A stretch of 27,403 nt of DNA from Chthonomonadales bacterium (GTDB taxonomy: Bacteria > Armatimonadota > Chthonomonadetes > Chthonomonadales > Chthonomonadaceae). The notes under the pieces are model-generated. The model was not told where the DNA came from, made no database searches, and saw nothing but the letters and a program-made list of their open reading frames with translations. Below, one piece after another: positions 1-27,403 of this stretch (its first letter is position 1; every line of letters starts with the position of its first letter). The translations under genes and the position numbers were made by a program. The stretch covers positions 1 to 27,403 of the forward strand of contig JBBQPO010000049.1 of the NCBI GenBank assembly GCA_038217285.1. Direction: 5' to 3'.

Positions 1-44
1 CGGGTGAACAGGTCGTGAAACACCAGATTTACGATCCGTTTCAT
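1..44 (-). CDS. 5' end of a gene running off the window edge (MKRIVNLVFHDLFT...), product unknown
   Basis: Minus-strand ATG at 44 with AAGGAG (61-56) upstream; frame open to position 1. Too short to assign a family. Confidence 0.6.
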   Translation of the reverse strand, partial: MKRIVNLVFHDLFT

Positions 45-245
45 AGCGTCAGTTTCTCCTTCGATCTCCGGAAGACCTCCTCCGGGCCGAGTTCGATGCA
101 GACATACCTCCGCATAATGGTCGCCGACTGTTTTCCTTCCTTGCACAGTCCGGGCGGTTTGCCAGGCGGATCTTGCGGACCTGACCATCCATTCACGAGA
201 GGAGAGCGAGTAATAGGCACATTTTGTCCTATTTCGCCGACATTT

Positions 246-273
246 ACATCTGCGATACGGCATACTTTGATGA
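246..273. promoter_or_regulatory. Copy 1 of a 28-bp shared motif (ACATCTGC-N6-GCATACTT imperfect palindrome)
   Basis: ACATCTGCGATACGGCATACTTTGATGA, 25/28 identical to 3683-3710; both copies are intergenic. Confidence 0.55.
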
Positions 274-338
274 TCCGGATCCTCAAGAGGGGTTTTCTGG
301 TACCGTGGAGAGGCGGAGACTTTGTCAAGGGGTTCGTG

Positions 339-1718
339 TCATTTCGAGGGACGGAGTGTGGTCCAGACCAGGTAGACGTTCAGGACGGCGATGAACGCCG
401 CCATGGTCCATCCGACGGCTTTCGTCAGTCCACCGTTGACGAAAACGCCCATCTTCTTGCGGTCGCTCGTAAACTGGATCAGGGGAATCACGGCAAAGGA
501 CAACTGGAGCGATAGCACCACCTGACTGCCGATGAGCAGCGTTCCCGTGCCCTTCTCCCCATAGAACCCGACGGCGAAGATGGCAGGCACGATGGCGATA
601 CCTCGGGAGATCATCCGGCGCAGCCAGGGCGCCATCTTAAACTGCGTAAAGCCTTCCAGCACGACCTGTCCGGCCATCGTGCCCGTCAGGGTGGAGTTCT
701 GCCCGGAAGCCAGGAGGGCGATGGCGAAGAGCGGCGTGGCGAGGGAGGCGCCCAACAGAGGGGTGAGAAGTTTGTAGGCCCCCTCAATACTGGCGACCTC
801 ATGGTGACCGCTGCGGAAGAAGGCGGCGGCAGCCAGGATGAGAATGGCGGCGTTGATAAAGAACGCCAGGGTGAGGGCAACCGACGAATCGATATACGCG
901 AGGCGAATGGTGTCCTTCAGTTCATGAAGAGTGGTGCCGAAACGGCGCGTCTGGATAATGGAGGAGTGCAGATAGAGGTTGTGCGGCATCACGGTCGCCC
1001 CAACGATGCCAAGCGCGATGTAGAGCATATTATGATCGCGGATCAGGTCTGTATGGATCAGGAATCCGGAGAGGACGCCGCTTCCGCCCCCCCAGTCGGG
1101 ACGCGCATAGAAGATCTCCATGCAGAAGATCACCATCATCGTGCCGATGAGCGTGATCACCAGCGTCTCGATCCAGCGGAAGCCCCTGTTCTGCAAGGCA
1201 AGCACCAACAGCACATCCAGGGCGGTCAGGATCACTCCAAGCACCATCGGTACCTGAAACAGCAGGTTCAGGGCGATGGCCGCCCCGATGACTTCGGCGA
1301 TGTCACACGCCACGATGGCGATCTCCGCCGAAATCCACAGGACCACCGAAAGCTTCTTGCCGTAGGCATCCCGGCAGGCTTGGGCCAGGTCGCGACCGGT
1401 CACGATACCTAACTTGGCCGCCAGGGACTGCAAAAACATCGCCATCAGGCTCGAAATCAGCACGACCGAAAGCAGGCGATATTTGTAGACCGATCCACCG
1501 GCGATATCCGTAGCCCAGTTGCCGGGGTCCATATAGCCGACGGCAACCAGATATCCGGGGCCGATGAAGGCGAATAGCCGCCGCAGCCACGTTGCGTTCT
1601 GCGGAACATGGATGGACCGGTGTACCTCCGGCAGACTGACGCTACCCACCGGGGCGTTCCACCCGGCGGTCGGGAGCGGCTCTTCGGGCACGTCCTCACG
1701 ATACGGAGCCGTATTCAT
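339..1718 (-). CDS. mntH: Nramp-family Mn2+/H+ symporter
   Basis: Nramp signatures GYMDPGNWATD and MPHNLYLHS, many TM segments, located directly downstream of a DtxR/MntR regulator. Confidence 0.96.
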   Translation of the reverse strand: MNTAPYREDVPEEPLPTAGWNAPVGSVSLPEVHRSIHVPQNATWLRRLFAFIGPGYLVAVGYMDPGNWATDIAGGSVYKYRLLSVVLISSLMAMFLQSLAAKLGIVTGRDLAQACRDAYGKKLSVVLWISAEIAIVACDIAEVIGAAIALNLLFQVPMVLGVILTALDVLLVLALQNRGFRWIETLVITLIGTMMVIFCMEIFYARPDWGGGSGVLSGFLIHTDLIRDHNMLYIALGIVGATVMPHNLYLHSSIIQTRRFGTTLHELKDTIRLAYIDSSVALTLAFFINAAILILAAAAFFRSGHHEVASIEGAYKLLTPLLGASLATPLFAIALLASGQNSTLTGTMAGQVVLEGFTQFKMAPWLRRMISRGIAIVPAIFAVGFYGEKGTGTLLIGSQVVLSLQLSFAVIPLIQFTSDRKKMGVFVNGGLTKAVGWTMAAFIAVLNVYLVWTTLRPSK

Positions 1719-1724
1719 CCTCGC

Positions 1725-1747
1725 AAATGTTTCCTTTCCAAACTTAT
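1725..1747. promoter_or_regulatory. Putative MntR operator in front of mntH
   Basis: AT-rich AAATGTTTCCTTTCCAAACTTAT with a GTTT-N7-AAAC dyad and a GGAAAC half-site resembling Bacillus MntR boxes; lies just upstream of the mntH start. Confidence 0.5.
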
Positions 1748-1766
1748 CTACACTCCAACCCCGCCG

Positions 1767-2435
1767 TTAAGAAGGGGTCTCGGCTTCTTTCTCGACGAAA
1801 ATCTGCTCGGCGGCCTGTGGCGCGACCCGCACCCGATCCCCACCGACCCGCACCACGAACGCACCGCCAAAGGGCTCCTGCTCGACGAACTCGATCGCCG
1901 TACCAGGCAGCAGTCCCAGCTTTTTGAGATGCCTCAATAGTTCGGCGTCCTCGTCGCGCACCCGCCGAATGGTGAGAGCGGCGGGAGCCTGTTGCTGCGC
2001 CAGGGTCTGTCGGGAAACAGGGGGCATGACCCCCTCCCGCGTTGGTATGGGGTCTCCGTGCGGGCAGGCGACGGGATGGCCGAGCAGCGCATCGATTCTC
2101 TCTTCGAACTCTTCGCTAATGTGATGTTCCAGGCGTTCCGCCTCGGCATGCACCTCATCCCAGCCATAGCCCAAAGCCTGCACCAGATAGATCTCCAGGA
2201 GACGATGATGCCGAATGATCTCCAGGGCCATTTTCTCGCCGGCGGGGGTCAGGCTGACACCCTGATAGGGCCGATGTTCGACCAGACGCAGTTCCGTCAG
2301 ACGTCTGAGCATCTTGCTGACCGCAGGCGCACTGACGCCCACGCGGGCGGCCAGATCCTGCGTACTGACTTCGTCGGCCTCGAGGCGGGCTTTATAGATC
2401 CCTTTGATATAATCTTCGACGGAAGGGGAAGACAT
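1767..2435 (-). CDS. mntR: DtxR/MntR-family metal-dependent repressor with C-terminal FeoA domain
   Basis: SVEDYIKGIY HTH start, RHHRLLEIYL, HAEAERLEHHIS, CPHGDPIP and a FeoA-like tail. Start set at ATG 2435 behind an AAGGA RBS. Confidence 0.93.
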   Translation of the reverse strand: MSSPSVEDYIKGIYKARLEADEVSTQDLAARVGVSAPAVSKMLRRLTELRLVEHRPYQGVSLTPAGEKMALEIIRHHRLLEIYLVQALGYGWDEVHAEAERLEHHISEEFEERIDALLGHPVACPHGDPIPTREGVMPPVSRQTLAQQQAPAALTIRRVRDEDAELLRHLKKLGLLPGTAIEFVEQEPFGGAFVVRVGGDRVRVAPQAAEQIFVEKEAETPS

Positions 2436-2499
2436 AGGCGTGTCCTTACCGAAATGAGATAGGGTCAACAAGGAAATGCACCGCAGTTAAATCTGCTGA

Positions 2500-2512
2500 G
2501 GGTATTATACCC
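2500..2512 (-). promoter_or_regulatory. Sigma70-type -10 box for mntR, inside the dyad GGGTAT-A-ATACCC
   Basis: Minus-strand TATAAT at 2509-2504, about 70 nt upstream of the start; no clear -35. Confidence 0.5.
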
Positions 2513-2663
2513 GCTATGAACCCGGTTTCGCCAACAATATTTACCGTGGTTAAAATCGACGCGGCTCGTAAGGGTTGTTCGACGTGAGGCAAGACGGGAA
2601 GGCGGGTGGAAGCGGGGGGCAAGATAGGCAGACTGACGACTACCTGGCTCACCTGGGAGTTGG

Positions 2664-2939
2664 TCAGTGAATAAGCTTGGTGGGCTTGTCGGGCCGGATC
2701 TGCAGCCCAACGGGCATGAACAGCAGAAGCAACCGTGAAGGCAGTCTCACCAGATGTTCGGTGAGAATCAGTTGTTCCGTCTTTTCATCATCGATCAGCC
2801 GGCGCATTACCACCCAGTCATCGGTAATTTCATGGAGAAGATACATACCTGTGGGCAGTTCTTGAAGCGGCGTGAGCAAAGCCAATACTTCACCGGGTTC
2901 ATAATCTGGGGTTATTGAGCTTTTTCGGTTACCCGGCAT
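2664..2939 (-). CDS. Small hypothetical protein (91 aa)
   Basis: ATG with GAGG RBS, protein-like composition, fills an otherwise empty gap. Confidence 0.6.
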   Translation of the reverse strand: MPGNRKSSITPDYEPGEVLALLTPLQELPTGMYLLHEITDDWVVMRRLIDDEKTEQLILTEHLVRLPSRLLLLFMPVGLQIRPDKPTKLIH

Positions 2940-3196
2940 ATCGTCCTCGCCAATTACGGTCTTTCAATTGCGCGACAATTCACGATCTAGGGGTTGGACG
3001 TGCCGCACAGGCGATGAGTTCCGCGCATTCATACTTTAAGGCGACTGGTGCTGGAAACTATTGATATCGAAGGCGAGGAGTTGGTGGAGAAATTCAAAAT
3101 GCGGATGATTAGGAAGGCGCGGGAGGCAGGAACGCACGTCTCAGCGAGGCGTGCCCTGGCCTGCGTGTAAACGGACTATAAGGGCCTCGCTACGCC

Positions 3197-3610
3197 CTAT
3201 TTGTTGTCTACGCCCGGCTCGAACTTCCCATGCGTCAGGGGATACGTCGCGCTGCAGAATACCTGGAAGGTGGAGTTCGAGGAGCTATTGCCCACGCCGA
3301 GCGTATAGGTGCCCCCGTTTGGGCAGACCGGAACCGACGAAAGGTCGGGAAGGTTGGTGACGACGACGCCGCCCGTGATAAGGGAGCCGAAGTCGGCAGA
3401 CCGACTCTTGACGCGGGCCGCCATCACCGCGTTGGAGATGGACTGCATATTGGAGCGGCAGACCTTCTTGCGCGAATCGTCGACGGCGTTAAGGTAGAGT
3501 GGAAACGCTACGGTCATCAGGATGGACACGATGAGGATCGCCGTGAGGAGCTCGACAAGCGTAAAGCCTTTACTTTTGCGGCGCTTAGAAATAGACTGTC
3601 TTCTGTGCAT
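3197..3610 (-). CDS. Type IV pilin / pseudopilin-like protein with class III signal peptide
   Basis: Basic leader RRKSKG|FTLVELL followed by a hydrophobic helix; PVCPNGGTY and C...HG in the head domain; AAGGAGG RBS. Confidence 0.9.
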   Translation of the reverse strand: MHRRQSISKRRKSKGFTLVELLTAILIVSILMTVAFPLYLNAVDDSRKKVCRSNMQSISNAVMAARVKSRSADFGSLITGGVVVTNLPDLSSVPVCPNGGTYTLGVGNSSSNSTFQVFCSATYPLTHGKFEPGVDNK

Positions 3611-3682
3611 AAGAACCTCCTTGCGGAAAGGCCGGGTCGTGACGATATATCTACCTAATCTACCTTAAACCTATCGAACAGG

Positions 3683-3710
3683 ACATCTGCGAAACGGCAT
3701 ATTTTGCTGA
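3683..3710. promoter_or_regulatory. Copy 2 of the 28-bp shared motif, between the divergent pilin and rho-like genes
   Basis: ACATCTGCGAAACGGCATATTTTGCTGA, 3 mismatches to 246-273. Confidence 0.55.
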
Positions 3711-3759
3711 ACCGTAAAAATCTTTAACTCTTTATTCCTCGCGGCAAACGTGAAAGACG

Positions 3760-3768
3760 TGCTAGAAT
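3760..3768 (+). promoter_or_regulatory. Extended -10 promoter (TGcTAGAAT) for the rho-like gene
   Basis: TGn + TAGAAT about 90 nt upstream of ATG 3858. Confidence 0.5.
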
Positions 3769-3857
3769 AGAGACAACGATCTGTTGTCGTGTAGATGCTG
3801 TCCAGAACGTGATTCCGGCTCTATGCGAGGCGGAATGGGAAGCAGGGAGAAGAGGCT

Positions 3858-5180
3858 ATGGCCCTGAATATCGGCCAGAATGGAATCGTCTTTCGGCAGG
3901 ACGATGGGTCCGTCGCGATCCTGCGTCCGGGGCGCAACGGCGGATCAGGAACACAGATTGCGGTCCCGCCCGAGCTTGCGGAAGCCTTCCGTTTGACGGT
4001 AGGGGACATCGCTTGCGGCGAAATACAGCCCCTTCCGCTGGAAACGACGCCGTCGTATCCAGAGGTGGAACTGGAGCGGCAGGCCGACTGGGACGCCCAG
4101 TTCGACGAACCCAACCCGGATCATGCCGCTGCGCTTCCGACCGTTCGCATCGAGCGCCCCCGGACGCATCAACTTGTATCCATAACAAAAATCAATGGCT
4201 TGCCGGACCTCATTCCCGGTCCCGATGAGACTGGGATCCTGGGACTGGCCGACCGTCCCTTTCCGCAAACGAGACGCTCTCGTTCGGAACGCACGCCGCC
4301 CGACCGCTGGTTGGAACTCGCGGACGGGCATAACCATGCCACAGGACGTACGCTGGATTTTGCGGCCCCACTCGGAGCGGGCGTCTGCGGTTTGGTCTAC
4401 GGGCCACACGGCGCGGGACTGACGCGGACGCTGCAGTCCGTGCTGAACGGCATCGTCAAAAACGCGCCGGACTGTGTGCCATTGGTCCTGTTACTGCGTC
4501 CGAGAGCCGAAGAAGCGACCGAATGGCGGCGACGATTTCCGCAGGCAGATATTGTTGTCGGATCTGGGGCGTTCAGCGAAAGCACCCCCCAGCAGACCTT
4601 GCAGATCTGCGACCTTATGCTCGAAGCCGCCCAGCGTCAGACCGAGCTGGGCCGCGACGTCGTGCTTCTGGTCGATTCGCTCACCGCGCTCTGGGGCACG
4701 ATGCTGGAAGCGGAGCAAGCCGATGCCCAACGAGAGGCCGACGCCTCCCTTTCGCGCCGCCGCATGCGGGAGTGGGTCCAGAAAGCCGGCTGTTTCCACG
4801 GCGAATCGCCGCTCGGCGGCGGACTGGGCGGCTCCCTGACCCTGCTCGGAACCGTCTGGCATCAGACGATCAACTCGGAGGCCGAGGAGGAGCACGACCT
4901 CCATCCGCACCTGCGACTGCTGGAGCATATACTGCCGGAAGCTGCCTGGCTCGTCCCGCTATCCGACACACTCGCACGCCAGAGACTCTATCCGACCATC
5001 GATGTTAAACGGTGCCGTTCACAGAACGAAGAACGGTTGCTGCCCGTCGACAGCAGGGAGAGGCACCTGAAGGCACGCGGCTCTCTTCCCGACCGAGACC
5101 CGCCGGTCTGTTATCTACGCCTGCAGCAGGCGCTCGACGCTTCGACGGATCGGGAGGGCTTACTCAAAGCCCTCGGCTAG
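3858..5180 (+). CDS. Divergent transcription termination factor Rho paralog, predicted ATPase-inactive
   Basis: Collinear Rho motifs: FRLTVGD (OB fold), INGLP, RTLDFAAPLGAG, GRDVVLLVDSLT (Walker B), GGSLTLLGT, RLYPTID...EERLL. Walker A reads GPHGAGLT. Confidence 0.85.
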   Translation: MALNIGQNGIVFRQDDGSVAILRPGRNGGSGTQIAVPPELAEAFRLTVGDIACGEIQPLPLETTPSYPEVELERQADWDAQFDEPNPDHAAALPTVRIERPRTHQLVSITKINGLPDLIPGPDETGILGLADRPFPQTRRSRSERTPPDRWLELADGHNHATGRTLDFAAPLGAGVCGLVYGPHGAGLTRTLQSVLNGIVKNAPDCVPLVLLLRPRAEEATEWRRRFPQADIVVGSGAFSESTPQQTLQICDLMLEAAQRQTELGRDVVLLVDSLTALWGTMLEAEQADAQREADASLSRRRMREWVQKAGCFHGESPLGGGLGGSLTLLGTVWHQTINSEAEEEHDLHPHLRLLEHILPEAAWLVPLSDTLARQRLYPTIDVKRCRSQNEERLLPVDSRERHLKARGSLPDRDPPVCYLRLQQALDASTDREGLLKALG

Positions 5181-5258
5181 ACGGAAACCCCCAACCAAAA
5201 AAGCCGTTCTCCCCGGCGACGACGGGGCAGTCACTCTAAGCGGCCAACCGCTGAAGGT

Positions 5259-5309
5259 TCGTAATTTCTACGAGGCCAGCGAGATCAGCACGCGCGAAAT
5301 TTCTACGAG
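5259..5309. repeat. Two AATTTCTACGAG direct repeats 35 bp apart; the first forms a TCGTA-N5-TACGA palindrome
   Basis: Exact 12-mers at 5263-5274 and 5298-5309, upstream of the ferritin gene. Confidence 0.6.
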
Positions 5310-5401
5310 CGTTGACCGGACGGCTACTTAGTACCGAGGAACTATCGGGGTGAACGAGCAGGGGTATGGACAAAGGAGAACGCAGTTGCGGTTCTATCCA
5401 G

Positions 5402-5428
5402 GGAACCTGAGCTGGCTCATACGCGTCT
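5402..5428 (+). promoter_or_regulatory. ECF sigma-type promoter GGAACC-N16-CGTCT
   Basis: Matches the generic ECF GGAAC/CGT geometry; the same layout recurs at 17655-17681. Confidence 0.6.
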
Positions 5429-5532
5429 GGTCTAAAGTCCGTTAGAAGAAAGCGGGCTGTTCAGAAACCGTGTCTATCACAGCAAAAATTCCGTTCACGG
5501 TGCCACGAGGCCCCGACTCGAAGGAGAGAAAT

Positions 5533-6009
5533 ATGTCCCACCCCGAAGATCTGACGATCACCCGTAAGCAGCTCATCGATCTCCTGAACGAAGACCTGTC
5601 GCGCGAGTACCAGGCCATAATCGCCTATATCAACTATTCCCAGGTGCTGAAAGGCGCTGAGTATATGAGTATCGCGAAAGAACTGGAAGTTCACGCCGGC
5701 GAGGAACTCGCGCATGCCCTGACCATCGCAGGCCAGATCGACTATCTGGGCGGGATGCCAACCGTGACGCCACAGCCGGTGAAAACGTCGGAGAAGCCCC
5801 AGGATATGCTGCGCTTCGATCTCGATAACGAGAACGTGACCATCGCCAACTACCGTGTTCGCGTTCGGCAGTGCGAGGCGCTGGGCGAGTATGCCATCGC
5901 GGAGAATATCCGGCGCATTCTGGTGCAGGAGCAGGAGCATCAGATCGATCTCGCCACCGCACTTGGTGTGGACGTTCCCGACGTGACGACCCCGGAACAG
6001 CGCGCGTAG
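5533..6009 (+). CDS. Ferritin-like (bacterioferritin-type) diiron protein
   Basis: LNEDLSREYQAIIAY, EELAHA and QEQEHQ ferroxidase-type ExxH motifs; AAGGAG RBS before ATG 5533. Confidence 0.9.
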   Translation: MSHPEDLTITRKQLIDLLNEDLSREYQAIIAYINYSQVLKGAEYMSIAKELEVHAGEELAHALTIAGQIDYLGGMPTVTPQPVKTSEKPQDMLRFDLDNENVTIANYRVRVRQCEALGEYAIAENIRRILVQEQEHQIDLATALGVDVPDVTTPEQRA

Positions 6010-6110
6010 AGCGCTCTTCCCTTTAGCAGTGCTGTGGGGGAGGGAGGAGAACGGCATTGGCCGGGCGAATCGTAGAGGGTGCGATGTCATCTTTCCCGTG
6101 GAGGTTTCCT

Positions 6111-6617
6111 ATGCGCCCGATACTCGGCACAATGGTCATTGGCACTTTATTCGCGATGGCCGGTCCGGCACATGCCGACGACGCGGCAGTTCAAAAAACG
6201 CTGTTGGCCAACTACGCTAAAATCTCTGATGCCTTACGCAAAAGCGATTTTGCGGCGGTTTCCGAATTTATGACGACGGACTATGTCGCGACGCAGCCCA
6301 AGGGTCAAAAATTGAACCGTGATCAGGCTCTCGCCGCCATGACCCAACAACGTGAGGTCATGTTCTCGGCGGACTGGCAACGCAAGATCTCGAAATTGAC
6401 GGTGAACCAGAACGAAGCCGTCGCAACGGTTCAGAGCCGTATGTTCGGCATTATGTCCGATCCACAGGGGCAGCACCACAAACTGCTTATGATCACTTCC
6501 AGCAAAGACACCTGGGTGAAAGGCGGCGGTCGCTGGAAGCTCAAGTCGTACCGGTTCCTCACCGGCTCCATGTCGCTGGATGGAAAACCGCTGGCGCCCG
6601 CCGCACTCGGAAAATAG
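6111..6617 (+). CDS. Secreted NTF2-like (DUF4440/SnoaL-type) protein
   Basis: Signal peptide ending AHA-DD; terminal DTWVKGGGRWKL typical of NTF2-like folds; GGAGG RBS before ATG 6111. Confidence 0.8.
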   Translation: MRPILGTMVIGTLFAMAGPAHADDAAVQKTLLANYAKISDALRKSDFAAVSEFMTTDYVATQPKGQKLNRDQALAAMTQQREVMFSADWQRKISKLTVNQNEAVATVQSRMFGIMSDPQGQHHKLLMITSSKDTWVKGGGRWKLKSYRFLTGSMSLDGKPLAPAALGK

Positions 6618-6670
6618 CCTGCTCTTCCACGGTTGGCTCCCAATCCGAACAACGCCGTAATCAAGGGCCT

Positions 6671-7297
6671 CTACGAAGAGCCGATACGCGTGGACGCTCC
6701 CTGATCTAGCGGGTAGAGGAAACGCCGGAAGAGCCGGGTCAGGCGGGGAAGCACTCCGTAGAGCATGATCGGCACGAACAGAGAGGAGTGGATGAGAACC
6801 CGCAGCCACACCGGAAGCGGCGCGATCAGAGGATTCAAGGTGACACCGAATACCACGCCGACGAGGTAGACGCCGAGCCAGGTGACCAGCGCCACGCGAT
6901 GACGATTTGGCAGACGCGGCTTCTCCTCTCCCGGCAGCGTGAACCAGACTTCGAGGCCCGTGACATCGGACCGCTGTGAGGGCGCCACCAGAAGGTCTTC
7001 CATCCGATAGAGACAGGCGCGCCGCTCGGCGGAGTCTTCCCACGCTTGCAGGCTGCTCATGCGGTCGAACTTGAAGACGACGCGGTACTCGGGGGCAGCG
7101 GGATCGACCGGCCGAAAGACACTGGCGCCCATGTGACCTGGGGCATGGACGACGGCGCGAAGAATCTCGCCCATCACCGCTTCGAAACGCCCTTCGCAGC
7201 CGGGGCGGATCCGACGGGAGATATAGACGGTGACCGGCGGGTCGCTGTCCGTAGACATTGCGAGTCCCGCAGGCACAGGTGTGTCGGCGAGTGTCAT
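6671..7297 (-). CDS. Antibiotic-biosynthesis-monooxygenase (ABM) family protein with two C-terminal TM helices
   Basis: PVTVYISRRIRPG...PGHMG...YRVVFKFD...AWEDSAER, TGLEVWF, then ALVTWLGVY hydrophobic helices. AAGGAGG RBS before ATG 7297 (alternative start 7258). Confidence 0.85.
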   Translation of the reverse strand: MTLADTPVPAGLAMSTDSDPPVTVYISRRIRPGCEGRFEAVMGEILRAVVHAPGHMGASVFRPVDPAAPEYRVVFKFDRMSSLQAWEDSAERRACLYRMEDLLVAPSQRSDVTGLEVWFTLPGEEKPRLPNRHRVALVTWLGVYLVGVVFGVTLNPLIAPLPVWLRVLIHSSLFVPIMLYGVLPRLTRLFRRFLYPLDQGASTRIGSS

Positions 7298-7460
7298 AGC
7301 CTGATGGGCCTCCTTGATGTGTGCGCGCCACCGGTTGGGTAGGCCACACGCGGAACCGGCAGGCCCGAGCAGACGGGTAGTCGCTTCAGGCTGCAAGTCG
7401 TGGGGAACATGCTCCTTTACGTGCGCCCGCTCGCCCCGGTTCCCAACCCCAGGGCAGGAA

Positions 7461-7469
7461 TGGTATAAT
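7461..7469 (+). promoter_or_regulatory. Extended -10 promoter TGgTATAAT giving a leaderless transcript
   Basis: Perfect TGnTATAAT ending 6 nt before ATG 7476; no Shine-Dalgarno sequence. Confidence 0.7.
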
Positions 7470-7475
7470 ACCGGC

Positions 7476-8336
7476 ATGAAATTTACACCCGAACAGCTTG
7501 CACTGCTCCCGACCGATGAGGACGTCCGGTACTATCAGGAGCGCGGTTACTATCATTCGAAAACGCTTTTCTCCGCTGAGGAGATAGACGCCGTTCTGGA
7601 CGCGAGTGATCGCTTCTATGCCGGGGAGGTGGACGAGCCACCTGTCAACGTTCCGCATCTCGACCGTTTTCGACCGAAGGCGCCGTACGGCGCGGGGCTG
7701 CGCAAAAGCGACCAGTCCTCCATGTTCAGCCATGTTCTGCGCGGACTGGTGACGCATCCGATGATCGGCGCTGTCGCTGCGCGCCTCTGCGGGTCGCCTC
7801 ATATCCGGCTGTGGCACGATCAGTTGCTCTACAAGCCTCCGCAGGATCCGCTCAAGGCAACGAATGTCGGCTGGCATACCGACCGGGGCTACTGGAAGAC
7901 ATGTACCTCTCCCAACATGCTGACGGCCTGGATTCCTTTCCACGACTGCGACGCGCAGATGGGCACGATCACCATGATCGACGGCAGCCAACGCTGGCCG
8001 GACAATACCGATCATCTCGACTTCTTCAGCAGCGACCTGGACGGGCTCGAAAAGAAGTTCAGTACCGGGGGGCAGCCCATCGTCAAAGTGCCGATGAATC
8101 TCCTGAAAGGCCAGGTGAGCTTTCACAACTGCCTGACGATTCACGGCAGCGGTCCCAACTACAGCGAACAGCCGCGCCGCTCCATTGCCGTCCATCTGCA
8201 GGACGACTCGAACCGTTATCAGGAGTTCCACTATCCCGATGGTCGCCTCGCGCACCATGATCTGGACGCGCTATGCCGCAAAATCGAGGGCGTCCCCGAC
8301 TACACCGATCCCGACTTCTGCCCCACAATCTACTGA
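7476..8336 (+). CDS. Phytanoyl-CoA dioxygenase (PhyH) family Fe(II)/2OG dioxygenase
   Basis: WHDQLLYKPP, GWHTD (HxD), LTAWIP, FHNCLTIHGSGPN...RRS. Confidence 0.9.
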   Translation: MKFTPEQLALLPTDEDVRYYQERGYYHSKTLFSAEEIDAVLDASDRFYAGEVDEPPVNVPHLDRFRPKAPYGAGLRKSDQSSMFSHVLRGLVTHPMIGAVAARLCGSPHIRLWHDQLLYKPPQDPLKATNVGWHTDRGYWKTCTSPNMLTAWIPFHDCDAQMGTITMIDGSQRWPDNTDHLDFFSSDLDGLEKKFSTGGQPIVKVPMNLLKGQVSFHNCLTIHGSGPNYSEQPRRSIAVHLQDDSNRYQEFHYPDGRLAHHDLDALCRKIEGVPDYTDPDFCPTIY

Positions 8337-8382
8337 TGTGACCGCAACACCCTGCGCGGCATTAGACACGAGGCATACATGT

Positions 8383-8429
8383 AGAGACCCCAATACGTTG
8401 CCTGCAAAGGCATGCGGATCGGGGTCTCT
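8383..8429. terminator. Hairpin between convergent genes
   Basis: AGAGACCCC...TGCCT-GCAA-AGGCA...GGGGTCTCT inverted repeat; no strong U tail. Confidence 0.55.
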
Positions 8430-8463
8430 GTTCGCTACTCAACGTACTGTATTGTGGCGGAGC

Positions 8464-9471
8464 TTAGCGTCTGCGGCGCAGACGGCGGAACGCGAACGCG
8501 GAACCGGTCATTCCCATTCCGAACAGAAGACCGAGGGTTCCCGGCTCCGGCGTGGTGTTGGAGCCCAGACCCGACAGCGGCGCAACGTCGTCGAGGGAGG
8601 TCGCGAGGAACTGCTGGTCGAGGAAGCCGTAGGAGGCAACCTGGTTTGTTCCTGTACTGTAGTCTAAGAACACGAGGTTGGCGTTGTTGTCTGCGACGAG
8701 TGCATGACCGTGGCCGTCTGTCGCGCCCTGGTCGAGTTGAAACGTGTGTCCCGTTTCAAGGGTGCTCAGGTCGAGGTCGGAGAACTGTGTTAGGTTGGCA
8801 TCGAGGTTGAGCTGTGTGATGTGGGAGGCACCAAACAGGGTCAGCTTATTCGTGAAGGAGTCGTAGACCATGCCGTGCGCGGCCGGGAGGTTCGCGATTA
8901 CCTCGGTGGTGACGCCGGTCGTCAGGTTGATGCGACCTACCGAGCCATTGCCGGTTCCGCCCGAAGCCGTGTAGTAGGCGTTACCCAGAGTGTCGAAGGC
9001 GATCGATGTGATCTGCGAGACCGATCCGCTCAAAACCTTCTGCGTACCATCCGCAAACGGGTTTAGAGGAATGACGCCCAGGTTACCGGGGAGGCCTGCG
9101 GCGTAGAACTTGGTGCCGCTCGGGTCCAGGGAGAGGTGGTAGGCTCCGGCAACGCCGGAGGCCTTGGTCACGAAGCTGTTGATCGCATTGGGATCGACCT
9201 TGTAGACCTGTCCGGTACCCTGCCCACCCACCAGGAGCTGACCGTCGGGCGCGAAGATGATGCCGTCTCCACCGGGCGTAGCCGCGATGTCGGTACTGCT
9301 GCTTAACACATACGTCGCCGCACCGTCGTAGTTGTAATCGACCTTGTGAACCCTCTGGGTTCCGGTGAAGGTCGTGTAGTAGAGGGTGCCGTTGGCTGCG
9401 GTCCCTTGTGCAAACGCCTGGCATGATCCTGCTGTCAGCAACAGGCCCACCAAAACTGCTGTTCTCTTCAT
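8464..9471 (-). CDS. PEP-CTERM sorting-domain surface protein, probable beta-propeller
   Basis: Signal peptide; repeated GIIFAPDG/LSLDPSG/IAFDTLG blades; TPEPGT + TM helix + RRLRRRR tail. Confidence 0.92.
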   Translation of the reverse strand: MKRTAVLVGLLLTAGSCQAFAQGTAANGTLYYTTFTGTQRVHKVDYNYDGAATYVLSSSTDIAATPGGDGIIFAPDGQLLVGGQGTGQVYKVDPNAINSFVTKASGVAGAYHLSLDPSGTKFYAAGLPGNLGVIPLNPFADGTQKVLSGSVSQITSIAFDTLGNAYYTASGGTGNGSVGRINLTTGVTTEVIANLPAAHGMVYDSFTNKLTLFGASHITQLNLDANLTQFSDLDLSTLETGHTFQLDQGATDGHGHALVADNNANLVFLDYSTGTNQVASYGFLDQQFLATSLDDVAPLSGLGSNTTPEPGTLGLLFGMGMTGSAFAFRRLRRRR

Positions 9472-9833
9472 TGTAGCGTATGTCTCCTCATCATCGAGAG
9501 TCCATCACTTAGGAACCGCCAAACTATTATCGCTCCACAATTCCGCCTCGGTTGAAGTCAGAAGGGGTCCGAATGTGGAGCAGTAATTCTTGGGAGTTGC
9601 CTTACTATCGGCGTGGACATCGATACCGTTTAAGTATTGCATACATCGAGCCAAAGCGAACAGATAAATCGCTCTGGCAGTGTGACGTGCAACAGGATTT
9701 CTGCACGGTCGCTCTGCAACGACGAAAAATTCGTACGGCGGATGTCGCCGATGCGTTCCCCAATCTGATTTGAGCCCTGCCTTGCAGGGAGCGACGCTGC
9801 AGGCTGGGACGGCTCACCTGAATCCGCGCTCGC

Positions 9834-12800
9834 TCATCGATATGTTGATCGTTCCAGCCGGTCGATATGCCATCGCACGACCTCCAGTACGGGCATGGAA
9901 GCAGTAAATCCGAGGTAGCTCATCAGCTTCTGGGAGGCGGGATCGCATTCGGATGCCAGAACCGGGCGTTTCAATGCGGCGAAGAAGCGTTCGTTCGCCC
10001 GCCACATGATGAGAGAAAACGCAATCTCCTGCGACGCGGGAAGACGGATGCGGGTGCTCAAAGTCACATAGGGCGCCAGATAGGGCGCACGCGCCATCTC
10101 TCCATTCGGCAGACGGACCACAAGCCCGCCGTTGCGCGAACCGAACAGGAAATCGCGGAAGTCGACGACATCGTAGAAGTCCTGGTAGTCGATCTGATCG
10201 ACGTGGAGCGCCTCGATGGAACGTGTCTGCTCCAGGAGTGACAGCACACGGGTGATACGAATGTTCTGGGGAAACACCGCCATCATCATGCGCATGGTGC
10301 GGCCCGAGGCGATATCGTCGTCGAGGAGCGCGTAGTCTCCGGGCGGAATCGCTTTGACCTGTTCGGTTATCCGGGGGCAGCCGGGACGGGGCGTCACCTG
10401 TGTGGAGAAGCACTGCCCGTCCGCCAGCCCGAAAAGCCGCGACACCTCCAGCCGATGTGAGCCATCGGTGCAGGTATCCAGGGTGATCGTCTCTAGCTCC
10501 TGCCGGAGCGCGTCGGCGTCGGCGTAGGCGACCTGTCCCTCCAACGCCGGAATCTCGATCTTCAATGCCAGCGCCACATCGGGCAGCGGAGGCCGCGCGT
10601 AGGCTGCGCAAAGGGATGTTCGGAGACTCGTGAGCAACTGCATCCTCGCCTCGACCAGTTTCACAGCGTCCCGTCCCTGCTCCCACGGCTGAACCGCCCA
10701 ACCGCTCTCATCCCGAATCAGGAACCATCGCTCCGGGAGTCGCCAGGGCGGGACCGGGCCACGCGCGAGGTTCGCCTTCAGTCCGCCGTAGTAACGGTTG
10801 GAACGCTCCGGCATCGCCTCCATTTCCTCTGAACGAATGCGCGAAGAAGAGATATTGAAATACTCGAGGCGTGGTCTGGCAAAGGCGATGCGGGTGTGGC
10901 TCGGCCCAATCTCCTGCTTCATGGCCACCACTTCACTTTCGTAGCCCGGCCGCTCGATACAGACGGCATAGCCCTGGCGCAGGAAGGTGCGCCCAAACGC
11001 AGCGTTGTCGCCCCCGAAAACGTAGCCGACGCGCACTGGAACCGGCACGCGCAGATGGTGGTTCAGGTAGCGCTCAAGCCGATCAATGACCTCCGTGTAG
11101 TTGACGGCGCACGGCACGTAGCGCACCTCCCAGGGATCGACCATGAGCCACTCGCTGAGCGCGACGGCCTCATGGCACAGACGCAGCCGGTGCGCATCGA
11201 GCAGCCCCGCAGTGCCGTCGTGCTTGGCAGAGACGTAGGAGTCGTGCGAGGGAGAGAGGTAGCCGCCGAGCACGACATGCCCCAGCTCGATCATCGCATT
11301 TTTCGCCAACTCCATCATGTCGAGATGGCCGTTGTGGATCGGAGAGAAGCCTCCGGTCGTGAGCAGTACAAGCGGAGGGTACGCGATCAACTGAGCCGGA
11401 TCGTACTCGTCCAGTTGGGACAGCCGGCGGAGAATCTTGTGGTAGGGCGTGGTCAGCCAGTTCGGGTCGGTATAGCAGTCCGCATCCAGCTCCGTGTCGA
11501 GGCCGTCGTCGAAGAAGCCTGCCTGGCGGAACGCTTCCCGGCTCTGATACCGGGGGCGCATGGCCCTATAGTAGGGCAGACGATGGTCGAACACCAGACA
11601 AGCGCCCGCTTCCGGTTCTACCCGGCGACAGATTTCCGCCTCCTCGGCAAAGCGTGGCCAGTCGTCGAGATTGCGTTCCGACACCGGTCGTTGTGCCTGT
11701 CCGTCACGAACGAATCGGGTCGCGCCGCCCTCGCCTCCACCGGCATCGAGGTAGAGTATCACGGAAACCAGCGTACGCTTGCCTTCATGATAGACGAACG
11801 GAGCGTCGTAGTGCGGGACGAGCGCCCCACCATGCCGGTAGCGGATAAAACGCAAGAGGGGATTGACACCGACGGCCCTCCAGACGGGAGGGCCGTCCCA
11901 GTCGGTCGCCGCAGTGGCATCCAGGATGCGGGGGCTGCCGACGTACGCACCTATCCGGTTCCAGAGGGTCCGTATGGGTGAGGTAGAGTGAGTTGTTCCA
12001 TCCGCCTGGAGTCGCCGCGTGAAGAATATCCAGATGCATGGCTGGCGACTTTCCGATATACTTATGCCGGTTGTAGCGATGTAGCTCCTCCAGGTTGTGC
12101 GCAAAGAACGCAAACTGCGCCTCCGCTTCCGGGCTCCATTCGCGTCGGAAGGAATTGCGCTCGTCCACACTGCCCAGATCCTTCCAGAGCAGGTAGAGCT
12201 CCACGAAGTCGTAGGGCGCACCGAACACCTCCTCGTCTGCGCGACCATCGTATATGTCGCCTGTCGGAGTCGCCTGCAGCACCGATTCGGGAGCGCCCAG
12301 TGATTTCGCGACAGCATACACCTCGCTCTTATGCAGGTCCGAGAGCACCTGCACACCTACCATCGCGTCGGAGGCCCTGCCGATAAACCCCAGATAGCCG
12401 CCTTCGTCCCGGTTGGTCGTGCCGAGCAGCACTGCCGCATGACCCTGCTGCGTCAGGAGGCTGGTTATATAGTAGAGGGCAGGCGTGCGCGCATAGGAGA
12501 CGAGCTGTCCGGAAGCCCATGGCTCGCCACGTACCTCCATAGCCGTGTCCACAGCGGCCTTGATCGCGGTATGTCCGGCAGAGAGGTCTATTTCGACAGG
12601 CTCTATTCCAAACCTCCGTGCAACCTCTCAGCCCTTCGATGTCGCCTCGCTCTGATGGGTCGCACCGGCATCGAACACCGGCATCAGCACCGCCACGATC
12701 TTCTTGATCGGTGAATCCGCCTGCGCTTTCGCCCGCGCCGCCAACCCCAACGCCACCGCCGAATCGACGCCTCCACTGACCCCAAGCACGCACGCCTCCA

Positions 12801-12951
12801 GCCCTGACTCCCGCATATAGGTGTTGAGCACGATCACCTTCACCTGAATGTAGCGTTCAGCTTCGAATCCACGCCTGCGTCGCAACACGGCCAGCGTCTT
12901 ATGCAGTTCTGGGAAAAGGTTTTCTGTAGACTGGGGATTGTAGATACGCAT
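9834..12951 (-). pseudogene. Disrupted multidomain NAD gene: NH3-dependent NAD synthetase + 2OG-Fe(II) oxygenase + NMN/NaMN adenylyltransferase + type I PRTase-like domain
   Basis: NadE: GVSGGVDS, GTTNRDE, SDLHKSEV, PTGDIYDGRADEE. Oxygenase: RFIRY...PHYDAP...GGATRF. NMNAT: GGFSPIHNGH, GGYLSPSHDSY, ISSSRIR. PRPP loop: LLDDDIASGRT. Lesions: in-frame TGA at 12630-12628 and a frame change near 11995-11970. Confidence 0.8.
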
Positions 12952-13074
12952 AGAACGAATTGTACTTCAAATGCGCTGGCTGCTTCGTCGATTTTTAAGC
13001 GGTGCACGGGCAAAATTTCACCATGGCCGAGCGCGGATTTCACGGAGTTTTGACGACCAGCGTGTACAATGAAA

Positions 13075-13294
13075 TCCTGACGCCGCTGGATAGTCATGGA
13101 AAGGCTCTCGCGGAAGGCGGCCCGGAGCTTCTGCATCGCAAGGCCGGGAAATGGACCGTGCTCGATCTATCGAAGGTGCCGGCCGATCCTAACGATCCCC
13201 TAGTGCGGACGATGCCAGCGCAGTATTCGTGAAGCACGTGCGGCAGAAGTTCCATGGCGTGCAGGCGGACATTTTTCCGGAACCGGGGTGCTGA
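13075..13294 (+). pseudogene. Frameshifted C-terminal fragment of an uncharacterised protein
   Basis: LTPLDSHGKALAEGGPELLHRKAGKWTVLDLSKVPADPNDPL continues as (G)ADDASAVFVKHVRQKFHGVQADIFPEPGC* if one base is restored near 13203. No convincing 5' end. Confidence 0.45.
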
Positions 13295-13300
13295 TCGCCT

Positions 13301-14293
13301 TCAGCCCGCGCGCAGTCCCCGTTCGGTCGGATAGACGACGCCCCACTGCGCGCGAAGCGTGTCGAGGGTGTGCATGATCGCCAGCGTCTCGTCCAGCGGT
13401 AGGATGTCGCTCTCCAATTTGCCAGCCTGCAGGCAACGGTCGACCTCGTCCGCTTCGTAGTTGAAGCCAGAGCCGACGGCGGGGGAATAAATCTCCTCGT
13501 CGGGTTTGCCGTTGCGCGACACTGTCATCCGCTCCGGCTTCCAGAACGGTGGCTTAAGCACGATACGCCCTTCCTCACCCAGGATCGTCGCGTTATGAGG
13601 GGTATTGGTCCGTATGGCGGTAGAAAGCAATGCCAGCGCGCCGTTCGGATGCCCCAGCACGATGGCGGCCTGTTCGTCGATGTTCGTCGCGCCGAGGGTC
13701 GCCAGACCGGTCATCCGGTCCGGCGTTCCAAGTATCATCGAAGCGAAAGAGACGACATAGACGCCGACATCCAGAAGCGCGCCGCCGCCCAGATGCGGGT
13801 CGAACAGCCGACTCTTCGGGTCGAACCCTGCGCGGAAGCCGAAGTCCGCTTCTACCATCCGGACGCGGCCGATCTCACCCGCTTGTAGCAGGGACCGTAA
13901 CTGCGTCATCAGCGGGAAGAAACGGCTCCACATGCCTTCCATGAGGAATACCTGCTTCTCACGCGCCGTCCGCACCACCTCTTCGGCCTCGCGCACATTG
14001 AGGGTGAACGGCTTTTCGCACAGGGTCGCCTTGCCCGCGTTCAGCGCCAGCAGACAGTGCTCTTTGTGGAAGGGGTGGGGCGTCGCGACGTAGATCGCGT
14101 CCACCTCCGGATCCTCCACAAGCGCCTGATAGCTGCTGTGCCGGTGCGGCACATCGAACTGCGCGCCGAACGCCTCCGCCTTCGCGCCGTCCCGCGACCC
14201 TACAGCCATCAAACGGGCATTCGACGCCGACTTGAGCCCCTCCGCAAACTGCCGAGCAATCGAGCCCGGCCCCAGAATTCCCCACCGCACCAT
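13301..14293 (-). CDS. Gfo/Idh/MocA family oxidoreductase
   Basis: VRWGILGPGSIA Rossmann start, YVATPH, CEKP, GGGALLDVGVY; AAGGAG RBS. Confidence 0.95.
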   Translation of the reverse strand: MVRWGILGPGSIARQFAEGLKSASNARLMAVGSRDGAKAEAFGAQFDVPHRHSSYQALVEDPEVDAIYVATPHPFHKEHCLLALNAGKATLCEKPFTLNVREAEEVVRTAREKQVFLMEGMWSRFFPLMTQLRSLLQAGEIGRVRMVEADFGFRAGFDPKSRLFDPHLGGGALLDVGVYVVSFASMILGTPDRMTGLATLGATNIDEQAAIVLGHPNGALALLSTAIRTNTPHNATILGEEGRIVLKPPFWKPERMTVSRNGKPDEEIYSPAVGSGFNYEADEVDRCLQAGKLESDILPLDETLAIMHTLDTLRAQWGVVYPTERGLRAG

Positions 14294-14322
14294 GTATGTC
14301 GCTCCTTCTGTAACTAAATATT

Positions 14323-14421
14323 TTTTTAGACAGGAACCACAGGATTGCCAGGATTAACAAGATTGAGAAGCACGGTCTTCATCCTGTAAATCCTGAAAAT
14401 CTTGTCAATCCTGTCTAAAAA
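14323..14421. repeat. 99-bp inverted-repeat element with arms of four 9-nt ACAGGATTN units
   Basis: Left arm TTTTTAG-ACAGGAACC-ACAGGATTG-CCAGGATTA-ACAAGATTG. Right arm reverse complement TTTTTAG-ACAGGATTG-ACAAGATTT-TCAGGATTT-ACAGGATGA. Confidence 0.85.
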
Positions 14422-14443
14422 CGAATGGTTCGGCGCATCGCGC

Positions 14444-15853
14444 TCAGATCGAGAAGTCGGTCTCCGGACGCCCGGCGAGATTGGAAACGGGCAGGGGCGT
14501 CTGAATGATCATGCCTGCGCCGACCGTGGTGTTCGTCGCTTCGTCGATCAGGATCAGGCTGCCGGTCGTGCGATTGCGGCTGTACGCGTCGAAAACAAGC
14601 GGCTGCGTCGTGCGGATGGTGATCCGCGCGATGTCGTTCATGTTCACTGCGTTGTCGTCGCGGATCTTCTCCAAATTGTTGATGTTCAGCTTGTAGTCGA
14701 TGCTCTTGACGACGCAGCGCACCTCTTTCGTCGTATGCTTGACGGCGTACTTGACGTTGGTGGCCAGCGGCTTTTCGCCCATCCAGCAGACCATCATCTC
14801 GATGTCCTGCGAGACGCTCGGCGCTTCGTGGTCGCCGACAATCATGTCGCCGCGACTGATGTCGATCTCGTCCTCCAGCGTCATCGTGACCGACATCGGC
14901 GCAAACGCCTCCGCGTGACTTTCGCCCGCCGTCTCCAACGACTTGACCCGTGATCGGAAGCCGGACGGCAGCACCTTGACCGGATCGCCCTGCTTGAAGA
15001 CGCCCCCGGCGATGCGGCCTGCATAGCCGCGAAAGTCGTGGTACTCAGTGGACTGCGGGCGAATGACATACTGCACCGGCAGGCGCGTGTCGGTCAGGTT
15101 CAGGTCGCTGCTGATATGCGTGGTTTCGAGCACCGAGAGCAGCGTCTGGCCATCGTACCAGGGCATCGCCGTCGAGCGCTCGACCACGTTGTCGCCGCGC
15201 AGCGCGCTGATGGGGATAAAGCGAACGTCCCGCACTTCCAGCCCGGCCGAGAACGCATCGAAATCGCGCCGGATCTGCTCGAAGACCTCCTCGCGGAAAT
15301 CGACGAGATCCATCTTATTGACGCATACGACGATATGCGGAATGCGGAGCAGGCTGGCGATAATGGCGTGGCGGCAGGTCTGCTCGATGACGCCTTTGCG
15401 CGCGTCGATCAGTATCAGTGCCATGTTTGCCGTCGAAGCGCCCGTGACCATGTTGCGGGTGTACTGGATATGGCCCGGCGTGTCCGCGATGATGAACTTA
15501 CGCTTCGGTGTGGCGAAATAGCGGTAGGCGACATCGATGGTGATGCCTTGTTCCCGCTCCGCCCGCAGGCCGTCCGTCAGCAGCGCGAGATTGACGTACT
15601 CCTCGCCGCGCTTCTCCGAAGAGGCCTTGATGGCGTCGTACTGATCGTCGAAGATCGACTTGCTGTCGTACAGCAGCCGACCGATCAGGGTGCTCTTGCC
15701 GTCGTCCACGCTGCCGGCCGTCGTGAACCTCAGCAGCTCCATGTCGAGGTAGCTCGCGCTGGAAAACTCGTCGCTCTCTAAGACTGTCACATGCGTCTCC
15801 GCCTGGGCGGCGTGATGCCCGTTGCCCGCGTCTGCCTGAAGCTCCGTAGGCAT
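14444..15853 (-). CDS. cysN: Sulfate adenylyltransferase subunit 1 (GTPase), no fused APS kinase
   Basis: LLRFTTAGSVDDGKSTLIGRLL, AEREQGITIDVAYRYF, ADTPGH, NKMD, TGSLILID...TVGAGMI. Confidence 0.96.
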   Translation of the reverse strand: MPTELQADAGNGHHAAQAETHVTVLESDEFSSASYLDMELLRFTTAGSVDDGKSTLIGRLLYDSKSIFDDQYDAIKASSEKRGEEYVNLALLTDGLRAEREQGITIDVAYRYFATPKRKFIIADTPGHIQYTRNMVTGASTANMALILIDARKGVIEQTCRHAIIASLLRIPHIVVCVNKMDLVDFREEVFEQIRRDFDAFSAGLEVRDVRFIPISALRGDNVVERSTAMPWYDGQTLLSVLETTHISSDLNLTDTRLPVQYVIRPQSTEYHDFRGYAGRIAGGVFKQGDPVKVLPSGFRSRVKSLETAGESHAEAFAPMSVTMTLEDEIDISRGDMIVGDHEAPSVSQDIEMMVCWMGEKPLATNVKYAVKHTTKEVRCVVKSIDYKLNINNLEKIRDDNAVNMNDIARITIRTTQPLVFDAYSRNRTTGSLILIDEATNTTVGAGMIIQTPLPVSNLAGRPETDFSI

Positions 15854-16758
15854 CAGAAGTAGCCCTCTTTTTTGCGGTCTTCCATCGCCGCTTCCGAACG
15901 CCTGTCGTCGGCGCGGTTGCCGCGCTCCGTGGTGCGGCTGGCCGCGACCTCCTGAATGATCTCCTCCATCGTGGTGGCCGGAGAGAGTATCGCGCCCGTG
16001 TTCGTCATGTCTCCGATGGTGCGGAACCGCACCTGCCGCATCGCGGGCGTCTCTCCAGACTTGAGCGTCAGGAACTCCGACTTCGACAGCAGCACACCGT
16101 CGCGGTTCACGACCTCGCGCTCATGGGTGAAGTAGAGGCTGGGCATCACGACCTTCTCGACATAGAGGTACTGCCACACGTCCATCTCCGTCCAGTTGCT
16201 TATAGGAAAGATTCGGAAATGTTCGCCGATATGCTTCTTGCCATTGAACAGGTTCCAGAGCTCTGGGCGCTGATTCTTAGGGTCCCACTGTCCGAAATCG
16301 TCGCGGTGGGAAAAGAAGCGCTCTTTGGCGCGCGCCTTCTCCTCGTCCCGTCGGCCTCCTCCGATGGCGGCATCTACCTTAAGCTCCTCGATGGCGTCCA
16401 ACAGCGTCACCGTCTGCAACACATTGCGGCTGGCGTTGACGCCCTGCTCTTCGACGGCGCGGCCTTTGTCGATCGAGGCCTGCACATACCGAATCACCAG
16501 ATTCGCACCGATCTGCTCCACCCACCGGTCGCGATACGAAAGCGTCTCCGCGAAGTTGTGGCCGGTGTCGATGTGCAGCAGAGGAAAGGGGATCTTTGCA
16601 GGCCAGAAGGCTTTGCGCGCCAGATGACTCAACACGATGGAGTCCTTGCCGCCGGAAAACAGCAGAACAGGCCGCTCGAACTGGGCGGCAACCTCCCGCA
16701 GGACGAAGATAGACTCGGATTCGAGTTCCTTAAGGTGAGTTAATCGATAGGAATTCAT
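15853..16758 (-). CDS. cysD: Sulfate adenylyltransferase subunit 2
   Basis: LFSGGKDS, RRDEEKARAKERFFS, WDPKNQRPELW, MEDRKKEGYF; TGATG overlap with cysN. Confidence 0.97.
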   Translation of the reverse strand: MNSYRLTHLKELESESIFVLREVAAQFERPVLLFSGGKDSIVLSHLARKAFWPAKIPFPLLHIDTGHNFAETLSYRDRWVEQIGANLVIRYVQASIDKGRAVEEQGVNASRNVLQTVTLLDAIEELKVDAAIGGGRRDEEKARAKERFFSHRDDFGQWDPKNQRPELWNLFNGKKHIGEHFRIFPISNWTEMDVWQYLYVEKVVMPSLYFTHEREVVNRDGVLLSKSEFLTLKSGETPAMRQVRFRTIGDMTNTGAILSPATTMEEIIQEVAASRTTERGNRADDRRSEAAMEDRKKEGYF

Positions 16759-16834
16759 AATATTTCCACAAGACAGTGCCCGACGTCAGTGTCCGTGCCG
16801 TCAAAATTCTGCCGAACGGACCCGGCAGCACTCT

Positions 16835-16840
16835 ATTATA
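16835..16840 (-). promoter_or_regulatory. -10 box (TATAAT) for cysDN
   Basis: Perfect hexamer about 77 nt upstream of the cysD ATG. Confidence 0.5.
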
Positions 16841-16900
16841 CCTTGAAACCGCCTCACCCCGTTGACCGGACACGGACGGTGGACTCGCGGCGCTGCCTTG

Positions 16901-17458
16901 TCAGGAGCGCGGAGCTTTGGCGGCGCACACGAGAGCCTCGATGGCGTCCTGTAGGGCCCGGCACAACTCCGGATTCGCAAGCAGGCTCGCTTCATCGAGG
17001 CGATTCGTCGTGATTGGCAGGGTGACGGATGCCGCTGTATCGATCTCTGCCATCATCACCGTCAGCGTTTCTCGGAGGGACGCCTGCGCGTAGATCGAGG
17101 CCGGGCGGGCATTCACGAGGGCAACGGATTTGCCCATGAACTCTCCGCTGCTGACGATCCAGTCCAGCGCGTTCTTGAGGACGCCCGGTACGCCATGCGC
17201 ATATTCCGGGCTGCAGATCAGCACAGCGTCCGCTTCTCGCAGCTGCGTCCGGAAGTCGACGACCGCCGGAGGAGGGTTCTCTCCATCAAGGTCCGGATTA
17301 TAATGTGGCAGATCGCCAAGGCCATCGTAGAGCGAGATTGTGACGGAAGGGAGCGCCAGATGTTGGGCGGCTCGGAGCACGGTGGTGTTCGCGGACGCGG
17401 CGCGCAGACTACCGGAAATGGCAAGCAGATGCAGGTCGTTGTCTTCAGTGTGACTCAT
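16901..17458 (-). CDS. NADPH-dependent FMN reductase (flavodoxin-like)
   Basis: AISGSLRAASAN, LPHYNPDLD, SPEYAHGVPGVLKNALDW. Confidence 0.93.
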   Translation of the reverse strand: MSHTEDNDLHLLAISGSLRAASANTTVLRAAQHLALPSVTISLYDGLGDLPHYNPDLDGENPPPAVVDFRTQLREADAVLICSPEYAHGVPGVLKNALDWIVSSGEFMGKSVALVNARPASIYAQASLRETLTVMMAEIDTAASVTLPITTNRLDEASLLANPELCRALQDAIEALVCAAKAPRS

Positions 17459-17654
17459 GGATCTCTTTCCTTCGGACGTTCTTCGCGCGGCGCACCGTGT
17501 ACTCTCCGTCTTTCCACATATCGCTCCAGAGGGTAAGCATCTCTCCTCGATCCATCTTGACCTCTCCTTTCAAAACGAATTCGGTAGGTACGAAAGCATA
17601 ATACGAACCGTGCAACGGTCATGGTTTCCCGCTCAATCGAGGGAGGCTGTATTG

Positions 17655-17681
17655 GGAACTTCGGATAGCCGCCAGCCGTCT
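17655..17681 (+). promoter_or_regulatory. ECF sigma-type promoter GGAACT-N16-CGTCT
   Basis: Same geometry as 5402-5428; upstream of an AGGAGAAGGA RBS. Confidence 0.55.
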
Positions 17682-17739
17682 CCTATAGGGTTCTAAGACA
17701 TCAGACCCCGCTGATTTGTAGGAGAAGGACAAGATTGTT

Positions 17740-17960
17740 CTGGATACCAAACTCGCGGTGCCCTCTGAACAAAAAGTCTCCAAGCCGGAAGAGGCAAAGG
17801 AGCACGATTTCGTGCTACAGAAGGTGCAGCCCGCCTTGTTGGGCTTGATGGACGGCTCTGTATCACTCTGGCTCCGTTGTTCGCAGCCGCAGGTCTCACG
17901 CACAGCGCCCATAAGGCCTTCGTCGTGGGCCTGGCGGCTTCGGTGGGGGCCGGAGGATAA
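17740..17960 (+). pseudogene. VIT1/CCC1 (MbfA membrane-domain type) Fe/Mn transporter remnant
   Basis: [19 protein letters not shown], then after a 1-nt loss near 17864 [31 protein letters not shown]. This matches the MbfA/VIT1 motif [23 protein letters not shown]...[10 protein letters not shown], then stops. Confidence 0.8.
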
Positions 17961-18148
17961 CGCTCCTGGCGGAGAGCGGCGCACAGTGTACAATGTGACC
18001 GCAGGTTGGCTTCCCCGAAATGCTTTGCTGCCATCACGCGTATAGAACGTGCGAGGGAACATAATTTCTCTGTTCCCGATCCGGCTCCACGACCTTTCTG
18101 TGATCTTCGGGGAAGGCTGAGACGGGTTAGAAATATTCTGGGGGAGAC

Positions 18149-19873
18149 ATGCATCTATACAAATCGTTCCGCCGCGGCACGGCACTGGGTCTGGCTGCGG
18201 CTGGCCTGATGATTTCGGCTGTCGGCGGCAGTGTGCGCGCAGAGGAAAGAGTCCCGGCTACGGTCGAGGCGCTGCTCTATACGACGATGCCTTCGACGGC
18301 GGCCCATCGCCCCGAAATGGCCATGGATGGTGACGCGAACACCTACTTCAAGTCGGCGTATGGCATGAGCGAGGGGGACGATTTTCTGGTGCTCTTATCG
18401 CAGCCCGTTCGCATGCAGGCGTTGCGCATCTCGACCGGAGACACCGACAGGATGGACGTGCTGACGGAAGGAAGCGTCGAAACATCGCCGGATGGGAGCC
18501 ACTACAAAAAGGCGGCGTCTTTCGATAAGGAAGGTGTGGCGGCGGCGTCGCTTCATAACAGGATGGTGCGCTCCGTGCGTATCCGCCTCGGCGCTCGCCG
18601 CGGCGTTCCGGCGCTGGTCATACGCGAGATCCTCCTCCAATCTCGCGTCAACATCGCCCACGTTCAGCTCGGCCCCGGACGAGGCTTCACGGACCTGTCG
18701 CAGGCGCCGGACCTGGCCGACTGGGCGCAGAAAGCGGAACGGCAGATGGAGTCTTTCTGGCCCGATACGGCGGCTATGCTCTACTCGGATCGCTTTCTAA
18801 CCCCGAATATGGTCAACGTGGTCTATCGCACGGGCCCCGACGTGACGCCAGTCGCGGCAACCGGCGGCGGGGTGATGACCGTCAACTCCGCGTGGTGCCG
18901 ACAGCACCCCGAAGATACCGGCCTCACCGTTCACGAGACGGCGCATGTAATTCAGGCGATGTCCGCCTACAATCCCGTTTGGCTGATAGAGGGAATCGCC
19001 GACTACATCCGCTGGATTAAATTCGAGCCCGAAAACTATCGTGTGCGTATCAACCCGCGCACTGCCACCTACCACGACTCCTACCGCACCACCGGGACGT
19101 TTCTGGCATGGTGTGAACTCCACTACGACAATCGTCTCGTCACGCATCTCAACCACGACGTGCGCTTCGGCAACTATACGAATGCCCGCTTCAAGCAGTA
19201 CTGCGGCAAAGACGTCGATGCGCTCTGGTCGGAGTTTGTGGCAGACTACCAGGCCGACCCGGCCCATATCCTCACCGCCCCCGTGCCGCTCGCCGAACGC
19301 CCGCGCAAACTTCCCGTGGTTCGAGTCGGCACCAGCGTACCTGTAGACCTCGCGGCGGCGTTCAACACCGTCGGATTCACGAAGGATGGAACGCCTCTGC
19401 CGAATACAGGGGGCTTCGATGGCGAAGGCTCCTCCTACTCCGCAGCTCTGCTTGGCACCATGCCGGTCAGCAAGGGCATCGCGTTCCATTTAGGCGCTCC
19501 GAACGTCGCGAACGTCGTCGCTTGCAAGGGAGAATCCGTGCTGTTTCCGTCGGGAACCTACACCTCCTTGTGGCTGCTCGGGTCGGGCGTCGAAGGCAGT
19601 CAACTGGCGCAAACCCTGACGGTCACCTATACGGACGGCACGACGGAAACCCTTGCACAGAACTTCAGCGACTGGTTTCTGCCGCAGAGGTTTCCGGGAG
19701 AGAGCCGTGCCGTGACGATGGCCTATCGAAACCTGGCGAACGGGGATAGTGACCCTCGCACGTTCTATGTCTATACCTACGGATTCCAGCTCGATCCGAC
19801 CAAAAAGGTCAAAAGTCTTATACTTCCCGACAATCCGAATGTCAAACTTCTGGCCGTTTCCCTGGCGAACTGA
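18149..19873 (+). CDS. Secreted BSP (basic secretory protein)-family zinc peptidase with N-terminal discoidin-like and C-terminal beta-sandwich domains
   Basis: Signal peptide; AMDGDANTYF (discoidin-like); VHETAHVIQ (HExxH) and WLIEGIADYIRW; C-terminal TVTYTDGTTE...FSDW module. Confidence 0.85.
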   Translation: MHLYKSFRRGTALGLAAAGLMISAVGGSVRAEERVPATVEALLYTTMPSTAAHRPEMAMDGDANTYFKSAYGMSEGDDFLVLLSQPVRMQALRISTGDTDRMDVLTEGSVETSPDGSHYKKAASFDKEGVAAASLHNRMVRSVRIRLGARRGVPALVIREILLQSRVNIAHVQLGPGRGFTDLSQAPDLADWAQKAERQMESFWPDTAAMLYSDRFLTPNMVNVVYRTGPDVTPVAATGGGVMTVNSAWCRQHPEDTGLTVHETAHVIQAMSAYNPVWLIEGIADYIRWIKFEPENYRVRINPRTATYHDSYRTTGTFLAWCELHYDNRLVTHLNHDVRFGNYTNARFKQYCGKDVDALWSEFVADYQADPAHILTAPVPLAERPRKLPVVRVGTSVPVDLAAAFNTVGFTKDGTPLPNTGGFDGEGSSYSAALLGTMPVSKGIAFHLGAPNVANVVACKGESVLFPSGTYTSLWLLGSGVEGSQLAQTLTVTYTDGTTETLAQNFSDWFLPQRFPGESRAVTMAYRNLANGDSDPRTFYVYTYGFQLDPTKKVKSLILPDNPNVKLLAVSLAN

Positions 19874-20019
19874 TTATCGGTCGTTTCACGCCGAACACGC
19901 CGTCGGAGACACGGAGACGTGATAGGACGGCGTCCGCTCTCCAATGGTAGGACGCAAGCTCCTTTTGGAGGACAAGAACTGCTTGCAAAGCAGGATGTGA
20001 GGAGTTCGGGTGACAGAGC

Positions 20020-20054
20020 GAGGCGGGGAGCAGATGGGTTCTGCTCCCCGCCTC
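20020..20054. terminator. Perfect 15-bp hairpin between convergent genes
   Basis: GAGGCGGGGAGCAGA-TGGGT-TCTGCTCCCCGCCTC. Confidence 0.65.
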
Positions 20055-20068
20055 ATCACATTTCCAGG

Positions 20069-20347
20069 TCAGGTTATCTCTCTATCGCATCGGCAGATAG
20101 GAAAGGCTTCGTAAGGAACCCCCGGTTCGGGGGTGAGTGGGAGTTGGTCTCGCCAATGGGTACGGACCCAACTCCAGGGCAGAAAGCCGTCTTGGGGCTC
20201 CTGTCCACAAACCGGGCATCGAGTGAAGTCAAAGGACGGATTGTCCCTATCGCTAAACCCTTGTTGACACGCGCTGCACCAGTGGAACTTATCGATATGC
20301 TTGCCGTAAGCTGAAGAATCGAGATCGAGACTCTCTGGCTTCGTCAA
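20069..20347 (-). CDS. Small Zn-ribbon hypothetical protein (92 aa)
   Basis: AGGAGGTG RBS 6 nt before TTG 20347; CSAC...CPVCG pair. Confidence 0.65.
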   Translation of the reverse strand: MTKPESLDLDSSAYGKHIDKFHWCSACQQGFSDRDNPSFDFTRCPVCGQEPQDGFLPWSWVRTHWRDQLPLTPEPGVPYEAFPICRCDREIT

Positions 20348-20590
20348 TTTATTCACCTCCTGAAACAGTTCCCAATGCGTATGCAGCGGGAATACATCGG
20401 TATACGCAGATAGTGGTCGATATGACCGCAAATCGATGGGTCCATTTGAAGAAAGCGGACTGGAGGCGATCCGCAGAATGAAATCTGCCGATCGCGTCTC
20501 CTTGTGAAGGCATGGAGAACCATTTCGCCGTTCGCCACGTAATCAGATCGGATGCAACGAAATCAATTCGGAAGTGAAGGAGACAGATCG

Positions 20591-22129
20591 ATGGGCGTTC
20601 GCTTTAGGAGCCTTGAATGGCTGCCTGCAGTAGGAAAGACAAGCGTGTTCTTGACTATGCTGATCGCGGTGGTCACAGTGGCTCCGGACAGGTCGGCCGC
20701 GCAAACGCCATCGCCGGACAAAAAACAGGACAAAAAAGTGCCGGTAAAGGCAGGTAAGAAGCCGGCGGACAAGGGAACGAAAGGCGAAAAGAAGTCGGAT
20801 CAACAGGAAGAGAAGCCGCCCGAAAGCAAGCCGCTGCCGGTGATTTCGCCGGACGCGCGGTACGACTATCAGGGCGAGGCGACCTTCATCCTTCAAAACA
20901 TGGACCGGTTTTTTAGCCCCTATGAGGGAACCAACAGCCTGCGCTCGCGCAATGAGACGGAACTCTCGCACTCCTACACGCTCTACCTCGGCGCCCGCCT
21001 GGCCAAGAACCTGGAAGTCTACGTCAATCCGGAGATCGCCTGGGGCAATACCATCAGTGAGAGCCTGGGGCTAAGCGCAAATGGGAACGCCGACGCTCTA
21101 GGTCAGTCCGAGCTGCGTCCGTACCCCTATCTGGCTCGATACTTCGTGCGGTGGCGCATACCGATGAAACATATCGGGCATCATGCGGGAAAAGAGGGTA
21201 TAGCTGCCGAGCAAACCGGTCGCGCTCCCAACGTGATTGCCGGGACAATTCCGGCGCATCGGATCGTTCTCTCCGTCGGTAAAATGGCCGTCAACGACGT
21301 ATTCGACGTAAACTCCTATGCAGACGACCCGCGTACACAGTTCTTGAACGACGCCTTTAACGGCAACCTCGCCTACGATTACGCTCAGGAGACGCGGGGC
21401 TACAATCTGGGGATAACGGCGAACTGGGTCAATCCGAACTGGTCGGTGCGGATCGGCAGCTTCTCTATGCCGACGGTACCGGGAGGAGCGGACCTGGCCT
21501 ATGACCTCAATCGCTCCCACAGTGAACAGGTCGAGGTCGAGATCCATCCACACATTCTCCGGTCACCGCGCCCCGCGACCATTCTGCGCCTGCTCGCTTT
21601 CCGCAATGTCGGCAGCATGGGCGGCTATCGCGATGCCATCGGCGCGCAGATGTTGGGAATGCCTCCGGACCTCGCGCCCGTTCGCAAAGGCGGCGCAAAA
21701 TATGGCTTTGGCCTTAACTTCGAGCAAGGTCTTGCAGATGGGGGAGACACCGGCGTGTTCGGGCGGATCGGCTGGAATGATGGCGGCACCGAAAGCGGTG
21801 GCTTCGAAACCGACCGCTTCCTTTCTCTGGGGGGACAGCTCTCTGGCGCGCGCTGGCATCGCAAGGAAGACCGGGTCGGGGTAGCCGTCGCACAGAGCGA
21901 CCTGACCTCCGCACACAAAGACTATCTGGCGGCAGGCGGACTCGGCGGTCTGGTGGGAGACGGTCAACTGCGCTACGGCTCGGAGCGCGTGGCGGAAGCG
22001 TACTACAGCTACCAGTACTCGAAGCATCTGACGCTCTCACTGGACTATCAGTATGTCAGCAACCCCGGTTACAATCGAGACCGGGGCCCCGTATCGTTCC
22101 TTGCCCTCAGAGCGCATATCCCGTTTTAA
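20591..22129 (+). CDS. OprB-family outer-membrane porin, MnoP-like subgroup
   Basis: YVNPEI, FDVNSYADDPRTQFLN, AYDYAQETRGY, GDGQLRYGSE...EAYY, DYQYVSNPGYNRDRGPV and a terminal Phe; AAGGAG RBS before ATG 20591. Confidence 0.85.
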   Translation: MGVRFRSLEWLPAVGKTSVFLTMLIAVVTVAPDRSAAQTPSPDKKQDKKVPVKAGKKPADKGTKGEKKSDQQEEKPPESKPLPVISPDARYDYQGEATFILQNMDRFFSPYEGTNSLRSRNETELSHSYTLYLGARLAKNLEVYVNPEIAWGNTISESLGLSANGNADALGQSELRPYPYLARYFVRWRIPMKHIGHHAGKEGIAAEQTGRAPNVIAGTIPAHRIVLSVGKMAVNDVFDVNSYADDPRTQFLNDAFNGNLAYDYAQETRGYNLGITANWVNPNWSVRIGSFSMPTVPGGADLAYDLNRSHSEQVEVEIHPHILRSPRPATILRLLAFRNVGSMGGYRDAIGAQMLGMPPDLAPVRKGGAKYGFGLNFEQGLADGGDTGVFGRIGWNDGGTESGGFETDRFLSLGGQLSGARWHRKEDRVGVAVAQSDLTSAHKDYLAAGGLGGLVGDGQLRYGSERVAEAYYSYQYSKHLTLSLDYQYVSNPGYNRDRGPVSFLALRAHIPF

Positions 22130-22270
22130 TTCGGTGCGACGTGACGCAGATGTAAGGATCGGGAAATTAGAGGAGTTGAGCCTGCAAAATTGCCATGTGA
22201 AGGGTACAATAACTCATTCCGAGTTTTGAAACCGTAGCTGCTTTGCCCGCGCAAGGAGGAATTCAATCCT

Positions 22271-25200
22271 ATGGCTCTGCTCCTCCACTCGACCCGTCTA
22301 TCCAGTCGTTTTCTCGCTCTCACTCTGCTCTCGACCACAGGCGCGGTCGGTGCGACCGCGCTGCTCGCCGCGGTGCCGGGCACCCAGGCGGTCCGCCACG
22401 CCGCCTCTCCGGCTGCGCATGTCAAAGCTACTGCTGCGCCTGCTCGTCCTACCGCGCCTTCGGCGTCGAAGGCAGGGCCGGTGCTACTGACCGGGACATG
22501 GCAGAAGAGTTACGATCTCACGGTTGGCAAGGTCGTGGAGATCTCCGTACATCTGGACCGTCCTTCAACCTTGCCCCCGAACGGACGGATCGCGGTGGAG
22601 TGGCGACGGGAGGGCGAGGCCCCGCCGGTCGAAGTGAAGCGGCTCGATATTCCCGCCGCGCCGACCTCCCACTGGCGCAAGCTGCTCCATGCGCTCGATA
22701 GTGATACTTATGTCCTCTATCGTGCTCCCGTGACCGGACGCTACACGCTGACCCTGCATCCCGTCCTCGACGAGGAGCCGGTCGGATCCGTCTCACCTCG
22801 CTGGCGCGAAAAAGGCAATGCGCCGCACCTTGCGGCCCTCTCCGCGCAGACGCCCTGGCCCACTGGAACGGTCGCGGCTGTCTCCGTTGTCGTGCGCCCC
22901 GTCGTGATCGGCGATCAGGCCGAACAGGACCGACTGCGAACCTACGTCGAATGCAAGCCGGATGCCACCCCGGAGCAGGCCCAGACCATAACGCTCAATG
23001 CAGAGGATGACAGCCGCGCCTGGGAGGTGACGGGCAGTGCGGACGACATCGAGTTTTTCGACAATGGGCGCGTCGGGCAATCGGGCGACAACTGGTTCCG
23101 ACTGGAGTACAAGGGCACAGAGCCTCGTCTGCTGACGGCGCAGTTGAGCATGCCGAATCAGGCTGTCGCCGCCCGTGTGCGCTGCTATGCGCTGGACCCC
23201 AAACAGCCCTCTTTCGGGTTAGGGCATGCGGCCTGGAAGCCCGGAGATCCGCTTCTGCCGGTGATCGAGTATGACGAGGGGTTTGAGGAGAACGAGCGGG
23301 TGCACCAGCAGGACGAGAAGCACCGCACGAATATCAGCCGTATCCTGCATCCCGGCAGCGTCTACTTCCTGCGGGTCGAGGCCAATGCGCCGGGTTATCA
23401 GCTTCAGCTCCGCGTCGTGAAGCCTGCGCCGTATACCGACCCACGTCAGGCCATTCGGCAGGGTGTCTACACGCAGATCGGGCAGGTGGACGCCTGGCTG
23501 ACCAACCGCCCGCGCGGCGCGAGTGTGGAGCGGCGCATCCGCGACTCCGGCAATCTACTCGGTACGCAGTGCATGAGCTGCCATACGCAGTCTGGCGTCT
23601 GGGGACCGGCCGTCCCCTTCACGCTGGGCTACCGACCGGAGAACATCCAGAACTACTGGCATCTGACGAATGTGATGTACGAGTGCCTGCGTCCGACCAA
23701 CACGATCAAAGACGCCGCGAACAACACCAGTCTCGCGCCTCTCGACTTCGGGGACGGCCCGGCCGGCACCCGCGCCGCCGGATACAACATCGTCAACGCG
23801 GAGAGGTTCCTCGCGCCCTCGAAACTGCATGCCAAACAGCAGTTGCGCACGGCGAACTATATGCTGGCGTCGAGCGATCCGGGCGGCATCAATGCGGCCG
23901 GGCCGGGCTCCAATGTCGGTCAGGTGGTCGTCTACCTGATGGCGACCGAGATCCTGAAAACCGCCTGGGAGAAGTCCGGCGACCCAAAATATTTCCGGGC
24001 CCTCGAAGCGCGTCTGCATCGTGTCGTGGAGGCAAGTCCGAAATATACGGACGATGTGGCGATCCGCATGGATATTTTTGGGCGTGTGATCCCGATCAAA
24101 GAGTATCCGGCCCTGGCGGAGAAGGCAGACACACAGGAGAAGGCGGCAGGTCTGCTGCCCGTCAAGACCGAAGCGGCCGCCGTCGCGAATCTCGTGGAGC
24201 AGGTGAAGGCGCAGTTGACGCAGGACGAGGCGCGCCTACGCGGTATTCAGAACGCCGACGGCTCCTGGGGCTTCAATCCCGGCAAGTCGCTCGATGCCGG
24301 CAAGACCTGGCAGGCCGCCGACGCCAACTCAGATCCTTCGCCGACCGCCCTCGCCATCACCGCCCTCACCAGCCTGGGCTATGGCAAGGACGACCCGACG
24401 ATCGCGAAAGGCGTCTCCGCCCTGCTGGGGATGCAGAAGCCTGCGGGCCGCTGGAACAAGGCCGCCCTGACCGGCTTTGTCACCACCGCCTATGCGCTGC
24501 ATGCGCTGTCGCGCCTCTACCCGAACACGCCACATCCGCTGCGCCGCGCCGACTATACGCCGAAGCCCAAAGAGACGCTGCTCCAAACTCTGCACCGGGT
24601 GCAGGCGCTGGCGCTGACGGCGGAGCCGAAGTTCACCGACCTCCTGATCCAGGCCGCGCGCCACGACAGCCCGCTGGTGCGCGAATGGGCCATGATCGGG
24701 CTCGGCGCGACGCATACCGCTGAAGGAACCTCGGCTCTGATCGCTGCGCTGGCCGACCACGCGAAACCGGTTCGGGAAGCCGCCATCTGGGCGCTGCGCC
24801 AGACGCTGCTTGACGACAGGGGCTGGGACGCCATGCTGAACGCGGCCGAGCAGGGCAACGACGACACCCGCGCCGGGATCGCCGAAGCGCTCAACATGCG
24901 CGCCGACGCCGTCCTGACCGGAGCCCGCCTCAACTGGACACGCTTGAACCTCCTGTTCGACCGGGGCATGAACCGCGATACGCATCCCGCCGTGCGCGCC
25001 TGGACCGCGAAAGCGGCGTGGCAGTGGTGGGTCTGGAATCCGCCCGTGCGTACCGCCGTCAATGCGGCCTGGGTGACGCTTCTGACCCGCCCGGAGCCCA
25101 ACGCCCTCGTCGAGAACAGCACGCGCTACAGCAGTCAGGCGCTCTTCATCGCCAACGGCCACAAGGCGAACGGCTCCGGCGAACAGCAGTATAAAGAGCT

Positions 25201-26740
25201 GGCGACGCTCTTCACCGCGCTGACCGCCAGGCTGGAGGCTCCCGGCGACCCCGAAACCAAAGCGCGTCTGGCCGCCCGCCTCGTCGGTATCGGCGCGACC
25301 TTCTACGCGACCTCCGGCGGCGATGGCGGCCCCGGACAGATGGGCTATGCGACCCCCGGCTCAGGAGAGATGATGGGCAAGGCCGCCCTCGCCTACCTAG
25401 CCACTGCGGAACAGCGCGCCGACCTGACGGCCCTGCGCGTCGGGCTGGAAGGCGCCGCCAATGTGCCGTATCAGCCTCTGACCAACTACCTCGTGAACTA
25501 CTCGCTGCGCGGCCCGGACGCGCTGCGGCAACTCGCTTCCAGCGCCATCAGCGATCCACGTTCTGTCAGCCTCGCGGCGGTGCCCGAACTGGTCGAGCCG
25601 CAATTGGCGCAGGTGATGCGCGGCGCGATGGAGCCGCCGCGCCGCGAACAGATCTCCGACCCGATCCTGAACCTCTGGGCGCGCGTCAACTGGGTGATTC
25701 CGAAGACGAACGAGCAGCAGCGCAACTTCTTCAGCTTGATCATTCCGCGCCTCGATGTCTACTATATGCCGGATCAACTGAACGGCATGACCGACCCGGC
25801 GAAGCGCAGCGAGGTCGAGAAGATCCAGGAGGCCAATCGCTATCTCGCTGACCGTCTCGGCGAGGTGCTGAAAGAGAACCCGGATCTGCACCAGCGGATC
25901 GTCCTGACCAACTACTTTCCGGAGAAGTTCACCAATCCGCTCCAGGAGCTCTACTGGCTGCGCAACGTCGAATGGATACTGACCTTCAGTCCCGACGACA
26001 AGTCCGCTCCTATCATCAAAACGGTCGTATTCCAGCAGCCTGCTCCGCCGCCGCCGGACCCGATTCTCACAGTGAAAGACCGCGCGCTCCAGCTCTATCT
26101 GGATGCCCTGCGCCCGACCGCCGACCCGAAGGCGCAGGCCGTCGCCATCCGTATGGCCAATCAGACCGCTCTCCGCACCAATCCCGAAGTGATCCGCTCC
26201 CTCGCGGAACTGGTGAAGACTGAGAAAACGCCGGAGCTGAAGGGCATTATCGACAACGTCCTCAAGCAGAGCAACGAGTTTCTGCCTGGCCTTCAGGTCG
26301 AGCTCAAGAAAGAGCATCACGTCTCCGTTCATTTCGATGCGGCCGGAGAGCCTGCCCTGACGAAATCCCAGACCGACGATATTCTCTATTTCCGGGACTA
26401 TGTGCTGCCGGAGCTGACGCGCCAGAAACGCTCTGATCAGCAGGCCTGCATGGGCTGCCACGGCCTGCCCGGCCGCGTTCCCTCGCTCTCTCTGCGCGCT
26501 CCCGACAAGTTCGGTTACATGCCCGTCGCCGATGTGCTGGTGAACTACCGTACGCTTCAGCAGCGCGTCAACCTGACCGACATCGAGCGCAGCAAGCTTC
26601 TGCGCAAGCCACTCAACATCCAGGACGGCAAGGAGGATGGCCATCAAGGGGGGCGTCGCTACGCGCCCGGCGATCCCGGCTACCTCATTCTGCGCCACTG
26701 GGTCGAAAGCCAGTCCGATGTCCAAAAAGCGGCGCACTGA
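22271..26740 (+). CDS. Large secreted protein: beta domains, CxxCH, prenyltransferase/QW-type repeats, HEAT repeats, C-terminal cytochrome c domain
   Basis: Signal peptide; CMSCH (23570-23584); QNADGSWG and QKPAGRW; HEAT repeats (VREWAMIGLG, VREAAIWALR); CMGCH (26447-26461) followed by SKLLRKPL...GHQGG; AAGGAGG RBS. Confidence 0.85.
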   Translation: MALLLHSTRLSSRFLALTLLSTTGAVGATALLAAVPGTQAVRHAASPAAHVKATAAPARPTAPSASKAGPVLLTGTWQKSYDLTVGKVVEISVHLDRPSTLPPNGRIAVEWRREGEAPPVEVKRLDIPAAPTSHWRKLLHALDSDTYVLYRAPVTGRYTLTLHPVLDEEPVGSVSPRWREKGNAPHLAALSAQTPWPTGTVAAVSVVVRPVVIGDQAEQDRLRTYVECKPDATPEQAQTITLNAEDDSRAWEVTGSADDIEFFDNGRVGQSGDNWFRLEYKGTEPRLLTAQLSMPNQAVAARVRCYALDPKQPSFGLGHAAWKPGDPLLPVIEYDEGFEENERVHQQDEKHRTNISRILHPGSVYFLRVEANAPGYQLQLRVVKPAPYTDPRQAIRQGVYTQIGQVDAWLTNRPRGASVERRIRDSGNLLGTQCMSCHTQSGVWGPAVPFTLGYRPENIQNYWHLTNVMYECLRPTNTIKDAANNTSLAPLDFGDGPAGTRAAGYNIVNAERFLAPSKLHAKQQLRTANYMLASSDPGGINAAGPGSNVGQVVVYLMATEILKTAWEKSGDPKYFRALEARLHRVVEASPKYTDDVAIRMDIFGRVIPIKEYPALAEKADTQEKAAGLLPVKTEAAAVANLVEQVKAQLTQDEARLRGIQNADGSWGFNPGKSLDAGKTWQAADANSDPSPTALAITALTSLGYGKDDPTIAKGVSALLGMQKPAGRWNKAALTGFVTTAYALHALSRLYPNTPHPLRRADYTPKPKETLLQTLHRVQALALTAEPKFTDLLIQAARHDSPLVREWAMIGLGATHTAEGTSALIAALADHAKPVREAAIWALRQTLLDDRGWDAMLNAAEQGNDDTRAGIAEALNMRADAVLTGARLNWTRLNLLFDRGMNRDTHPAVRAWTAKAAWQWWVWNPPVRTAVNAAWVTLLTRPEPNALVENSTRYSSQALFIANGHKANGSGEQQYKELATLFTALTARLEAPGDPETKARLAARLVGIGATFYATSGGDGGPGQMGYATPGSGEMMGKAALAYLATAEQRADLTALRVGLEGAANVPYQPLTNYLVNYSLRGPDALRQLASSAISDPRSVSLAAVPELVEPQLAQVMRGAMEPPRREQISDPILNLWARVNWVIPKTNEQQRNFFSLIIPRLDVYYMPDQLNGMTDPAKRSEVEKIQEANRYLADRLGEVLKENPDLHQRIVLTNYFPEKFTNPLQELYWLRNVEWILTFSPDDKSAPIIKTVVFQQPAPPPPDPILTVKDRALQLYLDALRPTADPKAQAVAIRMANQTALRTNPEVIRSLAELVKTEKTPELKGIIDNVLKQSNEFLPGLQVELKKEHHVSVHFDAAGEPALTKSQTDDILYFRDYVLPELTRQKRSDQQACMGCHGLPGRVPSLSLRAPDKFGYMPVADVLVNYRTLQQRVNLTDIERSKLLRKPLNIQDGKEDGHQGGRRYAPGDPGYLILRHWVESQSDVQKAAH

Positions 26741-26952
26741 GACAAATAGGTTAAGGAGGTTCGCCCCGTCGAGCGTCCGGCCCACGACCTTCGCGTTTGA
26801 GTTTGGAGCTATTCTCTTAAACCTTCTGCCGTCCGGTCGTTTGACCGGGTTACCCAACTCCCAACCTCATCCCATCTCGGGAAGTCAAAACGCGTTGTAG
26901 CTGCAGCCAACGCTCGCGTCGTCCGGCAACTACATCGACTTTTTTACGGCCG

Positions 26953-27330
26953 TTATTTGGTCTTGGCTACAGAAACGACCACATTCGAAGCGGACGCTGC
27001 TTGCTCCTCCGTCTGCCCTGTTGCACTCTCGCCTAAGTGTTCGGCGTCGGCGTTATTAGCACGCAGGAGTTGCTGCAGGTCATGGTTCTGTGGATTGTCA
27101 GCCAGGGCAGCGCGAAGCAGAGTGCCCGGACGCTCGGGTGCGGTGCTGCCTCGCAACATTTGTTCGGGGCCGTACCGCAATCGCTCGCGGATCTGCTCGA
27201 TGGAATGGAGTGCCGACTGTTGCAGTGCCGGATCGTCCGTTTTCCTGGCAAAGCGTTCCAGTACCGGTAGAACCGCATCAAACGGTGAAAATGTGAAAAG
27301 TGGGGCATGTCCTTCGTAAGTTTGATTACC
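26953..27330 (-). pseudogene. C-terminal part of a probable HEAT-type helical protein with repeated LLRA tail; 5' part disrupted or outside the window
   Basis: Frame open upstream of the listed ORF: AVLPVLERFARKTDDPALQQSALHSIEQIRERL...MLRGS...TLLRAA...QQLLRA. An in-frame TAA lies further upstream and no minus-strand frame is open to the window edge. Confidence 0.45.
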
Positions 27331-27403
27331 ACATCCAACTTAGGAGGTTTCCATGCACCCACAACCTACATTTTGCCCTAATCTCGACTGTCCGTCAAGA
27401 GGC

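Follow-up and report, generated by a model that had tools for sequence, protein, structure and literature searches.

Introduction

In the F1, V1 and A1 ATPases, non-catalytic alpha/B subunits alternate with catalytic paralogs in hetero-hexamers, all members of the ATP-synt_ab superfamily. Second, shorter copies of the rho gene have also been described. Those of "Group B" (D'Heygere et al. 2013, as reported by Moreira et al. 2024) retain both their catalytic residues and the bicyclomycin pocket, and Moreira et al. (PMC11347177) raise the possibility that a full-length and a short Rho pair up in hetero-hexamers. Rho, a ring motor that has been studied in great depth, is in addition the target of direct protein inhibitors, among them Psu, Rof and Hfq, all of which are unrelated to Rho in the passages of a recent review that deal with them (PMC12360218).

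Here, we describe a Rho paralog encoded in a 27,403-nucleotide stretch of DNA from a Chthonomonadales bacterium (hereafter, the window). It has the same fold as canonical Rho (PDB 1pv4, 3ice, 8q3n) over its whole length, comprising OB-fold, connector and RecA-type domain, and the two share the core strands, the Walker B motif DSLT, and the GGSLT, R-x-EE-x-T and RxxPAID-type motifs. [quoted passage not shown] In being an apparently non-hydrolysing ring-ATPase paralog kept by selection, it resembles F1 alpha and V1 B, which belong to the same ATP-synt_ab superfamily. The F1/V1 subunits, however, are obligate, co-inherited and placed in a mixed ring, whereas the Rho paralog is accessory and patchily distributed, and its place in a mixed ring is hypothetical. 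As with Group B and with the proteins described by the NF041509 model (paralog_Rho2), we are dealing with a second rho-like gene that lacks the N-terminal domain and exists beside a full-length rho. Group B proteins, as described by Moreira et al. (PMC11347177), keep the ATPase catalytic residues and the pocket for bicyclomycin; the paralog family does not. If our leading reading is right, the paralog would resemble Psu, Rof and Hfq in that protein binding keeps Rho inactive, although these inhibitors have unrelated folds and none is Rho-derived. We found no published description of the paralog family.

The gene and its upstream region

The 440-codon frame of the first-pass annotation is intact, and its ATG at 3858 lines up with an MxLxIxxNGIV start that is conserved among the orthologs. 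The gene and the two candidate signals upstream of it are as follows.

3858..5180, + strand: Rho paralog coding sequence, 440 aa plus stop, ATG start
3845..3855, + strand: Shine-Dalgarno-like GGGAGAAGAGG, 2–12 nt 5′ of the ATG
3760..3768, + strand: TGCTAGAAT, previously annotated as an extended −10 element; the string is present, an unverified candidate

Within the Shine-Dalgarno-like segment, GGGAG (3845–3849) is largely conserved among the four aligned upstream regions from the genus. The −10 element, which had been put forward as evidence for the gene, fares less well. It falls inside a stretch of ~56 nt that is absent from the three other aligned members of the genus (G001, G002, G003), and a sigma-70 consensus scan of 3560–5500 gave 0 promoter-like sites; being neither conserved nor detected by the scan, it carries no weight as evidence. 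A conserved upstream block at 3679–3706 was also considered as an element of the paralog, and was found to belong instead to a divergent prepilin-like gene. The paralog is single-copy and native in composition, with a GC3 of 71.2% versus 70.6% for rho.

A Rho scaffold that begins at the OB-fold domain

Aligned as profiles, the paralog family and canonical Rho match with 100% probability (hhalign, E = 7.9e-51, 365 columns). The alignment runs from paralog residue 1, equivalent to residue 54 of the organism's own Rho, to the C-terminus and includes the OB-fold domain. Thus, the Rho scaffold proposed from the sequence motifs is borne out from the OB-fold domain onward, as is the absence of the N-terminal helical domain, which accounts for the missing first ~53 residues of Rho. 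A phmmer search of PDB sequences returned 11 Rho sequences (E 1.3e-21 to 1.5e-17) and no non-Rho family below E 0.04. The AF2 model of the paralog has a pLDDT of 82.6 and a pTM of 0.83, and all 25 of the 25 matches listed in a Foldseek comparison with the PDB are Rho (best E 1.0e-22; TM 0.64–0.70).

Identity to the organism's own Rho is ~29% in the C-terminal domain, and the paralog scores below the cut-offs of the curated NCBIfam models: 90.2 bits versus 509.45 for TIGR00767, 93.6 versus 315 for NF006886, and 90.8 versus 628 for NF041509 paralog_Rho2. We also scanned 15 Rho forms that are short or divergent, and on this last model they score 228–521 bits. A Pfam search gave a sub-threshold match to PF00006 of the ATP-synt_ab superfamily (26.3 versus 29.5 bits), no Rho_N match, and no Rho_RNA_bind match at E≤1. 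The nearest ESM Atlas clusters contain Rho-family proteins of ~375 aa, most commonly from Planctomycetota, Verrucomicrobiota, Gemmatimonadota and Actinomycetota; we note this as a lead only.

Loss of the motor residues

Alignment of the paralog to the E. coli-type Rho chain is gap-free through the P-loop region. For E. coli Rho we take the relevant residues to be K184, E211, R212, D265 and R366, compared with the chain coordinates of the alignment. The corresponding segments of the paralog gene are listed below.

4401..4424, + strand: degenerate P-loop GPHGAGLT, residues 182–189, with His184 for Pro and Leu188 for the Walker A Lys
4488..4520, + strand: LLLRPRAEEAT, residues 211–221, with Pro215 at the catalytic Glu position; R216 (Arg valve) and E218/E219 kept
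4659..4685, + strand: Walker B strand VVLLVDSLT, residues 268–276, kept (joint alignments)
5022..5024, + strand: codon of Q389, at the Arg-finger position of Rho (alignments to Rho)

Three catalytic substitutions had been read by eye from the sequence, and each proves exact to the codon. In the change from APPKAGKT to GPHGAGLT, the second Lys becomes L188 (4419–4421); from IDERPEEV to LRPRAEEA, the Glu becomes P215 (4500–4502); and from SGTRKEE to CRSQNEE, the Arg becomes Q389 (5022–5024). The P-loop pattern GxH[GA]xGL[TS] is invariant in 20 of 20 unfiltered orthologs. At the Walker A Lys position, the 108 full-length family proteins have Leu (104), Met (3) or Val (1), and Lys or Arg in none. 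The column of the catalytic Glu (215) holds Ala in 65 of 104 rows, Pro in 27, Ser in 7, Thr in 2, Arg in 2 and Cys in 1, with no Glu. By comparison, the Arg-finger column is variable: Gln in 40, Arg in 38 and other residues in 26 (n = 104), with Arg in 2 of 20 rows of a 20-row alignment. Also replaced in the paralog are the GQR, R269-equivalent, Q-loop, R-loop and KGTGN motifs, which are ≥90% conserved in 38 canonical Rho sequences. Part of the site persists, in that R216, E218 and E219 are each present in 104 of 104 rows and D273 of Walker B is Asp in 101 and Glu in 3.

Could the paralog still hydrolyse ATP and terminate transcription by means of an unorthodox catalytic site? The retained Walker B Asp, Arg-valve Arg, E218/E219 and Thr after the P-loop are compatible with this idea, as are the family members with Arg at the finger column. 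The complete lack of Lys/Arg in Walker A and of Glu at the catalytic column argues against it, as do the Rho HMM scores (90–94 bits versus 260–540 for active short forms), and we judge residual motor activity to be very improbable.

Remodelling of the RNA-binding regions

Outside the ATP site, the changes in the parts of Rho that contact RNA and in the neighbouring segments are as follows.

3858..4037, + strand: OB-fold domain, residues 1–60, matching the Rho RNA-binding domain; RNP-type aromatics replaced
4038..4166, + strand: acidic, disordered, variable linker, residues 61–103, an insert relative to Rho
4167..4337, + strand: last OB strand (INGL) and NTD–CTD connector, residues 104–160, with three invariant Arg
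4701..4745, + strand: conserved acidic helix replacing the Rho Q loop, residues 282–296 (alignments, AF2 model)
4872..4928, + strand: acidic stretch and HPHLRLLEH, replacing the R loop and KGTGN region, residues 339–357

The OB-fold strands are modelled at residues 10–13, 19–23, 32–35 and 52–58, with block-mean pLDDT of 85–91. GWGFL and DIYV, the RNP-like motifs of the organism's own Rho, correspond to SVAIL and QIAV in the paralog, in keeping with the earlier reading. The linker has pLDDT <50 at residues 63–98, varies in length and is missing from some orthologs. Joint alignment with 38 canonical Rho sequences indicates that the Q- and R-loop stretches are both replaced, again as first proposed. 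In the AF2 model, helices at 275–285 and 291–295 occupy the Q-loop region, where Q291 and D295 are present in 104 of 104 rows; acidic helices lie near residues 283–296 and 340–347. The first-pass annotation noted an acidic insert; the acidic inserts comprise the disordered linker and these helices. Net charge ranges from −13 to −28 in 20 paralogs, versus −8 in the organism's own Rho. Thirty-two columns are invariant across 104 family sequences. R133, R140 and R145 of the connector are Arg in all 104 rows, and within the HPHLRLLEH motif, R353 is present in 104 rows, H349 and P350 in 103 each, and H351 in 100.

These features invite an explanation that has no tie to Rho or termination. The paralog may form a homo-oligomer, as a ring or otherwise, in which the acidic former RNA channel and the remodelled ATP pocket bind a ligand other than RNA, for example a polycation, the basic tail of a protein or some further component of the cell. 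The two faces of the former ATP site are remodelled together: one carries H184, L188 and R214, and the opposite one has HPHLRL and has lost the Arg finger. In addition, the invariant R133, R140 and R145 would face the invariant acidic helices, so that the subunits could be self-complementary. The invariant residues on the two faces would fit co-evolution within a homo-oligomer at least as well as docking onto a near-invariant Rho. Against this, oligomerisation is itself putative, and a search for longer fused forms, albeit a weak one, found none at E≤1e-40. We regard a homo-oligomer of this kind as possible, though short of probable.

Purifying selection

Orthologs were found in 20 of 40 relatives searched, and their dN/dS values lie well below 1. 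Within the genus, dN/dS is 0.10–0.19 (10 pairs); over 54 of 55 pairs it is 0.10–0.37, with one pair undefined, and as pairwise dS is ~1 or more in these comparisons, saturation is a concern. By region, dN/dS is 0.07–0.13 in the OB-fold domain, 0.40–0.53 in the linker and 0.06–0.11 in the ATPase-like domain. Hence, constraint is strongest in the dead ATPase domain. At the same time, within-genus dN is 0.155–0.319 for the paralog versus 0.012–0.032 for canonical rho, a roughly tenfold faster rate. Such speed is what one might expect of a decaying pseudogene or a chance ORF. That idea has practically no chance of being correct, as it is refuted by the conservation data: open frames of 371–509 aa are intact in 20 genomes, 141 database clusters match the paralog at E≤1e-10, dN/dS is 0.06–0.19, and the family-specific motifs are invariant.

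Distribution and genomic context

The paralog was found in 14 of 301 genomes of the phylum (Armatimonadota), in only two families of one order; four members of that order are named Chthonomonadales or Chthonomonadaceae by NCBI. The order is one of soil and sediment bacteria. The paralog is dispensable, because it was not found in 20 genomes of the order that are 90–100% complete. A canonical rho, suspected earlier to exist elsewhere in the genome, is indeed encoded on another contig (G000:C8:15034-16269), and its 618.7 bits exceed the curated cut-off of 509. Seventeen of the 20 paralog-bearing relatives likewise have a canonical-level Rho match; the other three genomes are 67–79% complete.

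Along with the window, we compared 14 ortholog loci of up to ~13 kb each, 13 of which yielded the paralog ORF. Synteny is limited to loci of the same genus or a near genus; across this set the paralog is syntenic with neither rho nor nusG, and none of its neighbours is conserved beyond the genus level. The neighbours vary by lineage (PBP2, RecN, a hybrid histidine kinase, SAICAR synthetase, LplA/B and others), and their Pfam families are those of unrelated housekeeping genes. PADLOC models of defence systems gave 0 matches. In three lineages, a prepilin-type gene lies ≤2 genes from the paralog. We treat this as a lead only, because 63 ORFs of the genome carry the motif.

Nor do NusG copy number or canonical Rho track the paralog in the genomes compared. 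Some paralog-bearing genomes (G034, G036, G039) have a second gene with a NusG domain, but so do genomes that lack the paralog (G031, G032), and NusG copy number is thus unrelated. Canonical Rho is equally conserved with the paralog (11 genomes) and without it (16 genomes), and nothing convincing in it tracks presence; the 10 Rho columns flagged are all conservative changes or in the variable N-terminus, and are confounded by phylogeny. This lack of a Rho residue pattern is what a homo-oligomer with business of its own would predict, although the gene context, differing as it does among lineages, points to no partner or ligand for it either.

In the window, the paralog is flanked by an Nramp/DtxR-type pair and a ferritin-like gene. 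This raises the question of whether the former ATP site has become a non-hydrolysing sensor pocket, in which the Gly-rich loop with His184 and Thr189, plus D273, R216, E218/E219 and HPH, would bind a nucleotide-like ligand or metal ion and relay the signal to the assembly state. In line with this, the loop is invariant rather than decayed, the Walker A Thr position, Walker B Asp and Arg-valve position are kept, and selection bears most heavily on the ATPase-like domain. However, only one other genome, G001 of the same genus, shares the metal-gene neighbourhood, and a hydrophobic residue at the Walker A Lys position, here Leu, Met or Val, argues on P-loop chemistry against phosphate binding. 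A sensor pocket is on balance improbable.

Origin

In an 84-row mixture-model tree, the paralogs form one clade (SH-aLRT 100) that adjoins two divergent Rho-like proteins with less support (92), away from the order's own Rho clade. The stem branch leading from Rho to the paralogs is very long, at 2.6 changes per column, which would also suit a homo-oligomer freed from Rho. The sister grouping in this tree may be a product of long-branch attraction. In a smaller tree (44 rows, LG+G4), from which a long outgroup row and half of the remainder had been removed, constraining the paralogs to group with the order's Rho improved on the free quick search by 34 lnL (p-AU 0.91). Therefore, duplication within the lineage is not rejected.

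Discussion

We consider it very likely that the paralog is a lineage-restricted, selected and catalytically dead descendant of Rho. What it retains of Rho is the OB-fold domain together with the connector and the RecA-type domain. The N-terminal helical domain is gone, as are the Lys of Walker A, the catalytic Glu and any fixed Arg finger; the RNA-binding aromatics of the primary site and the Q and R loops have also disappeared, and the paralog has invariant motifs of its own instead. The first-pass interpretation thus stands as regards a maintained, non-catalytic Rho paralog, given the canonical rho elsewhere, the orthologs, their low dN/dS and the family-wide catalytic substitutions; the promoter argument falls away, and the proposed co-assembly with canonical Rho and role in antitermination are hypothetical. 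Since the motor and RNA-binding residues are lost and yet the gene is under selection, the paralog probably works by binding. Its job would be a new one, without ATP-driven translocation along RNA.

What the paralog binds is a matter for more cautious statement. Our leading explanation, offered tentatively, is that the conserved RecA-type core still allows it to oligomerise and that its target is canonical Rho. Most likely, it would enter mixed rings with Rho, in which the ATP sites at the two faces of every paralog subunit would be disabled and its acidic helices would lie along the RNA path. The hetero-hexamers raised by Moreira et al. and the non-catalytic F1/V1 subunits would be precedents for such rings; the remodelled faces and the dispensability of the paralog speak against an action on Rho. 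Alternatively, the paralog may bind Rho as an acidic mimic of RNA. By either mode, it would serve as an accessory brake or adaptor of Rho-dependent termination. In the genomes compared, no neighbour gene, NusG copy number or Rho residue pattern ties the paralog to Rho. A more specific version of the Rho-directed explanation is that a pseudo-enzyme has become an integral subunit of the termination machinery, tunable by dosage, entering or capping Rho rings, killing the ATP sites that it touches and lining the RNA channel with acid, and so forming a paralog-based brake. We think this version rather unlikely.

The family indicates that the scaffold of Rho can be turned to a purely binding role, as the motor and both RNA sites are lost and purifying selection is strong. 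If the paralog does act on Rho, it would represent a novel type of endogenous control over termination, with a parallel in the non-catalytic subunits of the rotary ATPases. If it does not, it would provide a clean case of a helicase ring that has gained a new function.

A Rho relative with a replaced motor and replaced RNA sites

The gene under study starts with ATG and, as the first-pass annotation had it, its 440-codon frame is intact. The features of the locus are listed below; codons are counted from the ORF start.

Features of the paralog locus
3197-3610, minus strand: prepilin-type gene (137 aa), divergent from the paralog and flanking it
3760-3768: candidate extended -10, TGCTAGAAT
3845-3849, plus strand: GGGAG, Shine-Dalgarno-like, upstream of the paralog ATG
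3858-5180, plus strand: paralog coding sequence
4419-4421, plus strand: L188, at the Walker A Lys position
4500-4502, plus strand: P215, at the catalytic-Glu position
5022-5024, plus strand: Q389, at the Arg-finger position
5470-6009, plus strand: ferritin-like gene, flanking the paralog

Family models recognize the protein poorly. A Pfam scan returns ATP-synt_ab alone, below threshold (26.3 versus 29.5 bits, residues 164-386), with no Rho_N or Rho_RNA_bind match at E≤1, and on three NCBIfam Rho models, with cut-offs of 315, 509 and 628 bits, the protein reaches 90-94 bits. In a phmmer search of PDB sequences it matches 11 Rho sequences (E 1.3e-21 to 1.5e-17), and comparison of the paralog-family profile (104 rows) with a canonical Rho profile gives a probability of 100% and E 7.9e-51 over 365 columns. 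Because this alignment runs from paralog residue 1, equivalent to residue 54 of the genome's own Rho, to both C-termini, the protein is a full-length Rho relative lacking the N-terminal helical domain, the absence of which had been claimed earlier. The AF2 model (pLDDT 82.6, pTM 0.83; disorder at 63-98 and 120-127) agrees: all structural matches among those listed are Rho chains (best E 1.0e-22, TM 0.70).

The substitutions first read by eye are present position for position in the printed phmmer alignment: Lys to Leu in Walker A, the catalytic Glu to Pro and the Arg finger to Gln. The E. coli Rho numbering that we assumed agrees with this alignment. For the roles of the Rho motifs we follow the introduction to Moreira et al. 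2024 (PMC11347177). The genome search, used with no motif filter, supplied 20 orthologs (a 249-aa fragment was excluded), and the P-loop of every one reads GxH[GA]xGL[TS]. Database and profile searches together gave 108 family proteins with lengths of 395-520 aa, and their Walker A Lys position holds Leu in 104, Met in three and Val in one; that the protein is still an active enzyme is very improbable. Rows of the 104-row alignment were selected by P-loop motif, so that invariance of H184, G187 and L188 there is circular; the other columns are unaffected.

Residues at Rho motor positions in the 104-row paralog alignment
Position 189, Thr after the loop: T92 S12
Position 215, Rho catalytic Glu: A65 P27 S7 T2 R2 C1
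R216, Rho Arg valve: 104/104
E218 and E219, Rho conserved Glu pair: each 104/104
D273, Rho Walker B Asp: D101 E3
Position 389, Rho Arg finger: Q40 R38, 26 others

An ATP site kept as a sensor pocket is an unlikely reading, to which we give a small share of the probability.

In an alignment with 38 canonical Rho sequences, the paralog has other residues at each of the motifs that are at least 90% conserved there: GQR preceding the P-loop, the Arg that follows Walker B, the Q-loop and R-loop stretches and KGTGN. In the OB domain, GWGFL and DIYV of own Rho become SVAIL and QIAV. The earlier reading of lost Q- and R-loops and altered RNP-like motifs thus stands, as does that of an acidic insert. 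The replacements are as conserved within the family as the Rho motifs they displace. They include a Trp (W279, 104/104), an acidic helix (consensus LEAEEADAQxEAD, with Q291 and D295 each 104/104), an 8-residue insert, and an acidic stretch followed by HPHLRL (H349 and P350 each 103/104, R353 104/104). Three Arg of the connector (R133, R140, R145) are invariant. Each of the 20 paralogs is acidic, with a net charge between -13 and -28 where own Rho has -8. Several distant family members (L018, L019, L021, L024, P0122-P0124) also carry, in a C-terminal tail, a short W-[DNR]-x-L-[FW] followed by acidic residues; it looks like a putative docking motif, and the tail is absent from the window's genus.

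Purifying selection on the dead motor domain

Rates were estimated by the Nei-Gojobori method on codon alignments. Within the genus the ratios are rough, since dS (1.0-3.0) is saturated.

Substitution rates
dN/dS, 10 within-genus pairs: paralog 0.10-0.19; canonical rho of the same genomes 0.011-0.025
dN, same pairs: paralog 0.155-0.319; canonical rho 0.012-0.032
ATPase-like domain (residues 161-400), dN/dS in five close pairs: 0.06-0.11
OB domain, same five pairs: 0.07-0.13, one pair undefined
Disordered linker (residues 61-103), same five pairs: 0.40-0.53

Over all 55 pairs paralog dN/dS is 0.10-0.37, one pair being undefined, and within-genus identity is 60-75% for the paralog and 96-98% for canonical Rho. 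The gene does not evolve neutrally, and from the regional values its most constrained part is the dead motor domain. There is next to no chance that it is a pseudogene.

Canonical rho, distribution and origin

The genome (6.2 Mb, 459 contigs, 95% complete) encodes a canonical rho at C8:15034-16269, which scores 618.7 bits, over the cut-off, where the paralog scores 84.2. Whole-genome tblastn with the paralog matches only itself and this rho. GC3 is similar in the two genes (71.2% and 70.6%, respectively), and thus composition gives no hint that the paralog was recently imported.

Orthologs occur in 20 of 40 relatives searched (E≤3.3e-69, 46-75% identity), distributed as 15/24 in family f1, 0/2 in f2 and 5/14 in f3. 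Seventeen of these 20 also have a canonical-Rho-level match; the remaining three genomes are 67-79% complete. An even sample of 301 genomes of the phylum holds the paralog in 14, the window's genome included (f1 7/17, f3 6/15); it was not found in 268 genomes of 43 other families, nor in 20 listed genomes of the order that are 90-100% complete. A word-indexed database search gave 141 clusters at E≤1e-10, four of them labelled by NCBI as hypothetical proteins of Chthonomonadaceae or Chthonomonadales bacteria and others auto-named Rho or hypothetical protein by JGI. In a profile search of 1.84 billion representatives, family members score 195-665 bits (15 rows, fragments included) and everything from the next row on at most 161. 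Below this gap, all four proteins inspected have a lysine-bearing Rho P-loop, and a P-loop pattern found the Walker A Lys in 95 of 135 rows, missing the other 38. The family is narrow. Genome sizes within the order average ~5.6 Mb with the paralog (n=14) and ~4.1 Mb without (n=20), from rounded sizes of related genomes that do not form an independent test.

An 84-row tree was built from 24 paralogs and 11 Rho of the order, to which every third protein from a set of 135 other representatives and four F1/FliI-type outgroups from the same genome were added. The paralogs form one clade (SH-aLRT 100; stem 2.6 changes per column) adjoining, in this tree, two divergent Rho-like proteins (support 92, not starred), and canonical Rho of the order falls in a clade of its own. 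Duplication within the lineage followed by fast divergence is not rejected by these sequences, because in a reduced 44-row set (LG+G4) constraining the paralogs to group with Rho of the order improves lnL by 34 over the free quick search (p-AU 0.91); such an origin would fit the narrow distribution. Another divergent Rho-like group (P0159, P0183; 464-469 aa, 228-310 bits on Rho models) has a Rho_N-like start and intact GKT, with Ala at the catalytic-Glu position (DARPEE) and neither KGTGN nor the Arg finger. In one tree it clusters with the paralog family, a placement that long-branch attraction might explain.

Genomic context and upstream signals

The paralog lies between the prepilin-type and ferritin-like genes, with genes for an Nramp transporter and a DtxR-type regulator farther upstream, an arrangement shared with just one other genome, of the same genus. 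With the ferritin-like gene these are metal-homeostasis genes (339-2471 and 5470-6009), the regulator being of DtxR/MntR type with a FeoA domain. Among 14 other ortholog loci cut out, with the paralog ORF recovered in 13, neighbors are PBP2 and RecN in two genera, hybrid histidine kinases in two, and elsewhere SAICAR synthetase, LplA/B, an aldo-keto reductase, a WD40 protein and a LacI-type regulator. Since neighbors differ, the gene appears to stand alone. Also in the window, an 839-aa ORF (9834-12356, minus strand) joins 2OG-Fe(II) oxygenase/PhyH-like and cytidylyltransferase-like domains, an unusual fusion.

The extended -10 proposed earlier fares less well: the string is present, but a consensus scan of 3560-5500 found no sigma-70-type site, and the stretch containing it is missing from three other genus members. 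Just downstream, within a ~56-nt stretch specific to this genome, is a 6-bp inverted repeat, GACAAC-N5-GTTGTC (3772-3788), flagged in a scan as terminator-like on the minus strand. A conserved block at 3679-3706 was rejected as a paralog element; it belongs to the divergent prepilin-type gene and recurs before at least five such genes. Its motif, ACATCTGCGAAA[CT]GGCA, also on contigs C67, C198 and C279, has 16 sites in the genome at ≤2 mismatches. Five of these precede near-identical ~137-aa prepilin-type (N-methyl) genes, 3197-3610 included, by 72-98 nt and lie on the strand opposite to them. The motif appears to be a promoter or leader element common to the members of a multi-copy pseudopilin family.

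Discussion

Here, we show that a family of Rho relatives retains the Rho fold and has lost the motor and both RNA sites throughout, in company with a normal rho, and that its replacement motifs and whole ATPase-like domain are under purifying selection. The earlier proposal of a maintained non-catalytic paralog is thereby supported. From established P-loop and Rho mechanism it follows that such a protein would be unable to work as an ATP-driven translocase and would act by binding. It probably still oligomerizes, because the RecA-type core, which builds Rho rings, is its best-kept part. Related ring ATPases contain non-catalytic subunits. With that precedent, the loss of every autonomous activity and the constant co-occurrence with rho, we tentatively favor the reading that the paralog dampens termination by joining or binding canonical Rho. 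Close to this in probability, at about one chance in three, the paralog may form its own acidic ring, or a scaffold for another ligand. Both interface faces are remodeled jointly, comparison of canonical Rho residues gave no signal tied to paralog presence, and no link to NusG was found, all of which speak for a ring or scaffold of its own.

How would a Rho-damping paralog compare with known systems? A 2025 review (PMC12360218) names Psu, Rof and Hfq among the proteins that inhibit Rho, and its passages on paralogs, duplication or second copies mention no Rho paralog; our full-text literature searches found no description of a catalytically dead one. According to Moreira et al. [quoted passage not shown] Like the short second copies described there, the paralog is truncated and coexists with full-length rho; unlike them, it does not keep the catalytic residues of the ATPase domain. 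It reaches 90.8 bits on NF041509 (paralog_Rho2), below the cut-off of 628, and 15 short or divergent Rho forms score 228-541 bits on Rho models, against 90 for the paralog. Second Rho copies, then, are already known; the one described here is a copy turned into a pseudo-enzyme.

Follow-up and report, generated by a model that had tools for sequence, protein, structure and literature searches.

Several described NAD-forming systems resemble in part the module analyzed here. As in the Preiss-Handler route (PncB, NadD and NadE), a base and PRPP would give a mononucleotide, which would be adenylated and then amidated. The module differs from that route in that its PRTase is type I-like and not a type II NAPRT (no PF04095), its adenylyltransferase is eukaryote-type and not NadD, and it includes an oxygenase or radical SAM enzyme as an integral partner, with the domains carried on one or two chains. 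NadR, which combines NMNAT with a ribosylnicotinamide kinase, and NadM-Nudix are often under NrtR or NadR control, according to the available parts of two sources (PMC2330246, PMC7824862). As in the module, the NMNAT of these proteins is joined, by the same partial accounts, to an enzyme that supplies its mononucleotide or removes it, whereas the partner in the module has a PRTase-like fold, not that of a P-loop kinase or Nudix enzyme, and the NMNAT is nearest to human NMNAT1/3. The phage NARP pathways consist of Adps and Namat (NARP1), Nampt and NMNAT (NARP2), or PnuC and NadR (NARP3), as given in the available part of their description (PMC13464706). Like the module, which also occurs on IMG/VR contigs, they are compact NAD-rebuilding gene sets, some with an NMNAT; unlike it, NARP1-3 as outlined there have no NadE, type I PRTase or oxygenase. 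Conversely, no Adps, Namat or PnuC belongs to the module, and NAMPT is a neighbor at only 4 of the 80 loci compared.

In Francisella, NadE acts as an NMN synthetase and is followed by NadM. The NadE-family enzyme of the module may similarly act on the mononucleotide before adenylation, with the difference that PRTase and oxygenase partners are added. A more distant parallel is the ArcS-RaSEA pair, in which RaSEA catalyzes a second step that leaves only the nitrogen. In the first step, archaea attach lysine to preQ0, as stated in the accessible part of the source (PMC11298593). A RaSEA-like radical SAM partner was found in 5 of the 80 loci and in the IMG/VR locus L097 (TIGR01210, 194 and 214 bits; cut-off 212). 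The ArcS-RaSEA substrate is tRNA-bound preQ0, whereas the neighbors of the module are NAD enzymes, and we take the analogy as a lead only.

Layout of the locus and domains of its genes

The window, a stretch of 27,403 nucleotides from a Chthonomonadales bacterium, contains three ORFs on the minus strand at 9834-12951 (12628-12951, 11785-12552 and 9834-12356). Across them lie, in order, an NAD synthetase, a 2OG oxygenase, a eukaryote-type NMNAT and a divergent type I PRTase-like domain. The preliminary description had noticed four motif sets in this order, and profile matches to NAD_synthase, 2OG-FeII_Oxy_3/PhyH and CTP_transf_like, together with the PRTase-like fold, bear it out. It had also joined the three ORFs into one broken gene for a chain of about 1040 aa, which proved incorrect: they derive from two overlapping genes (590 and 626 aa) fused by a 229-bp deletion. 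The first break is no frameshift but an in-frame TGA (12630-12628), and the second is the scar of a 299-bp deletion. The parts are as follows.

12631..12951, minus strand: gene 1, NadE domain, codons 1-107, including the PP-loop SGGVDS (Pfam NAD_synthase, 30.2 bits)
12628..12630, minus strand: in-frame TGA (nonsense) inside NadE; the same codon is CGG (Arg) in G001 and AAG (Lys) in G018
11967..12627, minus strand: gene 1, remaining NadE domain up to the junction of the first deletion (Pfam NAD_synthase, 60.8 bits)
Junction 11967/11966, minus strand: scar of the 299-bp deletion (three-way DNA alignment; segment present in G001 and G018)
11577..11966, minus strand: 2OG-Fe(II) oxygenase remnant, 130 codons, corresponding to orthologue residues 429-558 (Pfam 2OG-FeII_Oxy_3 and PhyH; pairwise alignment)
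Junction 11577/11576, minus strand: scar of the 229-bp deletion (three-way DNA alignment; contigs of other runs)
10734..11576, minus strand: gene 2 from codon ~47, linker and eukaryote-type NMNAT domain with GGFSPIHNGH, GGYLSPSHD, VDPWE and ISSSRIR (Pfam CTP_transf_like)
9837..10733, minus strand: gene 2, C-terminal type I PRTase-like domain, 299 aa, with the LLDDDIASGRT loop (fold comparison, conserved residues)
9834-9836, minus strand: gene 2 stop codon (reading frame)

Both NadE pieces of the window (30.2 and 60.8 bits) pass the NAD_synthase cut-off of 21, and the domain read through scores 100 bits with one TGA inside; an uninterrupted NadE frame is absent, with the TGA at 12630-12628. Compared with the G001 orthologue, the first piece shows 80% amino acid identity and a dN/dS of 0.11, and the second 79% and 0.10. 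The SGGVDS in the translation of 12631-12951, whose matching columns are nearly invariant in alignment A2, is of the SGGxDS type, the PP-loop motif of NadE. The intact homologue P0056 reaches 99.6 bits against TIGR00552 (cut-off 63.65), and the PDB sequence matches of the domain are NH3-dependent NadE proteins (down to E 3e-19), among them F. tularensis NadE (3fiu, E 5e-15).

The oxygenase remnant scores 27.4 bits for 2OG-FeII_Oxy_3 and 24.6 bits for PhyH, and keeps the HxD motif (HYD) and 'FDHRL' without the distal His and Arg. The 299-bp deletion took out the stretch that links NadE to the 2OG domain, together with the oxygenase's N-terminal portion (~residues 329-428 of the 590-aa orthologue), and resulted in the frameshift at 11966/11967. 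The A2 residues H241, R256 and D258, invariant in 38 of 38 aligned intact homologues, fall within the 229-bp deletion, and invariant oxygenase residues were lost through both deletions. A model of the intact G001 oxygenase (AF2, pLDDT 91.9) has the DSBH fold by Foldseek, with matches to PolD, bacterial and algal prolyl 4-hydroxylases, SnoN and OGFOD1 (E ~1e-7, probability 1.00); an assignment of the substrate from these matches was dropped, since they are too generic. By these profile and fold matches, intact gene 1 (~590 aa) is predicted to encode an NH3-type NadE fused to a P4H-like 2OG-Fe(II) oxygenase.

In gene 2, the NMNAT domain of the window reaches 28.9 bits for Pfam PF01467 CTP_transf_like (cut-off 21) and 46.2 bits for TIGR00482, below its cut-off of 112.45. 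Its top 7 PDB sequences are all of the NMNAT1/NMNAT3 type (E 3e-14 to 2e-7), versus 0.9 for a NadD, in agreement with the earlier suggestion that it is closer to the eukaryotic enzymes than to bacterial NadD. Its translation includes PIHNGH and ISSSRIR, which are NMNAT motifs of the HxGH and ISSxxxR types. The name J-domain-like, suggested by the look of the N-terminal motif of gene 2, was dropped, as Pfam gave no DnaJ match.

The 299-aa C-terminal domain had no Pfam family at E<=0.1 (PF00156 included), no NCBIfam at E<=1 and no PDB sequence match at E<=10. It contains a PRPP-loop-like motif, ALLDDDIASGRT; the PRPP loop of type I PRTases is a hydrophobic run and two acidic residues, followed by xxxxGxT. 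Among 49 aligned sequences, 14 residues are invariant, including the DD..G.T loop, in which D139, D140 and T146 are invariant and G144 nearly so. When the model of the domain (AF2, pLDDT 91.7) was compared by VIA-align, 20 of the 25 top rows had titles of PRTases, PRPP synthetases, PurR or PyrR (Z 5.5-7.5 over ~100 aligned residues); the best overall was 7.7, all being below 8. ESM Atlas clusters named 'Phosphoribosyltransferase domain-containing protein' matched at 0.94-0.95, whereas Foldseek against the PDB returned nothing at E<=0.001. This moderate fold match points to a type I PRTase-like fold and not a type II NAPRT, as the preliminary description had proposed. Gene 2 (~626 aa) thus appears to carry a short conserved motif at its N-terminus, followed by a eukaryote-type NMN/NaMN adenylyltransferase and, at the C-terminus, a divergent type I PRTase-like domain.

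Distribution of the family and candidate functions

With the PRT-like domain as the query, 748 representative clusters were obtained at E<=1e-3. NMNAT and PRT are in one ORF at 78 of the 80 loci, and a NadE paralogue lies beside them at 76 (15+18+9+32+2). All four domains share one ORF at 15 of the 80, so that the intact single-chain homologues sought in the databases do exist, in some distant bacteria, myxobacteria among them, and 53 of the 120 proteins listed exceed 1000 aa. An intact homologous operon (racemase-nadE-2OG-hypothetical) lies on a plasmid of Variovorax sp. SRS16. No description of this four-domain architecture was found in the openly searchable full-text literature, in accordance with the earlier statement that no characterized protein is known to have it. 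By the searches made, the family is real, widespread and apparently uncharacterized.

The 2OG oxygenase is not a fixed member: an oxygenase or a radical SAM enzyme is present at 76 of the 80 loci (47 versus 29), and an oxygenase and a cluster-linked radical SAM enzyme never occur together at one of them. A sensitive tblastn search gave a weak (E ~5e-6), oppositely oriented match to a third radical SAM type in the 2OG loci L092 and L093. Placing the 2OG/radical SAM label on the NMNAT-PRT tree needs 4 changes, of which the starred branches force only 1, indicating that the 47 versus 29 split reflects a few events and not many independent ones. NrtR is encoded at 9 of the 80 loci, and NAMPT, PnuC, NadR or canonical NadD/NadE are close by at several.

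The best explanation of the whole, to which we assign a probability of roughly 0.78, is that the window holds the remnant of a recently inactivated two-gene operon, and that the module is an accessory, NrtR-linked NAD route. On the best reading of the sequences, this would be a Preiss-Handler-like route with a non-canonical PRTase and an added oxidative step. The PRTase-like domain would convert PRPP and a base, most simply nicotinate (the substrate is a guess), into a pyridine mononucleotide; NMNAT would then adenylate it, and the NadE paralogue would amidate the carboxylate. The oxygenase, or the radical SAM enzyme in anaerobes, would perform an obligatory oxidative step. A plain Preiss-Handler route without oxidation leaves this near-universal partner unaccounted for, which counts against the NAD-route reading. 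In the CPR genomes G041, G042 and G044, the cluster genes are the only strong NAD_synthase match and the only TIGR00482 match, and neither PncB/NadV (PF04095) nor NadC (PF01729) was found; the cluster should therefore supply NAD itself there, a point that rests on 3 of the 5 CPR genomes checked, of unknown completeness. The earlier proposal of a self-contained NAD-making module accordingly fits the NrtR neighbors and the CPR genomes, while the window locus itself is dead.

The family might instead make an oxidatively modified or decorated pyridine dinucleotide, as a cofactor, signal or natural-product precursor, and not plain NAD, which we consider rather unlikely. The near-constant oxidative partner speaks for such a product, as do the genes for ATP-grasp ligase, methyltransferase, GNAT, Nudix, PhyH and the families cl2 and cl4 at some loci, although these additional tailoring genes are lineage-specific. 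Nucleoside-antibiotic enzymes (PolD, PasI) are among the nearest solved folds of the oxygenase. Canonical NadD/NadE or NAMPT adjoin the cluster in L047, L068, L095 and L080, suggesting that the paralogues are not fully redundant with them, and in the first three of these loci it is the housekeeping NadD/NadE that adjoin the paralogues, again in favor of a modified product. The CPR genomes in which no NadE or NMNAT was found outside the cluster argue against it, and the NrtR linkage indicates NAD homeostasis.

Two further proposals have a low probability, about equally so. In one, the NadE paralogue would ligate an amino-acid amine (e.g. that of lysine) to the adenylated nicotinate moiety, and the fused 2OG oxygenase (aerobes) or a radical SAM enzyme, RaSEA-like or other (anaerobes), would cleave the N-C bond oxidatively, leaving the carboxamide and finishing NAD independently of ammonia. 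The chemistry of this would parallel that of ArcS-RaSEA and that of peptide alpha-amidation; if true, it would, together with a type I nicotinate PRTase, constitute a fourth self-contained NAD route, the sole one in some CPR bacteria. In the other, the module would be mainly a conflict device that rebuilds NAD after NADase-type immunity, comparable to the phage NARP pathways. NMNAT-PRT occurs on seven IMG/VR-listed contigs (75-430 kb), and in five of these the locus also includes NadE and/or an oxygenase or radical SAM enzyme; the neighbors of the operon on a Leptospira interrogans replicon include a TIR-domain protein, an Abi protein, an HNH nuclease and an integrase; and some copies reside on megaplasmids. 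Against this, a search of 50,697 deposited phage genomes gave no match, the only PADLOC hit was a generic 2OG model and the only PHROGs hit NAD synthetase, most loci are chromosomal, among NAD housekeeping genes, and NARP1-3, as far as the available part of the source describes them, are built of other enzymes (PMC13464706).

Lesions of the window copy and meaning of the module

To define the lesions, the window was aligned at the DNA level with two intact relatives, G001 (same genus) and G018, and only two large gaps were found, of 299 and 229 bp. The open frames of the relatives, in differing frames and counted from stop to stop, are 595/691 aa in G001 and 591/637 aa in G018, and intact copies in this lineage consist of two genes, of 590 aa and 626 aa, in two frames, the genes sharing a few bases where gene 1 ends. 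Lost with the 229-bp deletion were the last ~32 codons and the stop of gene 1, the bases shared by both genes and ~46 codons from the start of gene 2, which fused the two reading frames; the single frame on which the idea of one polypeptide in the window and its relatives was based is an artefact of this deletion. Of the 12 window ORFs checked, 8 have TGA as their ordinary stop, and its use here as a sense codon or by recoding was rejected, since it ends those ORFs, the relatives have Arg or Lys at this codon, and two deletions lie alongside.

The window locus is therefore a recent pseudogene, the remnant of a two-gene operon and not one gene. Its dN/dS against G001 (0.10-0.14) is similar to that of the intact pair G001/G018 (0.09-0.10), indicating that the decay is recent. 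From codon 47 onward, gene 2 keeps an open frame of 580 codons and might still be active. The host genome (95% complete) keeps canonical NadE (212 bits), NadD (176 bits) and NadC (217 bits), which suggests that the module was dispensable and decayed; PF04095 was not found in this 95% complete genome, and only 3 of the 41 related genomes carry the module.

The lesions could also be artefacts of low-coverage metagenome assembly, in an organism whose two-gene operon is intact, a view that we find highly improbable. The depth in run X1 is only ~7-9x, and the Logan contigs break near 11553-11572, beside one junction. However, a contig of run X1 from a second assembler covers 11553-13100 with 0 differences and 0 gaps, reproducing the TGA and the 299-bp junction, and reaches 24 letters past the 229-bp junction (11576/11577) on one side; it is not independent, because X1 is probably the source sample. 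Among the contigs of other runs, which cover parts of the stretch excluding the 299-bp junction and the TGA, that of X2, ~97% alike and from another sample, has 228 extra letters exactly at 11576, and the fit of those of X3 and X5 ends at 11576. Three separate lesions within 1.1 kb would, in addition, be unusual for a short-read assembly error.

That the ancestor in this lineage was a single ~1040-aa NadE-2OG-NMNAT-PRT chain, broken by two small frame errors, has almost no probability left: single-chain forms occur elsewhere (15 of 80 loci, e.g. P0036, P0056 and P0058, 1114-1197 aa) and the 2OG remnant and NMNAT-PRT share one frame in the window, but this in-frame join is the 229-bp gap that lost the gene 1 stop and the gene 2 start, the ~97% alike contig from another sample keeps the missing 228 letters, the nearest loci L017, L018 and L019 (64-73% identity over the PRT-like domain) all have two ORFs in different frames, and true fusions are 1100-1250 aa long, not 1040.

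The window copy is thus an ordinary pseudogene, yet it points to a compact NAD module that is widespread and has apparently not been studied. The alternation of oxygenase and radical SAM enzyme marks an oxygen-adapted chemical step in NAD formation that has so far been unaccounted for. If the PRTase-like domain makes NaMN or NMN, it would stand in for PncB/NadV as a non-orthologous enzyme; some CPR genomes would then no longer appear to have an NAD gap, and calls of NAD auxotrophy in metagenome-assembled genomes would change.

Decay of the two-gene locus in the window

The preliminary description had stitched three ORFs into a single chain of about 1040 aa. We compared the locus with its relatives G001 and G018 in a three-way DNA alignment, in which the window is 73.8% identical to G001 over 3337 columns and contains exactly two large gaps, of 299 and 229 bp.

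Features of the locus (all on the minus strand)
12628-12951: ORF, NadE piece
11785-12552: ORF, NadE piece, in the same frame as 12628-12951
9834-12356: long ORF, in a frame other than that of the first two
between 11967 and 11966: 299-bp gap; linker and N-terminal part of the oxygenase domain gone, with a frameshift
between 11577 and 11576: 229-bp gap; stop of gene 1 and the ~32 codons before it gone, together with the gene 2 start and its ~46 opening codons

Three-frame translation showed that a single TGA (12630-12628) separates the first two ORFs. Pfam agreed with the described order of domains, matching NAD_synthase on both upstream pieces (30.2 and 60.8 bits), 2OG-FeII_Oxy_3 (27.4 bits) and PhyH (24.6 bits) at the locus, and CTP_transf_like (28.9 bits) within the long ORF; the final 299 residues of the long ORF had no Pfam match. 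The frameshift is due to the 299-bp gap, and the 229-bp gap joins the oxygenase 'VFDHRL' in one frame to the gene 2 'PYYRAM'. The codon aligned with the TGA is CGG in G001 and AAG in G018, and 8 of the 12 window ORFs checked end in TGA as their ordinary stop. All 38 intact homologues in an alignment share the iron and 2OG ligands H161, D163, H241 and R256, and the codons of H241, R256 and D258 fall in the deleted DNA. Taken together, the two gaps, the TGA as an ordinary stop and the deleted oxygenase residues mark the window copy as the pseudogene form of a two-gene operon, a dead two-gene locus.

Among 41 related genomes, the module is present only in G000, G001 (same genus) and G018; G015 has a weak oxygenase-like match and nothing else of it. 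Read from stop to stop in G001 and G018, respectively, the NadE and oxygenase open frame is 595 and 591 aa and that of the NMNAT and C-terminal domain 691 and 637 aa; the two occupy different frames, and gene 2 as annotated starts a few bases before gene 1 ends. The proposed single polypeptide is therefore not upheld in the window lineage: the join is a deletion product, and the single chain is an artefact that arose as the locus decayed. The closest database proteins among the matches listed (P0002-P0016, n=15; ~620 aa, 66-79% identity) span the NMNAT and C-terminal parts of the query, nothing more.

A conserved ~46-residue motif opens gene 2 (consensus ..D.AY......R.AWK.LRDP.Y..; L007:6649-6786, minus strand, and homologues). 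It has no Pfam match and is deleted in the window between 11576 and 11577; single-chain forms, P0058 for example, also have it, there placed after the oxygenase and before NMNAT.

Contigs from four sequencing runs bear on the reality and the age of the lesions. The X1 contig, probably from the source sample assembled by another program and hence no independent evidence, matched 11553-13100 with 0 differences and 0 gaps, thereby reproducing both the TGA and the 299-bp junction, and crosses the 229-bp junction with just 24 letters on one side. The X2 contig, from another sediment sample (9 differences in 341 letters, 5 in 92), has 228 extra letters exactly at 11576. The X3 and X5 contigs cease to fit the window at 11576, and the loose X5 end, read on the gene strand, encodes the WKLLRD motif of the gene 2 N-terminus; a near relative thus still carries the undeleted form. 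Together with dN/dS values against G001 (NadE, 0.10-0.11; gene 2, 0.14) near those of the intact G001/G018 pair (0.09-0.10), these sequences indicate that the inactivation was recent. One X3 contig (depth 5.5, 90-95% alike) omits 418 bases inside the PRTase-like domain (window 10020-10437), which may be a separate gene 2 deletion in a related population or a chimeric contig.

The host genome (95% complete) encodes canonical NadE (212 bits), NadD (176 bits) and NadC (217 bits), a reason why the module could decay; a profile search of it gave no PF04095 protein. The neighbouring genes (Gfo/Idh/MocA, CysN/CysD, Nramp, DtxR-like repressor) have no NAD connection. Two regions, 339-2471 and 14444-17458, hold an Nramp transporter and a DtxR-type iron-dependent repressor with a FeoA domain and, separately, a CysN-like GTPase/CysD-like PAPS_reduct pair followed by an FMN reductase. 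This is ordinary housekeeping context, and no mobile-element genes were seen in it. Four consecutive minus-strand ORFs at 5461-9471 (209, 371, 290 and 335 aa) had no Pfam match at E<=1e-5; the last ends in a hydrophobic stretch, then RRLRRRR and a PEP motif, which we take to resemble a PEP-CTERM sorting signal.

Architecture and domains of the family

One genome per species was scanned, and the counts refer to the loci listed, of which there are at least 80.

Architectures among the 80 listed loci
All four domains in one ORF: 15
NadE-2OG and NMNAT-PRT, two ORFs: 18
Three ORFs: 9
NadE and NMNAT-PRT, without the oxygenase: 32
Oxygenase present, no NadE seen (two at contig ends): 3
NMNAT-PRT alone (contig end): 1
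NMNAT and PRT in different ORFs: 2

The one-gene assembly line of the preliminary description is thus real elsewhere, in the 15 loci with four domains in one ORF, while the window lineage has two genes; the domain order stood, so that the observation was confirmed in part and the interpretation supported in part. The nearest listed loci are from Chthonomonadaceae and other Armatimonadota MAGs, and the others from CPR phyla, Bacillota gut MAGs, Myxococcota, Obscuribacterales, Elusimicrobiota, Gammaproteobacteria, Actinomycetota, Bacteroidota and Leptospiraceae. Among the database matches listed, 53 of 120 proteins exceed 1000 aa, and the PRT-like domain as query matched 748 representative clusters at E<=1e-3 among 1.84 billion. 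Three loci look damaged or rearranged: L026 and L057 have NMNAT and PRT split between ORFs (in L026 with the NadE-2OG gene downstream of both), and in L092 the adjoining NAMPT matches lie in three short pieces in two frames.

The PDB matches of the NadE domain are NH3-dependent NAD synthetases (best E 3e-19), and the intact homologue P0056 scores above the TIGR00552 cut-off. The NMNAT domain is, as proposed, closer to eukaryotic enzymes, with best PDB matches of NMNAT1/NMNAT3 type (E 3e-14 to 2e-7) versus 0.9 for bacterial NadD. For the C-terminal domain (AF2 model, pLDDT 91.7), Foldseek returned nothing at E<=0.001. In VIA-align, 20 of the top 25 rows were titled PRTases, PRPP synthetases, PurR or PyrR (Z 5.5-7.5 over ~100 residues), its ESM Atlas neighbours were 'phosphoribosyltransferase domain' clusters (0.94-0.95), and 14 positions never vary among 49 sequences, with D139, D140 and T146 of a PRPP-type loop among them. 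We read it as a putative divergent type I PRTase, in line with the fold originally claimed; the fold evidence alone is moderate. The oxygenase, modelled from the G001 orthologue (pLDDT 91.9), has a P4H-like DSBH fold; its nearest structures (PolD, prolyl 4-hydroxylases, SnoN and OGFOD1, E ~1e-7) allow no substrate assignment.

Oxidative partners and gene neighbours

ORF clustering and Pfam/NCBIfam scans over the 80 listed loci found the oxygenase alone in 47, a radical SAM enzyme (rSAM) alone in 29, neither in 4 and both in 0. The loci without the oxygenase all have an rSAM gene, except three truncated contigs and L027. Against this 47 versus 29 split, the 2OG/rSAM label needs only 4 changes on the NMNAT-PRT tree, and the starred branches force 1. 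Type a rSAM lies directly upstream of NadE in 24 loci. The RaSEA-like type b (TIGR01210, 194 and 214 bits) occurs in 5, directly upstream of NadE in L033, and downstream of NMNAT-PRT in convergent orientation in the CPR loci L025 and L028. In L097, from an IMG/VR contig, a RaSEA-like gene stands between NadE and NMNAT-PRT, the exact place of the oxygenase in other loci. As a second caveat on the split, a third rSAM type has a weak match, in opposite orientation, in two of the oxygenase loci.

NrtR occurs in 9 of the 80 loci, in several phyla, NAMPT in 4, and an amino-acid racemase directly upstream in 6, likewise in Variovorax megaplasmids. Canonical NadD or NadE adjoins the paralogues in L047, L068 and L095, and L080 has PnuC, NadR and NAMPT nearby. 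Seven loci also contain a cyanophycin-synthetase-like ATP-grasp ligase. Two families without a Pfam match also recur, one of 236-322 aa in 18 loci (Bacillota, CPR, Legionella shakespearei, Pseudomonadales MAGs) and one of ~617 aa in 13 Bacillota loci; examples are, respectively, L034:11808-12563, L086:3364-4329 and L028:8982-9851 (minus strand), and L034:9419-11275.

Possible roles in conflict and NAD synthesis

A role in NAD conflicts, raised in the preliminary description, is possible and secondary on present evidence. Seven IMG/VR contigs carry NMNAT-PRT, including L097, and on a Leptospira interrogans replicon the neighbours include TIR, Abi, HNH and integrase genes. Deposited phages gave no match to the module, and PADLOC found nothing beyond a generic 2OG match. 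L097 (2412-6597, on a 231-kb contig classed viral) has the order NadE, RaSEA-like rSAM, NMNAT-PRT; of the six further contigs (75-430 kb), 4 have the oxygenase and 2 of those also NadE. The Leptospira operon (L105, 3503-12264, 393-kb replicon) runs NrtR-like Nudix, nadE, 2OG oxygenase, hypothetical (NMNAT-PRT), and adjoins an HNH endonuclease, a TIR-domain protein, a putative abortive-infection (Abi) protein and an integrase. PMC13464706 gives NARP3 as PnuC plus NadR. A full-text literature search (supplements and subscription journals outside its scope) gave no description of the NadE/2OG/NMNAT/PRT architecture, as the preliminary description had held, and the RefSeq name for gene 2 is 'hypothetical protein'.

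In the CPR genomes G041, G042 and G044, the cluster genes are the only strong NAD_synthase match and the only TIGR00482 match, and PF04095 and PF01729 were not found (completeness not given); the CPR genomes G043 and G045 have other NAD genes. The cluster as the only NadE/NMNAT in three genomes, together with the NrtR linkage, supports the view that the module leads to NAD itself, with the mononucleotide probably coming from the PRTase-like domain. More speculatively, the NadE paralogue would couple the amine of an amino acid, whose carbon skeleton the oxygenase or rSAM would then strip, a reading suggested by the fusion of NadE with the oxygenase, the homology to RaSEA and the neighbouring racemase and ATP-grasp genes. 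As a route to NAD, the family behind the window copy would be a new variant of NAD synthesis, worth an assay.
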